DNA from: Escherichia coli | Lineage (GTDB): Bacteria > Pseudomonadota > Gammaproteobacteria > Enterobacterales > Enterobacteriaceae | Assembly (NCBI RefSeq): GCF_013315695.1 | Contig: NZ_CP054353.1 | DNA length: 64,000 nucleotides | Direction: 5' to 3' (one strand) | In this document: positions 1 through 64,000 of the stretch, piece by piece | How positions within the stretch are numbered: the first letter of the stretch is position 1 | Layout: every line of letters starts with the position of its first letter | The notes under the pieces: generated by a model | What the model saw: only the letters and a program-made list of their open reading frames with translations | The model's database searches: none | Told to the model about the DNA's origin: nothing | Position numbers and translations under genes: made by a program

Positions 1-396
1 GTGATCTGGCAGATGCCAGGCTGGTGGATGGGCGCGCCGTGGACAGTGAAAAAATACATTGATGATGTATTCACCGAAGGTCACGGGACGCTGTATGCCA
101 GCGATGGTCGTACCCGCAAAGATCCGTCGAAAAAATACGGCTCCGGCGGCCTGGTACAGGGCAAAAAATATATGCTTTCTCTGACCTGGAACGCACCAAT
201 GGAAGCCTTCACCGAAAAAGATCAGTTCTTCCACGGCGTTGGTGTTGACGGTGTGTACCTGCCGTTCCATAAAGCAAACCAATTCCTTGGCATGGAACCG
301 CTGCCGACATTTATCGCTAATGACGTGATAAAAATGCCTGATGTTCCCCGCTATACTGAAGAATATCGCAAGCATCTTGTGGAAATTTTTGGTTAA
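1..396 (+). CDS. mdaB: NAD(P)H:quinone oxidoreductase MdaB, C-terminal 131 aa; 5' end lies outside the window
   Basis: ORF track frame open from base 1; translation recognised as MdaB C-terminus. Confidence 0.9.
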   Translation: MIWQMPGWWMGAPWTVKKYIDDVFTEGHGTLYASDGRTRKDPSKKYGSGGLVQGKKYMLSLTWNAPMEAFTEKDQFFHGVGVDGVYLPFHKANQFLGMEPLPTFIANDVIKMPDVPRYTEEYRKHLVEIFG

Positions 397-426
397 CTAG
401 AGCTCTGGCTTTAGAAGGAGTTAACC

Positions 427-741
427 ATGATTACAGTAATCGCAGAAATCCGTACTCGTCCTGGTCAACATCACCGTCAGGCAGTGTTGGATCAGTTTGC
501 TAAAATCGTTCCAACCGTACTGAAAGAAGAAGGTTGCCACGGCTATGCGCCAATGGTGGATTGCGCTGCTGGCGTGAGTTTCCAGTCTATGGCACCGGAT
601 TCTATCGTGATGATTGAGCAGTGGGAAAGCATCGCGCATCTTGAAGCGCATCTGCAAACCCCGCACATGAAAGCATATAGCGAAGCCGTAAAAGGTGACG
701 TGCTGGAGATGAATATTCGTATCCTGCAGCCGGGGCTTTGA
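427..741 (+). CDS. ygiN: quinol monooxygenase YgiN (ABM domain)
   Basis: 104 aa ORF, sequence recognised; GGAG-type RBS upstream. Confidence 0.9.
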   Translation: MITVIAEIRTRPGQHHRQAVLDQFAKIVPTVLKEEGCHGYAPMVDCAAGVSFQSMAPDSIVMIEQWESIAHLEAHLQTPHMKAYSEAVKGDVLEMNIRILQPGL

Positions 742-746
742 CATTT

Positions 747-780
747 CTAAAAAGAGGCCGGTGCTGCTACCGGTCTCAGC
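747..780 (-). terminator. rho-independent terminator at the end of the minus-strand transporter operon
   Basis: GC stem gagaccggt/accggcctc followed by a T-run on the minus strand, directly 3' of the regulator stop at 786. Confidence 0.5.
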
Positions 781-785
781 CCAGA

Positions 786-1673
786 TTAGCCATTCTTTCT
801 TCCCGTTTTCAGTCCTCGATGGAAATCGTTAATTCGCTTAATGGTTTTAACCGCACGCTGCGGCACTGCGGAAGCTACCGACCAGACAATCATTTCCAGA
901 CACAACAATACCGTACCATGTAGCGGCGTTTTCCCTTTTTCATCCCCGCGCGGAACATGAATCACGATACTGGCGTCTTTGCTAAAACGTGAATCCAGCG
1001 CGTTTGTCAGCAAAATAACAGGGATCCCCAGCCGCCTCGCCTCACGAAGCGTTGTCAGCCCTTCCCGGTGCGCAGATTTTTGCGCCATCATGATCAGAAC
1101 ATCGCCACGTTGAAGCGCGATCAGTTGCTCGGCAAGGCCAATACCCGTACGGTTTAGTGCCGTGGCAGGCAAACCTATGCGGTTGAATAGTCGTGCGGTA
1201 TAGTCCGCCAGGATACCCGAAGCGCCAATGCCAAAAATAGCGACTTGCCGTGCCTGCACCAACAACGCTACAGCTTGCGCAAGCGCGTGGCGGTTTTCAG
1301 GCTCTGACAGGACATTACAGGTATACAAATGCCCTTCAAGAACAAAGTCGATTGCGGTGTTAACATCGCTCGTCAAGTTACTCACCGTCGTAGACATCTT
1401 TTCGCTGGAACTAAGGGCTGGACCAAGCCACTGTTCCAGAGTGCGTTTCAGATCACGCAGCCCGGCAAACCCCAGGGCCTGTATAGCCCTGATAACAGTG
1501 GCATCGGAAGTGTTCAACGTGGCCGCAATTTCCATCGCCGTTTGCTCGAGTACCACTTCACGATGCTCATTAATGTAGCTGGCGACAGCTCTTAACCCAG
1601 GCGTTAACTGACTCGCGCGAGTGCGAAAACGCTCACCAAAAATATCAACCCGCGCTTTATCTTTCTGGATCAT
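786..1673 (-). CDS. RpiR/MurR-family transcriptional regulator (N-terminal HTH, C-terminal SIS sugar-phosphate-binding domain)
   Basis: 295 aa ORF; HTH region followed by SIS-like glycine-rich motif (VAIFGIGASG); start overlaps upstream gene stop by 4 nt. Confidence 0.8.
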   Translation of the reverse strand: MIQKDKARVDIFGERFRTRASQLTPGLRAVASYINEHREVVLEQTAMEIAATLNTSDATVIRAIQALGFAGLRDLKRTLEQWLGPALSSSEKMSTTVSNLTSDVNTAIDFVLEGHLYTCNVLSEPENRHALAQAVALLVQARQVAIFGIGASGILADYTARLFNRIGLPATALNRTGIGLAEQLIALQRGDVLIMMAQKSAHREGLTTLREARRLGIPVILLTNALDSRFSKDASIVIHVPRGDEKGKTPLHGTVLLCLEMIVWSVASAVPQRAVKTIKRINDFHRGLKTGRKNG

Positions 1674-2617
1674 TTAGCCTCCGGTAGAGGTCGCCCTGCA
1701 ATTTGTGATTGTATCTGCGCAGCCATCAGCCCCAGTGATGCAAAGGAGTTAGAAATTGCCTCTTCACGAGAAATCAGCACATAACGCCCGGAACGACAGG
1801 CAGTCAGAAACTGACACCATCCCGGCATGACTTTTTCCATTGCTGCCAGCTCATCCTGAGGTTTACCACCGGTGTCACCGCGCCAGGTTGCAAAAACAAA
1901 ATCGGCATCCAGTTCAGGTAAACGCTCCGCGCTCACATCCATTCGCCCACCTTCAGGAATGCTCTCAATCAGCGGCGGAAAACGAAAACCAGCATCGCGT
2001 AATACCCGCCCCAGCGAATGATAGCTATGCATCACATTAATTTTTCCCTGGTTTGCCTGAATCACCGATACCGTTATTTTTTGGCTGTCCAGCGTCGCCT
2101 TCAGCGCATTGATTTGTGCCTGATAGCGGCGTTCAAGTATCGCCAGCTGCGACTGCGTTCCTGTAAGTTCTGCCAGCTTGCGATAGATTTCTGGCGCGCC
2201 CCCTTTGAGATGATCAATGCTCACCGTGGGCGCAATTTTTTCAAGTTGTTCAATGGGCGTATTACGGGTCGGTTCTGTGATGATCAAGTCAGGCTTTGCC
2301 GCCACAATCGCTTCAATATCAATATCAGCGGTACCAATAAAGGCGATCGATGAATTATCAAAGTCGACACCTGTCAATAACGCGCCAGATCGAATGAAAT
2401 GGCTACCGTCAGGCCGAGTTCGCCCGTGGCTGGCGACAGGAGGTACACCGAGCTCAATCAGAGGAATAGTGATATCAAGATCGTGTAAAGAGACAATTCT
2501 CTTTGGATGAGCAGGAACAGTGACTTTGCGCCCTAAATCATCAGTAAATACCTGAACAGGTTCTGTTGCACGGGAAAAAAATGACAACAGTATCAGCAGA
2601 GAAAAAAATAAACGCAT
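1670..2617 (-). CDS. periplasmic substrate-binding protein of a siderophore/heme/B12-type (FecB-like) ABC importer
   Basis: ORF 1670..2680; start placed at internal Met preceding a signal peptide (MRLFFSLLILLSFFSRA). Confidence 0.75.
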   Translation of the reverse strand: MRLFFSLLILLSFFSRATEPVQVFTDDLGRKVTVPAHPKRIVSLHDLDITIPLIELGVPPVASHGRTRPDGSHFIRSGALLTGVDFDNSSIAFIGTADIDIEAIVAAKPDLIITEPTRNTPIEQLEKIAPTVSIDHLKGGAPEIYRKLAELTGTQSQLAILERRYQAQINALKATLDSQKITVSVIQANQGKINVMHSYHSLGRVLRDAGFRFPPLIESIPEGGRMDVSAERLPELDADFVFATWRGDTGGKPQDELAAMEKVMPGWCQFLTACRSGRYVLISREEAISNSFASLGLMAAQIQSQIAGRPLPEAK

Positions 2618-2627
2618 ATAACTCCCG

Positions 2628-3677
2628 TTAAAAACTGTTCCTGCGCTGCCAGAGCAGTAGCAAAAAAAATGGTCCACCAATCAGTGAGATAATGATTCCG
2701 GCAGGCAGTTGCAAAGGCAAAAAAGCCAAACGACCAATGCTATCCGCCAGAATAACTAACAACGCCCCCGATACCGCACTCCCCAGCAGTAATGTCGTCT
2801 GCCCGCCACGTAGAATAAAACGTGATATATGGGGTGCTATCAATCCGACAAAACCGATGTTACCAACACACGAAACGCAGACGGCTGTCAGGATTATGGG
2901 TGCGGCGACACGTAACAACGCCAGACGAGAACTATTCACCCCTAACCCGGTTGCAACCTGATGACCAAGCAGAGCGATATCCGCCGTCCTGGCGGTGAAC
3001 AGCAATAAAAGAGCGGCTGGCAACATCCAACAGGCTGAAATACCGACTAACATCCAGTTAGCTGCATGCAGGCTTCCCGATAACCACATCAATGCAGTTT
3101 GTACATCTCGAACATCTGCAGTGGTCATAAATACACCGATACCGGCGGCGAAAAACCAAGAAACACCAATACCAATCAGAACAAATCGCGGGCGGGAAAT
3201 ATCGCGCGCACAAAAAATCACGATTAAAGCCACCAACAGGCCACCAGCAAGACCAGCCACTGGACGCCAGAACACTCCCAGCATTGGAAACTGGAAAATC
3301 AGCCACAGCACAGCCACGCTACATCCTTCTTTGACGCCGATTAACCCAGGATCGGCAAGGCCGTTACGTGCAATGGATTGCATTGCGGCCCCTGCCATAC
3401 CTAACATGGCCCCGCATAGCAATGCCATGATGACTCTCGGCAAGCGAATATCCTGCACAATATAACGTGCGTCTGTGCTTACGTTTTCTGGAGCAAACAA
3501 CGCTCGTCCTACTTCCGATGCCGGAACAGAGAAAGAACCCTGCATCAGACCGAATATCAGTATTCCAACCGCAAACAGAAACAGCCCACCAAGCAACAGC
3601 AGATTTTTAGGGCGTACCAGTGTCGAAAACTTACCAACACGTAGTGGGCGTAGCCCGACGTTCATTATCCGACTCAT
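2628..3677 (-). CDS. ABC importer permease, FecCD family
   Basis: 349 aa polytopic membrane ORF with FecCD-like sequence. Confidence 0.8.
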   Translation of the reverse strand: MSRIMNVGLRPLRVGKFSTLVRPKNLLLLGGLFLFAVGILIFGLMQGSFSVPASEVGRALFAPENVSTDARYIVQDIRLPRVIMALLCGAMLGMAGAAMQSIARNGLADPGLIGVKEGCSVAVLWLIFQFPMLGVFWRPVAGLAGGLLVALIVIFCARDISRPRFVLIGIGVSWFFAAGIGVFMTTADVRDVQTALMWLSGSLHAANWMLVGISACWMLPAALLLLFTARTADIALLGHQVATGLGVNSSRLALLRVAAPIILTAVCVSCVGNIGFVGLIAPHISRFILRGGQTTLLLGSAVSGALLVILADSIGRLAFLPLQLPAGIIISLIGGPFFLLLLWQRRNSF

Positions 3678-4657
3678 TTGAACATCCTCGTCGCCATAAT
3701 GACAAAAACAGGCGCACCAACTAACGCCGTCATGACACCGGTCGCTAATTCATGGGGCGTGAAAAGCGTACGGGCAATAATATCTGCCAGTAATAACAAA
3801 AGTGCGCCGACACAAGCTGAAAGAGGGAGCAGAACGCGCAGATCCGCTGATACCAGGCGCCGGACAATCTGCGGTACTAGCAGGCCGACAAAACCAATGG
3901 GGCCAGCAATCGATACGGCTGCGCCACAGAGCAACGCGATCGCAAGCAGGGTGAATGTTCGCGTGCGGAGTACAGAGACGCCCAGCCCCTGCGCCATGCG
4001 ATCGCCCAGTGCCAACATGTTAAGGGAGGGTGCAAGGTAAAGGGCTAACACAAATCCCCCCAGAGAAAACCAGGCGGACGTACCCAGCGTCGCCCAATCC
4101 TGCCCCGCTAAATCACCTGCTAGCCATGTCCGCATCGCCAGCAGTGTTTGTTCGTCAAGAATCAGGATTGCAGCCGTTATTGAGGACACGAACGCCGATA
4201 GCGCCACGCCGCATAAAGTAACTTTCATTGGCGTTAACCCTGAACGCCCTGCGGAGGAAAGCAGCAATATCAACAGGAACAATAACGCGCCGCCCGTAGA
4301 TGCCAGCAGTGGGCGTCCAACCGGAAAGGCCAGCCCAAGCGCACTGGCAGCAACGACAGCAAGAGCGGCTCCGGCATTTAAGCCTAAAATATGTGGCTCC
4401 CCCAATGGGTTACGAATGACAGCCTGCAACAAAGCACCAGCAACTCCAAGAGAAGCACCGGTAAGCAATGCTGCCGCTAAACGCGGCAAACGGAGTCTTA
4501 CAATTACGTTGTGATCGAAGTTTTGCGGTTCAAAATGAAGAAATGCCTGCAATACCGTTTGTGGTGCAATAAATCGGGCACCAATCCCTGGATATACCAC
4601 GCATCCCACCAGCAGTAAGGCGAGGAAAATTACAGTAACCAGCCCTGTGCGCATCAT
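3674..4657 (-). CDS. ABC importer permease, FecCD family
   Basis: 327 aa polytopic membrane ORF; 4-nt overlaps with both neighbours. Confidence 0.8.
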   Translation of the reverse strand: MMRTGLVTVIFLALLLVGCVVYPGIGARFIAPQTVLQAFLHFEPQNFDHNVIVRLRLPRLAAALLTGASLGVAGALLQAVIRNPLGEPHILGLNAGAALAVVAASALGLAFPVGRPLLASTGGALLFLLILLLSSAGRSGLTPMKVTLCGVALSAFVSSITAAILILDEQTLLAMRTWLAGDLAGQDWATLGTSAWFSLGGFVLALYLAPSLNMLALGDRMAQGLGVSVLRTRTFTLLAIALLCGAAVSIAGPIGFVGLLVPQIVRRLVSADLRVLLPLSACVGALLLLLADIIARTLFTPHELATGVMTALVGAPVFVIMATRMFK

Positions 4658-5463
4658 ACTTTTTCTACACCACGAAACGGCATGAAGAACGGCTTTCCCG
4701 TCAGAGGATTTATTGATGCGTGAACATCAACGTCAAAGACAGCTTTTACCAGCTCAGGCGTGCAATGCTCCCCCTCATTCAACACACGCACCACTTTCCC
4801 CTGGCGTAAAAATATCAACGTATCGCCATAATTGACGGCAAAATTCAGATCATGCAACACCACGACGACTGTACGCCCGTGATGACGTGTTAAATCATGT
4901 AATAACTCAAGAATTTCAACCTGATAACGTAAATCAAGCCAGGTTGTGGGTTCATCCAGCAGGATATAAGGCGTCTTTTGCGCCAACACCATCGCAATCC
5001 AGCAACGCTGACGCTGCCCGCCAGAGAGTTTTTCAACAGGTAAATGTGCAAACTCCTGCGTACCCGTTAATTTCAGGGCCTCTTCTACCGCCAGCTCATC
5101 GGCGTCGCTCCATTGACGAATGAAATTCTGCCAGGGAAAACGCCCACGCGACACCAGTTCATAAACGGTTAAGCCCTCCGGCAATAATGGCGACTGCGGC
5201 AAGATCCCAAGTCTACGGGATAACGCTTTCGTTGGTTGCTCGTGAATCGCTTTGCCATCAAGCAATATCGAACCGCCCATGGGTTGCAAGATACGTGCAA
5301 TGGTGCTGAGCAACGTCGACTTTCCACAGCCGTTTGCCCCAACCAGAACGGTCATTTTTTCTGTGGGAACGGAGAAAGAAACACCATCAACAATGATCTT
5401 CTTGTGATACCCGGCAGAAACATTGTCGAGGATCAGCCCCTGCCCTTTTGCGTTATGTGCCAC
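4654..5463 (-). CDS. ABC importer ATP-binding protein (FecE-like)
   Basis: Walker A GANGCGKST, ABC signature LSGGQRQR, Walker B ILLDEPT. Confidence 0.85.
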   Translation of the reverse strand: MAHNAKGQGLILDNVSAGYHKKIIVDGVSFSVPTEKMTVLVGANGCGKSTLLSTIARILQPMGGSILLDGKAIHEQPTKALSRRLGILPQSPLLPEGLTVYELVSRGRFPWQNFIRQWSDADELAVEEALKLTGTQEFAHLPVEKLSGGQRQRCWIAMVLAQKTPYILLDEPTTWLDLRYQVEILELLHDLTRHHGRTVVVVLHDLNFAVNYGDTLIFLRQGKVVRVLNEGEHCTPELVKAVFDVDVHASINPLTGKPFFMPFRGVEKV

Positions 5464-5469
5464 GTGTAC

Positions 5470-5836
5470 GCCAACTTAATCAAAGACAAACAAAAATAAA
5501 ACTCATTCTCCTTTGAGAGTTTGACGCCACAAAATGTAGTAGTCAAGCAGTTAAAAGCCACACAAAAACAAGGTAAATAACAGGTAAAATATTTTTGCAC
5601 ATAAAAATAAAAACATTAAATATCAATAATTTAAAAGCAATCAAATTGTATAAACTTTTCATAAAAACACATGTAGCAATTTTTTGTTATTTCTCATTTA
5701 CTACTACATTACTGCGTGATTGAATGATTCTCAATTACATATCCGATGGCGAAATAACAAACGGATAGTGCTTAGTGAGCAATAAGAAACAATTTTCACT
5801 CGCGACAATCCGCGAGTTTTTGGGATAACAGACTAA
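5470..5836. promoter_or_regulatory. AT-rich divergent promoter region between the ABC operon and the receptor gene; weak Fur-box-like motif near 5717-5738
   Basis: about 370 bp of AT-rich sequence between divergent starts; tgattgaatgattctcaattac resembles the Fur consensus only partially. Confidence 0.3.
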
Positions 5837-7978
5837 ATGGCTATGTTCACACCTTCATTCTCAGGACTCAAAGGTCGGGCGCTCTTTTCACTGCTTTTTG
5901 CGGCACCGATGATTCATGCAACAGACTCTGTAACGACCAAAGATGGCGAAACAATCACTGTTACAGCAGATGCAAATACCGCAACTGAGGCAACCGATGG
6001 TTATCAACCTCTGAGCACCTCTACGGCGACATTAACCGATATGCCGATGCTGGATATCCCGCAGGTGGTCAATACGGTTAGCGATCAGGTTCTGGAAAAC
6101 CAGAATGCGACAACGCTGGATGAGGCGCTTTATAACGTCAGTAACGTGGTACAGACCAATACATTAGGCGGGACTCAGGATGCTTTTGTACGCCGTGGGT
6201 TTGGCGCAAACCGGGATGGCTCCATCATGACCAACGGCCTGCGAACTGTACTTCCTCGCAGTTTCAACGCCGCCACAGAACGTGTGGAAGTGCTAAAAGG
6301 TCCGGCCTCCACGCTGTATGGCATTCTCGATCCTGGTGGATTGATTAACGTCGTGACCAAGCGCCCGGAAAAAACATTCCATGGTTCTGTCTCAGCCACG
6401 TCCTCCAGTTTTGGCGGAGGCACTGGGCAACTTGATATCACAGGTCCCATTGAAGGCACTCAGCTGGCATACCGCCTGACGGGGGAAGTGCAGGATGAAG
6501 ATTACTGGCGAAACTTCGGTAAAGAGCGCAGTACATTTATTGCCCCGTCACTCACCTGGTTTGGTGATAATGCAACAGTAACCATGCTCTATTCCCATCG
6601 GGACTATAAAACTCCGTTCGATCGTGGAACGATTTTCGACCTTACGACGAAACAGCCCGTAAACGTTGATCGAAAAATACGTTTTGACGAACCGTTTAAT
6701 ATTACAGATGGTCAGTCCGATCTGGCGCAACTCAACGCAGAATATCATCTCAATAGCCAGTGGACAGCGCGCTTTGATTACAGCTACAGCCAGGATAAAT
6801 ACAGCGACAATCAGGCTCGCGTTACCGCGTATGATGCAACGACAGGAACGCTGACACGGCGTGTTGATGCAACTCAGGGATCTACCCAGCGTATGCATTC
6901 TACTCGTGCGGATCTGCAAGGGAATGCTGATATTGCTGGGTTCTATAATGAGATTCTGGGTGGGGTGTCATATGAATATTATGATCTTCTGCGCACAGAT
7001 ATGATTCGCTGTAAAAACGCTAAAGATTTCAATATCTACAACCCCGTTTATGGCAATACCAGCAAATGCACAACGGTTTCGGCGTCGGACAGTGATCAGA
7101 CGATCAAACAGGAGAGCTACTCAGCGTATGCACAGGACGCGCTCTATCTGACCGATAACTGGATTGCCGTCGCCGGGATCCGCTATCAGTATTACACGCA
7201 GTATGCGGGTAAAGGCCGTCCTTTTAATGTCAATACTGACAGCCGCGATGAACAATGGACGCCCAAACTGGGGTTAGTCTACAAACTGACGCCATCGGTA
7301 TCCTTATTTGCCAATTATTCGCAAACATTTATGCCGCAGTCGTCAATTGCCAGCTACATTGGCGATCTTCCACCGGAATCATCTAATGCTTACGAAGTCG
7401 GGGCAAAATTCGAGCTATTCGATGGTATCACCGCAGATATTGCGCTGTTTGATATCCATAAACGTAACGTGTTGTATACCGAAAGTATTGGTGATGAAAC
7501 CATTGCCAAAACGGCAGGCCGTGTTCGTTCAAGAGGGGTAGAAGTCGACCTTGCGGGAGCATTAACTGAAAACATTAATATCATTGCCAGCTACGGCTAT
7601 ACCGATGCTAAGGTTCTGGAGGATCCTGATTATGCAGGGAAACCATTGCCGAATGTTCCTCGTCATACCGGTTCGCTATTCCTGACTTATGACATTCATA
7701 ACATGCCTGGCAATAACACACTGACGTTTGGCGGTGGTGGACATGGCGTAAGCCGTCGTTCGGCAACCAATGGGGCTGACTATTATCTGCCAGGCTATTT
7801 CGTTGCCGATGCCTTCGCTGCATACAAAATGAAATTGCAGTATCCGGTCACACTGCAATTAAACGTCAAAAACCTGTTTGATAAAACGTATTACACCTCT
7901 TCCATCGCCACAAATAATCTGGGGAATCAGATTGGCGATCCGCGTGAAGTGCAATTCACGGTGAAAATGGAATTTTGA
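5837..7978 (+). CDS. TonB-dependent outer-membrane receptor
   Basis: 713 aa; signal peptide, TonB-box-like ETITVTA, plug and barrel motifs, C-terminal Phe. Confidence 0.85.
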   Translation: MAMFTPSFSGLKGRALFSLLFAAPMIHATDSVTTKDGETITVTADANTATEATDGYQPLSTSTATLTDMPMLDIPQVVNTVSDQVLENQNATTLDEALYNVSNVVQTNTLGGTQDAFVRRGFGANRDGSIMTNGLRTVLPRSFNAATERVEVLKGPASTLYGILDPGGLINVVTKRPEKTFHGSVSATSSSFGGGTGQLDITGPIEGTQLAYRLTGEVQDEDYWRNFGKERSTFIAPSLTWFGDNATVTMLYSHRDYKTPFDRGTIFDLTTKQPVNVDRKIRFDEPFNITDGQSDLAQLNAEYHLNSQWTARFDYSYSQDKYSDNQARVTAYDATTGTLTRRVDATQGSTQRMHSTRADLQGNADIAGFYNEILGGVSYEYYDLLRTDMIRCKNAKDFNIYNPVYGNTSKCTTVSASDSDQTIKQESYSAYAQDALYLTDNWIAVAGIRYQYYTQYAGKGRPFNVNTDSRDEQWTPKLGLVYKLTPSVSLFANYSQTFMPQSSIASYIGDLPPESSNAYEVGAKFELFDGITADIALFDIHKRNVLYTESIGDETIAKTAGRVRSRGVEVDLAGALTENINIIASYGYTDAKVLEDPDYAGKPLPNVPRHTGSLFLTYDIHNMPGNNTLTFGGGGHGVSRRSATNGADYYLPGYFVADAFAAYKMKLQYPVTLQLNVKNLFDKTYYTSSIATNNLGNQIGDPREVQFTVKMEF

Positions 7979-7980
7979 TC

Positions 7981-8022
7981 AAAAAAGCCCGGTATACACT
8001 TGTATACCGGGCTATTTTTTAT
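7981..8022. terminator. bidirectional rho-independent terminator shared by the receptor gene and parE
   Basis: stem agcccggtataca/tataccgggct flanked by A-run and T-run. Confidence 0.6.
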
Positions 8023-8041
8023 TCTTCTGGCGGGAGGATTA

Positions 8042-9937
<1,896 letters not shown>

Positions 9938-9962
9938 TTAAGTTAGCAATTCGAGTTGATCG

Positions 9963-10544
9963 TCAGAGATGGTGCAGACCAAGAAAATCGACGATCGGGT
10001 TGAAATAATCTTCGAAGCCCGTGAATGCGTGGTTGCCGCCTTCTATGACAGTCTGGCGGCAGGAAGCGTAGTACGCCACCGCCTGGCGGTAATCCAGCAC
10101 TTCATCTCCCGTCTGTTGCAGCAGCCAGATCAAATCCGGCGCTTCCAGCGGGTCAATCTGCATGACTTTGAGATCGTAAATATGGCGTGACTCTAGCACA
10201 TATTGCTGCCCGGTGTAGGGGTTCTCGTTCTGACCGAGATAGTCCGTCAGCAGTTCAAACGGGCGCACCGCCGGGTTGACCACCACTGCGGGCAGCATAA
10301 AACATTGCGACAACCAGGTGGCGTAATATCCCCCCAGTGACGAACCGACAATACCCAGCGAATCGCCGCCATGTTCCAGGACAATGGATTCCAGCAGTTC
10401 TGCCGCGTCAGAAGGATACGGCGGCAACTGCGGAATGATCATCTCTACGTCAGGGTGATGTTCCGCCAACCAGTTTTTTAACAAGCTCGCTTTTGCAGAG
10501 CGCGGCGAGCTGTTGAAACCGTGTAAATAAAGAAGCGTAGACAT
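9963..10544 (-). CDS. yqiA: esterase YqiA
   Basis: 193 aa ORF, sequence recognised. Confidence 0.85.
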
Positions 10545-11371
10545 CAGTAGCCTTCTGAAGCGGTATCAGGTTGGAAACGTGTGTCCGCCAGGCGATGCAC
10601 CTCGGTGGTCAGCGTGCCATCAGCATGTAACTCGAGAGTACGCCAGCCGGGCGCGATGGTGTCCAGCGTAAAGTTAGAACAGTGCGGCTTAAACTGCACA
10701 CAGGTCGACGGCGTTGCCAGCAGGCGGCGACCGTTCCAGTCGAGATCCAGCTCCTGATGAATATGACCGCACAGCAAGTATTTGACGTGCGGAAACTTCG
10801 CCAGCACGGTATCCAGTTCGCCCGCGTTACGCAGGCTGTGTTGATCAAGCCAACTACAACCCGCAGGTAGCGGATGATGATGCAGCAGCAGCAACGTATG
10901 GCGTTCTGGCGCATCGGCCAGTTTACGTTCCAGCCACTCAAGCTGAAACTCGCTCAGCTCACCGTGCGGCACGCCAAACACCTGGCTATCCAGCAACAGG
11001 ATTTGCCATTGCTCACCAATAAACACCCGCTTCGCCGGGGAGATACCCGCATCCTGTAACGCGCTGTACATCGCGGGCTGGAAATCGTGGTTGCCCGGCA
11101 GCCAGACGCAGGGCGCACGAAAACTTGCGATGCCTTCAGCGAAATGCTGATAGGCCGCAGAGGATTGATCCTGCGCTAAATCACCTGTCGCGACAATCAG
11201 GTCGAATTCGTGCTGGTGTGGCCGAATCGCCTCCAGCACCGCCTGGTAGCTTTCCCAGGTGTTTACCCCTAACAGGGCTTCGTGCTTTTGCGCAAACAGG
11301 TGAGTGTCGGTAATTTGTAAAATCCTGACTCTGGCCTCACCAGCCAGAGGAAGGGTTAACAGGCTTTCCAA
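10544..11371 (-). CDS. cpdA: 3',5'-cAMP phosphodiesterase
   Basis: 275 aa metallophosphoesterase (GDLAQD, GNHD motifs). Confidence 0.9.
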
Positions 11372-11395
11372 ATGGTGTCCTTAGGTTTCACGACG

Positions 11396-11818
11396 CTAAT
11401 AAACCGGAATCGCCATCGCTCCATGTGCTAAACAGTATCGCAACCAGTCCGCTAAAAACTGATTAATTTGATGCTTTTCGTCGCGTTGATGCAACTTTTT
11501 ATTAGGATAATCATACCGCGCTTTGAAGCGAAAAATCTGCTGGCTTGAACACACTTCAGCCACCATCGCGTCATGATACAGACGCACCGTCATTGACGGA
11601 AGGCTCCAGTAACTGATCGCGGGCGCAGTCTGTTCTATTGTCACCAGGGTAGTGTATCGGGTCGATTCCACAATCGTCAGCCGATATTGTGCGTTTGCCA
11701 CCTGATAGCTTACAGTTTCGCCGGGTGCGTCATTGCGCGGTAACAAACGGCGCAATTGTGAAAAGTTCATCTCGCACAGGCGCATCATTTCAGGAAAGTC
11801 AGGTGTGTAACGCTTCAT
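11396..11818 (-). CDS. yqiB: DUF1249 protein YqiB
   Basis: 140 aa ORF in conserved position. Confidence 0.8.
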
Positions 11819-12448
11819 TTATGCCCACTCATTTTTTAACGCTTGATGATGCAGCTGCAGCCATTGCAAAGCGATGACCGACGCTGCGTTGTCGATTTTC
11901 CCCTCTTCTACCCACTGGTATGCCTGTTCCCGGCTTACCACATGAACGCGAATATCTTCGTTTTCATCAGCCAGACCGTGAATACCGCTTGCGGTCGTGG
12001 CGTCCACTTCGCCCACCATAATTGACGAACGCTCACTGGTGCCCCCCGGGCTTGCCAGGAAACTTAACACCGGTTTGGTCCGTTTGACTATCAGCCCCGC
12101 CTCTTCAATCGCTTCGCGACGGGCAACATCTTCCACACTTTCCCCCTCTTCAATCATCCCGGCAACCATCTCCAGTAGCCAGGGGGTTTCGCTAGTGTCG
12201 TACGCGGCAATTCGAATCTGCTCAATCAGCACAACTTCATCACGCACTGGGTCAAAGGGTAGCAAGACTGCGGCGTGACCGCGCTCAAAAATTTCCCGCC
12301 GTACCTCATGACTCATTTGCCCGTTGAATAGACGATGACGAAATCTATAAAGATCTAATGAAAAAAAGCCGCGATAAAGTGTTTCTCGTGCAATAATTTC
12401 TACATCGTTTTTGCCAAATGTAACGGGCAGGTTGTCTGGCTTAAGCAT
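11819..12448 (-). CDS. nudF: ADP-ribose pyrophosphatase (Nudix)
   Basis: 209 aa; Nudix box around [22 protein letters not shown]. Confidence 0.9.
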
Positions 12449-12550
12449 TGTTAATGTCCTGGCACTAATAGTGAATTAAATGTGAATTTCAGCGACGTTT
12501 GACTGCCGTTTGAGCAGTCATGTGTTAAATTGAGGCACATTAACGCCCTA

Positions 12551-12572
12551 TGGCACGTAACGCCAACCTTTT
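12551..12572. promoter_or_regulatory. candidate MarA/SoxS/Rob box in the tolC promoter
   Basis: tggcacgtaacgccaaccttttg matches my recollection of the tolC marbox; position about 80 bp upstream of the tolC start. Confidence 0.4.
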
Positions 12573-12652
12573 GCGGTAGCGGCTTCTGCTAGAATCCGCA
12601 ATAATTTTACAGTTTGATCGCGCTAAATACTGCTTCACCACAAGGAATGCAA

Positions 12653-14134
12653 ATGAAGAAATTGCTCCCCATTCTTATCGGCCTGAGCCTTTCTGGGTTC
12701 AGTTCGTTGAGCCAGGCCGAGAACCTGATGCAAGTTTATCAGCAAGCACGCCTTAGTAACCCGGAATTGCGTAAGTCTGCTGCCGATCGTGATGCTGCCT
12801 TTGAAAAAATTAATGAAGCGCGCAGTCCATTACTGCCACAGCTAGGTTTAGGTGCAGATTACACCTACAGCAACGGCTACCGCGACGCGAACGGCATCAA
12901 CTCTAACGCGACCAGTGCGTCCCTGCAGTTAACTCAATCCATTTTTGATATGTCGAAATGGCATGCGTTAACGCTGCAGGAAAAAGCAGCTGGGATTCAG
13001 GACGTCACGTATCAGACCGATCAACAAACCTTGATCCTCAACACCGCGACCGCTTATTTCAACGTGTTGAATGCTATTGACGTTCTTTCCTATACACAGG
13101 CGCAAAAAGAAGCGATCTACCGTCAATTAGATCAAACCACCCAACGTTTTAACGTGGGCCTGGTAGCGATCACTGACGTGCAGAACGCCCGCGCACAGTA
13201 CGATACCGTGCTGGCGAACGAAGTGACCGCACGTAATAACCTTGATAACGCGGTAGAGCAGCTGCGCCAGATCACCGGTAACTACTATCCGGAACTGGCG
13301 GCGCTGAATGTCGAAAACTTTAAAACCGACAAACCACAGCCGGTTAACACGCTGCTGAAAGAAGCCGAAAAACGCAACCTGTCGTTGTTACAGGCGCGCT
13401 TGAGCCAGGACCTGGCGCGCGAGCAAATTCGCCAGGCGCAGGATGGTCACTTACCGACTCTGGATTTAACGGCTTCTACCGGGATTTCTGACACCTCTTA
13501 TAGCGGTTCGAAAACCCGTGGTGCCGCTGGTACCCAGTATGACGATAGCAATATGGGCCAGAACAAAGTTGGCCTGAGCTTCTCGCTGCCGATTTATCAG
13601 GGCGGAATGGTTAACTCGCAGGTGAAACAGGCCCAGTACAACTTTGTTGGTGCCAGCGAGCAACTGGAAAGCGCGCATCGTAGCGTCGTGCAAACCGTAC
13701 GTTCCTCCTTCAACAACATTAATGCTTCTATCAGTAGCATTAACGCCTACAAACAAGCCGTAGTTTCCGCTCAAAGCTCATTAGACGCGATGGAAGCGGG
13801 CTACTCGGTCGGTACGCGTACCATTGTTGATGTGTTGGATGCGACCACCACGCTGTACAACGCTAAGCAAGAGCTGGCAAATGCGCGTTATAACTACCTG
13901 ATTAACCAGTTGAATATTAAGTCAGCTCTGGGTACGTTGAACGAGCAGGATCTGCTGGCACTGAACAATGCGCTGAGCAAACCGGTTTCCACTAATCCGG
14001 AAAACGTTGCCCCGCAAACGCCGGAACAGAATGCTATTGCTGATGGTTATGCGCCTGATAGCCCGGCACCCGTCGTTCAGCAAACATCCGCACGCACTAC
14101 CACCAGTAACGGTCATAACCCTTTCCGTAACTGA
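12653..14134 (+). CDS. tolC: outer-membrane efflux channel TolC
   Basis: ORF 12614..14134; start placed at MKKLLPILIG signal peptide (493 aa). Confidence 0.95.
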   Translation: MKKLLPILIGLSLSGFSSLSQAENLMQVYQQARLSNPELRKSAADRDAAFEKINEARSPLLPQLGLGADYTYSNGYRDANGINSNATSASLQLTQSIFDMSKWHALTLQEKAAGIQDVTYQTDQQTLILNTATAYFNVLNAIDVLSYTQAQKEAIYRQLDQTTQRFNVGLVAITDVQNARAQYDTVLANEVTARNNLDNAVEQLRQITGNYYPELAALNVENFKTDKPQPVNTLLKEAEKRNLSLLQARLSQDLAREQIRQAQDGHLPTLDLTASTGISDTSYSGSKTRGAAGTQYDDSNMGQNKVGLSFSLPIYQGGMVNSQVKQAQYNFVGASEQLESAHRSVVQTVRSSFNNINASISSINAYKQAVVSAQSSLDAMEAGYSVGTRTIVDVLDATTTLYNAKQELANARYNYLINQLNIKSALGTLNEQDLLALNNALSKPVSTNPENVAPQTPEQNAIADGYAPDSPAPVVQQTSARTTTSNGHNPFRN

Positions 14135-14281
14135 TGACGACGACGGGGCTTCGGCCCCGTCTGAACGTAAGGCAACGTAAAGATACGGGTTATCTGCCGC
14201 ATTCTTCCCCCTTCTCGCTTCAATTTCGACCAGCCATCCTCTATTCTGATGGGTATTTACCACTGGTCCCGGAAGACAAAA

Positions 14282-14953
14282 ATGAAACGGACAAAATCCA
14301 TACGCCACGCATCGTTCCGCAAAAACTGGAGCGCACGCCATCTGACACCAGTCGCTCTCGCGGTTGCCACTGTTTTTATGCTGGCGGGCTGTGAAAAGAG
14401 TGATGAAACAGTGTCTCTCTATCAAAATGCTGACGACTGTTCAGCTGCAAACCCAGGCAAAAGCGCCGAATGTACCACTGCGTACAACAATGCGCTGAAA
14501 GAAGCCGAACGTACTGCGCCGAAATACGCCACCCGTGAAGACTGTGTTGCTGAATTTGGTGAAGGTCAGTGCCAGCAGGCACCAGCCCAGGCTGGCATGG
14601 CACCGGAAAACCAGGCGCAGGCCCAGCAATCCAGCGGGAGTTTCTGGATGCCGCTGATGGCCGGTTACATGATGGGGCGTCTGATGGGCGGCGGCGCGGG
14701 ATTTGCACAGCAGCCGCTGTTCTCCTCGAAAAACCCAGCCAGCCCGGCTTACGGTAAATATACCGACGCGACGGGTAAAAACTATGGCGCAGCCCAGCCA
14801 GGCCGCACCATGACCGTACCGAAGACGGCAATGGCACCAAAACCGGCGACCACCACCACCGTTACTCGTGGCGGTTTTGGTGAATCTGTTGCCAAACAAA
14901 GCACTATGCAGCGTAGCGCAACCGGCACCTCTTCTCGTTCAATGGGTGGCTGA
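14282..14953 (+). CDS. ygiB: DUF1190 lipoprotein YgiB
   Basis: ORF 14249..14953; start at MKRTKSIRH with lipobox LAGC. Confidence 0.85.
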
Positions 14954-14958
14954 TACCG

Positions 14959-16119
14959 ATGGAAAGAGTCAGTATTACCGAGCGCCCGGACTGGCGCGAA
15001 AAAGCCCACGAATACGGTTTCAATTTTCACACCATGTACGGCGAGCCGTACTGGTGTGAAGATGCTTACTACAAGTTGACCCTCGCCCAGGTTGAAAAGC
15101 TGGAAGAAGTCACCGCCGAACTGCACCAGATGTGCCTGAAAGTGGTGGAAAAAGTGATCGCCAGCGATGAGCTGATGACCAAATTCCGCATACCAAAACA
15201 CACCTGGAGTTTTGTGCGCCAGTCATGGCTGACGCACCAGCCATCGCTTTATTCGCGTCTTGATCTGGCGTGGGATGGCACTGGCGAACCTAAGCTTCTG
15301 GAAAATAACGCCGATACGCCAACGTCACTATACGAGGCGGCGTTCTTTCAGTGGATCTGGCTGGAAGATCAGCTTAACGCCGGTAACTTGCCGGAGGGCA
15401 GCGACCAGTTTAACAGTTTGCAAGAAAAGCTGATCGATCGCTTCGTTGAGCTGCGTGAACAGTATGGCTTCCAGTTGCTGCATCTCACCTGCTGTCGCGA
15501 CACGGTGGAAGATCGCGGAACCATTCAGTATTTGCAGGACTGCGCGACGGAAGCTGAAATCGCTACCGAGTTCCTCTACATCGACGATATCGGGTTAGGT
15601 GAAAAAGGTCAGTTCACGGATTTACAGGATCAGGTGATTTCCAACCTGTTCAAGCTGTATCCGTGGGAATTTATGTTGCGTGAGATGTTCTCCACCAAGC
15701 TGGAGGATGCAGGCGTACGCTGGCTGGAACCGGCGTGGAAGAGCATTATCTCCAACAAAGCGCTTCTACCGCTACTGTGGGAGATGTTCCCGAATCACCC
15801 GAACCTGCTGCCCGCTTATTTTGCGGAAGATGATCATCCGCAAATGGAAAAATATGTGGTTAAACCGATCTTCTCCCGTGAAGGCGCAAACGTGTCGATC
15901 ATTGAGAACGGCAAAACCATTGAAGCAGCGGAAGGTCCGTATGGCGAAGAAGGGATGATTGTTCAGCAATTCCACCCGTTACCGAAATTCGGCGACAGCT
16001 ATATGCTGATTGGTAGCTGGCTGGTGAACGATCAACCTGCCGGAATTGGCATTCGTGAAGACCGTGCATTGATCACCCAGGATATGTCTCGGTTTTATCC
16101 GCATATTTTTGTTGAGTAA
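14959..16119 (+). CDS. ygiC: glutathionylspermidine-synthetase-like ATP-grasp protein YgiC
   Basis: 386 aa ORF, sequence recognised. Confidence 0.85.
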
Positions 16120-16603
16120 TACAGCTTAATATTGCCCCGATAAGCGGGGCAATCTCTTATAATCCACCATTCATAATTCCCATCAATATATAAACACATA
16201 CATATCCAACCTTTATTTAACATTAATACTCAATTTAATGTTAAATCGTCATATGCAAGCGATATTGTAATTAAAGTAAGTGAATACATCACAACATAAC
16301 TATTTGATATTATTTGAATACTTTACTTTTATCTCACCAGATTTAAATTTAATAATTAAAAAACAATGTTGCAGGGATCACACTACACAGTATTGAACAT
16401 TGTGATTGATATATTGCCCCCCTACTATCCATTAAACATAAATATTTGTTTCACCGAATAACAACATATTTAAAAGAAACACAAAAGCATTCTCACTCTT
16501 TATTGAATTAATATTCATATTCACGTAACGAATTTATTAGAACCCTCTCAACAGTCGATATTCATCATTATTATATATTTGCGTTATATAAGGAGATATA
16601 TCC

Positions 16604-18400
16604 ATGTTTGATAAATATAGAAAAACACTCGTAGCCGGAACTGTGGCGATAACCCTGGGTTTGTCAGCATCGGGGGTGATGGCTGCGGGTTTTAAACCAG
16701 CGCCGCCTGCCGGGCAACTGGGTGCGGTCATTGTCGATCCCTACGGCAATGCACCACTGACCGCTTTGGTTAACTTAGATAGCCATGTTATTTCTGACGT
16801 CAAAGTTACCGTCCATGGGAAGGGCGAAAAAGGCGTAGAAATCAGCTATCCCGTGGGTCAGGAATCACTAAAAACTTACGATGGTGTACCGATTTTTGGT
16901 CTTTATCAGAAATTTGCTAACAAAGTGACCGTTGAGTGGAAAGAAAACGGCAAGGTCATGAAAGATGATTATGTGGTGCACACTTCGGCCATCGTCAACA
17001 ATTACATGGATAACCGCTCCATCTCCGACCTACAGCAAACCAAAGTCGTTAAAGTCGCGCCAGGTTTTGAAGATCGCCTCTATCTGGTTAATACCCACAC
17101 CTTTACCGCCCAAGGTTCCGATCTCCACTGGCATGGTGAGAAAGATAAAAATGCCGGTATCCTTGATGCGGGTCCGGCAACTGGCGCACTCCCTTTTGAT
17201 ATCGCGCCCTTTACTTTCATCGTCGATACCGAAGGTGAATACCGCTGGTGGCTGGATCAAGACACTTTCTACGATGGTCGTGACCGCGATATCAACAAGC
17301 GTGGTTATCTGATGGGTATCCGCGAAACGCCACGCGGCACCTTTACCGCTGTACAAGGTCAGCACTGGTACGAGTTCGACATGATGGGGCAGGTGCTCGA
17401 AGATCACAAACTACCGCGCGGATTTGCTGACGCTACTCATGAATCCATTGAGACGCCAAATGGCACAGTATTGTTGCGCGTAGGTAAGAGCAATTACCGT
17501 CGCGATGACGGCGTACACGTCACCACCATTCGTGACCATATCCTCGAAGTCGATAAATCTGGTCGCGTTGTAGATGTATGGGATCTGACGAAGATCCTCG
17601 ATCCGAAACGCGATGCACTGCTCGGCGCGCTGGATGCAGGTGCAGTTTGCGTTAACGTTGACCTTGCCCATGCAGGACAACAGGCAAAACTGGAACCAGA
17701 TACACCGTTCGGCGACGCTCTGGGTGTAGGGCCAGGCCGTAACTGGGCGCACGTTAATTCCATCGCTTATGACGCAAAAGATGACTCAATTATTCTCTCT
17801 TCTCGTCACCAGGGTGTTGTGAAGATTGGTCGTGATAAGCAAGTGAAATGGATCCTTGCACCCTCTAAAGGTTGGGAAAAACCGCTGGCCAGCAAGCTGC
17901 TGAAACCGGTTGATGCTAACGGTAAGCCAATTACCTGTAACGAAAATGGCCTGTGCGAAAACTCAGACTTCGACTTTACCTACACCCAGCATACCGCCTG
18001 GATTTCCAGCAAAGGAACGCTCACCATTTTTGATAATGGCGATGGTCGTCATCTGGAACAACCTGCCTTACCAACCATGAAATATTCCCGCTTTGTGGAA
18101 TATAAGATTGATGAGAAGAAAGGCACCGTTCAGCAAGTGTGGGAATACGGTAAAGAACGTGGCTACGATTTCTATAGCCCAATCACCTCCATCATTGAAT
18201 ATCAAGCCGACCGTAACACCATGTTTGGCTTCGGTGGTTCTATTCATTTGTTCGATGTCGGGCAGCCAACCGTCGGTAAGTTGAACGAAATCGATTACAA
18301 AACCAAAGAAGTGAAAGTGGAAATCGACGTGCTGTCAGATAAACCCAATCAGACTCACTATCGTGCATTGTTAGTCCGTCCACAACAGATGTTCAAATAA
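16604..18400 (+). CDS. assT: periplasmic arylsulfate sulfotransferase
   Basis: 598 aa, signal peptide, sequence recognised as ASST as described in uropathogenic E. coli. Confidence 0.8.
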   Translation: MFDKYRKTLVAGTVAITLGLSASGVMAAGFKPAPPAGQLGAVIVDPYGNAPLTALVNLDSHVISDVKVTVHGKGEKGVEISYPVGQESLKTYDGVPIFGLYQKFANKVTVEWKENGKVMKDDYVVHTSAIVNNYMDNRSISDLQQTKVVKVAPGFEDRLYLVNTHTFTAQGSDLHWHGEKDKNAGILDAGPATGALPFDIAPFTFIVDTEGEYRWWLDQDTFYDGRDRDINKRGYLMGIRETPRGTFTAVQGQHWYEFDMMGQVLEDHKLPRGFADATHESIETPNGTVLLRVGKSNYRRDDGVHVTTIRDHILEVDKSGRVVDVWDLTKILDPKRDALLGALDAGAVCVNVDLAHAGQQAKLEPDTPFGDALGVGPGRNWAHVNSIAYDAKDDSIILSSRHQGVVKIGRDKQVKWILAPSKGWEKPLASKLLKPVDANGKPITCNENGLCENSDFDFTYTQHTAWISSKGTLTIFDNGDGRHLEQPALPTMKYSRFVEYKIDEKKGTVQQVWEYGKERGYDFYSPITSIIEYQADRNTMFGFGGSIHLFDVGQPTVGKLNEIDYKTKEVKVEIDVLSDKPNQTHYRALLVRPQQMFK

Positions 18401-18417
18401 TTAAGAAGGGAATAAAA

Positions 18418-19086
18418 ATGTCGAAATTAGGGATCTCATCACTATTTAAAAGCATACTGCTTACTGCAGCTTTGGCTGTTTCATTTACCGCCTCTGCATT
18501 TACCGAAGGCACGGATTACATGGTTCTGGAAAAACCTATTCCGAATGCAGACAAAACGCTGATTAAGGTATTCAGCTACGCCTGCCCGTTCTGTTACAAG
18601 TACGACAAAGCGGTTACCGGTCCGGTATCGGAAAAAGTGAAAGATATCGTTGCTTTCACGCCGTTCCATCTGGAAACCAAAGGTGAATACGGCAAACAAG
18701 CAAGCGAAGTCTTTGCGGTCTTGATCAATAAAGATAAAGCAGCAGGCATTTCCTTATTTGATGCTAACTCTCAGTTTAAGAAAGCCAAGTTTGCCTACTA
18801 CGTGGCTTATCACGACAAAAAAGAACGCTGGTCTGACGGTAAAGATCCGGCTGCTTTTATCAAAACCGGTCTGGATGCCGCAGGTATGAGTCAGGCGGAT
18901 TTTGAAGCGGCACTGAAAGAACCAGCGGTTCAAGAAACACTGGAAAAATGGAAAGCCTCTTATGATGTCGCCAAAATCCAGGGGGTTCCAGCCTATGTCG
19001 TTAATGGTAAGTACTTGATCTACACCAAGAGCATCAAATCCATCGACGCGATGGCAGACCTTATCCGTGAGTTAGCAAGCAAATAA
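18418..19086 (+). CDS. dsbL: periplasmic thiol:disulfide oxidoreductase DsbL (DsbA paralogue)
   Basis: 222 aa, signal peptide, CPFC active-site motif. Confidence 0.8.
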
Positions 19087-19100
19087 CAGGGAAACAGGCT

Positions 19101-19772
19101 ATGGGTATTAAGGGAATGTGGAAAGATCTTCGCACATCACCAGTTGACACACTGGTCAGATGGCAGGAGCAACGCTTGTTGTGGTTGTTAATGGCCGTTG
19201 CGATGGGCGCGTTAATTATCCTGGCGCACTCTTTCTTCCAGATCTATCTCTACATGGCACCCTGTGAGCAATGTGTATACATTCGCTACGCCATGTTTGT
19301 GATGGTTATTGGAGGATTGGTTGCAGCGATCAACCCAAAGAACATCATCCTAAAGCTAATTGGCTGCGTGATGGCATTTTACGGCAGCATTTTGGGACTG
19401 AAGTTTTCGCTCAAACTGAACGATATCCACCATGCAGTACATAATCCGGATCCCGATTCACTGTTTGGCGTACAGGGTTGCTCTACCGATCCAACTTTTC
19501 CCTTTAACCTGCCGCTGGCACAGTGGGCACCAAATTGGTTCAAGCCTACCGGGGATTGTGGCTATGACGCACCAATCGTTCCTGATGGCGTCACACTGAG
19601 CAGCACGCAACAGTGGTTTGTGGAAATGTATCAGCAATCTGAAGGCTGGTATCTGCTACCACCATGGCATTTTATGAATATGGCTCAGGCTTGTATGCTG
19701 GCTTTTGGTATGTGTCTGGTGCTGCTGGTCATTATGAGTGGCGCATGGGCGCTTAAAATCATCAGAGGCTAA
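19101..19772 (+). CDS. dsbI: membrane disulfide oxidoreductase DsbI (DsbB paralogue)
   Basis: 223 aa polytopic protein with CxxC (CEQC) and a second Cys pair. Confidence 0.8.
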
Positions 19773-19778
19773 CTCAGC

Positions 19779-19818
19779 AACACCCGAAGCCAGTCATTCT
19801 GGCTTCGGGTTCTTTTAT
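19779..19818. terminator. terminator hairpin between dsbI and convergent ygiD
   Basis: stem acccgaagccag/ctggcttcgggt followed by tcttttatt. Confidence 0.55.
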
Positions 19819-20633
19819 TAACCTATCTGCACCGACAGCATACTTAAACTGCCCATTTCTATACCATCGACCGGAATGGTAATTGGCTCCTGCCCATCCC
19901 ACGCACCTAACACATACAACAACGGCAGATAGTGCTCTGGCGTTGGGTTCGATAACGCGCCACCTTCATGGTCGAGATAATTCACCAGAGGATGTTGTTC
20001 CACCGGCCCTTGCCACGTCAGATTCGCTTTCACATACTCATTAAACGACGTCGCCCACGGATACGGTGAACTATCACCGTGCCACTTCACTGTACGCAGG
20101 TTATGCACCACGTTGCCACTGGCGACCAACATTATCCCTTCATCACGCAGCGCCGCGAGTTTGCGCCCCATTTCGAAATGCCAGGCGGCAGGTTTGCTAC
20201 TGTCGATACTCAACTGCACCATCGGGATATCGGCGTCAGGATACATCTTAATCAGTACGCCCCACGAGCCGTGGTCGAAGCCCCAGGCTTCTTTATCCAG
20301 CGTCACAGGGACCGGCGCTAACAGCTCAACCAGATGCTGTGCCAGCGCAGGTGAACCCGGAGCAGGATAATGCGTATCGTACAGCGCCTGCGGGAAGCCA
20401 CCAAAGTCATGAATCGTGGGCGGCGTCTCCATCGCGGTCACTCCTGTTCCACGGGTAAACCAGTGAGCCGAAACCACCACTATTGCTTGCGGGCGTGGCA
20501 ATGTCATCCCCAACGTCTGCCAGCTGCGGGTATACAAATTATCTTCCAGCACGTTCATCGGACTACCGTGACCTAAAAACAATGCTGGCATACGTGTTGA
20601 AGACATGATGATATCCTTAACTAAAGGTGTCAT
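19818..20633 (-). CDS. ygiD: LigB-family extradiol dioxygenase (DOPA-dioxygenase-like) YgiD
   Basis: 271 aa ORF; true start may be the internal Met at MSSTRMPALF. Confidence 0.85.
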   Translation of the reverse strand: MTPLVKDIIMSSTRMPALFLGHGSPMNVLEDNLYTRSWQTLGMTLPRPQAIVVVSAHWFTRGTGVTAMETPPTIHDFGGFPQALYDTHYPAPGSPALAQHLVELLAPVPVTLDKEAWGFDHGSWGVLIKMYPDADIPMVQLSIDSSKPAAWHFEMGRKLAALRDEGIMLVASGNVVHNLRTVKWHGDSSPYPWATSFNEYVKANLTWQGPVEQHPLVNYLDHEGGALSNPTPEHYLPLLYVLGAWDGQEPITIPVDGIEMGSLSMLSVQIG

Positions 20634-20748
20634 TTTGATATCCTCACAATACGCTTGTTCGGCGGAGTAAGAACCCGGATAACAATGATGATGATCATCA
20701 GTTATTTTGACGATCTGCCTGAAAGTGAAGATTTATAAGGAGTTGTCG

Positions 20749-21522
20749 ATGTCAGTACCTCTCATTCTGACCATACTGGCGGGGGCAGCCACGTTTATTG
20801 GCGCGTTTCTCGGCGTTCTCGGGCAAAAACCCTCGAACCGCTTACTGGCGTTTTCGCTAGGATTTGCGGCGGGGATCATGTTGCTCATCTCATTAATGGA
20901 AATGCTTCCTGCCGCATTAGCCGCCGAAGGAATGTCACCTGTGTTGGGTTATGGAATGTTTATCTTCGGTCTGCTTGGCTATTTTGGCCTGGACCGCATG
21001 TTGCCACATGCGCATCCGCAGGATTTAATGCAAAAATCGGTGCAGCCGTTGCCAAAATCGATCAAGCGCACAGCCATTCTGCTCACTCTCGGCATCAGTC
21101 TGCATAACTTCCCGGAAGGGATTGCCACCTTTGTCACGGCGAGCAGCAACCTGGAGCTGGGCTTTGGCATCGCACTGGCCGTTGCGTTACACAATATTCC
21201 TGAAGGTCTGGCGGTTGCAGGCCCGGTTTACGCGGCAACGGGGTCTAAACGCACCGCGATTCTTTGGGCGGGGATTTCTGGACTGGCAGAAATTCTTGGT
21301 GGTGTGCTGGCGTGGTTAATCCTCGGTAGCATGATTTCCCCGGTGGTCATGGCGGCAATCATGGCGGCGGTTGCAGGAATTATGGTGGCGCTCTCGGTTG
21401 ATGAATTAATGCCGCTCGCCAAAGAGATTGACCCTAATAATAACCCCAGCTATGGCGTACTATGTGGAATGTCAGTGATGGGATTCAGTTTAGTGCTGCT
21501 ACAAACGGCGGGAATTGGTTAA
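20749..21522 (+). CDS. zupT: ZIP-family zinc transporter ZupT
   Basis: ORF 20707..21522; start placed at [12 protein letters not shown] (257 aa). Confidence 0.9.
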
Positions 21523-21579
21523 AAGCAACATCAGAAGTTGTCCAGCGCATGGACAACTTCTGCCAGCTTCACTAAAGCC

Positions 21580-21750
21580 TTATTCTACCTTTTCGGCTGT
21601 CTCTTCTCTCGTACTGTTTAAGTATTTGTTCCGCGCTTCAAGCAGTGCGTCTCTGTCCTGGCGAAACGCCCGACAATAACGTTTCAAATGCAGGAAATAA
21701 CCCACAACAACAAGAGCAATCAATACAATCCAGTACCAGGCGATAAACAT
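21580..21750 (-). CDS. small single-pass membrane protein, hypothetical (about 56 aa)
   Basis: ORF with TAAGGG RBS 7 nt upstream of ATG; one predicted TM helix then charged tail; no homologue recognised. Confidence 0.4.
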   Translation of the reverse strand: MFIAWYWIVLIALVVVGYFLHLKRYCRAFRQDRDALLEARNKYLNSTREETAEKVE

Positions 21751-21940
21751 CCTTTTACCCTTAATATTTAACAATACTAAACATTTAGCGCATAAATTTC
21801 ACATATCCTTTTTCGGATATATTCATATGGTCGCATAATAACGGAACAATTATATGATTTTGATCATAATGAAAAAGAATGCCTGATATTAATGAAATTT
21901 TCTCATAGAAAGAGAAGCGGAATTAACATCTTGCTTAGCA

Positions 21941-21980
21941 GGGAAAAATAAAAACCGAAGCCTGCTACAACTTCGGTTTC
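21941..21980 (-). terminator. rho-independent terminator of ribB
   Basis: stem aaaccgaag/cttcggttt followed by a T-run on the minus strand. Confidence 0.6.
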
Positions 21981-22011
21981 TTGATTAAGGCAGTAAATTA
22001 AGCAGCGGTTT

Positions 22012-22665
22012 TCAGCTGGCTTTACGCTCATGTGCCTGACGGTATGCCACCAGGTCTTCAATAGTCACGAGCGCCATATTGTGTTTATTGGCAAACTCAA
22101 TGCACTCTGGTGCACGCGCCATCGTGCCATCGTCATTAGTCAGCTCACACAGCACACCAGCCGGTTTAAAGCCTGCCAGCGTCATTAGATCAATAGTTGC
22201 TTCAGTATGACCGCCACGCGTCAGTACTCCACCTGCCTGCGCGCGAAGTGGGAAAACGTGGCCCGGGCGATTCAGATCAGAAGGTTTTGCGTCATCGGCA
22301 ATCGCTGCGCGAACGGTCGTAATACGGTCAGCGGCAGAAACACCGGTAGTCACACCTTCAGCCGCTTCAATGGTCACGGTAAAACCGGTGCCATAGGCGC
22401 TGGTGTTATTTTCTACCATCATTGGCAGATCGAGTTGTTTACGGCGATCTTCAGTAATGCACAGGCAAACAATACCGCTACCGTGGCGAATGGTCAGCGC
22501 CATCTGCTCAACGGTCATGGTTTCTGCCGGGAAGATCATATCGCCTTCGTTTTCACGGTCTTCATCATCAAGCACCATTACACCGCGTCCTTCACGCAGC
22601 GCAGCCAGTGCATTTTCAACACGTTCGAAAGGCGTACCAAAAGAGGAAAGTAGCGTCTGATTCAT
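22012..22665 (-). CDS. ribB: 3,4-dihydroxy-2-butanone-4-phosphate synthase
   Basis: 217 aa ORF, sequence recognised. Confidence 0.95.
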
Positions 22666-22689
22666 GGTAAAAAAACCTCACTAAAATTA

Positions 22690-22930
22690 TGGTTACCAGA
22701 ATCAGGGCAGTCTTAGGAGTGGCGGCATATAGCCAAAATAACGTGAGCGGGTCCATGCCCGACAGAATCGTTACTCTCTCCCATCCGGACTCTAACCGTC
22801 GGCCCCGGAATTACACCGGATCTGCTGTCCTTTGAGTTCGCACCCAAAGCGCTCGCGGGCTTTCAACTGAGTTGATTTACCGCCGGTGGGGAATTTCGCC
22901 CCGCCCTGAGAATAAGCGGATTCACTATAA
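22690..22930 (-). ncRNA. sroG: FMN riboswitch (RFN element) in the ribB leader
   Basis: minus-strand sequence AGGGCGGGGCGAAATTCCCCACCGGCGG ... GGATGGGAGAGAGTAACG matches RFN conserved blocks; bounds approximate. Confidence 0.7.
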
Positions 22931-23038
22931 CGCTAATGATTAGCGGCAGCAACGCATAGCTTCACATAATTCTGGTTTATGACTTACCCTTATCGCACTA
23001 CAATGGCACTCAACACCTATCAGTACAGGGAAACTACA

Positions 23039-23338
23039 ATGATTGACCCGAAAAAAATTGAGCAAATCGCTCGCCAGGTTCACGAATCAATGCCTAAAGG
23101 AATCAGGGAGTTCGGGGAAGATGTGGAGAAAAAAATCCGCCAAACCCTACAAGCGCAGCTGACACGTCTCGATCTGGTAAGCCGCGAAGAATTCGACGTT
23201 CAGACGCAAGTCCTGTTACGGACTCGTGAAAAACTGGCGTTACTGGAACAGCGCATCAGTGAACTGGAAGCGCGCAATAATTCGGTAGCAGATCTTCAAT
23301 CTCCTCCGGCTATCCCGCCTATTGATAAAGCAGAATAA
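23039..23338 (+). CDS. ubiK: ubiquinone biosynthesis accessory factor UbiK (YqiC)
   Basis: ORF 22979..23338; start placed at [13 protein letters not shown]. Confidence 0.8.
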
Positions 23339-23372
23339 AGCAACACAAAAACGGGCCAGACGGCCCGTAATA

Positions 23373-23573
23373 TCAGTGTTCTAATTCAAGTTCTCTGGTT
23401 TGCATCATTTGTTGGCAATACCAGGCATAACGTGCGCAAAACCAGGTTCTATGTTCTTCATCCATGTTACCAGTAACGGCCAGAATATCGACCGGGCGAC
23501 CTTCTGCGTGCATTCTGGCAAAACTACGCGCCAGGAAATCGAAATTATTTAAAGAATTAAGACTATGATCCAT
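23373..23573 (-). CDS. glgS: glycogen synthesis / surface composition regulator GlgS
   Basis: 66 aa from [10 protein letters not shown]. Confidence 0.85.
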
Positions 23574-23841
23574 AAGCACATCCTCCGGTTATCGCATACC
23601 TTTTAAGGCCATATGCTTTTTCTGATTTCAGTATTCACCAATCAGTGTAGTGCCTTTAAACATAACGTGCGTAAATATATTGTCCCCGATCACACTTTTT
23701 AGTGAAAAATAAAAAACCATATTAAAAGACTTTCTCTTCCAGAACTTCTCTAACATGTGTTATTATTAACAAAGATAAATGTAAGCAAGGAAACTATCAT
23801 AAAGTAAATATTGCGTCACTAAATGGACATTGGAGTGACAT

Positions 23842-24471
23842 ATGATTTTATTCGCCGACTATAACACCCCTTATCTTTTCGCTATTTCCTTTGTACTGTT
23901 GATCGGCCTTTTAGAAATTTTTGCGCTTATCTGCGGTCACATGCTCTCCGGTGCACTTGATGCACATCTTGACCATTATGATTCCATAACCACAGGTCAT
24001 ATTAGCCAGGCACTTCATTATCTCAATATCGGAAGATTGCCAGCTCTCGTCGTTCTTTGCTTACTGGCTGGTTTTTTTGGTCTTATTGGCATCCTGTTGC
24101 AGCATACCTGCATCATGGTCTGGCAATCACCACTCTCGAACCTGTTTGTGGTTCCTGTCAGTTTACTGTTTACGATTATTGCGGTGCATTATACCGGTAA
24201 AATAGTTGCGCCCTGGATTCCACGCGATCATAGCTCAGCTATTACAGAAGAAGAATATATTGGTAGCATGGCGTTAATTACCGGTCATCAAGCCACTTCA
24301 GGTAATCCCTACGAAGGAAAACTCACCGATCAATTTGGCCAAATACATTATTTACTACTGGAGCCTGAAGAAGGAAAAATTTTCACTAAAGGAGACAAAG
24401 TGTTAATTATTTGCCGACTTTCTGCAACTCGATATTTGGCGGAAAACAATCCCTGGCCCCAAATATTGTAA
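23842..24471 (+). CDS. yqiJ: NfeD-like inner membrane protein YqiJ
   Basis: 209 aa membrane ORF with C-terminal OB-like domain. Confidence 0.8.
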
Positions 24472-24497
24472 TTTATTAATCAAAAGGAAATTTAATA

Positions 24498-26159
24498 ATG
24501 GATGATATTGTTAATTCTGTGCCCTCCTGGATGTTTACCGCGATTATTGCCGTATGCATTCTGTTTATTATTGGAATTATTTTCGCCAGGCTCTATCGTC
24601 GCGCTTCGGCAGAGCAAGCTTTTGTTCGTACTGGTTTAGGTGGGCAAAAAGTGGTAATGAGCGGTGGCGCAATCGTGATGCCGATCTTTCATGAAATAAT
24701 CCCCATCAATATGAATACTCTGAAGCTGGAAGTCAGCCGCTCAACCATTGATAGCCTGATTACGAAAGATCGTATGCGCGTCGATGTCGTTGTCGCTTTC
24801 TTTGTGCGGGTAAAACCGTCAGTGGAAGGTATTGCCACCGCCGCCCAGACGCTGGGGCAACGCACCCTGTCGCCTGAAGACTTACGTATGTTGGTTGAAG
24901 ATAAATTTGTCGATGCCCTCCGTGCAACAGCTGCACAAATGACCATGCATGAGTTACAGGATACCCGCGAGAACTTCGTGCAGGGCGTACAAAATACCGT
25001 TGCTGAAGATCTGTCGAAAAACGGCCTGGAACTGGAAAGCGTTTCACTTACCAACTTTAACCAGACGTCGAAAGAACATTTCAATCCTAACAACGCCTTT
25101 GACGCCGAAGGTTTAACCAAGCTGACGCAGGAGACGGAGCGCCGTCGTCGCGAACGTAACGAAGTTGAACAGGATGTAGAAGTTGCGGTGCGTGAGAAAA
25201 ACCGTGATGCGCTTTCGCGGAAGCTGGAGATTGAACAGCAAGAAGCGTTTATGACGCTTGAGCAGGAGCAGCAGGTTAAAACCCGTACCGCTGAGCAGAA
25301 TGCGAAAATTGCGGCTTTTGAAGCTGAACGTCGTCGTGAAGCAGAGCAGACGCGAATTCTGGCTGAACGACAGATTCAGGAAACAGAAATCGACCGCGAA
25401 CAGGCCGTCCGCTCAAGAAAAGTTGAAGCTGAACGTGAAGTTCGCATTAAAGAGATCGAACAACAGCAGGTCACCGAAATCGCCAACCAGACGAAATCGA
25501 TCGCTATTGCCGCCAAATCGGAACAGCAGTCACAAGCGGAAGCGCGTGCCAACCTTGCACTTGCAGAAGCGGTAAGCGCCCAGCAAAACGTAGAAACCAC
25601 TCGCCAGACCGCAGAAGCCGATCGTGCTAAACAAGTTGCCCTAATCGCTGCCGCGCAGGATGCAGAAACCAAAGCGGTTGAACTGACCGTGCGGGCGAAA
25701 GCAGAGAAAGAAGCCGCAGAGATGCAGGCGGCGGCGATCGTTGAGTTAGCCGAAGCAACACGCAAAAAAGGCCTGGCGGAAGCAGAAGCGCAACGTGCGC
25801 TGAACGACGCTATCAACGTACTTTCTGACGAGCAAACCAGCCTTAAATTCAAACTGGCCTTGTTGCAGGCGCTACCTGCGGTAATTGAGAAATCCGTGGA
25901 ACCAATGAAGTCCATTGACGGTATCAAGATTATTCAGGTCGATGGATTAAACCGAGGTGGTGCTGCGGGGGATGCGGCATCAGGCAGCGTTAGTGGCGGA
26001 AACCTGGCAGAACAGGCATTGTCTGCCGCCCTTTCTTACCGCACACAGGCACCGCTGATTGACTCCTTGCTCAATGAAATTGGCGTTTCAGGCGGCTCAC
26101 TGGCGGCATTGACTTCCCCCTTAACCTCAACAACTCCCGTCGAAGAAAAAACAGAGTAA
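24498..26159 (+). CDS. yqiK: SPFH/band-7 flotillin-like protein YqiK
   Basis: 553 aa; N-terminal TM, SPFH domain, long A/E/Q/R-rich coiled coil. Confidence 0.85.
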   Translation: MDDIVNSVPSWMFTAIIAVCILFIIGIIFARLYRRASAEQAFVRTGLGGQKVVMSGGAIVMPIFHEIIPINMNTLKLEVSRSTIDSLITKDRMRVDVVVAFFVRVKPSVEGIATAAQTLGQRTLSPEDLRMLVEDKFVDALRATAAQMTMHELQDTRENFVQGVQNTVAEDLSKNGLELESVSLTNFNQTSKEHFNPNNAFDAEGLTKLTQETERRRRERNEVEQDVEVAVREKNRDALSRKLEIEQQEAFMTLEQEQQVKTRTAEQNAKIAAFEAERRREAEQTRILAERQIQETEIDREQAVRSRKVEAEREVRIKEIEQQQVTEIANQTKSIAIAAKSEQQSQAEARANLALAEAVSAQQNVETTRQTAEADRAKQVALIAAAQDAETKAVELTVRAKAEKEAAEMQAAAIVELAEATRKKGLAEAEAQRALNDAINVLSDEQTSLKFKLALLQALPAVIEKSVEPMKSIDGIKIIQVDGLNRGGAAGDAASGSVSGGNLAEQALSAALSYRTQAPLIDSLLNEIGVSGGSLAALTSPLTSTTPVEEKTE

Positions 26160-26319
26160 ACCCTCTTCTATGAATAATCCCTGGCCCAAAAAGCCGGGGA
26201 TTTTTTATATCTGCGTTCCGCTAAAAAGTACAAATGTTCAGGTTGTTACAGCGTTTTTCGAGCCGACTCGGGGAAGAGAAAACTGCATAAGAGAAAGCAT
26301 TGCGCGGGGTCTGGCGCTC

Positions 26320-26480
26320 ATCAACAATCGGGGAGTCAGCAAGGGGCTGAAACGGGAAAGCCCCTCCCGAGGAAGGGGCCTTATAGAAGGAAAGGGTTAT
26401 GATGAAGTTCGTCATCATACTGGTTGTGTTGTTACTGTTAAGTTTCCCGACTTACTAACAACTCATCAGAGGGGGGAGAA
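26320..26480 (-). ncRNA. Sib-type antisense RNA (antitoxin) overlapping the ibs ORF; bounds approximate
   Basis: inferred from the ibs ORF and flanking GC hairpins (ggggct...agcccc, cccctcc...ggaagggg); K-12 carries sib/ibs loci between yqiK and hldE. Confidence 0.45.
26399..26458 (+). CDS. Ibs-family type I toxin (19 aa hydrophobic peptide MMKFVIILVVLLLLSFPTY)
   Basis: tiny ORF with AAGGAAAGGG RBS; peptide nearly identical to E. coli Ibs toxins. Confidence 0.65.
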   Translation: MMKFVIILVVLLLLSFPTY

Positions 26481-26577
26481 ATCCTCCCTTACCCTTGTTC
26501 CTTTACTTTAGGTTGAAAAAACAACAGCGTCAATAGGTCTATCCGGCACAACGCGAGAACTGTGAAGCGCTTTCCGG

Positions 26578-28011
26578 TTAGCCTTTTTTATCCTGTTGGA
26601 TCTTCTTGATAATGTTAGTGGTCGAGCAACCGTCTTCAAAGTTGAGCACCAGCACTTCGCCACCATTGGCCCAGACTTCTTTACTCCCGGCAATCTCTTC
26701 TGGTTTATAATCGCCGCCTTTCACCAGCAGGTCTGGCAGGATCCCGGCGATCAAGCGCTGCGGCGTGTCTTCTTCAAACGACACCACCCAGTCGACCGCT
26801 TCCAGTGCGCCCAGCACAATCATACGCTGTTCGAGCGGGTTAACGGGGCGGGAATCCCCTTTCAGCCGTTTGGTGGAGGCATCGCTGTTGACGGCGACAA
26901 TCAAACGGTCACCCAGTTTACGGGCATTTGCCAGATAAGAGACGTGTCCGGCGTGCAGGATGTCAAAGACGCCATTGGTCATCACCACTTTTTCACCGCG
27001 TTTACGCGCTGCCGCTACAGCAAGCTTCAGTTCCTCTTCGGTCATCACGCCAAAGCCGGTATCTGCACGTCCACGTACTGCATTTTCCAGCTCGATCGGC
27101 GAAACCGTGGATGTCCCCAGTTTGCCGACCACCACACCAGCCGCCGCATTGGCAAAGAAGCAGGCTTCTTCCAGCGAATTACCCGCTGCCAGCGTTGCCG
27201 CCAGGACACCAATCACCGTGTCGCCCGCACCGGTAACGTCATACACTTCCTGCGCCTGGGTTGGCATATGCAGCGGCGCTTTACCCGGTTGCAGCAGCGA
27301 CATACCCTGTTCGGAACGGGTCACTAACAGAGCCGAGAGTTCGTAATCGGCAATCAGTTTCATGCCGCGCTCAACAATCTCTTCTTCGGTTTTACATTTA
27401 CCGACAACAGCTTCAAATTCCGAGAGATTCGGCGTTAACAGCGTAGCGCCGCGGTAGCGCTCAAAATCGGTACCTTTTGGATCAATCAGCACCGGAACAC
27501 CCGCTTTACGCGCCAGTTGGATCATCTGCTGTACGCTTGCCAGCGCACCTTTGGCGTAGTCAGAAAGCACCAGCGCGCCAATCGAACTCAGCGCCTGATT
27601 AATCCGTTCGTGCAGCGGCTGCGGATCAACACCTTCGAAACCTTCTTCAAAATCCAGACGAATCAGCTGTTGGTTGCGGGAAAGCACCCGTAATTTGGTG
27701 ATGGTCGGATGCGTCGGTACAGAAACGAAGTCGCATTTGACGTTGACGTCGGCCAGAGATTTACTCAGCGCGCGCGCCGCATCGTCAATGCCCGTTAACC
27801 CGACCAGGCGTGCATTAGCACCGAGAGAAGCGATATTCATCGCCACGTTAGCCGCGCCGCCCGGACGTTCTTCGATGGTATTTACTTTAACCACGGGCAC
27901 CGGCGCTTCCGGCGAGATACGGCTGGTGGGACCGTACCAGTAACGATCCAGCATCACATCACCAACCACCATCACTCCTGCACGTTCAAACTCTGGCAGC
28001 GTTACTTTCAT
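26578..28011 (-). CDS. hldE: bifunctional heptose 7-phosphate kinase / heptose 1-phosphate adenylyltransferase
   Basis: 477 aa ORF, sequence recognised. Confidence 0.95.
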
Positions 28012-28058
28012 TCCTGTCTCCTGAGAGATTCAAAATTTGCGCGCGATAATACCATACT

Positions 28059-30899
28059 TCATTCTTCCACCAGCCACTTCTGCCAGCTTGCCCGCACCAG
28101 ATCACGCTCTGCGGTGAAGCAATCCTCCGACACATGGCCCGGCAATTCCTGTAATGCCAGATGATGAAGTTCATCGCGCAGCGTAGTGTAAGCACGGGTC
28201 AGCACCATCGCTTCCTGCTCTTCCATAATGTCGTTTTGCGCCAGCAGCTCCAGAATACGCACGTTGTCTGACCAGCGCGTTAACTTCGGTTTTTCATGAG
28301 CGTAGCGCAACACCAGATATTGGGTAATAAATTCGATATCGGTAATTCCGCCTTCATCGGCTTTGATATCAAAGCGATCGCGATGTTTATTGCCGAGATG
28401 AGCGCGCATTTTCTCGCGCATTTCCCGCACTTCCGTTTGCAGGGTTTTGCCTTCGCGCGGCAGCGTCATAATCTCCCGGCGTACTGCGTCAAAGTGCGCG
28501 GTGAGCTGCGGATCGCCGTACACTACACGCGCACGCACCAGCGCCTGATGCTCCCACGTCCAGGCCTCGTTTTTCTGATAATCAGCAAATGCTTCTGCGG
28601 ATGTCACCAGCATTCCCGCCGCCCCGGACGGACGCAGTCGAGCATCCACTTCATACAAAATGCCGGAAGAGGTTCGCGTACTGAACAGATGCATAATGCG
28701 TTGCGCCAGACGCAGATAAAACTGTCGCCCGTCGATTTCCCGCTCGCCGTCAGTCATCGCATCCATTGGGCAATCATGGAGGAAGATAAGGTCAAGATCG
28801 GAACTGTAGCCTAACTCCCAGCCGCCCAGCTTGCCGTAGCCGACCACCGCAAAACCACGGCCTTCGCGATCGTTGAGGTGATTTGGCTTACCGTAGCGGG
28901 CCACCATTTGAACCCACGCCTGCTGAACAACGGCGTCAATCATGGCTTCCGCCAGCCAGGTTAAGTGATCGCTCACTTTCATTACCGGCAGCGTACCGGC
29001 GATATCCGCTGCCGCAATGCGTAACAGTTGCGCCTGTTTGAACTGACGCAGCGCCTCAAGCTGTTGTTCTTCGTCATCTTCCGGCACGCGCAGCAAATAC
29101 TGGCGCAACTCATCACGGTAAGCATCGGTCGCCGTCGGCTGGTAGAGAGTGTTTGGATCGAGCAGTTCATCCAGCAATAACGGATAACGCGCCAGCTGGC
29201 TGGCAATCATCGGCGATGCGGCACACAGAGAAATCAAATGCTTAAGCGCCGCAGGAAATTCACTAAGCAATTCTAAATAGGTGGTGCGGGTAACAATCCC
29301 CACCAGCAAGGCCGTAATGCGCGACAGCGTGACAGCAGCGTCTTCACGTGTACAGACATCTCTTAGCAGATGTGGCATCAGATGGTCGAGCACCTGACGT
29401 CCGCGTGGCCCGATTGTGCGCTTATCCAGCTCTTTGCGGAAATCGGCAATCAGCGTCAGCACCTGTTTGCGATCGTCCTCGCTAAGATGCGCCAGCACTG
29501 GTGTAGTGTCATCTTCCTGCAACGCGTCCTGCCACAGCTCACGCCACTGTTCCGACAGCGACTCTTCCTGAGTTTCACTTTCGTCGTCGCCAATCAATTC
29601 ATTAAACACCCGGCGCACATTGGTCATATGTCCGGTCAGCGCCCCAGTCAGTTGCTGCCAGTCAGCAAAGTCCATCGCCCACGCCAGCCGCGCACGGTTA
29701 AGCTCATCAGAAGTAAGCGTCTGGGTTTGTTCGTCGTTAATGCTTTGCAGCAGGTTTTCCAGACGCCGCAGGAACAGATACGCCACTCGCAATTGTTCAG
29801 CATCGTTTTCAGAAAGCAGATGCAGCTCGGCAATAGCGCTGAGCGTTGGTAGTAAAGAGCGCGATTGCAGCGACGGCTCGCGCCCGCCGCGAATAAGCTG
29901 GAATACCTGGACGATAAATTCAATTTCACGAATGCCACCCGCGCCAAGTTTGATGTTGTCGGTCAAACCGCGCCGACGCACTTCACGGGCAATCATCCCT
30001 TTCATGTTGCGCAGCGACTGAATCACGCTGAAATCGATGTAACGACGGAAAACAAACGGGCGCAGCATCGCACGCAACTCGTTAGCATAGACGCCTTCGC
30101 TATCGCCCATAATCCGCGCCTTGACCATCGCGTAACGCTCCCAGTCGCGCCCCTGCTCCTGGTAATAATCTTCCAGTGCCGCAAAGCTCAGCACCAGCGG
30201 GCCACTTTCGCCAAACGGACGCAGTCGCATATCCACGCGATAGACGAAGCCATCCTGCGTTGGTTGATCCAGCACTTTAATCAGCCGCTGCCCCATGCGG
30301 GTAAAAAACTGGGCGTTATCCAGTTCCCGGCGTCCGCCCTGCGTACAACCATGTTCCGGCCAGGCAAAAATCAGATCGATATCTGATGAGAAATTCAGCT
30401 CCCCACCGCCCAGCTTACCCATGCCTAAAATCAGCAGCGGTTGCGCTTCGCCCTGCGCATTGCACGGCGTTCCCCATTCGCGGCAGCAGGCGTCATACAG
30501 CCAGTCACGCGCCGCAACAATCAGCGTCTCCGCCAGATGGCTGAGCTGCTGCAAAATGCTCTCTTCAGTAACCAATGCCAGCGTTTGCGCCCAGGCGATG
30601 CGCACCATAATGCGCCGCCGGAATAGCCGCAGCTCGCGCATTAACCCGGCTTCGTCACTCACATTACTGAGCGCCTCCTGCCACCATGCAGAGTAATGCT
30701 GCCATTCGTCGGCCTGCGGCGGTTGGCTTTCCAGTTCCGTCAGCCACTCTGGATGCGCAATCACGCTGTCCTGCACAAAATCACTGAAAGTAAGTACCGA
30801 CTTCGCCTGTGCGCTAAGTGATTCGTCGGCTAAAGGCTCTGGCAGCCGCTCAACAACGGTCTGCCAGTACTGCTGTAACGGTGAAGAGAGCGGCTTCAT
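28059..30899 (-). CDS. glnE: glutamine synthetase adenylyltransferase/deadenylase
   Basis: ORF 28059..30992; start placed at [12 protein letters not shown] (946 aa). Confidence 0.95.
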
Positions 30900-30921
30900 A
30901 AGCGATTTTATCCTTGCCTGA

Positions 30922-32223
30922 TTAACGTTTTCCGCTGTGCAACCAGAACGGTTCCTGATTGTTTGCCTCATTACGGAAATGTTCAATTTCAATGCGTTGC
31001 CCGGTCACAATAGCGTGACGCAGCCCCTGCCAGTTCTCCAGCCAGGCTTGAGCCACGACAGGATCATAGTAACCCGCCAGCAACAGTATTGAGTCAATAT
31101 CACGCGTCAGACGTGGCAACTGGTCACGGTAGCGATCGCCTAACGGCTGGCAGAAAACGCTTTTCAGTTCAGCGGCATGGCGGGAAAGATGGATATCGGC
31201 AAAGCGTTTGAAGGAATCGCTCATTTTACTCTGCGCTTTGGCATCTAAAAACGGCTGCCAGGCTTTGCTTACCAGCCATTCGGTCAACGCCAGCTTCGCC
31301 ATTGCCGTTTCGGTAGAATAGACCGCCGTCACGGCAGAAACCGCTGAAGCGATGGTCGCTTCGCATTGGGTCAGCAAATCACGTAAGTGAGTGCTCGCTT
31401 TACGCGGCACAATGCCACCGAACAGCATCAGCGTATGACGGACCAGGCCAATGGCTGCCAGCACCTGCTCTTTCGCCGCATCGTTGCCGCGTACCCACAG
31501 CTCTTCATGATACTGCCATTGCGCTAACGCCAGCTCGAGCGCCGCTTCCAGCCCCTGCTCGACATCCGCTTTTGCCGCAACATGTAAAATGGTGGTCGGT
31601 TTGATTTCACGCGCCGGATTGCCCTGCGCCAGATGATAGCCACGCGCCGCTTTGCTCAGGCTGCCCTGGCGTAATCCGGTTTGCGATACCAGTTGGTTCG
31701 CCAGTTTCAGCACCGCGCGCGTGTCGCCGCTAAGCAGTTCCAGTTCCAGCTCGCAGATAGGTTCAGCAAATTCACCCGCTTTCACTTCCCCCTGGTCGAG
31801 GGCGATTTCAATTTGGCTACCATCAACCTCTACCAGCCACTTTTCGCGATAAAAATCGGTGCTAAACAGCGGCTGCACGCGGGAAGCGAGATCGGTAGGC
31901 AATTCGCCGTTCGGCCAGACTTCCGTCGGTAACTGCGCCAGGTCGAGCGTCGGTTCGCTCAACGCCACGTTATATTCCGGGCGCTGGTGTAAGCCGCCTG
32001 TCACTCTTCCTGCAACTTTCATGGTCATCTCATAGCGACCGTTTTCGCCACGAATACGCAAGCCCATGTCGTGCCCACGCAGCCAGTTATCCGGCGTTTC
32101 GTAGTAAATATTCAGCAACTGCACGGGGTCATGGTGCTCGCCGCCCAGCGTATTGAGATGGTCACGCAACGCCTCAACGGCACTGTGATTAACAATAAAC
32201 TTTAATTCGATTTCCTGAGCCAT
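30922..32223 (-). CDS. ygiF: inorganic triphosphatase (CYTH + CHAD domains) YgiF
   Basis: 433 aa ORF, sequence recognised. Confidence 0.85.
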
Positions 32224-32464
32224 AGCCTTTACTTATCGGTTATGTCACATAAGTGACGATGAACGGCGAACTTAATGCGATCTTTTTTGTCAGTAGATAG
32301 TATTTTGCGCCAAATTGCCATGCAACGGGCAATTTGACGGGCGTAAAAGTTTGAAGCAGTGGCAAGACCTGACACAGAGGATTCCGATTGATGTCGAATG
32401 CTTTGCGTAGCGACACTGATGCCACTACTATCGTTCCACTTTCCATGACAATAACGACAGCCTG

Positions 32465-33085
32465 ATGCCAAAATTACGCCTGATCGGATTAACTTTACTC
32501 GCACTTAGCGCGACTGCCGTCTCACACGCTGAAGAAACGCGCTATGTTTCTGACGAACTGAATACCTGGGTCCGTAGCGGTCCGGGAGATCATTATCGCC
32601 TCGTAGGCACGGTTAACGCCGGCGAGGAAGTGACCTTATTACAAACTGACGCCAACACCAATTATGCCCAGGTGAAAGACAGCTCTGGCCGTACCGCCTG
32701 GATCCCGTTGAAACAACTTAGCACTGAGCCAAGCCTGCGCTCCCGTGTGCCAGATCTGGAAAATCAGGTCAAAACCCTGACCGATAAACTCACCAATATC
32801 GATAACACCTGGAATCAGCGCACCGCAGAAATGCAGCAAAAAGTGGCGCAGAGCGACAGCGTGATCAACGGGTTAAAAGAAGAAAATCAGAAACTGAAAA
32901 ACGAGCTGATTGTCGCGCAGAAAAAGGTCGATGCCGCCAGCGTACAGCTGGATGACAAACAGCGCACCATCATCATGCAATGGTTTATGTATGGCGGCGG
33001 CGTGCTGGGGCTTGGCTTGCTGCTCGGTCTGGTACTGCCGCACCTGATCCCAAGCCGCAAACGCAAAGATCGCTGGATGAACTAA
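32465..33085 (+). CDS. ygiM: SH3-domain membrane-anchored protein YgiM
   Basis: 206 aa; signal peptide, coiled coil, C-terminal TM. Confidence 0.85.
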   Translation: MPKLRLIGLTLLALSATAVSHAEETRYVSDELNTWVRSGPGDHYRLVGTVNAGEEVTLLQTDANTNYAQVKDSSGRTAWIPLKQLSTEPSLRSRVPDLENQVKTLTDKLTNIDNTWNQRTAEMQQKVAQSDSVINGLKEENQKLKNELIVAQKKVDAASVQLDDKQRTIIMQWFMYGGGVLGLGLLLGLVLPHLIPSRKRKDRWMN

Positions 33086-33148
33086 ATCGCCTTCTTCGTT
33101 GCACTGTCTTATTATTAGGAATTGTGTATTTGACGAAGGGATGATGGC

Positions 33149-34387
33149 GTGAAGATTTATCTGGTCGGTGGTGCTGTTCGGGATGCATTGTTAGGGCTAC
33201 CGGTCAAAGACAGAGATTGGGTGGTGGTCGGCAGTACGCCACAGGAGATGCTCGACGCGGGCTACCAGCAGGTAGGCCGCGATTTTCCTGTTTTTCTGCA
33301 TCCGCAAACGCATGAAGAGTATGCGCTGGCACGTACTGAACGGAAATCCGGTTCCGGTTACACCGGTTTTACCTGCTATGCCGCACCGGATGTCACGCTG
33401 GAAGATGATCTTAAGCGTCGCGATCTGACCATTAATGCGCTGGCCCAGGACGATAACGGCGAGATTATCGACCCGTACAACGGTCTGGGCGATCTGCAAA
33501 ATCGTCTGCTGCGCCATGTTTCCCCCGCTTTTGGCGAAGATCCGTTACGCGTACTGCGCGTGGCGCGTTTTGCTGCGCGTTATGCCCACCTCGGTTTTCG
33601 TATTGCCGATGAAACTCTGGCGCTGATGCGCGAGATGACCCATGCGGGTGAACTGGAACACCTGACGCCTGAACGGGTATGGAAAGAGACGGAAAACGCC
33701 CTCACCACCCGCAATCCCCAGGTGTTCTTCCAGGTACTGCGCGATTGCGGCGCACTGCGCGTTTTATTCCCGGAAATTGACGCCCTGTTTGGCGTTCCGG
33801 CCCCTGCCAGGTGGCATCCGGAAATCGACACCGGTATTCATACCTTAATGACGCTCTCAATGGCGGCGATGCTGAGTCCGCAGGTCGATGTCCGTTTCGC
33901 AACTTTATGCCACGATCTCGGTAAAGGACTGACGCCACCAGAACTTTGGCCGCGTCATCATGGTCATGGCCCGGCGGGTGTTAAGTTAGTGGAACAACTA
34001 TGCCAGCGTCTGCGCGTGCCAAATGAAATTCGCGATTTAGCCAGACTGGTGGCTGAGTTTCACGATCTCATCCACACCTTCCCAATGCTGAACCCAAAAA
34101 CCATCGTCAAATTGTTTGATTCCATCGACGCCTGGCGTAAACCGCAGCGTGTCGAGCAACTGGCGCTGACCAGCGAGGCTGACGTGCGCGGCAGAACCGG
34201 TTTTGAATCAGCGGACTACCCGCAAGGCCGCTGGTTGCGCGAAGCCTGGGAAGTGGCGCAGTCAGTGCCGACAAAAGCCGTCGTTGAAGCAGGATTTAAA
34301 GGTGTGGAGATTCGTGAGGAGCTGACCCGACGGCGGATTGCGGCGGTAGCCAGCTGGAAGGAACAACGTTGCCCAAAGCCTGATTAA
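33149..34387 (+). CDS. cca: tRNA CCA-adding nucleotidyltransferase
   Basis: 412 aa ORF, sequence recognised. Confidence 0.95.
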
Positions 34388-34422
34388 CTTTTTAAATTCA
34401 GTATATTGCAGAAATCCCTTAG

Positions 34423-34454
34423 GTCGGATAAGACGCACAAGCGTCATATCCGAC
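34423..34454. repeat. REP-like imperfect palindrome between convergent cca and uppP
   Basis: gtcggataagacgc...gcgtcatatccgac inverted repeat. Confidence 0.4.
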
Positions 34455-34466
34455 ACTATTCCTCAA

Positions 34467-35288
34467 TCAAAAGAACACGACATACACCGCAGCCGCCACA
34501 ATAAAGCGATAAATGGCGAACGGAATAAACGAAATGCGCTTAATCAATTGCAGGAAGGTTTTAATCGCTATCAGCGCCACCACAAAAGCGGTGATAAACC
34601 CAACGGCAAACATCGGGATATCGCCGGTTGTCAGGAAGCCCCAGCTTTTGTAGAGATCGAGCGCCGTTGCGCCCATCATCATCGGCACCGCCAGCAGGAA
34701 CGAGAACTCGGAAGCCGCATAACGGCTCACACCCATCAGCATCCCACCTGAAATGGTCGCCCCGGAACGGGAGAAACCCGGCCACAGCGCCAGACACTGG
34801 AAACAGCCAATCATAAACGCCTGACGATAGGTCATATCATCAAGACCCGGCGCACGCGGCTCTTTCGGCTTCAGGCATTCAGCGGCAATCAGCAACAGAC
34901 CGCCAACGACCAGTGCATACATCACATTTATCGGGTTAAACAATGATTTAATCGTGTCGTGGAACAACAGCCCCAGTACCACCGCCGGAATCATCCCCAG
35001 CAAAATGTGGATCAGCGTTAAACGGCCTTTGCTTTCTCCTTCGTGCTGCAACGGGCGACCAAAGTGAATACCAATAAGGCCAAACAGACGTCGCCAGAAC
35101 ATGACAACCACAGCCAGAATTGATCCTAACTGGATCACGACTTCAAAGGTTTTCGCCGTGTCGCCCTCAAACCCCAACAAGTGACCGACAATAATCATAT
35201 GGCCCGTGCTGGATACCGGCAGAAATTCTGTCAATCCTTCGACCACACCCAATATTGCCGCTATCAGCAGCGAGTGCATATCGCTCAT
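34467..35288 (-). CDS. uppP: undecaprenyl-diphosphate phosphatase
   Basis: ORF 34467..35291; start at [10 protein letters not shown] (273 aa). Confidence 0.9.
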
Positions 35289-35378
35289 CAATAAACCCCT
35301 AAATTATAAAAATGTAACGCTTGTCCGAACTACTGCAGTATGACCAGGTTATAACCGTTTGGTTTAACAGCTGTAAAA

Positions 35379-35747
35379 TTAATTATTTTCTTTCAGATTA
35401 TTGCCACGCTCAATGATGACACCAACATTCGCCGCCCGCGCCACTGCGCCTGGCTTGCTGAGTTTGATACGCACCCACGGCGAGTTGAAGCGTGCTAACA
35501 GCAGCTCCGCCACCTCTTCAGCCACGCGTTCCACCAGCGCAAAACGCGCCCCCTCGACGTGGCTGACCACCGTTTCTGCAATGTCAGCGTAACTGAGGCA
35601 ATCCGCCACATCATCACTTTTCGCCGCTTTACGGTTATCCCACGCCATTTCGATATCGAACACTAACTTCTGTTCGATGGTCTGTTCCCAGTCGTAAACA
35701 CCAATAGTGGTGATTACCGAAAGTTGCTCTATAAATACAATATCCAT
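35379..35747 (-). CDS. folB: dihydroneopterin aldolase
   Basis: 122 aa from MDIVFIEQLS. Confidence 0.9.
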   Translation of the reverse strand: MDIVFIEQLSVITTIGVYDWEQTIEQKLVFDIEMAWDNRKAAKSDDVADCLSYADIAETVVSHVEGARFALVERVAEEVAELLLARFNSPWVRIKLSKPGAVARAANVGVIIERGNNLKENN

Positions 35748-35851
35748 CACGTCCTGCCTGCTTTTTGGCTAACCGGATACCACTTCCGGCGAAATGTGCG
35801 TATTATCCACAGATTCATCGTTGAACACGAATTTTCAAAACGGAACAGCTT

Positions 35852-36469
35852 ATGAGTGCAATCGCGCCTGGAATGATCCTCATCGCGTACCTCTGCGGCT
35901 CCATTTCCAGTGCCATTCTGGTTTGCCGCTTGTGTGGGCTGCCCGATCCGCGAACCAGCGGCTCCGGCAATCCAGGCGCAACCAATGTGTTACGTATCGG
36001 TGGCAAGGGAGCAGCCGTAGCAGTACTGATTTTCGACGTTCTGAAAGGAATGTTGCCCGTCTGGGGCGCGTATGAATTAGGTGTCAGCCCCTTCTGGCTA
36101 GGCTTAATTGCCATCGCCGCCTGTCTTGGACACATCTGGCCCGTTTTCTTCGGTTTTAAAGGAGGAAAAGGCGTTGCTACCGCTTTTGGTGCCATCGCAC
36201 CAATTGGCTGGGATCTCACTGGAGTAATGGCGGGAACCTGGTTACTGACCGTGCTATTGAGTGGTTACTCGTCGCTGGGAGCGATTGTCAGTGCACTGAT
36301 TGCTCCGTTTTATGTCTGGTGGTTTAAGCCACAATTCACCTTCCCGGTTTCGATGCTCTCTTGCCTGATCCTGCTGCGTCATCATGACAACATCCAGCGT
36401 CTGTGGCGTCGTCAGGAGACAAAAATCTGGACGAAATTCAAAAGAAAGCGCGAAAAGGATCCCGAGTGA
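35852..36469 (+). CDS. plsY: glycerol-3-phosphate acyltransferase PlsY
   Basis: 205 aa membrane ORF, sequence recognised. Confidence 0.9.
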
Positions 36470-36481
36470 TTTCTGGTGGAT

Positions 36482-37414
36482 TTACATGACCTGATAGCCT
36501 TCGTCGGGCTTGCCCAGCCGTTGCTGGCACCATGCCGCCAGAAATTCCACGCAGACACGTAATTTCATGCTGCGATAGAGCGGCTCCCGGTAAACAGCCC
36601 AGATATTGGCGCTTTGTGCATACTCCGGCAATACTCGCACCAGTTTGCCACTCTCCAGAAACGGCAACACATCCCACTCGGAACGCAACATAATCCCTTT
36701 GCCCTCCAGCGCCCATTGCAACACTATCTCGCCGCTATTGGAGGAAAGATGCCCGCTTACCTTCACCGATTTTTTCTCCTGACCGTTCCCCAACTCCCAT
36801 ATTCCGTGGGTCATATCGCGCTCTTTGGTCACCAGACAATCATGACGACTTAATTCCTGTAAGGATTGTGGCTGCGGATATTTTTGCAGATACTCAGGTG
36901 CTGCGCATAATATTCTTTTATTTTTCGTTAACAGATGCGCAATATAATAATCAGGAATTTCGTCATTAATACGAATATCCAGATCAATATTATCCTGCAC
37001 TAAATCAATTTGCCGATCGAACAATTCAAAATGCACCTGTAACTCAGGATAATTGCGCATCAGTTCGGTAATGGCTGGCGCAATATGGCTGCGCCCAAAA
37101 CCAAAACTGCAACCAATACGAATCATCCCCTCCGGGCGCGTTTTGATTTGCGTGACGTCATCGACCAGTCGCTGATATTGGGTGAGGATTTCCAGCGCAT
37201 GCTCGTAACAACGTTGGCCACTTTCAGTCAGCGCCACGCCGCGAGCGGAGCGGTTCAGCAGCGTTGTTGCCAGCGTATTTTCAAGGATTTGGATCCGCTT
37301 GGTGACAAATGCAGGCGTCTGCCCAAGCGTCGCCGCTGCGGCGCTAAAACTCCCGCTGTGGACGATTTCTACCAGTACCTGCAAATCTTTGGCTAAAGGC
37401 CAGCTATTCAGCAT
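36482..37414 (-). CDS. ttdR: LysR-family activator of the tartrate operon
   Basis: 310 aa LysR-type ORF divergent from ttdA. Confidence 0.85.
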
Positions 37415-37620
37415 CGTTAATTATCCGCAGTTGTGATAAGCGCAGTGTATTTCGTAAAACATTGCCATTCCCTGCTCTGGCGCAATATTCATTCTTATTT
37501 TCGCGTTGATTCACGAACTGTGAATTACATATTCACGGCAGCAAAAAATATAAAACCACATTTTTAGTGGTAGTTTGTGGCGGTGAATTTTTCCAGACAA
37601 ATACATAAACTGGAGTTGCC

Positions 37621-38532
37621 ATGATGAGCGAAAGTAATAAGCAACAGGCAGTGAATAAGTTGACGGAGATTGTCGCTAACTTTACCGCCATGATTTCTAC
37701 CCGAATGCCCGATGACGTGGTGGACAAACTAAAACAGCTAAAGGATGCCGAAACATCGTCGATGGGAAAAATCATCTACCACACGATGTTCGATAACATG
37801 CAAAAAGCGATCGACCTGAATCGTCCTGCCTGTCAGGACACCGGCGAAATCATGTTTTTTGTTAAGGTCGGTTCCCGTTTCCCACTGCTTGGCGAGCTGC
37901 AAAGCATACTCAAACAAGCCGTGGAAGAGGCAACCGTCAAAGCGCCACTGCGTCACAATGCGGTAGAAATTTTTGACGAAGTAAACACCGGCAAAAATAC
38001 CGGCAGCGGCGTACCGTGGGTCACCTGGGACATCATCCCCGACAATGACGATGCGGAAATCGAAGTTTACATGGCAGGCGGCGGCTGCACGCTACCAGGC
38101 CGCTCGAAAGTGTTAATGCCGTCAGAAGGCTACGAAGGCGTAGTGAAATTCGTCTTCGAAAATATCTCCACCCTCGCCGTAAACGCCTGTCCGCCGGTAC
38201 TTGTGGGCGTTGGCATCGCCACCTCGGTGGAAACCGCCGCCGTGCTCTCGCGTAAAGCCATTTTGCGCCCGATTGGCAGCCGCCACCCCAATCCGAAAGC
38301 GGCAGAGCTGGAGCTACGCCTGGAAGAAGGACTCAACCGTCTGGGGATTGGTCCACAAGGGCTGACTGGCAACAGTTCAGTGATGGGCGTACATATCGAA
38401 TCTGCCGCCCGCCATCCGTCAACCATCGGCGTTGCTGTTTCTACAGGCTGCTGGGCGCATCGTCGCGGCACACTGCTGGTTCATGCCGATCTCACCTTTG
38501 AAAATCTGTCTCACACCCGGAGCGCGTTATGA
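37621..38532 (+). CDS. ttdA: L(+)-tartrate dehydratase alpha subunit
   Basis: 303 aa ORF, sequence recognised. Confidence 0.9.
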
Positions 38533-39134
38533 AAAAGATCCTGACAACCCCGATCAAAGCTGAAGATCTGCAAGATATTCGCGTCGGCGATGTGATCTAC
38601 CTGACCGGTACGCTGGTGACCTGCCGTGACGTTTGTCACCGTCGCTTGATCGAACTCAAACGTCCGATCCCTTACGATCTCAACGGCAAAGCGATTTTCC
38701 ACGCTGGCCCCATCGTGCGCAAAAACGGCGACAAATGGGAGATGGTATCCGTCGGCCCGACAACCAGTATGCGTATGGAAAGTTTTGAACGTGAATTTAT
38801 CGAACAGACCGGCGTGAAACTGGTGGTCGGCAAAGGCGGAATGGGGCCGCTGACCGAAGAAGGCTGCCAGAAATTCAAGGCGCTACATGTGATTTTCCCG
38901 GCAGGCTGCGCAGTACTGGCGGCAACCCAGGTGGAAGAGATTGAAGAAGTGCACTGGACAGAACTCGGGATGCCGGAGTCACTGTGGGTCTGCCGGGTCA
39001 AAGAGTTCGGCCCGCTGATTGTCTCTATTGATACCCACGGCAACAACCTGATAGCCGAAAACAAAAAGCTGTTCGCCGAACGCCGCGATCCCATCGTGGA
39101 AGAGATCTGCGAGCACGTCCATTACATCAAATAA
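38529..39134 (+). CDS. ttdB: L(+)-tartrate dehydratase beta subunit
   Basis: 201 aa; ATGA overlap with ttdA. Confidence 0.9.
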
Positions 39135-39181
39135 CCCTCCCGGAGAGGCTCGCCCCTCTCCTTTTTCGCAGGCATAACACG

Positions 39182-40645
39182 ATGAAACCTTCCACTGAAT
39201 GGTGGCGATACCTTGCGCCGCTGGCGGTCATCGCCATTATTGCTCTAATTCCGGTTCCCGCAGGGCTGGAGAGTCATACCTGGCTCTACTTTGCTGTTTT
39301 TACTGGCGTGATCGTTGGACTGATCCTCGAACCCGTGCCGGGTGCCGTGGTGGCGATGGTGGGTATCTCCATTATCGCCATTCTCTCTCCCTGGCTGCTG
39401 TTCAGCCCGGAGCAGCTCGCCCAGCCAGGTTTTAAGTTCACCGCCAAATCCCTCTCCTGGGCGGTTTCTGGTTTTTCTAATTCGGTTATCTGGCTGATTT
39501 TCGCCGCCTTTATGTTTGGCACAGGCTATGAAAAAACCGGGCTGGGGCGACGTATCGCGCTGATTCTGGTGAAAAAGATGGGGCATCGCACGCTGTTTCT
39601 CGGCTATGCGGTGATGTTCTCCGAGCTTATCCTGGCACCTGTAACACCGTCCAACTCGGCGCGTGGTGCGGGGATTATCTATCCCATCATCCGTAACCTG
39701 CCACCGCTCTATCAATCACAACCAAACGACAGCAGTTCGCGCAGCATTGGCTCGTACATCATGTGGATGGGGATTGTTGCCGACTGCGTGACCAGCGCCA
39801 TTTTCCTGACGGCGATGGCACCTAACTTGCTGTTAATTGGCCTGATGAAAAGCGCATCTCACGCCACACTGAGTTGGGGCGACTGGTTCCTCGGGATGTT
39901 GCCGCTCAGTATTTTACTGGTTCTGCTGGTTCCCTGGCTGGCTTACGTGCTGTACCCGCCGGTACTGAAGTCTGGTGATCAGGTGCCGCGCTGGGCAGAG
40001 ACGGAACTGCAGGCAATGGGCCCGCTCTGTTCGCGTGAAAAACGGATGCTGGGGCTGATGGTAGGCGCGCTGGTGCTGTGGATTTTCGGCGGTGATTATA
40101 TCGATGCCGCGATGGTCGGTTACAGCGTGGTGGCGCTGATGCTGCTTCTGCGCATTATCAGTTGGGACGACATTGTCAGTAATAAAGCCGCGTGGAACGT
40201 TTTCTTCTGGCTGGCCTCGCTTATCACCCTCGCTACCGGACTCAACAACACCGGTTTTATTAGCTGGTTTGGCAAACTGTTAGCAGGCAGCTTAAGCGGT
40301 TATTCGCCAACGATAGTGATGGTGGCGTTGATTGTGGTCTTTTATCTGCTGCGCTACTTTTTCGCCAGCGCCACGGCGTATACCTCCGCTCTCGCACCGA
40401 TGATGATTGCCGCCGCGCTGGCGATGCCGGAAATCCCGCTGCCGGTGTTCTGCCTGATGGTTGGCGCGGCAATTGGTCTGGGGAGCATTCTTACGCCATA
40501 CGCCACCGGACCCAGCCCGATTTACTACGGTAGTGGTTATCTGCCAACGGTGGATTACTGGCGACTGGGGGCAATTTTTGGGCTGATATTCCTCGTATTG
40601 CTGGTGATTACCGGCTTACTGTGGATGCCCGTGGTGTTGCTTTAA
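39182..40645 (+). CDS. ttdT: tartrate/succinate antiporter
   Basis: 487 aa polytopic ORF. Confidence 0.9.
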   Translation: MKPSTEWWRYLAPLAVIAIIALIPVPAGLESHTWLYFAVFTGVIVGLILEPVPGAVVAMVGISIIAILSPWLLFSPEQLAQPGFKFTAKSLSWAVSGFSNSVIWLIFAAFMFGTGYEKTGLGRRIALILVKKMGHRTLFLGYAVMFSELILAPVTPSNSARGAGIIYPIIRNLPPLYQSQPNDSSSRSIGSYIMWMGIVADCVTSAIFLTAMAPNLLLIGLMKSASHATLSWGDWFLGMLPLSILLVLLVPWLAYVLYPPVLKSGDQVPRWAETELQAMGPLCSREKRMLGLMVGALVLWIFGGDYIDAAMVGYSVVALMLLLRIISWDDIVSNKAAWNVFFWLASLITLATGLNNTGFISWFGKLLAGSLSGYSPTIVMVALIVVFYLLRYFFASATAYTSALAPMMIAAALAMPEIPLPVFCLMVGAAIGLGSILTPYATGPSPIYYGSGYLPTVDYWRLGAIFGLIFLVLLVITGLLWMPVVLL

Positions 40646-40687
40646 GTGAGGACGGTGCCGGAAGTGACTCTCCGGCACCCAATAGTT

Positions 40688-41701
40688 TTACGCGGCCGGT
40701 AACTCCGCCAGCGGCCAGCGCGGACGCACGCTAACGCCGAGATCCGCCGTCGCGCCTGCTTTAAACCGCACCATTCCGGCATAGGCGATCATCGCGCCGT
40801 TATCAGTACAAAATTCCGGACGCGCGTAGAACACTTCGCCACGGCGTTTTTTCATCATTTCAGCCAGCTTCGCCCGTAACGTGCGGTTAGCACTCACGCC
40901 GCCTGCCATTACCAGTCGCTTAAAGCCCGTCTGATCCAGTGCTCGCTTACACTTAATCATCAACGTATCGACCACCGCATCTTCAAAGGCGCGGGCGATA
41001 TCAGCACGCGTCTGGTCGTCGGTGCCGTTGTCACGAATCGTGTTCGCCGCAAAGGTTTTCAGACCAGAAAAGCTGAAATCCAGCCCCGGACGGTCGGTCA
41101 TCGGGCGCGGGAAGACAAAGCGCCCGGCAGTACCCTGAGCCGCCATTTTCGACAGTAACGGTCCGCCAGGATAATCCAGCCCCAGCAGCTTCGCGGTTTT
41201 ATCAAACGCTTCACCGGCGGCATCATCAATAGACTCACCGAGCAGCTCGTACTGACCAATGCCAGTCACGCTGATTAACTGCGTATGACCGCCGGAAACC
41301 AGCAGCGCGACAAACGGAAATTCCGGTGGGTTATCTTCCAGCATCGGCGCTAACAGATGTCCTTCCATATGATGTACCGGGATTGCCGGAACGTCCCAGG
41401 CAAACGCCAGAGAACGCCCCACGGTCGCGCCAACCAGCAGTGCGCCGACTAATCCTGGGCCTGCGGTATAGGCCACAGCATCAATGTCTTTTGCCGTTAA
41501 ACCAGACTCCTTTAGCGCCTCCTGGATCAACGGTACGGTTTTACGCACGTGATCGCGGGAGGCCAGTTCAGGCACGACGCCGCCGTAGTCAGCGTGCAAT
41601 TTCACCTGACTATACAATTGGTTGGCTAACAAACCTTTTTCATCGTCGTAAATGGCGATGCCGGTTTCATCGCAGGAAGTTTCAATACCCAGTACACGCA
41701 T
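40688..41701 (-). CDS. tsaD: tRNA N6-threonylcarbamoyladenosine synthase TsaD
   Basis: 337 aa ORF, sequence recognised. Confidence 0.95.
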
Positions 41702-41899
41702 GACTTGTTTTACCTCGCTTTATTACCGCGCAGTGTAGGACCAATGCGGGTTGATGTAAAACTTTGTTCGCCCCTGGAGAAAGCCTCGTGTATACTCCTC
41801 ACCCTTATAAAAGTCCCTTTCAAAAAAGGCCGCGGTGCTTTACAAAGCAGCAGCAATTGCAGTAAAATTCCGCACCATTTTGAAATAAGCTGGCGTTGA

Positions 41900-42154
<255 letters not shown>

Positions 42155-42264
42155 TTCCCCGAGAGCGTTGCTCTCCGATCAGACCGAGTTGTAGTTGTAA
42201 GGCCGTGCTTCCGAAAGGAATGCGCGGCTTATTTTCGTTTATGAATTGCTAAAAATCGGGGCCT

Positions 42265-44010
42265 ATGGCTGGACGAATCCCACGCGTATTCATTAATGAT
42301 CTGCTGGCACGCACTGACATCGTCGATCTGATCGATGCCCGTGTGAAGCTGAAAAAGCAGGGCAAGAATTTCCACGCGTGTTGTCCATTCCACAACGAGA
42401 AAACCCCATCATTCACCGTTAACGGTGAGAAACAGTTTTACCACTGCTTTGGATGTGGCGCGCACGGCAACGCGATCGACTTCCTGATGAACTACGACAA
42501 GCTTGAGTTCGTCGAAACGGTCGAAGAGCTGGCAGCAATGCACAATCTTGAAGTGCCATTTGAAGCAGGTAGCGGCCCCAGCCAGATCGAGCGCCATCAA
42601 CGACAAACGCTTTATCAGTTGATGGACGGTCTGAATACGTTTTACCAACAATCTTTACAGCAACCTGTTGCCACGTCTGCGCGCCAGTATCTGGAAAAAC
42701 GCGGATTAAGCCACGAGGTTATCGCCCGCTTTGCGATTGGTTTTGCCCCCCCTGGCTGGGACAACGTCCTGAAGCGGTTTGGCGGCAATCCAGAAAATCG
42801 CCAGTCATTGATTGATGCGGGCATGTTGGTCACTAACGATCAGGGGCGCAGTTACGACCGTTTCCGCGAGCGGGTGATGTTCCCCATTCGTGATAAACGC
42901 GGTCGGGTGATTGGTTTTGGCGGACGCGTGCTGGGCAACGATACCCCCAAATACCTGAACTCGCCGGAAACGGACATTTTCCATAAAGGCCGCCAGCTTT
43001 ACGGTCTTTATGAAGCGCAGCAGGATAACGCTGAACCCAATCGTCTGCTTGTGGTCGAAGGCTATATGGACGTGGTGGCGCTGGCGCAATACGGCATTAA
43101 TTACGCCGTTGCGTCGTTAGGTACGTCAACCACTGCCGATCACATACAACTGTTGTTCCGCGCGACCAACAATGTCATTTGCTGTTATGACGGCGACCGT
43201 GCAGGCCGCGATGCCGCCTGGCGAGCGCTGGAAACGGCGCTGCCTTACATGACAGACGGTCGTCAGCTACGCTTTATGTTTTTGCCTGATGGCGAAGACC
43301 CTGACACGCTGGTACGAAAAGAAGGTAAAGAAGCGTTTGAAGCGCGGATGGAGCAGGCGATGCCACTCTCCGCATTTCTGTTTAACAGTCTGATGCCGCA
43401 AGTTGATCTGAGTACCCCTGACGGGCGCGCACGTTTGAGTACGCTGGCACTGCCATTGATATCGCAAGTGCCGGGCGAAACGCTGCGAATATATCTTCGT
43501 CAGGAATTAGGCAACAAATTAGGCATACTTGATGACAGCCAGCTTGAACGATTAATGCCAAAAGCGGCAGAGAGCGGCGTTTCTCGCCCTGTTCCGCAGC
43601 TAAAACGCACGACCATGCGTATACTTATAGGGTTGCTGGTGCAAAATCCAGAATTAGCGACGTTGGTCCCGCCGCTTGGGAATCTGGATGAAAATAAGCT
43701 CCCTGGACTTGGCTTATTCAGAGAACTGGTCAACACTTGTCTCTCCCAGCCAGGTCTGACCACCGGGCAACTTTTAGAGCACTATCGTGGTACAAATAAT
43801 GCTGCCACCCTTGAAAAACTGTCGATGTGGGACGATATAGCAGATAAGAATATTGCTGAGCAAACCTTCACCGACTCACTCAACCATATGTTTGATTCGC
43901 TGCTTGAACTGCGCCAGGAAGAGTTAATCGCTCGTGAGCGCACGCATGGTTTAAGCAACGAAGAACGCCTGGAGCTCTGGACATTAAACCAGGAGCTGGC
44001 GAAAAAGTGA
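42265..44010 (+). CDS. dnaG: DNA primase
   Basis: 581 aa; zinc-binding CPFHNEKTPSF motif. Confidence 0.97.
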   Translation: MAGRIPRVFINDLLARTDIVDLIDARVKLKKQGKNFHACCPFHNEKTPSFTVNGEKQFYHCFGCGAHGNAIDFLMNYDKLEFVETVEELAAMHNLEVPFEAGSGPSQIERHQRQTLYQLMDGLNTFYQQSLQQPVATSARQYLEKRGLSHEVIARFAIGFAPPGWDNVLKRFGGNPENRQSLIDAGMLVTNDQGRSYDRFRERVMFPIRDKRGRVIGFGGRVLGNDTPKYLNSPETDIFHKGRQLYGLYEAQQDNAEPNRLLVVEGYMDVVALAQYGINYAVASLGTSTTADHIQLLFRATNNVICCYDGDRAGRDAAWRALETALPYMTDGRQLRFMFLPDGEDPDTLVRKEGKEAFEARMEQAMPLSAFLFNSLMPQVDLSTPDGRARLSTLALPLISQVPGETLRIYLRQELGNKLGILDDSQLERLMPKAAESGVSRPVPQLKRTTMRILIGLLVQNPELATLVPPLGNLDENKLPGLGLFRELVNTCLSQPGLTTGQLLEHYRGTNNAATLEKLSMWDDIADKNIAEQTFTDSLNHMFDSLLELRQEELIARERTHGLSNEERLELWTLNQELAKK

Positions 44011-44204
44011 TTTAACGGCTTAAGTGCCGAAGAGCGATCGGGAAGCCCCCGACAGCCGCACAGAGAGGCAGCGGCAAATATATAAGTACGCCCTCGTAAT
44101 TATCGTTGGCGGTAAACAACCGTTGGATTTCAGCGTTAACGGCTGAAGGACATCGGGTCAATCGCCCAACACCAACCTCATGAAATAAGTGTGGATACCG
44201 TCTT

Positions 44205-46046
44205 ATGGAGCAAAACCCGCAGTCACAGCTGAAACTTCTTGTCACCCGTGGTAAGGAGCAAGGCTATCTGACCTATGCCGAGGTCAATGACCATCTGCCG
44301 GAAGATATCGTCGATTCAGATCAGATCGAAGACATCATCCAAATGATCAACGACATGGGCATTCAGGTGATGGAAGAAGCACCGGATGCCGATGATCTGA
44401 TGCTGGCTGAAAACACCGCGGACGAAGATGCTGCCGAAGCCGCCGCGCAGGTGCTTTCCAGCGTGGAATCTGAAATCGGGCGCACGACTGACCCGGTACG
44501 CATGTACATGCGTGAAATGGGCACCGTTGAACTGTTGACCCGCGAAGGCGAAATTGACATCGCTAAGCGTATTGAAGACGGGATCAACCAGGTTCAATGC
44601 TCCGTTGCTGAATATCCGGAAGCGATCACCTATCTGCTGGAACAGTACGATCGTGTTGAAGCAGAAGAAGCGCGTCTGTCCGATCTGATCACCGGCTTTG
44701 TTGACCCGAACGCAGAAGAAGATCTGGCACCTACCGCCACTCACGTCGGTTCTGAGCTTTCCCAGGAAGATCTGGACGATGACGAAGATGAAGACGAAGA
44801 AGATGGCGATGACGACAGCGCCGATGATGACAACAGCATCGACCCGGAACTGGCTCGTGAAAAATTTGCGGAACTGCGCGCTCAGTACGTTGTAACGCGT
44901 GACACCATCAAAGCGAAAGGTCGCAGTCACGCTGCCGCTCAGGAAGAGATCCTGAAACTGTCTGAAGTATTCAAACAGTTCCGCCTGGTGCCAAAGCAGT
45001 TTGACTACCTGGTCAACAGCATGCGCGTCATGATGGACCGCGTTCGTACGCAAGAACGTCTGATCATGAAGCTCTGCGTTGAGCAGTGCAAAATGCCGAA
45101 GAAAAACTTCATTACCCTGTTTACCGGCAACGAAACCAGCGATACCTGGTTCAACGCGGCAATTGCGATGAACAAGCCGTGGTCGGAAAAACTGCACGAT
45201 GTCTCTGAAGAAGTGCATCGCGCCCTGCAGAAACTGCAGCAGATTGAAGAAGAAACCGGCCTGACCATCGAGCAGGTTAAAGATATCAACCGTCGTATGT
45301 CCATCGGTGAAGCGAAAGCCCGCCGTGCGAAGAAAGAGATGGTTGAAGCGAACTTACGTCTGGTTATTTCTATCGCCAAGAAATACACCAACCGTGGCTT
45401 GCAGTTCCTTGACCTGATTCAGGAAGGTAACATCGGCCTGATGAAAGCGGTTGATAAATTCGAATACCGCCGTGGTTACAAGTTCTCCACCTACGCAACC
45501 TGGTGGATCCGTCAGGCGATCACCCGTTCTATCGCGGATCAGGCGCGCACCATCCGTATTCCGGTGCATATGATTGAGACTATCAACAAACTCAACCGTA
45601 TTTCTCGCCAGATGCTGCAAGAGATGGGCCGTGAACCGACGCCGGAAGAACTGGCTGAACGTATGCTGATGCCGGAAGACAAGATCCGCAAAGTGCTGAA
45701 GATCGCCAAAGAGCCAATCTCCATGGAAACGCCGATCGGTGATGATGAAGATTCGCATCTGGGGGATTTCATCGAGGATACCACCCTCGAGCTGCCGCTG
45801 GATTCTGCGACCACCGAAAGCCTGCGTGCGGCAACGCACGACGTGCTGGCTGGCCTGACCGCGCGTGAAGCAAAAGTTCTTCGTATGCGTTTCGGTATCG
45901 ATATGAACACCGACCACACGCTGGAAGAAGTGGGTAAACAGTTCGACGTTACCCGCGAACGTATCCGTCAGATCGAAGCGAAGGCGCTGCGCAAACTGCG
46001 TCACCCGAGCCGTTCTGAAGTGCTGCGTAGCTTCCTGGACGATTAA
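44205..46046 (+). CDS. rpoD: RNA polymerase sigma-70 factor
   Basis: 613 aa; acidic insert and regions 2-4 recognised. Confidence 0.97.
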
Positions 46047-46061
46047 TTGTAAAGATGTGCA

Positions 46062-46090
46062 TAAGCCCTCCATCGTGAGGGCTTTTTTTT
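46062..46090 (+). terminator. rpoD rho-independent terminator
   Basis: stem agccctc/gagggct followed by eight T. Confidence 0.7.
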
Positions 46091-46104
46091 AAGGAAATCT
46101 GGCA

Positions 46105-46668
46105 ATGCAGCAAGGATACTACTCTCTCCCCGCCCTTATTTCCGCTCTCGATGCCGGGAAAAAGGTGAAATACCTGTGGTTCTGGGGCCATCAACCTGCC
46201 GCGAATCACGAAATTACCGCCTCTTGCTTTAGCCAGTGGTGGCAGGGTTCGCCTTTTACCTATGATGGTATAACCTATGCCACCGCAGAACACTGGATGA
46301 TGGCGGGAAAAGCGCGGCTGTTTAATGACAGTAAAACACTTGCCAGAATTCTGGCGGCGGCGACCCCGGCAGAAGCCAAAAAGCTGGGGCGACAGGTGAC
46401 AAACTTTGACGAGCAATGCTGGCAAGCTTGCTGCTTTGATCTGGTCTGCGAATGGAACTACCATAAATTTAGCCAACATTCGGCATTAAAAACATTCCTG
46501 CTGAATACGCAGCCTCGCATTCTGGTTGAAGCCAGCCCGGTGGATAAAATCTGGGGGATTGGCCTTGCAAAAGATCATCCCCATGCCGGTGTGCCATCTC
46601 ACTGGAAGGGGAAAAATCTGCTGGGATTTGCGCTTATGGTAGTCAGAGACCGTTTGGCGGAAGAATAA
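46105..46668 (+). CDS. NADAR-family protein (YbiA-like, DUF1768)
   Basis: 187 aa; motifs shared with E. coli YbiA (TAEHWMMAGK vs TSEHYFQAQK; IWGIGL...KGKNLLGFALMVVRDRL vs YWGDGGHGKGKNRLGYLLMELREQL); AAGGA RBS. Confidence 0.7.
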   Translation: MQQGYYSLPALISALDAGKKVKYLWFWGHQPAANHEITASCFSQWWQGSPFTYDGITYATAEHWMMAGKARLFNDSKTLARILAAATPAEAKKLGRQVTNFDEQCWQACCFDLVCEWNYHKFSQHSALKTFLLNTQPRILVEASPVDKIWGIGLAKDHPHAGVPSHWKGKNLLGFALMVVRDRLAEE

Positions 46669-46724
46669 GCCAGTAGCGGTGAGGAGCGGTGCCTGGCCCG
46701 CTCATAACTTCGTTACACTGTACT

Positions 46725-47231
46725 TCACAAGCCACGCACTACCAGCGCCTGGTCCAGCTCGCGATACGCTTCAACCAGTTTCTCCAGTGAAACGCGACTT
46801 AAACCACTGGGATTTGGCAGCACCCAAATCTGCGTCGAACCAATGGTGAGCGTTTGTTTCCCCCACTGTGCACCGCGCTGGCTGAATCCCTGTTCATATG
46901 CTTGTTTGCCCAGAATCGCCAACGCCTGCGGCTGATAATCTTCTATTTTTTCAATTAGCTTACGCCCGCCTGCGTGCAGCTCCTGCTTTGACACTTCATT
47001 GGCTTGCACCGTTGGACGGTCTACCAGTTTGGTGACGCCACAACGATAATCCAGCAGATGCTGTGCCTCCTGCGGCTTCAACTGACGGTCGGTAAACCCG
47101 GCCTGATATATCACCTTCCAGAAGCGATTTGCCGGATGAGCAAAGGGAAAACCAGTCCCGGCGGATGAAAGCCCAGGGTTGATACCGCAAAACACGACCC
47201 GTAACCCTGGAGCCAAAATATCCTCAACCAT
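46725..47231 (-). CDS. mug: G/U mismatch-specific uracil-DNA glycosylase
   Basis: 168 aa ORF, sequence recognised. Confidence 0.95.

Positions 47232-64000: not shown

Follow-up and report, generated by a model that had tools for sequence, protein, structure and literature searches.

The FMN riboswitch in the ribB leader of an Escherichia coli genome: extent of the functional unit, alternative helices and relation to sroG

The element located on the minus strand at positions 22769-22917 of the window, i.e. the complete stretch of 64,000 nucleotides of Escherichia coli DNA that was analyzed, was confirmed to be the known E. coli ribB FMN riboswitch. Nothing in the analysis contradicts this identification. 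Taking all lines of evidence together, we regard it as almost certain that the element is the ribB FMN riboswitch with a cis-acting leader of 252 nt, which is driven into the OFF state by FMN via a sequestering stem and Rho. The element is already known and represents the type example of a Rho-coupled, translationally acting FMN riboswitch. The element is of biological importance, since ribB is an essential gene. The antibiotics roseoflavin and ribocil target the FMN riboswitch, which belongs to the best-characterised riboswitches. The find is a positive control: a structured regulatory RNA was spotted from the raw sequence and confirmed by a scan. Since the copy in the window is identical to the K-12 reference, nothing new was learned from it. 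Useful corrections concern the 5' UTR (252 nt), the functional unit (22657-22952) and sroG, which is the riboswitch fragment itself.

The initial annotation had claimed that the ribB leader on the minus strand contains an FMN riboswitch in intact form and had named a covariance-model scan with RF00050 as the way to check it. The scan (cmscan, Rfam 15, window positions 20000-26000) bore this claim out. A match at 22769-22917 (minus strand) was obtained with 120.9 bits (E 1e-28), far above the gathering threshold of 66.2 bits; it spans model positions 1-138 of 138 and is not truncated. In the 64-kb window this was the sole FMN element found by the Rfam scan at gathering thresholds, and a covariance model of our own gave the same single match. 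The aptamer is situated on the same strand as ribB within the 5' UTR and covers nt +1 to +149 of the transcript, with the ATG of ribB at +253. The basic features are:

22769..22917, minus strand: aptamer of the FMN riboswitch (RFN element) with helices P1-P6, spanning nt +1 to +149; RF00050, RefSeq feature and covariation
22908..22915, minus strand: 5' strand of P1, nt 3-10, UUAUUCUC; Rfam structure line
22771..22778, minus strand: 3' strand of P1, nt 140-147, GAGAGUAA; Rfam structure line
22012..22665, minus strand: ribB coding sequence, 217 aa; ORF list and RefSeq annotation

Two other matches were sub-threshold and were rejected as noise, namely an AdoCbl-II match overlapping the aptamer (22.3 bits vs 36.5) and a snoZ105 match (26.4 bits vs 45). 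The plus-strand ORFs running across the aptamer, e.g. 22689-22835 (48 aa), were rejected as antisense chance ORFs.

Mapping of the Rfam structure onto the window resulted in a P1 with eight canonical pairs out of eight and in a junction completed by five internal helices besides P1. The junctions of the FMN pocket, J1/2 (AGGGC) and J6/1 (GGAUGGGAGA), match the Rfam consensus with maximal posterior probabilities. P1 and the multi-helix junction were also recovered when the aptamer was folded alone. A search for aptamers with the conserved P6/J6-1 core in a species-level genome collection identified 120 loci in many phyla. A small covariance model was built from the aptamers of the window and of E. 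albertii, and 87 hits were aligned. In this alignment, which was fitted to the model, 95.4% of the cells form standard pairs, compared to 36-55.5% when the partners are slid by 1-3 columns. Changes on both sides were present at 18 of the 28 pairs, and none of 500 shuffles reached any of the observed covariation measures. For P1, compensatory changes were found across the relatives at six of the eight pairs. The invariance of P6 among the 87 aptamers is partly forced, because P6 lay in the search pattern. Compensatory base changes strongly support the predicted six-helix junction P1-P6. A single deviating aptamer was observed in Vibrio mexicanus (L060 4323-4462, minus strand), which carries CUCAGGCGGGG in place of the CUCAGGGCGGGG found in all others and has one G fewer in J1/2. 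This aptamer still scores 103.8 bits with our own covariance model, and the missing G may reflect either an error in sequencing or a variant that is tolerated.

Comparison of window positions 22600-23040 (minus strand) with K-12 MG1655, comprising the promoter, the leader and the first 66 coding nucleotides, revealed identity at 441/441 positions. Because of this identity, experiments performed on the K-12 leader apply to the window sequence without qualification. The E. coli K-12 ribB FMN riboswitch, also catalogued as sroG, shares with the window the sequence, the aptamer coordinates, the transcription start, the pause sites, anti*-P1 and the sequestering stem, and no difference was found in the element. 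Only the neighbourhood differs, as ubiK and glgS are not separated by the ygiL-yqiGHI fimbrial cluster in the window.

Of 5426 complete E. coli genomes, 5425 contained a 401-nt segment around the element, 5424 of them with at least 99% identity, and the RefSeq features beneath these matches read 'riboswitch | ribB'. In a 100%-identical O157:H7 record the 'FMN riboswitch' annotated by PGAP converts exactly to window positions 22769-22917. The riboswitch had been described beforehand as expected rather than novel; with a sequence identical to K-12 and a RefSeq annotation as FMN riboswitch already in place, we agree. It had also been stated that ORF-based annotation would miss the element. This is correct if only ORFs are called, and no feature is listed at the locus in the MG1655 record used for the comparison, whereas PGAP annotates the FMN riboswitch in other E. 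coli genomes. As further observations on its distribution, the ribB leader match was absent from one of the 5426 genomes, some genomes carried two copies, and one copy was located on a plasmid; a 301-nt leader query gave 35 records at 95-99% identity.

The 5' end of the transcript was derived from two sources. The supplement of the RegulonDB TSS paper (PMC2760140) places the ribB start determined by 5' RACE at -252 relative to the ATG and gives a sigma-70 -10 element printed as tagcGTTATAGTgaat / GTTATAGT. PMC11571811 names the residues C175, G176, U181 and G149 and a helix formed by nt 141-149/175-183 with two G-C pairs only. Only a +1 at window position 22917 satisfies all four residues as well as the helix; one other offset of +1 passes the base identities, but yields no helix. 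As 22665 + 252 equals 22917 and the hexamer TATAGT lies at -12 to -7, the 5' RACE start and the residue numbering agree. The following features resulted:

22917, minus strand: +1 (G), first nucleotide of the ribB/sroG transcript; 5' RACE (-252) and published numbering
22924..22929, minus strand: -10 hexamer TATAGT, positions -12 to -7; sequence and PMC2760140 supplement
22947..22952, minus strand: putative -35 hexamer TTGCTG, 3/6 match to TTGACA, with a 17-nt spacer to the -10 hexamer; read from the sequence and placed by its position relative to the transcription start

A consensus promoter scan found no sigma-70 site for the ribB leader. This is a false negative, because the rule of the scan needs 4/6 matches and the -35 hexamer has 3/6. 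The ribB 5' UTR is 252 nt in length. The leader of roughly 350 nt given by the initial annotation was thus corrected by the 5' RACE data and the residue numbering; that figure is nearer to the ribB-ubiK intergenic distance of 373 nt. A second 5' end associated with ribB, at -36 (~22701, minus strand), is listed in the RegulonDB supplement (PMC2760140) on the basis of one 454 read. This entry seems to contradict itself, because its printed promoter element CAGTTGAAA lies inside the aptamer, and this 5' end could be a processing product or noise.

Downstream of the aptamer the leader combines conserved and variable parts. In all 12 gammaproteobacterial relatives whose downstream sequence was long enough (E. 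albertii, Citrobacter, two Enterobacter, Acerihabitans, Arsenophonus, Providencia, Photorhabdus, two Vibrio, Enterovibrio and Shewanella) ribB was found directly 3' of the aptamer. A module GCCCUG(A/G)UUCUGGU...SD...ACCAUGAAUCAG was kept in 13/13 leaders, and the linkers of the 13 leaders vary widely in length and sequence. The features of the expression platform are:

22693..22705, minus strand: 5' strand of the sequestering stem, nt 213-225, CUGAUUCUGGUAA; fold, conserved in 13/13 leaders
22657..22670, minus strand: 3' strand of the sequestering stem, nt 248-261, UUACCAUGAAUCAG, containing the ribB AUG (22663-22665); fold and conservation
22676..22679, minus strand: Shine-Dalgarno sequence GAGG, nt 239-242, located apically in the sequester hairpin within a weak A-U/G-U stem; sequence and fold
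22735..22743, minus strand: 3' strand of anti*-P1, nt 175-183, CGUUAUUUU, pairing with nt 141-149 in the FMN-free state and holding the pause sites C175 (22743) and U181 (22737); PMC11571811
22702..22710, minus strand: putative anti-P1/anti-sequester partner, nt 208-216, CUGCCCUGA, pairing with nt 9-17 (22901-22909)

The interval 22690-22930 named initially includes the -10 box and the aptamer together with the larger part of the expression platform. It misses the Shine-Dalgarno sequence, the AUG and the sequestering stem's 3' strand. The functional unit is 22657-22952 and exceeds that interval on both sides.

The sequestering stem pairs nt 213-225 with nt 248-261 by 13 canonical pairs with the U of the AUG bulged, and it was present in all folds. 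Its 5' strand showed a single substitution among the relatives, an A to G change that retains a G-U pair. On the window anti*-P1 consists of nine canonical pairs, two of them G-C, and arises spontaneously in the unconstrained minimum free energy (MFE) fold. For the ON state, helices at both the 5' and the 3' extremity of the aptamer are described in PMC11571811. Regarding the 5' extremity, the exact pairs of anti-P1 would be nt 9-17/208-216 (9 pairs) with a 3-bp extension of nt 3-5/220-222, as we infer from the sequence; all of these pairs are canonical, and they cover most of the 5' strand of the sequestering stem. The same landing site was the best duplex partner of the aptamer 5' end in most relatives. 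Furthermore, the GCC of the module is kept in 13/13 leaders even though it is located outside of the sequestering stem, which would be explained by its place in the putative anti-P1 partner. When the linkers of the 13 leaders were shuffled 200 times, 2-34 of the shuffles equalled or surpassed the 5'-end duplex, which was weakly better than chance. For the 3'-end duplex this number was 37-148, and it was no better than chance. As the sequestering stem and anti-P1 are invariant among the relatives, they are supported by conservation and not by covariation. P1, anti*-P1, anti-P1 and the sequestering stem are all fully canonical on the window and share strands, so that they are mutually exclusive.

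Folding energies were calculated for the leader in both states. With both aptamer and sequestering stem enforced (OFF) the energy was -71.4 kcal/mol, ligand and tertiary energies excluded, whereas it ranged from -79.2 to -82.7 kcal/mol with anti-P1 and anti*-P1 enforced (ON); the unconstrained MFE was -88.1 kcal/mol. In these modelled energies ON lies below OFF without ligand, which is the ordering that a ligand-driven OFF switch requires. When only the 9-bp anti-P1 was enforced, a shortened sequestering stem still formed, and the 3-bp extension (from duplexfold) was needed to open it. In the constrained ensembles the pairing probabilities of the start region were:

AUG (22663-22665, minus strand): OFF 0.65, ON 0.31
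nt 215-227: OFF 0.88, ON 0.58
Shine-Dalgarno sequence (22676-22679, minus strand): OFF 0.79, ON 0.59, a modest change

The computed shift in the pairing of nt 215-227 agrees with the FMN-dependent RNase H protection of nt 215-227 and P1 that is published in PMC11571811. The unconstrained MFE of the whole leader was no more stable than that of shuffled sequences (z = -0.15). This z-score is uninformative here, because MFE folding detects bistable RNAs poorly.

Three observations on the expression platform are added. Upstream of the sequestering stem a box ACUCCUAAGACUGCCC (22705-22720, minus strand, nt 198-213) is near-invariant in the leaders of E. coli and eight other Enterobacterales, and the leaders of Vibrio, Enterovibrio and Shewanella carry a CCUC/CCCUCU motif in its place. 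When the fold is left unconstrained, CUCCU is paired with GGGAG (nt 135-139) in J6/1 of the aptamer. The box, located in a C-rich stretch, could be part of the ON-state fold or a rut site. Secondly, in Candidatus Enterovibrio escacola an FMN riboswitch-ribB unit was found on the 25-kb plasmid pMJ3 (L071 1798-1941, minus strand, and downstream) with a sequester module as in the chromosomal copies of other species. Thirdly, an ORF of 46 aa (22616-22756, minus strand) starts at nt 162 and runs out of frame into ribB. It was rejected as a leader peptide, since it has no Shine-Dalgarno sequence and is not conserved in frame: a 1-nt deletion was found in E. cloacae, the ATG is shifted in Enterobacter Bisph1, and the ORF is absent in Providencia, Photorhabdus, Arsenophonus and Vibrio. 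Its AUG lies in the loop of a small CGGG/CCCG hairpin. Most likely it is a chance ORF.

With these elements the switch can be described as follows. The sigma-70 promoter (TATAGT at -12 to -7) initiates transcription at 22917, and the first 149 nt fold into the six-helix aptamer. Binding of FMN during transcription locks P1 (nt 3-10/140-147). With P1 locked, nt 213-225 are free to pair with nt 248-261. This pairing buries the AUG, and the Shine-Dalgarno sequence comes to lie in the weak apical part of the hairpin. Translation initiation is then blocked, and Rho terminates transcription in the expression platform or in the early coding region. In the FMN-free state the strands of P1 are captured by anti*-P1 (nt 141-149/175-183) and by the putative anti-P1 (nt 9-17/208-216 and nt 3-5/220-222). 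The start site remains accessible and ribB is expressed, because anti-P1 would take the sequestering stem's 5' strand.

The literature on the identical K-12 sequence provides the evidence for FMN binding, for repression at the level of translation, for the involvement of Rho and for the pause sites. Published experiments on that sequence also include the repression of a ribB-reporter fusion by FMN or riboflavin, an altered repression after disruption of the 213-225/248-261 stem and an effect of bicyclomycin or a rho mutant on ribB mRNA control. PMC11571811 gives a Kswitch of about 0.06-0.2 uM in nascent transcripts and pause sites at nt 175/181 and 247-249 which bound the FMN-sensing window. 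On the window these correspond to 22743/22737 and 22669-22671, the latter overlapping the 5' end of the 3' strand of the sequestering stem. Deletion of the leader (223 bp) derepresses ribB and riboflavin output, and the cultures turn yellow (PMC9885008). A Rho termination score of 3.1 was determined for ribB by ChIP, and control was lost in a rho R66S mutant (PMC5499598).

Two views can be taken of how Rho is brought in. According to the model in PMC5499598 and PMC11571811, FMN directly exposes a rut sequence in the riboswitch. In the window a candidate region was found in the linker:

22698..22757, minus strand: C>G linker, candidate Rho-loading (rut) region, nt 161-220; C-G profile

This region is a plausible rut region, because it is the only stretch of the leader with C over G. 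The C-G excess is +5 to +6 per 40 nt, compared to -11 to -12 in the 3' half of the aptamer, and the rut site would accordingly be placed at nt 161-220. Alternatively, the switch could be purely translational, with Rho acting indirectly in the unshielded coding region of ribB and no rut site under the control of FMN in the leader. Rho was shown to act in this indirect way at the thiM riboswitch of E. coli (PMC5499598). Furthermore, the AUG-burying sequestering stem is the most conserved part of the platform, and the C-rich stretch seen in the leader is a modest one. However, PMC5499598 and PMC11571811 class ribB as direct, with FMN exposing rut sites and with termination sites in the expression platform, and an FMN-dependent exposure of nt 184-193 was observed (PMC11571811). 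Purified Rho without ribosomes was moreover able to terminate transcription in the leader upon stimulation by FMN, a result which both papers attribute to Hollands 2012 and which rules out a purely indirect effect. We therefore consider the purely translational alternative unlikely and prefer the direct exposure of a rut site by FMN.

Compared with other E. coli riboswitches, those of thiM, thiC and lysC resemble ribB in having an aptamer in the 5' UTR, sequestration of the ribosome binding site and AUG, a pause near the start codon and a Rho-dependent reduction of the mRNA, but they differ in their ligands and aptamer families. At thiM the Rho effect follows indirectly from the block of translation, whereas a direct exposure of rut is described for ribB (PMC5499598).

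The leader had also been regarded as long enough to host the sRNA sroG. The 5' RACE start places the common 5' end of sroG and ribB at window position 22917, and sroG needs no extra room, as it is the riboswitch portion of the same transcript. The old K-12 coordinates of sroG would convert to 22769-22917. In the literature sroG is located in front of ribB in one operon with it, with a determined transcription start (PMC2760140); the two are described as being under one shared promoter, and sroG was reinterpreted as 'actually a riboswitch'. An independent, trans-acting sRNA gene that merely overlaps the ribB leader would be in line with the catalogue entry of sroG as sRNA, with the detection of the homologue Ysr183/SroG on northern blots in Yersinia and with the function of SroG being stated as unknown in the literature. 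Against such a gene stand the transcription start, promoter and operon shared with ribB and the reinterpretation as riboswitch. In addition, the promoter/terminator scan found no separate promoter or terminator of sroG, and its extent coincides with the aptamer (RefSeq feature and presumed old sroG coordinates). We thus regard an independent gene as highly improbable: sroG is the aptamer-bearing 5' part of the ribB leader transcript and no extra element. The SroG RNA would then be an aptamer-containing 5' fragment of the ribB transcript. That this abundant fragment, set free by Rho termination or by processing, has a second job in trans (FMN buffering or mRNA pairing via its exposed conserved strands), or that the box ACUCCUAAGACUGCCC is a dedicated Rho- or protein-recruiting signal, appears very doubtful.

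The FMN riboswitch of ribD (rib operon) of B. subtilis has the aptamer family, the ligand, the six-helix architecture and the P1-controlled switching logic in common with the element of the window, but it uses an intrinsic terminator/antiterminator, whereas the window element has none and makes use of the AUG/SD sequestering stem and Rho. A ribD-like mode, in which FMN induces an intrinsic terminator hairpin in the leader, might be suggested by the shared aptamer family and by a U7 run (nt 243-249) after the apical part of the sequester hairpin, but is effectively refuted, since the terminator scan found no G+C-rich hairpin with a U-run between aptamer and ATG (22666-22768, minus strand), the hairpin in front of the U7 run consists of A-U and G-U pairs, and PMC11571811 explicitly contrasts E. 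coli ribB with the transcriptional type of B. subtilis. The lack of an intrinsic terminator in the leader is consistent with the published Rho dependence.

Behind ribB the terminator scan indicated the end of the transcription unit:

21950..21981, minus strand: intrinsic terminator-like hairpin with U-run after ribB, end of the transcription unit; terminator scan

A sub-threshold STnc240 match on this terminator (21943-22013, minus strand; 29.1 bits vs 55, E 0.29) was rejected and is probably a generic terminator resemblance.

At the ubiK-glgS junction (23338-23373) the window runs directly from ubiK to glgS like O157:H7. In K-12 MG1655 this position is occupied by about 6.6 kb comprising the ygiL-yqiGHI fimbrial operon and an inserted IS2, a strain-variable island adjacent to the riboswitch locus. 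A hairpin with U-run at 23351-23368 (minus strand) resembles a glgS terminator in the terminator scan. Downstream of yqiK a full-length SIB RNA was found at 26384-26533 on the minus strand (RF00113, 142.2 bits, E 2e-29), an antitoxin sRNA of the Ibs/Sib type I toxin-antitoxin system. It was the only copy at gathering score in the window. In K-12 the locus presumably holds sibD and sibE as two copies in tandem, so that the copy number may differ between the window and K-12. Finally, one tRNA gene was detected at 47356-47428 on the plus strand (RF00005, 73.1 bits).

Follow-up and report, generated by a model that had tools for sequence, protein, structure and literature searches.

Chaperone-usher fimbriae of the Yqi and Yqi-like types are related, mutually exclusive, and differently placed in Escherichia coli, and the Yqi-like locus, represented in K-12 by ygiL-yqiGHI, is a locus of phylogroups A and B1, with phylogroup E also among the carriers (Wurpel et al. 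2013, PMC3559732). The ExPEC adhesin I cluster spans 4,975 bp, occurs mostly in phylogroup B2, and is found in neither K-12 nor O157:H7 (Antao et al. 2009, PMC2771359). According to the K-12 MG1655 annotation, ubiK (b3042) ends at 3185130 and glgS (b3049) lies at 3191739-3191939, and the ~6.6 kb between them contain ygiL, yqiG (a pseudogene interrupted by IS2I, which carries insC5/insD5), yqiH, and yqiI. Yqi/Ygi fimbriae, that is, ExPEC adhesin I, are reportedly also the subject of a 2011 study by Spurbeck and colleagues. Presence or absence of the Yqi-like operon is an already catalogued, common strain polymorphism of E. coli. The importance of a further example is therefore small, since the difference in this cryptic operon is known and the ubiK-glgS site is empty in about two-fifths of complete genomes. 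What we add here is which way the change went, where the import ends within ubiK and glgS, how the tail of K-12 UbiK is altered, and how many genomes show each of the three states of the locus.

The ubiK-glgS junction compared with K-12

We analyzed one stretch of 64,000 nucleotides, hereafter the window. In it, ubiK (yqiC; 23039..23338, + strand, 99 amino acids, stop codon TAA at 23336-23338) and glgS (23373..23573, − strand, 66 amino acids, stop codon TGA read from 23375-23373) converge on an intergenic spacer that, by direct reading, measures exactly 34 bp between the stop codons (23339..23372). These coordinates follow from the open reading frame list and are the same in the RefSeq annotation of E. 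coli AF3, a blood culture isolate from the UK with a complete RefSeq chromosome, from which the window differs at 5 of 64,000 bases. Over 24 kb, the closest complete genomes were AF3 and MSB1_4I (100%) and MS 21-1 (99.9%), followed by a large group at 99.0%; in all of these close relatives the 24-kb query was covered as a single uninterrupted match.

The first-pass annotation had described the two genes as convergent and about 34 bp apart, and had placed between them in K-12 several kilobases with ygiL-yqiGHI and an IS2. The sequence and the MG1655 annotation agree with both statements: when the window is compared with K-12 MG1655, the genes are not adjacent in K-12 but lie ~6.6 kb apart. The window thus shares with K-12 the exact genes that flank the Yqi-like operon, ubiK and glgS, but lacks the operon itself, with 34 bp in place of ~6.6 kb, and has the preinsertion junction with its short spacer and an ancestral UbiK tail. 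A tblastn search of the whole 64-kb window with the proteins of the K-12 interval (E ≤ 1e-2) returned no homologue of YgiL, YqiG, YqiH, or YqiI, the sole match being UbiK, and the fimbrial operon proteins of CFT073 likewise had no tblastn match in the window. The result at the junction is a structural comparison, to which a test against chance does not apply.

The difference between the two haplotypes extends beyond the insert into both neighboring genes. By BLAST, the window is homologous to K-12 up to 23269, 23 codons before the ubiK stop, and again from 23342, just before a hairpin in the spacer, so that 23270-23341 forms a core with no BLAST-alignable match. Divergence is raised on both sides of this core, and the segment replaced in the K-12-type haplotype corresponds to 23150..23438 of the window. 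In 50-bp bins on the ubiK side, identity is 1.00 up to 23150 and then falls to 0.88, 0.90, 0.60, and 0.51, while on the glgS side it rises from 0.69 through 0.88 to 1.00 from 23439 onward. Within ubiK itself, nucleotides 1-111 are 100% identical in the window, K-12, and CFT073. Nucleotides 112-231 of K-12 ubiK are only 87.5% identical to either the window or CFT073, with many of the changes synonymous, whereas the same part of the gene in other Escherichia species is 89-97% identical to the window, so that K-12 is more diverged here than any of them. Over these nucleotides, the window sequence has 95.8% identity with CFT073 and 96.7% with Escherichia sp. MOD1-EC7003. Excluding IS2, the K-12 insert has a GC content of 40%, versus 51% for the window. 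No direct repeats or mobile-element scars were visible at the ends of the K-12 insertion in the window/K-12 alignment, and we accordingly rejected transposition or site-specific integration of the K-12 block, preferring homologous replacement.

The replaced segment includes the C terminus of UbiK, which is 96 amino acids long in K-12 and 99 in the window, with different tails. The motif PAIPP(V/I)D marks the tail in the window, CFT073, most other Escherichia species, Citrobacter, and Salmonella; E. albertii and Trabulsiella have a shorter version of it, and in K-12 another sequence stands in its place. PAIPP-type UbiK proteins of 98-100 amino acids were observed in the window, CFT073, O157:H7, and other genera (window 23150-23338, compared with 2952-3131 of the K-12 locus, L001). 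Among named entries returned by a protein search with K-12 UbiK, the K-12 tail occurred only in E. coli/Shigella. A diverged K-12-like tail (protein P0022, ending ...ENRSTVTVVKDDQETLPPTL) is encoded by two short contigs from metagenomes, the Logan contigs SRR33454298_20152 (L031, 1-2233) and ERR3179213_130767 (L032, 1-1365), which derive from an enterobacterium whose nucleotide identity to E. coli is 77-83%. On these contigs, a spacer of 191 bp separates the adjacent genes ubiK and glgS, the site contains no fimbrial gene, and glgS is again flanked by the usual hairpin. Occurrence of the K-12-like tail in a taxon free of fimbrial genes at this position indicates that the K-12 tail is a genuine alternative rather than a fusion or read-through artefact. 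This taxon was considered as donor of the K-12 block and ruled out, since nucleotides 112-231 of its ubiK are 79% identical to K-12 and 80% identical to the window. It also has a 70-amino-acid GlgS, and its 191-bp spacer contains an extra, perfect 14-bp hairpin (CCGTAATTTACTCC...GGAGTAAATTACGG). Because the import boundary lies inside ubiK, functional work on UbiK/YqiC in K-12 and in Salmonella has used proteins with differing tails; work in K-12 uses a protein whose last ~20 residues are unlike those of B2 strains, O157:H7, the strain studied here, and Salmonella.

Direction of change and the spacer hairpin

To place the two arrangements in an evolutionary order, we relied on an outgroup scan for GlgS with one genome per species, comprising 27 loci; neither E. 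fergusonii nor a standard E. coli representative was among them. We found ubiK directly beside glgS in E. albertii, three further Escherichia lineages, E. whittamii, nine Citrobacter loci, two Salmonella loci, and three Trabulsiella loci. Adjacency and convergence were seen in all 18 outgroup loci containing ubiK, with ~35-80 bp between the protein matches, and a hairpin directly follows the ubiK stop codon in the window, in CFT073, and in 18/18 of these outgroup loci. K-12-type yqi genes beside glgS were encountered in the scan only on three short contigs in misbinned MAGs (L019, L029, and L030); on two of these contigs the proteins are 100% identical to those of K-12 and on the third 93-98% identical, which identifies all three as E. 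coli DNA. Together, adjacency in the outgroups, the tail type, and the hairpin indicate that the empty junction is ancestral and the K-12 arrangement derived. The window has both marks of the ancestral junction, namely, convergent adjacency of the two genes and the hairpin together with the PAIPP(V/I)D tail.

We therefore consider it very probable that the window preserves the ancestral, uninterrupted ubiK-glgS junction of Enterobacteriaceae, that this strain never received the K-12-type operon at this locus, and that the K-12 arrangement was derived by import. Most simply, the K-12 haplotype would have arisen when an AT-rich block of ~5.3 kb entered by homologous replacement. A diverged donor would already have had the operon between ubiK and glgS, and crossovers at about nucleotide 112 of ubiK and within the 3′ end of glgS would have brought in the block. 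Such an exchange would also have carried the foreign 3′ end of ubiK, and hence the different UbiK tail, while the IS2 in the K-12 block may be a later addition.

The first-pass annotation had left two histories side by side, in which the strain either never acquired the fimbrial cluster or cleanly lost it. The operon is indeed absent, and the match to the outgroups favors the former history at this locus; the latter does not agree with flanks that show no divergence. Loss as such would be unsurprising given how often the operon decays: IS2 interrupts yqiG in K-12, IS insertions occur in other strains (H101 and H104), and in the record named "E. coli 042" a stop codon lies within the usher gene. 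However, precise deletion from an ancestor with a K-12-type ygiL-yqiGHI block would leave divergence behind in the 3′ half of ubiK and at the 3′ end of glgS, as well as a UbiK tail of the K-12 type. The window has none of these; its ubiK nucleotides 112-231 are, by the identities given above, closer to CFT073 and MOD1-EC7003 than to K-12, and around the hairpin its tail and spacer agree at every base with those of the outgroups. Without diverged flanks or the K-12 tail, clean loss is rejected at the level of the locus, and we regard it as highly improbable.

A history that would leave the same sequence behind is allelic replacement, in which a lineage once of the K-12 or CFT073 type recovered the empty ancestral haplotype when it recombined homologously with a different strain of the species. 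The region is evidently exchanged by recombination, as seen in the crossover-like divergence gradients at the K-12 block and in the diverged yqiD of the CFT073 haplotype; identity of the flanks to K-12 and CFT073 fluctuates, and a reimported ancestral allele would look identical at this locus. Nevertheless, nothing speaks positively for such an event, the nearest relatives (99-100% over 24 kb) are all uninterrupted here, and the empty state is common to O157:H7 and ~20% of genomes, so we hold replacement to be unlikely, if somewhat less so than deletion. As for a repeat-flanked insert collapsed during assembly or scaffolding, this is conceivable only as a general possibility: no repeats flank the junction, just the 5 bases mentioned above separate the window from AF3 over 64 kb, and the junction lies within one uninterrupted match in 2,067 of 5,425 complete genomes, which is not the signature of an artefact and reduces its chance to a negligible one. 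An ancestral junction that never received the operon thus remains the reading we prefer.

The spacer of this junction is largely taken up by an intrinsic-terminator-like element (23341..23368, − strand), whose 7-bp stem, ACGGGCC/GGCCCGT, encloses a loop of 4 nucleotides at 23351-23368. The stem is a perfect 7 bp with six GC pairs. On the glgS strand, the hairpin is followed by TTTTTGTGTT (23341-23350), and a terminator scan matched the − strand at 23368..23351; past the glgS stop codon, this strand therefore has the GC-rich stem-loop and U-rich tract by which intrinsic terminators are recognized. In the ubiK direction (+ strand), the sequence after the hairpin is AAUAU, which makes only a weak U tract. 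RNA folds of the two strands gave −17.3 and −18.0 kcal/mol (about −18 for the glgS strand), with z scores of −4.95 and −3.25 against shuffled controls. The stem, ACGGGCC-N4-GGCCCGT, is invariant across Escherichia species, Citrobacter, Salmonella, Trabulsiella, and the enterobacterium from metagenome contigs, while the loop varies among these genera (AGAC, AAAT, TGAC, GCAA, GTAA, GATG, TTTT, TTTC, and AACC), and K-12 has kept the hairpin beside glgS despite the insert. An invariant stem with a variable loop fits the pattern expected of a conserved hairpin function. With its clear T tract, the hairpin is a predicted intrinsic terminator of glgS, and it probably closes ubiK transcripts too, although the U tract on that strand is weak. 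The element resembles bidirectional intrinsic terminators between convergent E. coli genes in being a single GC-rich hairpin located between an A tract and a T tract; it differs from them in that a convincing U tract is present only on the glgS-strand side, and its terminator activity is a prediction.

The yqiD-ribB site and the distribution of the operons

A second site used by related fimbrial operons lies close by, between yqiD and ribB. In the window, yqiD (21580..21750, − strand, from the AF3 annotation) forms its left flank, and ribB (22012..22665, − strand, from the open reading frame list and the AF3 annotation) stands between the two alternative sites, with its FMN riboswitch at 22769-22917. 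The intergenic region between yqiD and ribB (21751..22011 by the AF3 annotation) is 261 bp long and contains no Yqi/ExPEC adhesin I operon; in 50-bp bins, this empty site is 98-100% identical to the empty site of K-12. In CFT073, ubiK and glgS are adjacent, and a four-gene fimbrial operon lies between yqiD and ribB, 1.3 kb upstream of the ubiK-glgS site, where a 5.5-kb block takes the place of window positions 21869-22013 (BLAST breakpoints). Protein identities to YgiL, YqiG, YqiH, and YqiI are 59, 55, 51, and 38%, respectively, so by protein sequence the CFT073 operon is homologous to that of K-12 yet clearly distinct. The window thus lacks both this operon, known as Yqi/Ygi or ExPEC adhesin I, and its K-12 homologue, the two having 38-59% amino acid identity across their four genes. 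Related operons occupy the yqiD-ribB site in E. whittamii (65-91% amino acid identity) and in Trabulsiella (52-64%). Nucleotide identity between CFT073 and the window is 66-83% over 21501-21900, and K-12 yqiD shares the window allele. The diverged yqiD of CFT073 suggests that the B2 haplotype, too, was imported together with its flank. In a direct comparison of CFT073 yqiD (L002, 5544-5714) with window positions 21580-21750, the C-terminal third of the protein is rewritten.

We determined how often each state occurs among 5,426 complete RefSeq E. coli genomes, 5,425 of which contain the locus. The ubiK-glgS junction is uninterrupted in 2,067 of the 5,425 (~38%), and in 1,080 genomes (~20%) the whole stretch from zupT to yqiJ is uninterrupted, with both sites empty. 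DNA of the K-12-type operon was detected in 3,361 genomes (~62%), in 3,269 of them at a coverage of at least 80%, and DNA of the CFT073-type operon in 994 (~18%). The three counts add up to 5,435, close to the 5,425 genomes that contain the locus, so these states are nearly exclusive and nearly exhaustive: the two related fimbrial operons, with alternative sites 1.3 kb from each other, hardly ever occur in one genome. By the same counts, at most a handful of the "empty" genomes could hide a copy elsewhere, which leaves almost no room for a copy of the operon elsewhere in strains of this type.

Each operon type comprises deeply separated allele classes. K-12-type records divide into those at ≥99% identity (1,573) and those at 90-95% (1,720), and CFT073-type records are distributed over ≥99% (84), 95-99% (367), and 90-95% (539). 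In several strains the usher gene is interrupted by an IS element. The record named "E. coli 042" carries the K-12-type operon, and it is doubtful whether this record represents the classical EAEC 042. The O157:H7 genome examined has neither operon, unlike the phylogroup E listing of Wurpel et al.; both of its sites are empty, its gene order is zupT-yqiD-ribB-ubiK-glgS-yqiJ as in the window, and it is 98.6% identical over a 3-kb query. O157:H7 differs from the window in lacking the assT-dsbL-dsbI insert that the window carries between ygiC and ygiD.

We can only tentatively suggest what these patterns may mean for the 1.5-kb region from yqiD through ribB and ubiK to glgS. Possibly, it harbors three long-lived haplotypes, one with the K-12-type operon at ubiK-glgS, one with a xenologous B2-type operon at yqiD-ribB, and one null. 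The two fimbrial haplotypes would each have come from another species through homologous replacement, and that of the K-12 type would have rewritten ~20 C-terminal residues of UbiK, making the K-12 form the derived one. The exclusivity of the operons might then reflect selection, through functional redundancy or incompatibility, and not linkage only. Taken as a whole, we regard this wider scenario as less likely than not.

Other features of the window

Several other segments of the window also stood out. Between ygiN and parE, positions 786-7978 encode a MurR/RpiR regulator, a siderophore ABC transporter (a binding protein, two FecCD permeases, and an ATPase), and a TonB-dependent receptor, a cluster that we take to resemble the Fit system of ExPEC and to be absent from K-12. 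The assT-dsbL-dsbI insert, encoding an arylsulfate sulfotransferase and its dedicated Dsb pair, occupies 16604-19772; it is present in CFT073, while O157:H7, which lacks it, has ygiC and ygiD 37 bp apart. Between rpoD and mug, where K-12 is not known to have a gene, the annotation places a ybiA-like gene for a riboflavin-intermediate N-glycosidase at 46105-46668.

Near the 3′ end of yqiK, which encodes a flotillin, the segment 25939-26039 is 66-82% identical to K-12 and 76% identical to CFT073, in surroundings that are 90-100% identical; judged by these identities, it is locally hypervariable or recombinant. The yqiK-hldE interval (26160-26577) holds one Ibs/Sib type I toxin-antitoxin module (ibsE, 26399-26458), while K-12 and the record named "E. 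coli 042" have two, sibD/ibsD and sibE/ibsE. Finally, an IS1A-family element (59154-60077), whose transposase involves a programmed frameshift, lies directly after an amino acid permease gene in the AF3 annotation and is followed by a truncated open reading frame upstream of ygjJ.

Follow-up and report, generated by a model that had tools for sequence, protein, structure and literature searches.

The yqiJ-yqiK operon of Escherichia coli, a two-gene membrane module encoding a flotillin with a strongly conserved charged helix

Genes encoding SPFH proteins are paired with genes encoding NfeD proteins both in archaea (stomatin PH1511 with the NfeD/STOPP protein PH1510) and in Staphylococcus aureus (FloA with NfeD). 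The S. aureus flotillin is bound and stabilized by its NfeD partner, and eukaryotes lack NfeD (PMC11222466). The wall of the solved flotillin cage is a right-handed barrel, in which helices lie side by side with clusters of charge as the glue, unlike a classical coiled coil (PMC11260169). In E. coli, the SPFH2a/NfeD2 operon (yqiJ-yqiK) and the NMR shifts of YqiJ were described by Hinderhofer et al. 2009 (PMC2636767). Mutants of this species that lack yqiK show no phenotype for growth, biofilm or stress, and native YqiK can hardly be detected (PMC10434171, PMC2636767, PMC6788730).

The operon studied here lies in a window of 64,000 nt, the whole stretch of DNA that was analysed, from E. coli contig NZ_CP054353.1 (Table 1). 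A sequence-only reading of this DNA had described a two-gene membrane module with a poorly defined physiological role, and the published deletion mutants agree with the latter point. The operon is already known, and it is ordinary apart from the strongly conserved charged helix of the flotillin YqiK. The best explanation of the data as a whole, to which a probability of about 0.75 is assigned, is a conserved membrane module in which YqiK would form a ring or cage with a helical wall and YqiJ would be its partner, the antisense ORFs of the region being by-products.

Table 1. Features of the yqiJ-yqiK region, in window coordinates
Feature	Coordinates	Strand	Basis
glgS-yqiJ intergenic, presumed yqiJK promoter region	23580..23841	.	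AT-rich, GC 0.34-0.35
yqiJ, short NfeD-like inner-membrane protein (predicted), 209 aa	23842..24471	+	ORF list, RefSeq, Pfam YqiJ_N and YqiJ_OB, AlphaFold2
YqiJ membrane part (YqiJ_N), aa 8-115	23863..24186	+	Pfam, AlphaFold2 model
T7 homopolymer inside yqiJ, frameshift site in other E. coli strains	24072..24078	+	Sequence reading
YqiJ C-terminal OB-fold beta-barrel, predicted NfeD-type partner-binding domain, aa 139-202	24256..24447	+	Pfam YqiJ_OB, fold match
yqiK, bacterial flotillin, 553 aa	24498..26159	+	ORF list, Pfam, RefSeq
YqiK hydrophobic N-terminal membrane anchor, aa 10-39	24525..24614	+	AlphaFold2 helix 10-39, hydrophobic sequence
YqiK SPFH/Band_7 domain, aa 39-192	24612..25073	+	Pfam PF01145
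Antisense shadow ORF, 143 aa, not a gene	24689..25120	-	Same antisense frame as the 183-aa ORF; no Pfam match
YqiK long charged helix 1, aa 203-336	25104..25505	+	AlphaFold2 pLDDT 70-86; 11-residue hydrophobic periodicity
Antisense shadow ORF, 183 aa, not a gene	25376..25927	-	ORF list, codon shuffles, no Pfam match
YqiK long charged helix 2, aa 351-471, Ala/Glu-rich, into Flot domain	25548..25910	+	AlphaFold2 pLDDT 66-80, composition
YqiK Flot domain, aa 406-530	25713..26087	+	Pfam PF15975
Intrinsic-terminator-like hairpin and T-run	26176..26202	+	17 nt past yqiK stop codon
Sib antitoxin RNA, adjoining but outside the module	26384..26533	-	SIB_RNA, 142 bits
ibsE, overlapped by Sib RNA	26399..26458	+	Annotation

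Identity, pairing and neighbours of the operon

Both ORF products are 100% identical to the RefSeq-annotated yqiJ and yqiK products of E. coli NZ_OZ547117.1. The existing annotation is confirmed: the two genes form the yqiJ-yqiK operon on the E. coli chromosome, which is a conserved membrane module of two genes. Of 5426 complete E. coli genomes, 5389 (~99%) carry the operon at a coverage of ≥80%. A YqiJ-family ORF was situated upstream of yqiK, on the same strand, in all 36 loci/species surveyed in the Entero-, Beta- and Alphaproteobacteria, ending 17-81 nt before yqiK; no other flanking gene was common to those 36 loci. The exact RefSeq matches, the Pfam domains described below and this constant pairing bear out the gene identities and the two-gene module proposed from the sequence.

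In the window the two genes are separated by 26 nt, with an AGGA ribosome-binding site approximately 10 nt upstream of yqiK. By reading of the sequence, a GGAG ribosome-binding site is situated 8 nt ahead of the yqiJ ATG. On its + strand, the glgS-yqiJ intergenic region has no match to the sigma-70 consensus, in keeping with previous reports of low native expression (PMC10434171, PMC6788730).

The same genes (b3050-b3051), in the same order and of the same lengths, are present in E. coli K-12, with the same neighbours, glgS upstream and sib/ibs plus hldE downstream. The allele is different, however: yqiK is 94.2% identical to that of K-12 at the nucleotide level and 88.8% identical in its 3′ tail, nearly all of the changes being synonymous, whereas the hldE flank, at 97.2%, is more similar than yqiK. 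The codon differences in yqiK comprise 82 synonymous and 6 non-synonymous changes, and YqiK is subject to strong purifying selection. Unlike K-12, the window lacks the yqiGHI fimbrial genes upstream of glgS, and it contains one sib/ibs unit where K-12 has two.

That single sib/ibsE unit lies 225 nt downstream of yqiK, so that the ibs/sib toxin locus is indeed a direct neighbour, as the sequence-only reading had stated. Such proximity, which recurs as yqiK-Sib adjacency in Escherichia, Citrobacter, Kluyvera, Phytobacter, Klebsiella and Kosakonia, might indicate that yqiJK has a functional link to this type I toxin-antitoxin locus, or that it is a defence or stress island in its own right. Sib is not found beside yqiK, however, in Pseudocitrobacter, Entomohabitans, Intestinirhabdus, Hafnia or Erwinia, and no flank of the locus recurs at the Beta- or Alphaproteobacterial yqiK loci. 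Moreover, the number of Sib copies (1 to 2) changes independently of yqiJK, a terminator stands between yqiK and Sib, and PADLOC returned no defence-system matches. A connection of this kind is considered very improbable.

Domain content of YqiJ and YqiK

The AlphaFold2 model of YqiJ (pLDDT 91.9) contains three predicted transmembrane helices (aa 6-31, 68-94 and 100-125), followed by strands across aa 143-202. When the model was compared with 350,542 PDB chains using Foldseek, the best three matches (2k5h, 3wwv and 2k14) were all NfeD-type OB domains, with a probability of 1.00, rmsd values of 2.4-3.8 Å and TM-scores on the target of 0.54-0.77; the E values were marginal (1.4e-3 to 5.2e-3), and generic OB folds ranked lower. 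Of these, 3wwv is the Pyrococcus horikoshii stomatin operon partner 1510-C and 2k14 is the Bacillus subtilis NfeD protein YuaF. The Pfam NfeD family (PF01957) was not matched by the YqiJ of this window at E ≤ 1, and it was matched weakly by 2 of 60 YqiJ family members (best E value 3.8e-4). A YqiJ family profile searched against PDB sequences did not reach the NfeD structures (YuaF, PH1510), for which the fold comparison was needed. YqiJ matched no protease family, and the ClpP-like serine-protease domain of the long NfeD/STOPP proteins is absent from YqiJ. The description of yqiJ as NfeD-like thus holds through the predicted fold and the operon position but not through a Pfam NfeD sequence match, its Pfam families being YqiJ_N and YqiJ_OB.

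Some E. coli lineages carry a frameshifted yqiJ. Two 120-aa products, P0119 and P0120, enter the +1 frame exactly at the T7 run, and P0119 was found on 573 contigs.

For YqiK, the domain searches gave scores far above the Pfam cut-offs, both for Band_7 (PF01145; E value 1.9e-18, 67.6 bits against a cut-off of 23.6) and for Flot (PF15975; E value 3.4e-40, 137.4 bits against a cut-off of 27), in agreement with the earlier assignment of yqiK as an SPFH (flotillin-like) gene. When the isolated SPFH domain was searched against 177,635 PDB sequences, flotillin-1 and flotillin-2 were the sole matches, that to flotillin-1 (9bq2_B, E value 1.1e-4) being weak in absolute terms. By this result, the SPFH domain of YqiK is nearer to those of the flotillins than to those of stomatin, prohibitin or HflK/C. 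Flotillin was not reached among PDB sequences by full-length YqiK, by the 27-species profile or by the C-terminal 154 aa. That YqiK is a FloT equivalog was ruled out by its score on the NCBIfam FloT model NF058507, which at 88.7 bits is below the cut-off of 700; the protein is related to FloT only. The AlphaFold2 monomer of YqiK, for which the input was a 27-sequence alignment (69-98% identity), was poor, with a mean pLDDT of 57.8 and values below 50 in the SPFH domain, and Foldseek searches with it returned only noise (E ≥ 5).

Composition, periodicity and constraint of the charged helix

Between aa 201 and 450 of YqiK, the residues A, E, Q, R and K make up 60-68% of each 50-aa block and 62% of the whole, which is predicted to be helical; across aa 206-470 they account for 62%, as compared with 29% on each flank. 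The richness noticed in the sequence-only reading is thus confirmed, although its placement in the C-terminal half was only approximate, the region running from the middle into the C-terminal 45% of the protein (nt 25098-25847). The charged helix is predicted to comprise approximately 270 residues in two segments.

Periodicity was assessed on one family alignment, by a phase-class F-test on alignment-averaged hydrophobicity. A period of 11 residues was observed across aa 216-347 (F = 4.06; 0 of 2000 permutations as high, p < 0.0005). Eleven was the sole significant integer period in the helix, and the signal was confined to helix 1. Fourier peaks at 10.7, 5.4, 2.75 and 2.2 are harmonics of 11, none of them exceeding the shuffled maximum-power null. 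Period 7 was not significant (p = 0.35-0.44 for aa 216-347 and aa 216-450; p = 0.10 for aa 348-450).

A classical left-handed heptad coiled coil, which would give YqiK dimers or tetramers and not a barrel wall, corresponds to the pre-2022 view of flotillin oligomerization. The region is long, helical and Ala/Glu-rich, and a weak local peak near period 3.54 is present in helix 2 (aa 400-450), but across aa 201-450 the 3.3-3.9 band nowhere rose above shuffled controls, period 11 alone being significant, and the helices of the solved flotillins are parallel and side by side, unlike those of classical coiled coils (PMC11260169). It is apparent that the 'long charged coiled coil' of the earlier description is charged and helical but shows no heptad signal, and a classical coiled coil is judged unlikely. 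The 11-residue periodicity fits the side-by-side barrel wall of the solved flotillin cages better.

Opposite-charge pairs are enriched in the helix (z = 3.6 at i,i+4 and z = 2.4 at i,i+3), which, together with the missing heptad signal and the existence of rare in-frame indel alleles of many lengths, could suit a single alpha-helix of the ER/K type, a spacer that only keeps the SPFH and Flot domains at a set distance and makes no specific lateral contacts. Spacers tolerate substitutions, however, whereas the residues of the YqiK helix are 97% identical between Escherichia and Citrobacter and approximately 80% identical to those of Paraburkholderia, values equal to or above those for the SPFH domain. 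Helix length, moreover, is constant over 27 species save for one 11-residue insertion at a single site, whose size agrees with the 11-residue period, and in-frame indel alleles of the helix numbered none among 59 sampled complete E. coli genomes. A spacer is accordingly considered slightly less probable even than a heptad coiled coil. The term 'low-complexity', taken as a hint of weak constraint, was misleading, the helix being conserved like the SPFH domain or more so.

Between E. coli and the Beta- and Alphaproteobacteria, the helical region is 69-81% identical, as compared with 32-39% for YqiJ in those genomes, where the GC content of the locus is fully host-like. Of 59 full-length matches in a spread sample of complete genomes of E. 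coli, 56 had a helical region of exactly 750 nt. YqiK variants of 527-575 aa are found in the protein database, in E. coli, Shigella, E. albertii and Salmonella. A common length polymorphism, with a cage height varying from strain to strain, was considered and dropped, such variants being rare in the spread sample.

The codon usage of this helix also has consequences at the DNA level. The charged region contains 34 8-mer self-matches, the highest of all 801-nt tiles in the window, and an antisense frame of yqiK, which holds both the 183-aa and the 143-aa ORF, has just five stops along the entire gene. A genuine repeat array or a real antisense gene might be suspected from these observations. 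Codon shuffles, however, reproduce the k-mer excess (22 ± 7), Tandem Repeats Finder returned no rows even at a score of 30, and autocorrelation revealed nothing beyond the 3-nt codon period, no lag other than multiples of 3 being prominent; apart from a 14-nt pair (25318 and 25423), no direct repeat is notable. Shuffles likewise reproduce the open frame, whose longest antisense stretch in the charged region is 156 codons, against 118 ± 29 in the shuffles, 10.6% of which reach 156. Neither ORF has a Pfam match, and in other taxa the limits vary and antisense ORF length climbs with GC content, to 887 aa in Reyranella.

Substitutions relative to K-12 are mostly synonymous in the antisense frame (28 synonymous:2 non-synonymous), as in the sense frame (30:0). 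This count is uninformative on the antisense ORFs, because the antisense frame shares its wobble positions with yqiK. The antisense ORFs and the DNA repetitiveness both arise as by-products of codon usage in the YqiK helix, which is rich in GAA, CAG, GCN, CGT and AAA. The DNA is of low complexity without being a repeat array, and a true array or antisense gene is considered highly improbable, the least likely of the alternatives weighed here. The sequence-only reading had anticipated both points, namely spurious antisense ORFs arising from codon periodicity and repetitive DNA that could be mistaken for a repeat array. For genome scans a caution follows: genes for charged helices yield long, seemingly conserved antisense ORFs, which synonymous/non-synonymous counts cannot be used to dismiss, since such ORFs have their wobble positions in common with the real gene.

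Proposed assembly and comparison with known systems

By analogy with the solved cages of flotillin, HflK/C and prohibitin, and with S. aureus FloA-NfeD, YqiK would be a homo-oligomer, forming a ring or cage on the cytoplasmic face of the inner membrane. With the SPFH domains resting on the membrane, the long helices, parallel and side by side, would make up a right-handed barrel wall, held by inter-subunit ionic contacts and by two sparse hydrophobic stripes of the 11-residue repeat; the Flot domain would close the top. From the operon structure and from other species, we infer a contact between YqiJ and YqiK, in which YqiJ would be situated in or at the enclosed membrane patch and its cytoplasmic OB domain would bind YqiK and stabilize the assembly. 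The module might delimit a membrane microdomain, or sequester or stabilize client membrane proteins, and would act under conditions absent from standard laboratory culture, in which expression is very low.

A more specific proposal is put forward tentatively, at somewhat less than even odds: that the helix is a residue-by-residue constrained, length-fixed wall of approximately 270 residues, with an 11-residue register, in a homo-oligomeric right-handed barrel cage, its conservation implying an important condition-specific function. If so, the wall would stand higher than that of eukaryotic flotillin (186 residues), and 70-80% identity across proteobacterial classes, against 32-39% for YqiJ, would imply a function missed by standard E. 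coli phenotyping. The contrast is of value in itself: YqiK is barely expressed and has no laboratory phenotype, yet it is tightly constrained, including a stretch that resembles filler. Being without a phenotype but constrained, it makes yqiJK a reasonable bacterial model for the purpose of flotillin cages, one also suited to testing wall length and the 11-residue register as controls of cage assembly.

Among the NfeD partners, PH1510 and the NfeD of FloA resemble YqiJ in having a C-terminal OB barrel as the partner-binding module, and 3wwv was the second-best match to YqiJ (TM-score 0.77). PH1510, however, is of the long NfeD type and bears a serine-protease domain, whereas YqiJ consists of membrane helices and the barrel only, and FloA and YqiK are members of different SPFH subfamilies, that of FloA being the shorter. 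The arrangement is also that of B. subtilis yuaF-floT, in which a short NfeD gene lies directly upstream of a flotillin gene (SPFH, a long EA-rich helix, Flot). The OB domain of YuaF (2k14) is among the top three structural matches to YqiJ, but the two are only approximately 12% identical over the barrel, and YqiK scores low on the FloT model, as noted above. With eukaryotic flotillin-1/2 (PDB 9BQ2, 9L3G), YqiK shares the order of SPFH domain, long charged helices and C-terminal domain. The eukaryotic proteins are anchored by lipidation and a hairpin and assemble as a hetero-44-mer; YqiK, in contrast, has a transmembrane anchor, no paralogous operon partner, approximately 270 helical residues and an NfeD partner.

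Organization and neighbourhood of the yqiJ–yqiK locus

The coordinates assigned to the gene pair in the sequence-only reading were exact, as judged from the ORF list and from an annotated E. coli match. A 3 kb query around both ORFs is 100% identical to the E. coli chromosome NZ_OZ547117.1, in which yqiJ and yqiK are annotated as 'OB-fold-containing protein' and 'flotillin family protein', respectively, with ribB, ubiK and glgS as neighbours on one side and ibsE, hldE and glnE on the other. At a coverage of at least 80%, the pair was found in 5389 of 5426 complete E. coli genomes. The two genes are separated by 26 nt; GGAG is situated 8 nt upstream of the yqiJ ATG and AGGA approximately 10 nt upstream of that of yqiK. 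The 262 nt region 5′ of yqiJ is AT-rich (GC 0.34), and no match to the sigma-70 consensus was found on its + strand, which agrees with reports that native YqiK is hardly detectable (PMC10434171; PMC6788730).

Features of the yqiJ–yqiK locus (positions in the window) and antisense ORFs over yqiK in GC-rich relatives (positions in the respective yqiK loci)
Feature	Position	Strand	Remarks
yqiJ	23842–24471	+	209-aa ORF
yqiK	24498–26159	+	553-aa ORF
Hairpin with T-run	26176–26202		10-bp stem, 17 nt past yqiK stop
Sib RNA	26384–26533	−	142 bits; single copy, overlaps ibsE
ibsE	26399–26458	+	annotated
Antisense ORF, L031	3278–5485	−	
Antisense ORF, L038	3326–5989	−	
Antisense ORF, L023	3977–5752	−	

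A scan of species-representative genomes yielded 36 loci encoding YqiK relatives, from Enterobacteriaceae, Hafnia, Serratia, Erwinia, Buttiauxella, Cupriavidus, three Paraburkholderia species and two Alphaproteobacteria. In all 36, a YqiJ-family ORF on the same strand ends 17–81 nt 5′ of yqiK, and comparison of the flanking genes among distant loci revealed no further gene in common. The two-gene module that had been proposed is self-contained.

The sib/ibs locus does adjoin yqiK, the Sib RNA and ibsE being approximately 225 nt downstream. Two sib/ibs units are found near yqiK in K-12, E. albertii and Escherichia sp. E1V33, and one in Citrobacter, Kluyvera, Phytobacter, Klebsiella spallanzanii and Kosakonia; no Sib was detected beside yqiK in Pseudocitrobacter, Entomohabitans, Intestinirhabdus, Hafnia or Erwinia. 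This adjacency is local synteny, with no functional link. A PADLOC search of YqiJ and YqiK gave no match. The single unit of the window lies within 26160–26577; the paired units of K-12 (L002 8319–9112), E. albertii and Escherichia sp. E1V33 are in tandem and measure approximately 375–400 nt each. A 19-nt direct repeat with 17/19 matches (AAYAATCCCTGGCCC...) has one copy (24445–24463) at the 3′ end of yqiJ, where it encodes NNPWPQ, and the other (26173–26191) at the left arm of the yqiK terminator. In K-12, this motif also opens every sib repeat unit (L002 8332 and 8713), and the repeat may be due to chance.

Other features of the neighbourhood were also recorded. An FMN riboswitch (Rfam RF00050, 120.9 bits) is situated 5′ of ribB at 22769–22917 on the − strand and is conserved in related enterobacterial loci. 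In K-12 (L002 1–5489) the fimbrial genes yqiG (interrupted by IS2), yqiH and yqiI lie directly upstream of glgS; in the window this cluster is absent and ubiK abuts glgS (23339–23372). Some matches to the yqiJK region, a few dozen in all, were on records labelled as plasmids, e.g. a 260-nt yqiJ fragment (96.9%) at 28383–28644 of the 34-kb record NZ_JBSWBI010000004.1, and may represent captured chromosomal fragments or mislabelled contigs.

Family relationships of YqiJ and YqiK

YqiJ had been called NfeD-like. This holds for its fold and operon position, but not for its sequence. The protein matches Pfam YqiJ_N and YqiJ_OB, and Pfam NfeD (PF01957) gave no match to it. That model touched only 2 of 60 diverse family members picked from approximately 1000 representatives (best E value 3.8e-4), and the family profile reached no NfeD structure by sequence. 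A confident AlphaFold2 model (pLDDT 91.9), built from the 60-member alignment, has transmembrane helices at aa 6–31, 68–94 and 100–125 and a beta-barrel at aa 143–202. Of 350,542 PDB chains, the three that this model matched best were 2k5h (MTH693), 3wwv (P. horikoshii stomatin operon partner 1510-C, C-terminal domain) and 2k14 (B. subtilis NfeD protein YuaF, soluble domain), all ranking above generic OB folds (ribosomal S12, CspA). Hinderhofer et al. 2009 came to the same view on the basis of the operon arrangement and of NMR chemical shifts measured for the YqiJ C-terminus (PMC2636767).

Two 120-aa database proteins from E. coli, including O145:H28 (P0119 and P0120), agree with YqiJ as far as aa 78, beyond which they read on in the +1 frame, exactly from a T7 homopolymer run within yqiJ (24072–24078). 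P0119 was found on 573 contigs. Hence, yqiJ is frameshifted in some lineages in which yqiK is intact.

YqiK contains Pfam Band_7/SPFH (aa 39–192, 67.6 bits; cut-off 23.6) and Flot (aa 406–530, 137.4 bits; cut-off 27) domains. Its score on the NCBIfam FloT equivalog model was 88.7 bits, against a cut-off of 700, so that it is a flotillin-family protein and not a FloT equivalog. Neither full-length YqiK nor a 27-species profile matched any PDB sequence; the SPFH domain alone matched only flotillin-1 (9bq2_B and 9l3g_A, E value ~1e-4) and, weakly, flotillin-2.

The physiological role of the pair is indeed poorly defined: no phenotype with respect to growth, biofilm or stress was seen in E. coli deletion mutants, and general stress does not induce YqiK (PMC2636767, PMC10434171). 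The earlier finding was accurate, and the gene pair has already been described.

Low-complexity DNA and antisense ORFs of the charged region

The residues A, E, Q, R and K account for 60–68% of each 50-aa block of YqiK aa 201–450, and for 62% of aa 206–470, compared with 29% before and after. The corresponding DNA contains 34 8-mer self-matches, the maximum in any other 801-nt tile of the window being 23. A repeat array was considered and rejected: Tandem Repeats Finder at score 30 returned nothing, autocorrelation revealed no lag beyond the codon period, and codon-shuffled versions gave 22 ± 7 self-matches. Among direct repeats, only a 14-nt pair (TTGAAGCTGAACGT; 25318 and 25423) stands out. 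As had been suspected, the low complexity of the DNA stems from codon usage, and there is no true array.

The antisense ORFs are explained similarly. One antisense frame of yqiK has only five stops gene-wide, leaving ORFs of 183 and 143 aa, neither of which matched Pfam; in the charged part, 156 antisense codons are open and codon shuffles reproduce this (118 ± 29). Counterparts in GC-rich relatives reach 591–887 aa, exceeding the length of yqiK in L031, L038 and L023, and growth of this kind is expected of shadow ORFs. Synonymous:non-synonymous counts (antisense 28:2, sense 30:0) cannot dismiss the antisense ORFs, because the antisense frame shares wobble positions with yqiK. In GC-rich relatives, these ORFs are a likely source of mis-annotation.

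Conservation and helical register of the charged region

Compared with K-12, yqiK has 82 synonymous and six non-synonymous codon differences. Identities for the helical region, SPFH domain and YqiJ, respectively, are 97, 92 and 71% in Citrobacter youngae, 80–81, 77–81 and 32–35% in Paraburkholderia, and 69, 73–75 and 32–35% in Alphaproteobacteria. The helical region is at least as conserved across taxa as the SPFH domain, and the large difference in evolutionary rate that separates YqiJ from YqiK is worth retaining. Recent transfer was rejected as the cause of this similarity, since the G+C content of yqiJK matches that of the host in each genome compared (0.42–0.51 in E. coli, 0.57–0.68 in others).

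The allele in the window (24498–26159) is uncommon: over the helical region, only 36 of 5423 matching records share at least 99% identity with it, most being at 94.5%. In its 3′ tail (25848–26159), yqiK is only 88.8% identical to the K-12 gene (hldE, 97.2%; glnE, 96.6%), which suggests divergent allele classes or recombination at this end of the gene.

Among 27 species, the length of the helical region changes only once, by an 11-residue insertion common to Cupriavidus and Serratia (IEQQKVTQMAA/IEQSKVTEMAA; loci L019 and L025/L026, columns 329–339 of the orthologue alignment A3) that nearly duplicates the neighbouring 11 residues. The protein database contains many length variants (527–575 aa) from E. 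coli and close relatives. All recurrent ones are in-frame indels within the helical region. The alleles comprise +EQ, EQEQ or EQEQEQ at aa 254; ±13 aa (AERRREAEQTRIL); −22 aa; −26 aa; −9 aa (AEARANLAL); and +5 or +10 aa (AEKEA). They are flanked by 5–8-nt direct repeats, e.g. GCTGAACG and GCAGAGA. The hosts of alleles in this region (25098–25847) are E. coli, Shigella, E. albertii and Salmonella. Such alleles are rare: a spread sample of complete genomes gave 59 full-length matches, in which the region was exactly 750 nt (56 matches) or 749 nt (three), and none of the 59 carried an in-frame indel allele. The low-complexity DNA thus does yield slippage variants, but selection holds the length. 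The residue-level conservation and fixed length of what looks like filler likewise deserve to be kept in view.

The AlphaFold2 model of YqiK (mean pLDDT 57.8) is poor except for two long helices, predicted at aa 203–336 and 351–471 (pLDDT 66–86). A long charged coiled coil had been proposed; the long charged helix is confirmed, but a classical coiled coil is not supported. Alignment-averaged hydrophobicity in the 3.3–3.9-residue band nowhere exceeded shuffled controls over aa 201–450. In a phase-class F-test of periods 4–18 (45 tests in total), aa 216–347 gave no heptad signal (p = 0.35). Period 11 gave F = 4.06, reached by 0 of 2000 permutations, and holds after correction for the 45 tests. 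Large hydrophobic residues are concentrated at positions 1 and 6 of the 11-residue frame, and hence on roughly opposite helix faces, and opposite-charge pairs are enriched at i,i+4 (z = 3.6). This register of 11 rather than seven residues merits retention.

YqiK has an N-terminal helix anchor, with the remainder cytoplasmic (cited in PMC10434171), and most likely would form a homo-oligomeric SPFH cage. YqiJ, with a putative N-out/C-in three-helix topology, would present YqiK with its OB barrel on the cytoplasmic side, a contact modelled on that in S. aureus, where NfeD binds and stabilizes the flotillin oligomer (PMC11222466). In its solved structure, the flotillin complex is described as forming a right-handed barrel from 44 parallel helices, over 186 residues; clusters of charged residues hold the wall together, and it differs from classical coiled coils (PMC11260169). 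Helices that pack laterally, each against two neighbours, in a right-handed wall would be expected to show the period-11 and charge pattern and, by analogy, we infer that the charged helix of YqiK may serve as such a barrel wall.

Follow-up and report, generated by a model that had tools for sequence, protein, structure and literature searches.

A single-copy ibsE/sibE-type toxin–antitoxin unit between yqiK and hldE of Escherichia coli

In Escherichia coli K-12, Ibs peptides are toxic when overproduced and are repressed by the cognate Sib RNA (PMC2943612, PMC8309996). The Sib RNAs overlap the whole ibs open reading frame (ORF) together with its ribosome-binding site and contain two recognition domains, TRD1 for the ORF and TRD2 for the initiation region, with an involvement of RNase III (PMC2943612, PMC4147584); in SibC, the target of TRD2 is the Shine-Dalgarno region (PMC2943612). 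Overproduction of IbsC leads to membrane depolarisation within minutes, and the N-terminal residues of this peptide, except V5, are dispensable for toxicity (review PMC8309996). The spacer between yqiK and hldE of K-12 carries two such units in tandem, sibD/ibsD and sibE/ibsE, at a spacing of 375–377 bp (MG1655 annotation), as the preliminary description of the present locus had stated, and for the same site of the AIEC strain NRG857c only an ibsE homologue in single copy has been published (PMC7232551).

We compared with these systems a locus found in a 64-kb stretch of E. coli DNA, which was analysed as a whole and is referred to here as the window. The yqiK-hldE spacer of the window measures 418 bp (26160–26577), and the spacer and its flanks hold the following features:

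24498–26159, plus strand: yqiK, left flank of the ibs/sib unit
26176–26208, plus strand: yqiK intrinsic terminator, a hairpin (26176–26202) plus T-run, found by terminator scan; it forms the opening segment of the repeat unit
26177–26552, no strand: one complete ibs/sib repeat unit of 376 bp, delimited by the K-12 repeat spacing and blastn of the unit
26300–26328, plus strand: predicted ibs promoter, with −35 TTGCGC (26300–26305), a 17-nt spacer, −10 AACAAT (26323–26328) and an inferred start near 26335
26355–26382, minus strand: predicted Sib intrinsic terminator, with a G+C-rich hairpin of 11 bp and then UUUCC in the predicted fold, coinciding with the equivalent of the K-12 SibE 3′ end
26355–26498, minus strand: Sib antitoxin RNA (SibE orthologue), predicted at 144 nt from the Rfam match, the mapping of the K-12 SibE ends and the fold
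26386–26396, plus strand: Shine-Dalgarno-like run GAAGGAAAGGG, read directly from the sequence, with AAGGA 7 nt before the first ATG
26399–26458, plus strand: ibsE-type toxin ORF, 19 codons plus stop, translated as MMKFVIILVVLLLLSFPTY
26505–26533, minus strand: sigma-70-like Sib promoter, with −35 TTGACG (26533–26528), a 17-nt spacer and −10 TAAAGT (26510–26505), from the promoter scan (9/12 matches)
26578–28011, minus strand: hldE, right flank of the ibs/sib unit

The preliminary description had proposed a 19-codon Ibs ORF with a ribosome-binding site between yqiK and hldE, and ORF, Shine-Dalgarno run and flanking genes were all found as it had stated; its reading of the locus as an ibs/sib type I toxin–antitoxin system was supported as well, as the alignment to K-12 sibD/ibsD and sibE/ibsE that it had suggested was run and identified the unit as the orthologue of ibsE/sibE. 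Overall, we consider it very probable that the locus is the ibsE/sibE type I toxin–antitoxin unit of E. coli, present in one copy, with an Ibs toxin repressed by Sib and with the D unit lost secondarily. The assignment to ibsE/sibE is made because of the full-length SIB_RNA match, the 18/19 peptide identity, the RefSeq annotation as ibsE and the position between yqiK and hldE. Two longer ORFs in the same region, of 113 aa (26170–26511, plus strand) and 65 aa (26221–26418, minus strand), were rejected as spurious; both lie across the region of the yqiK terminator and the Sib gene and are unannotated in the records inspected.

The Rfam model SIB_RNA (RF00113) matched the minus strand at 26533..26384 over its full length (model positions 1–147 of 147), with a score of 142.2 bits (gathering score 56) and an E value of 2e-29. 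The coordinates of this match are offset from those of the Sib RNA because the model evidently takes in the promoter and omits the terminator: when the spacer was aligned to MG1655, the curated ends of K-12 SibE fell on 26498 (5′) and 26355 (3′), and the K-12 ibsE ORF on 26399–26458. The ibs ORF and its Shine-Dalgarno run (26386–26396) are wholly contained in Sib on the opposite strand, and the antitoxin is thus encoded in cis. To judge from these signals, Sib would have its own promoter and its own intrinsic terminator, the predicted −10 element ending 7 nt upstream of the K-12-equivalent 5′ end at 26498. The 144-nt RNA is predicted to fold into a multi-stem body with a 3′ hairpin (−51.8 kcal/mol; z = −3.84 compared to dinucleotide shuffles).

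On the plus strand, the ibs promoter was placed at 26300–26328 because this block is nearly invariant across all aligned D and E units and because transcription from near 26335 would yield an mRNA of approximately 163 nt, ending near the Sib start, in agreement with the 159–163 nt of the mRNAs from ibsC and ibsD (PMC2943612). The consensus promoter scan gave no call at this candidate, whose −35 element matches at only 3/6 positions. The plus strand between 26335 and 26510 folds well (z = −3.49 compared to shuffles), with the Shine-Dalgarno region paired with the downstream CCCUUGUUCCUU. The yqiK terminator segment is nearly identical between the D and E units of K-12, SMS-3-5 and O26. The preliminary description had placed the locus at 26320–26480; the locus itself is real, but this span is too narrow, as Sib runs from 26498 to 26355, its promoter extends to 26533 and the ibs promoter begins at about 26300.

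The encoded peptide is 95% identical to K-12 IbsE (18/19) and 68–74% identical to IbsA–D. All nine columns that are invariant in IbsA–E are kept (M1, M2, I6, I7, L11, L12, S15, F16, Y19), and the peptide displays the signature of the Ibs family for which it was tested, namely a hydrophobic peptide of 18–19 residues with an MM(K/R) N-terminus, an II..LL core and a SFxxY C-terminus. Residue 4 is Phe here and Leu in K-12 IbsE. This Phe had been correctly pointed out in the preliminary description, but it is no peculiarity: of 5,426 genomes, 3,375 contain an exact match to the E-type 40-mer carrying the Phe codon, compared to 1,570 for the 40-mer with the K-12 Leu codon. Among the IbsE alleles of E. 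coli, Phe-4 is in the majority and the Leu-4 of K-12 in the minority. E. albertii has Phe-4 too, in its hldE-side copy, as does one of the two copies of Escherichia sp. E1V33. The Leu/Phe change would not be expected to affect toxicity because residue 4 lies in the N-terminal part that is dispensable in IbsC.

RefSeq annotates the ORF as ibsE in the genome of MS 21-1 (NZ_CP146670.1; WP_001387082.1, ‘type I toxin-antitoxin system Ibs family toxin’), which runs counter to the earlier suggestion that small toxic ORFs of this kind often escape automated annotation. The same protein is annotated in the single-copy strains Nissle 1917 and VG38-53E1 and as the hldE-proximal copy in the two-copy strains O26 RM10386, SMS-3-5 and 2014C-3075. 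The PGAP record of MS 21-1 contains the ibsE CDS and no ncRNA feature for the overlapping Sib (equivalent to 2696–2839 of that record), despite a SIB_RNA score of 142 bits.

Only one SIB_RNA match was found at the gathering threshold in the whole 64-kb window. A permissive Rfam search (E ≤ 1) of 24000–29000 returned no second Sib copy, only the opposite strand of the same site (29.9 bits), while blastn of the window with the window unit, the K-12 D unit, sibA, sibB and sibC gave no second copy beyond the self-match, and a six-frame scan of the window for the Ibs motif gave no ORF other than 26399–26458. For a 21-nt pattern over the first seven codons of the ORF, the expected chance count was 0.03; a match to this pattern with three mismatches at 8140–8160 was attributed to chance. 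No hidden or degenerate second copy was found by Rfam, blastn with five queries or the six-frame motif scan, which confirms the single copy of the preliminary description, where an overlooked second one had been allowed for, across the 64-kb window. The tandem arrangement of K-12 is not found here: there is one unit, in a spacer of 418 bp compared to 794 bp in K-12.

Single-copy spacers are frequent in the species. Of 5,426 complete E. coli genomes, 3,930 contain the 66-mer spanning the D/E junction of K-12. The 52-nt left end of the unit was counted 9,429 times across 5,408 genomes; if higher copy numbers are assumed to be rare, about 4,020 of these genomes would be two-copy and about 1,390 one-copy. 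These two independent estimates agree that roughly a quarter of complete E. coli genomes (about 26–28%; n = 5,426) carry one unit at this site, Nissle 1917 and VG38-53E1 being examples. A single copy at yqiK-hldE is a common strain polymorphism that was already known, and the variation of copy number and sequence between strains that had been put forward for these repeats is borne out across the 5,426 genomes.

Comparison of the repeats suggests that this lineage most likely came to its single copy by losing the D unit secondarily: homologous recombination between the 376-bp tandem D and E units would have removed the yqiK-proximal D and kept E. The D and E units diverge by about 8–10%, and the window unit shows 0 differences over a 236-nt core, and 2–3 over about 400 nt, from the E units of SMS-3-5 and 2014C-3075, compared to 15–21 from D units. 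In a neighbour-joining tree, the window unit fell into an E clade that holds every E-position copy, the hldE-side one of E. albertii among them (bootstrap 88%), and the D-position copies including the yqiK-side copy of E. albertii formed a second group with an only modest bootstrap of 64%. The flanks are closest to those of SMS-3-5 (hldE 99.3%, yqiK 97.6%).

The single copy could also be an ancestral, never-duplicated state that was kept in this lineage, a reading that we consider unlikely. A survey with one genome for each species gave a single unit between yqiK and hldE in Citrobacter youngae, Kluyvera sichuanensis and Phytobacter ursingii, which argues that one copy is ancestral for the wider family. 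However, E. albertii has a tandem pair at a spacing of 376 bp between yqiK and hldE, with a D-like and an E-like copy that each group with their E. coli counterpart; an ancestral single copy would be expected outside both the D and the E clade, whereas the window unit falls within E, free of differences from the E unit of SMS-3-5 over the core, and the identity of the flanking genes to those of the two-copy SMS-3-5 already points against it. Most economically, then, one copy would have been present in the enterobacterial ancestor before duplication, and the tandem duplication into D and E, old within Escherichia, would predate the split of E. coli and E. albertii. Escherichia sp. E1V33 also has a tandem pair between yqiK and hldE, and its units (4152–4672 of the compared segment) group with each other and not with the D and E clades, while their peptides have the C-termini SFQAY and SFHAY, as in IbsA and the outgroups; this may reflect gene conversion or a separate duplication, and it complicates a history with one duplication. 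In Klebsiella spallanzanii, the Sib match between hldE and yqiK is in two pieces (556–653 and 777–821 of the compared segment) about 120 bp apart, which suggests that this unit carries an insertion or disruption.

Returning to the loss of the D unit, the crossover would have taken place within about 26177–26228, where the repeats are nearly identical over roughly their first 50 bp. The left half of the unit (26203–26345; 143 bp) is found exactly in 5 genomes and at about 98% in some 50, and its position in the two-copy strains SMS-3-5 and 2014C-3075 is upstream of the E-position ORF. Compared to K-12, this left half resembles D at 13 sites and the right half resembles E, and a D/E chimera was considered and rejected, as the whole unit matches the E unit of SMS-3-5 and 2014C-3075; the apparent chimerism arises because K-12 alleles were the sole reference. 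The 17 nt adjoining yqiK (26160–26176) resemble K-12 and not SMS-3-5, and the exact two-copy parent haplotype was not found among the strains compared. The single-copy spacer of HCM-24C-3 (601–1018 of the compared segment) contains a D-type ORF (MMKLVIILIVLLLVSFATY; WP_100249717.1) with an E-type hldE-side flank and appears to be an independent deletion with a different crossover point. Deletions at yqiK-hldE thus recur, because HCM-24C-3 kept the D-type ORF instead. With a copy number that varies by recurrent recombination of the 376-bp repeat, censuses of toxin–antitoxin systems should therefore count units and not loci.

By analogy with K-12, the putative function of the locus is that of a membrane-depolarising peptide repressed by a cis-antisense RNA, its transcription, toxicity and repression being inferred from the K-12 homologues. 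The plus strand would give an ibs mRNA of about 160 nt encoding a 19-residue hydrophobic inner-membrane peptide, which would depolarise the membrane when made in excess, and the minus strand would give a constitutive Sib RNA of about 144 nt, perfectly complementary to the ORF and the ribosome-binding site. Sib would begin to pair with the mRNA at two recognition regions, of which one lies in the ORF and the other covers the start codon and Shine-Dalgarno run; translation would be blocked and the duplex opened to RNase III, so that the toxin would normally not be made.

A locus of this kind could instead be a silent or decaying remnant, in which the toxin is not expressed or the small RNA alone is functional. 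The poor fit of the ibs promoter to the consensus would agree with such a remnant, as would the fact that deletions of chromosomal type I toxins in K-12 are not known to cause a phenotype. We nevertheless regard this as very unlikely: the ORF, its Shine-Dalgarno run and both the promoter and the terminator of Sib are intact, the exact Phe-4 40-mer is conserved in 3,375 genomes with an identical peptide across phylogroups, and the weak promoter block is shared with K-12 ibsD, for which the start of transcription has been mapped (PMC2943612).

Upstream of the predicted ibs promoter, at 26230–26290 (plus strand), lie about 10 SNPs that are shared only with SMS-3-5-like E units. This cluster is found exactly in 5 of the 5,426 genomes and at about 98% in some 50, and is unlike the alleles of K-12, O26 and Nissle 1917. 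Han et al. refer to unpublished sites for transcription factors that lie upstream of ibs promoters (PMC2943612). It is conceivable, if highly improbable, that the loss of the D unit and the divergent 26230–26290 allele alter how and when the remaining Ibs is expressed, and that copy number is a selected, phenotype-bearing polymorphism and not neutral repeat instability; if so, the copy number of the locus could bear on, for example, membrane-stress or persistence behaviour.

That two 376-bp tandem units were collapsed into one during assembly, as can happen to tandem repeats in short-read assemblies, is scarcely credible given that the complete genome of MS 21-1 has the identical 418-bp spacer, that four further complete genomes carry the exact 143-bp left part at only one such place each, that about 1,400 complete genomes including Nissle 1917 are single-copy, and that D and E units with a divergence of 8–10% would not merge cleanly into pure E-type sequence.

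Beyond bookkeeping, a recognisable ibsE/sibE unit that is already annotated and known has little significance. It illustrates that K-12 is a poor reference for what is normal at this site, as its Leu-4 IbsE and, to a lesser degree, its tandem arrangement are each one of several common states, and that even PGAP records with a call for the 19-codon toxin still lack the Sib antitoxin RNA.

Some features of the flanking genes and of other parts of the window were also recorded. Over the 3′ part of yqiK (25280–26159; 880 nt), identity was 92.5% to K-12, 91.7% to Nissle 1917 and 97.6% to SMS-3-5, and the annotation of O26 RM10386 lists yqiK as a pseudogene interrupted by an internal stop; hldE was 97–99% identical to its K-12, Nissle 1917 and SMS-3-5 counterparts. 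Judged by these identities, yqiK seems to be a mosaic gene of unusual diversity within E. coli. A full-length FMN riboswitch (RF00050; 120.9 bits, E = 1e-27) is located at 22769–22917 on the minus strand and is presumably the ribB leader. A tRNA with a CAU anticodon (GGCCCCUUAGCUCAG...) at 47356–47431 on the plus strand scored 73 bits with Rfam and was called tRNA-Met by ARAGORN. By its sequence and position we take it to be ileX, a tRNA-Ile2 with a lysidine-modified C34, in which case ‘Met’ is the usual mis-assignment.

Among the known systems, K-12 ibsC/sibC, the member that has been dissected by experiment, shares with the window unit a 19-aa hydrophobic peptide, a fully overlapping antisense RNA of about 140 nt and the Rfam consensus structure, but it is located between fau and serA, and its peptide and Sib RNA are only 68% and about 80% identical, respectively. 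Control of this ibs by SibC would not be expected, because Sib RNAs tell cognate from non-cognate ibs mRNAs (PMC2943612). The K-12 ibsE/sibE unit (b4666/b4611) is similar in its position next to hldE and in the placement of promoter and terminator, and the Sib RNA region differs at 5/195 positions; K-12 differs in carrying the second, upstream unit ibsD/sibD, in having Leu4 in place of Phe, and at about 20 sites of its E unit upstream of the ibs promoter (26230–26290). The ibsE peptide of SMS-3-5, 2014C-3075, O26 RM10386, Nissle 1917 and MS 21-1 is identical to that of the window, the first three of these strains also retaining the D unit that the window lacks. Nissle 1917 is single-copy like the window but has another allele upstream of the ibs promoter (21 differences over 26177–26340), whereas in MS 21-1 the whole 418-bp spacer is 100% identical to that of the window.

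What the first reader, a model, noticed from the sequence alone, without database searches (positions are those of the whole stretch)
46105..46668. NADAR-family gene inserted 15 bp after the rpoD terminator, convergent with the DNA glycosylase gene mug
In K-12 as I recall it, rpoD and mug are separated by only about 140 bp with no gene between them. Here a 187 aa ORF with clear NADAR/YbiA signature motifs fills that gap. Its RBS starts immediately after the T-run of the rpoD terminator, leaving no room for an own promoter, so it is probably expressed by read-through from the sigma-70 operon. NADAR proteins have been reported to hydrolyse ADP-ribose from guanine in DNA and to act on riboflavin intermediates. 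A NADAR paralogue beside a base-excision glycosylase suggests a nucleic-acid base-modification reversal role, but its substrate here is unknown.
Basis: partly seen in the sequence, partly recalled or inferred. Interest (0 to 1): 0.65.

Follow-up and report, generated by a model that had tools for sequence, protein, structure and literature searches.

The report
Sigma-70-linked NADAR gene, already described
The ORF is a real, intact NADAR-family gene that about 1% of complete E. coli genomes carry between rpoD and mug, and it is the "sigma-70-linked NADAR" published in 2024 as an enzyme that removes ADP-ribose from guanine in DNA, so it is a correct observation of a known gene.

Summary
Window 46105-46668 (+) encodes a 187-aa protein that matches Pfam NADAR at E=8e-53. 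It lies between rpoD and the convergent mug.

A K-12-type genome has only 78 unrelated bases in this gap. Just 62 of 5426 complete E. coli genomes carry the gene, always as a single copy at this site.

The gene is not new. It is 98% identical to E2348/69 WP_001183948.1, the "EPEC sigma-70-linked NADAR" of Cihlova et al. 2024 (PMC11125620). That protein removes ADP-ribose from guanine in ssDNA in vitro, does not act on ADP-ribosyl-thymidine, and partly rescues DarT1 toxicity.

What I add:
- The conserved partner is rpoD, not mug. The same order, rpoD, then terminator hairpin with T-run, then ribosome-binding site, then NADAR, occurs in six further Enterobacterales lineages, two of which lack mug there.
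- The cassette crosses genus boundaries. NADAR dS is 0.25 against a Salmonella-labelled genome, while mug dS is 1.65.
- In the carriers SMS-3-5 and E2348/69 the K-12-type ybiA is absent or truncated.
- This window's allele has a private G117W change at a near-invariant glycine.

The physiological target and the expression route remain untested. Novelty: already known. Interest: low.

The parts
44205..46046 (+). rpoD (sigma-70), last gene of the rpsU-dnaG-rpoD operon and the conserved upstream partner of the NADAR gene
   Evidence: The product is identical to WP_000437371.1. rpoD lies directly upstream of the NADAR gene in five of the six further lineages; in Citrobacter sp. R56 the held DNA is cut off before rpoD.
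46063..46090 (+). Intrinsic-terminator-like hairpin (AAGCCCTC-CATCGT-GAGGGCTT) followed by a T-run. It differs from the K-12 rpoD terminator.
   Evidence: A hairpin plus T-run occupies the same place in Superficieibacter, Intestinirhabdus, Limnobaculum, Leminorella, Citrobacter youngae and the Salmonella-labelled genome, with different stem sequences.
46091..46095 (+). Shine-Dalgarno-like AAGGA, 9 nt before the ATG and directly after the T-run
   Evidence: Read from the sequence. No +-strand promoter-like site between 45700 and 46105.
46105..46668 (+). NADAR-family gene, 187 aa: the 'sigma-70-linked, stand-alone' NADAR, orthologue of E2348/69 WP_001183948.1
   Evidence: dN/dS is 0.07-0.10 against the three most divergent orthologues compared: GF43, Superficieibacter and Intestinirhabdus.
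46453..46455 (+). Codon 117, TGG (Trp). This is a private G117W change at a position that is Gly in 38 of 40 family members and in all five other E. coli alleles examined.
   Evidence: Only the window's own genome and MSB1_4I match 100% over the 611-base query that contains the gene.
46685..46703 (.). Short G+C-rich hairpin (GAGCGG ... CCGCTC) between the two convergent stop codons, with no T-run on either strand
   Evidence: E2348/69 has a 10-bp shorter version of this spacer.
46048..46731 (.). The variable cassette. K-12-type genomes have 78 unrelated bases here.
   Evidence: The K-12 segment looks to me like a REP-type palindrome followed by a different terminator hairpin; no tool was run on that.
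46725..47231 (-). mug (G/U mismatch DNA glycosylase), convergent neighbour. Its last codon lies inside the variable segment.
   Evidence: 167 of 168 residues identical to K-12.

Best explanation
This is the E. coli 'sigma-70-linked' stand-alone NADAR, a small single-domain N-glycosidase of the NADAR/YbiA superfamily.

Shown in the literature for a 98%-identical orthologue: it cleaves the bond between ADP-ribose and the N2 of guanine in single-stranded DNA. It does not act on ADP-ribosyl-thymidine. It only partly protects cells from the DarT1 toxin.

Shown here: the catalytic and ADP-ribose-binding residues are present (E62, K69, K92, G95, R96, W106, E142, D147, W150). The predicted fold matches the NADAR-ADP-ribose crystal structure. 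No ADP-ribosyltransferase gene lies beside it. The gene sits as a cassette directly behind a terminator hairpin at the end of the rpsU-dnaG-rpoD operon, and that position is conserved across Enterobacterales. It is under purifying selection. The cassette has been exchanged between genera.

Inferred: it is transcribed at a low level by read-through of the rpoD terminator. It acts as an orphan 'eraser' of guanine ADP-ribosylation, or of a related N-glycosidic adduct, made by ADP-ribosyltransferases encoded elsewhere or brought in from outside (phage, competitor toxins). It is not half of a local toxin-antitoxin pair.
For: Identity:
- Pfam NADAR E=8e-53.
- 184 of 187 residues identical to E2348/69 WP_001183948.1 at the same locus.
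- That accession is listed as the E. coli 'bacterial stand-alone' NADAR, and the construct 'EPEC NADAR residues 1-187' is described, in PMC11125620.

Activity of the orthologue: guanosine-ADPr hydrolysis in vitro, no thymidine-ADPr hydrolysis, partial rescue of DarT1 toxicity.

Active site: I mapped the residues of 8BAU described in PMC11543638 through the alignment. The five positions tabulated (E62, K69, E142, D147, W150) are invariant in 40 of 40 family members; the alignment summary also lists K92, G95 and W106 as invariant and R96 as nearly invariant.

Fold: the AlphaFold2 model has pLDDT 92.3. Its best PDB matches are 8BAU (TM 0.70) and YbiA 2B3W.

Selection: dN/dS 0.07-0.10.

Context:
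- rpoD-NADAR order in Superficieibacter, Intestinirhabdus, Citrobacter youngae, Limnobaculum, Leminorella and a Salmonella-labelled genome; NADAR-mug in Citrobacter sp. R56, where the held DNA stops short of rpoD.
- A hairpin plus T-run precedes the ribosome-binding site in every lineage where that spacer could be read, all but Citrobacter sp. R56.
- No promoter-like site upstream.

Orphan status: the neighbours are rpoD and mug, and no ADP-ribosyltransferase is annotated in the parts of the window I read.
Against: - No transcript data were available. The hairpin with an 8-T run looks like an efficient terminator, so expression could be very low.
- The physiological substrate is unknown even for the published orthologue. 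Its rescue of DarT1 toxicity is weak.
- The family also passes the NCBIfam model for riboflavin-intermediate N-glycosidases, and RefSeq names this very gene that way.
- This window's allele carries G117W at a near-invariant glycine. It could be less active than the tested EPEC protein.
- About 99% of complete E. coli genomes do without the gene, so its contribution is dispensable.
Confidence: 0.72

Rival explanations
1. It is a metabolite-repair enzyme like K-12 YbiA: an N-glycosidase that destroys reactive riboflavin-pathway intermediates. On this view the DNA de-ADP-ribosylation seen in vitro is a side activity of the conserved pocket.
For: TIGR02464 ('riboflavin biosynthesis intermediates N-glycosidase') scores 159.6 bits against a cut-off of 73.7, and RefSeq names the gene that way. 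The protein has the YbiA-type glutamate (E142) in the last beta-strand, not the Asp of DarT1-linked NADARs. In SMS-3-5 and E2348/69 the K-12-type ybiA is missing or truncated, so this could be the only enzyme of the kind in those strains. K-12 YbiA itself also hydrolyses guanine-ADPr in vitro.
Against: Identity to YbiA is only 34%. The protein has N-terminal and internal extensions that YbiA lacks. No riboflavin gene is linked to it; ribB lies about 23 kb away in unrelated context. Unlike YbiA, the orthologue gives some rescue from DarT1 in vivo. About 2000 genomes lack K-12-type ybiA but only 62 have this gene, so it is not a general replacement.
Confidence: 0.18
2. In this particular strain the gene is a weakened or inactive allele. 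It would be a dispensable accessory gene on its way to loss, so the locus has no present function here.
For: G117W is private to this genome and one other. The position is Gly in 38 of 40 relatives and in all five other E. coli alleles examined. It lies in the long helix 103-124 that starts near the ADP-ribose-contacting W106. About 99% of complete genomes lack the gene.
Against: The ORF is full length and all mapped catalytic residues are intact. The family is under strong purifying selection. A single substitution has unknown effect, and AlphaFold2 still models the protein with confidence, though that says little about a point mutant.
Confidence: 0.15
3. It works with Mug as a two-gene DNA base-repair module. 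NADAR would remove ADP-ribose from a base and Mug would process the product or related lesions.
For: The two genes are convergent neighbours 56 bp apart in E. coli, Superficieibacter, Intestinirhabdus, two Citrobacter lineages and the Salmonella-labelled genome.
Against: Convergent genes are not co-transcribed. Limnobaculum and Leminorella keep rpoD-NADAR without mug, and in Leminorella the sequence that follows reads as the tRNA-Ile gene. E2348/69 has the NADAR gene beside a mug pseudogene. mug is present in genomes that lack the cassette. In the cross-genus comparison NADAR and mug have very different histories: dS 0.25 against 1.65.
Confidence: 0.04
4. It is a component of a multi-gene anti-phage or toxin-antitoxin system: DarT1-NADAR, PADLOC candidate PDC-M42, or DS32.
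For: PADLOC PDC-M42C matches at E=1e-38 over the full profile. There is a weak match to NF053876, DS32_2 anti-phage NADAR.
Against: The flanking genes are rpoD and mug, so there is no partner gene. NF053876 scores 32.6 bits against a cut-off of 240. The published phylogeny places the protein among stand-alone NADARs, outside the DarT1-linked clade. The matches reflect the shared domain.
Confidence: 0.03

Closest known systems
EPEC 'sigma-70-linked' stand-alone NADAR, E. coli O127:H6 E2348/69 WP_001183948.1 (Cihlova et al. 2024, Toxins 16:208, PMC11125620)
   Same: Same locus (rpoD-NADAR-mug), same length, 184 of 187 residues identical, and an identical upstream terminator and ribosome-binding site. 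This is the same gene.
   Different: Three substitutions: T78I, C105R and W117G going from the window to EPEC. The window's W117 is the unusual state. The spacer downstream is 10 bp longer in the window. mug is intact here and a pseudogene in E2348/69.
E. coli K-12 YbiA (PDB 2B3W), riboflavin-intermediate N-glycosidase in the ybiA-dinG region
   Same: Same superfamily and core fold, and the same Glu in the last beta-strand. Both hydrolyse guanine-ADPr in vitro.
   Different: 34% identity. YbiA is 160 aa and lacks roughly 30 N-terminal residues and an 11-residue insert present here. It sits at a different locus. It gives no DarT1 rescue. It is present in 3432 of 5426 genomes, against 62 for this gene.
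Phytophthora nicotianae NADAR with bound ADP-ribose (PDB 8BAU; Schuller et al. 2023, PMC11543638)
   Same: Best sequence and structure match in the PDB (E=9e-16, TM 0.70). The ADP-ribose-contacting residues align, and the catalytic Glu is of the YbiA type.
   Different: About 30% identity, and a eukaryotic host. R93 of 8BAU aligns with C110 here, and Y84 with F101.
DarT1-associated NADAR antitoxin (E. coli C7, Geobacter lovleyi)
   Same: The same chemistry on guanine-ADPr DNA. The EPEC orthologue partly substitutes for it in vivo.
   Different: No adjacent DarT1. It falls in a different clade of the published tree. It has Glu where that clade has its catalytic Asp.

Membership tests
NADAR superfamily (Pfam PF08719) | Significant full-length match to the family profile | tested here: met
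   E=8e-53 over model positions 7-162 of 163.
NADAR superfamily (Pfam PF08719) | YbiA-like fold | tested here: met
   AlphaFold2 model with pLDDT 92.3. Foldseek gives 8BAU at TM 0.70 and 2B3W at TM 0.64-0.70, with no other match at E<=0.001.
NADAR superfamily (Pfam PF08719) | Conserved catalytic Glu and Lys (E88 and K95 in E. coli C7 NADAR; E43 and K50 in P. nicotianae NADAR) | tested here: met
   E62 and K69 align with them. Both are invariant in 40 of 40 relatives.
Sigma-70-linked stand-alone NADAR (Cihlova et al. 2024) | Located directly downstream of rpoD in the rpsU-dnaG-rpoD cluster, single domain, no adjacent ADP-ribosyltransferase | tested here: met
Sigma-70-linked stand-alone NADAR (Cihlova et al. 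2024) | Orthology to the characterised EPEC protein WP_001183948.1 | tested here: met
   98% identity at the same locus. The accession is listed in the paper's supplement.
Sigma-70-linked stand-alone NADAR (Cihlova et al. 2024) | Hydrolysis of guanine-linked ADP-ribose on DNA | not testable with these tools
   Shown for the EPEC orthologue only. The window allele differs at three residues, including G117W.
Sigma-70-linked stand-alone NADAR (Cihlova et al. 2024) | Co-transcription with rpoD ('integrated into the operon') | not testable with these tools
   The sequence shows a terminator hairpin plus T-run between the genes and no promoter-like site. No transcript data were available.
YbiA family sensu de Souza & Aravind (Glu-type NADAR) | Glutamate, not Asp or His, in the last beta-strand | tested here: met
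   E142 lies in strand 139-142. It aligns with E125 of P. nicotianae NADAR and with the VEH Glu of YbiA.
Riboflavin-intermediate N-glycosidase (NCBIfam TIGR02464, YbiA/COG3236) | Score above the curated cut-off | tested here: met
   159.6 bits against 73.7. This is a domain-level model, so it does not establish the substrate.
Riboflavin-intermediate N-glycosidase (NCBIfam TIGR02464, YbiA/COG3236) | Activity on riboflavin-pathway intermediates, or fusion or linkage to rib genes | tested here: not met
   There is no fusion and no linked rib gene; ribB is about 23 kb away. Enzyme activity cannot be tested here.
DarT1-NADAR (DarTG1) toxin-antitoxin system | Adjacent DarT1 ADP-ribosyltransferase gene | tested here: not met
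   The neighbours are rpoD and mug.
PADLOC candidate PDC-M42 / NCBIfam DS32_2 anti-phage NADAR | Partner genes of the system next to the NADAR gene; score above the curated cut-off for DS32_2 | tested here: not met
   There are no partner genes. NF053876 scores 32.6 bits against a cut-off of 240. The PDC-M42C match is to the shared domain.

The most novel reading that the evidence does not exclude
The cassette (terminator, ribosome-binding site, NADAR) is a mobile 'orphan immunity' gene. It hitch-hikes on the universally conserved 3' end of rpoD and spreads between enterobacterial genera by homologous recombination. It is kept at a trickle of constitutive expression by leaky termination of the macromolecular-synthesis operon. 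Its role would be to erase guanine ADP-ribosylation inflicted by incoming ADP-ribosyltransferases (phage- or competitor-encoded) on DNA or RNA. The published work raised the safeguard idea. The cross-genus exchange (NADAR dS 0.25 against 1.3-1.65 for flanking genes) and the conserved terminator gate are new support for it, but neither has been tested functionally.
Probability: 0.25. Interest if true: 0.5.

Novelty: already known. Interest (0 to 1): 0.17.

Why it matters
The gene, its unusual position behind rpoD and its in-vitro activity were published in 2024, so the finding itself adds nothing new.

What remains open is the physiological target of stand-alone NADARs. The notes made here may help anyone choosing strains and constructs to address that:
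- rpoD, not mug, is the conserved partner.
- A terminator gate is conserved across genera.
- The cassette has been exchanged between genera.
- The cassette is present together with loss of K-12-type ybiA in two carriers.
- This isolate's allele carries G117W.

The case also shows an annotation problem: RefSeq now labels this gene 'ybiA, riboflavin biosynthesis intermediates N-glycosidase' in some genomes, although it is only 34% identical to YbiA.

Tried and rejected
- Remnant of the cassette in K-12. I looked for residual homology between the 78-bp K-12 intergenic segment and the 678-bp cassette. Only chance-level local matches turned up (score 9-10), so I cannot say from sequence whether K-12 lost the cassette or carriers gained it.
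- Mobile-element origin. tblastn against plasmids and phages found no relative above 60% identity. No repeats, integrase or transposase flank the gene.
- ybiA locus of the window's own genome. I tried to find it by synteny. The genome is rearranged relative to K-12 and SMS-3-5, so I gave up and used SMS-3-5 and E2348/69 as proxies.
- Non-coding RNA. Rfam at a permissive threshold found only the tRNA-Ile gene, with a sub-threshold match on its opposite strand.
- Absence from close relatives.
- Later NADAR papers. PMC12945103 and PMC11833690 do not mention this protein.

Full report
**1. What is in the sequence**

Window 46105-46668 (+) is an ATG-initiated ORF of 187 codons. It follows rpoD (44205-46046), which follows dnaG (42265-44010). 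It converges on mug (46725-47231, - strand). After mug come a tRNA gene (47356-47428; Rfam tRNA, annotated tRNA-Ile) and nfeF.

Between the rpoD stop codon and the ORF there are 58 bases. They hold an 8-bp hairpin with 5 G-C pairs (46063-46084), a T-run reaching 46090, an AAGGA at 46091-95 and the ATG at 46105. The consensus scan finds no +-strand promoter-like site between 45700 and the start codon.

The window is 100% identical to E. coli blood-culture isolate AF3, NZ_OZ547117.1. RefSeq annotates the ORF there as 'ybiA: riboflavin biosynthesis intermediates N-glycosidase'.

**2. Is it a NADAR gene**

Yes.
- Pfam NADAR matches at E=8e-53 over nearly the full model.
- NCBIfam TIGR02464 scores 159.6 bits against a cut-off of 73.7.
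- The only sequence matches among solved structures are the Phytophthora nicotianae NADAR (8BAU, E=9e-16) and E. coli YbiA (2B3W, E=3e-12).
- An AlphaFold2 model built on 40 relatives has mean pLDDT 92.3. It superposes on 8BAU (TM 0.70) and 2B3W (TM 0.64-0.70) and on nothing else at E<=0.001.

Schuller et al. 2023 describe the ADP-ribose contacts of 8BAU and mutagenesis of E. coli C7 NADAR (PMC11543638). Carrying those residues through the alignment gives E62, K69, K92, G95, R96, W106, E142, D147 and W150 in this protein. E62, K69, E142, D147 and W150 are invariant in 40 of 40 relatives.

E142 sits in the last beta-strand. That is the Glu-type ('YbiA family') state, not the Asp of DarT1-linked NADARs or the His of phage NADARs.

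**3. Distribution in E. coli**

A K-12-type genome has rpoD and mug 78 bp apart with no gene between them.

Of 5426 complete RefSeq genomes, 62 contain the gene. The same number contain the contiguous rpoD-gene-mug stretch. Every copy is chromosomal and single. Alleles range from 92.6% to 100% identity. Carriers include SMS-3-5 and E2348/69.

The two haplotypes differ over the whole intergenic segment. Similarity stops one base after the rpoD stop codon and resumes inside the last two codons of mug. The K-12 segment has no detectable homology to the cassette. 'Alternative cassette' describes this better than 'insertion'.

**4. It is already published**

Cihlova et al. 2024 (Toxins 16:208, PMC11125620) describe four NADAR subtypes in E. 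coli. One of them is a stand-alone NADAR 'integrated into a conserved operon' with sigma-70, primase and S21, present in strains such as EPEC O127:H6.
- Their supplement lists WP_001183948.1 as the E. coli stand-alone NADAR, and their construct is 'EPEC NADAR residues 1-187'.
- WP_001183948.1 is the protein annotated between rpoD and mug in E2348/69. It is 184/187 identical to the window's protein.
- They report that it hydrolyses guanosine-ADP-ribose on ssDNA in vitro and does not hydrolyse thymidine-ADP-ribose.
- It rescues E. coli from DarT1 'to some extent', less well than the cognate DarT1-linked NADAR. YbiA and T4 gp30.3 do not rescue at all.
- Their discussion raises co-regulation with replication, transcription and translation, and the idea of a safeguard against exogenous ADP-ribosyltransferases.

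A search for NADAR together with rpoD or dnaG found no other paper on this gene.

**5. What I can add**

(a) The conserved partner is rpoD, not mug.
- dnaG-rpoD-NADAR-mug occurs in Intestinirhabdus alba, Citrobacter youngae and a genome deposited as Salmonella enterica.
- rpoD-NADAR-mug occurs in Superficieibacter.
- NADAR-mug occurs in Citrobacter sp. R56, where the locus is cut off on the left.
- dnaG-rpoD-NADAR without mug occurs in Limnobaculum and Leminorella.
- Serratia silvae has a relative that is not linked to rpoD.
- In a neighbour-joining tree without support values, the Enterobacterales sequences group together, apart from the 60-64% identical homologues of Bacteroidota, Streptomyces and others.

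(b) The terminator gate is conserved. In every rpoD-linked lineage where the spacer could be read, the rpoD stop codon is followed by a G+C-rich hairpin plus T-run, then within 10-30 nt a ribosome-binding site and the start codon. The stem sequences differ between genera. This fits expression by terminator read-through. Because the hairpin looks efficient, it also suggests low expression. Both points are inference.

(c) The gene is under purifying selection. dN/dS is 0.07-0.10 against the GF43 allele, Superficieibacter and Intestinirhabdus.

(d) The cassette has moved between genera. I compared the window with the Salmonella-labelled genome (GCA_006852405.1). dS is 0.25 for NADAR, and the 58-nt upstream spacer is 98% identical. 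In contrast dS is 1.65 for mug and 1.32 for dnaG. Within E. coli, window against GF43 gives dS 0.25 for NADAR but 0.125 for mug. The three alleles are about equally distant from one another whatever the host. No relative above 60% identity is on a plasmid or phage. Exchange is therefore most simply explained by homologous recombination in the conserved flanks, which is inference.

(e) It is not necessarily a second NADAR. K-12-type ybiA is found in only 3432 of 5426 genomes. E2348/69 has a truncated ybiA pseudogene. SMS-3-5 has a PaaA2/ParE-type toxin-antitoxin pair in the ybiA slot. That replacement occurs in 325 genomes, and at least 20 of the NADAR carriers are among them. Most genomes without ybiA also lack the cassette, so this is not a systematic replacement. 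I could not locate the ybiA slot in the window's own genome.

(f) This isolate's allele is unusual. It differs from SMS-3-5 by one nucleotide, which gives G117W. Position 117 is Gly in 38 of 40 relatives and in all five other E. coli alleles examined. It lies in helix 103-124. The effect is unknown, and a hypomorph is possible.

**6. Mechanism and rivals**

Best supported: an orphan NADAR hydrolase that removes ADP-ribose from guanine in nucleic acid, produced at a low level from rpoD-operon transcripts that pass the terminator. The biochemistry is shown for the orthologue. The active site, fold and context are shown here. Expression and physiological target are inferred.

The main rival is a YbiA-like role in clearing riboflavin-pathway intermediates. 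The profile match and the Glu-type active site allow it. There is no rib linkage and identity to YbiA is only 34%. Only enzymology can settle it.

A functional pairing with Mug is disfavoured for four reasons. The genes are convergent. mug is absent from the locus in two genera. mug is a pseudogene in E2348/69. The two genes have different evolutionary histories.

Membership of a DarT1, PDC-M42 or DS32 system fails for want of partner genes and, for DS32_2, on score.

**7. Verdict**

The novelty claim does not hold, because the gene, its position and its in-vitro substrate are in the literature. It is already known and of low interest. A modest open question remains about its physiological target and its terminator-gated expression.

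Noticed in passing
window 46453-46455: Private G117W substitution in the NADAR gene: TGG here, GGG in SMS-3-5. The position is Gly in 38 of 40 family members. Only NZ_LR898874.1 (MSB1_4I) also matches 100% over the 611-base query that contains the gene.
   Followed up: partly
L083 3626-4132 (E2348/69, NC_011601.1): mug next to the NADAR gene is annotated as a pseudogene with an internal stop in E2348/69, the strain whose NADAR was characterised.
   Followed up: no
L085 5925-6407 (K-12-type ybiA); L087 13039-13236 (E2348/69); L089 14090-14811 (SMS-3-5): K-12-type ybiA is itself accessory, present in 3432 of 5426 complete genomes. It is truncated in E2348/69. In SMS-3-5 and 324 other genomes it is replaced by a PaaA2/ParE-type toxin-antitoxin pair between rhlE and dinG.
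   Followed up: partly
L096 4001-4564 (GCA_006852405.1, labelled Salmonella enterica) against window 46105-46668: The NADAR cassette is 94% identical in nucleotides between genera (dS 0.25), while the flanking mug and dnaG are 78-80% identical (dS 1.3-1.65). This indicates recent exchange between genera at a fixed chromosomal site. In that genome phage-like genes (Pfam matches to phage capsid, terminase-subunit Nu1 and AlpA families) follow the tRNA-Ile gene.
   Followed up: partly
PMC11125620: The paper lists STEC O157:H7 among carriers. O157:H7 strain Z1830 and O55:H7 CB9615 lack the gene, and none of the 60 listed complete-genome carriers is labelled O157:H7.
   Followed up: no
window 46105-46668 and RefSeq annotation: RefSeq names the same gene either 'NADAR family protein' or 'ybiA: riboflavin biosynthesis intermediates N-glycosidase' depending on the genome. 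The second name borrows the gene symbol of a 34%-identical protein at another locus.
   Followed up: no
window 46669-46724 against L083 3580-3625: The spacer between the NADAR and mug stop codons contains AGCGGTG twice, 10 nt apart, in the window and once in E2348/69. This is a 10-bp length polymorphism next to a short hairpin.
   Followed up: no
window about 786-7978 and 16604-19772: Two further gene blocks: a MurR/RpiR regulator with an iron-siderophore ABC transporter and a TonB-dependent receptor between ygiN and parE, and assT-dsbL-dsbI after ygiC. As far as I recall, K-12 lacks both; I ran no comparison with K-12.
   Followed up: no
L099 6072-7028 (Citrobacter youngae): In C. youngae, about 1 kb beyond mug, the precomputed gene table lists a gene whose product matches the Pfam family AbiTii (PF18864). 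It is not present at the E. coli locus.
   Followed up: no
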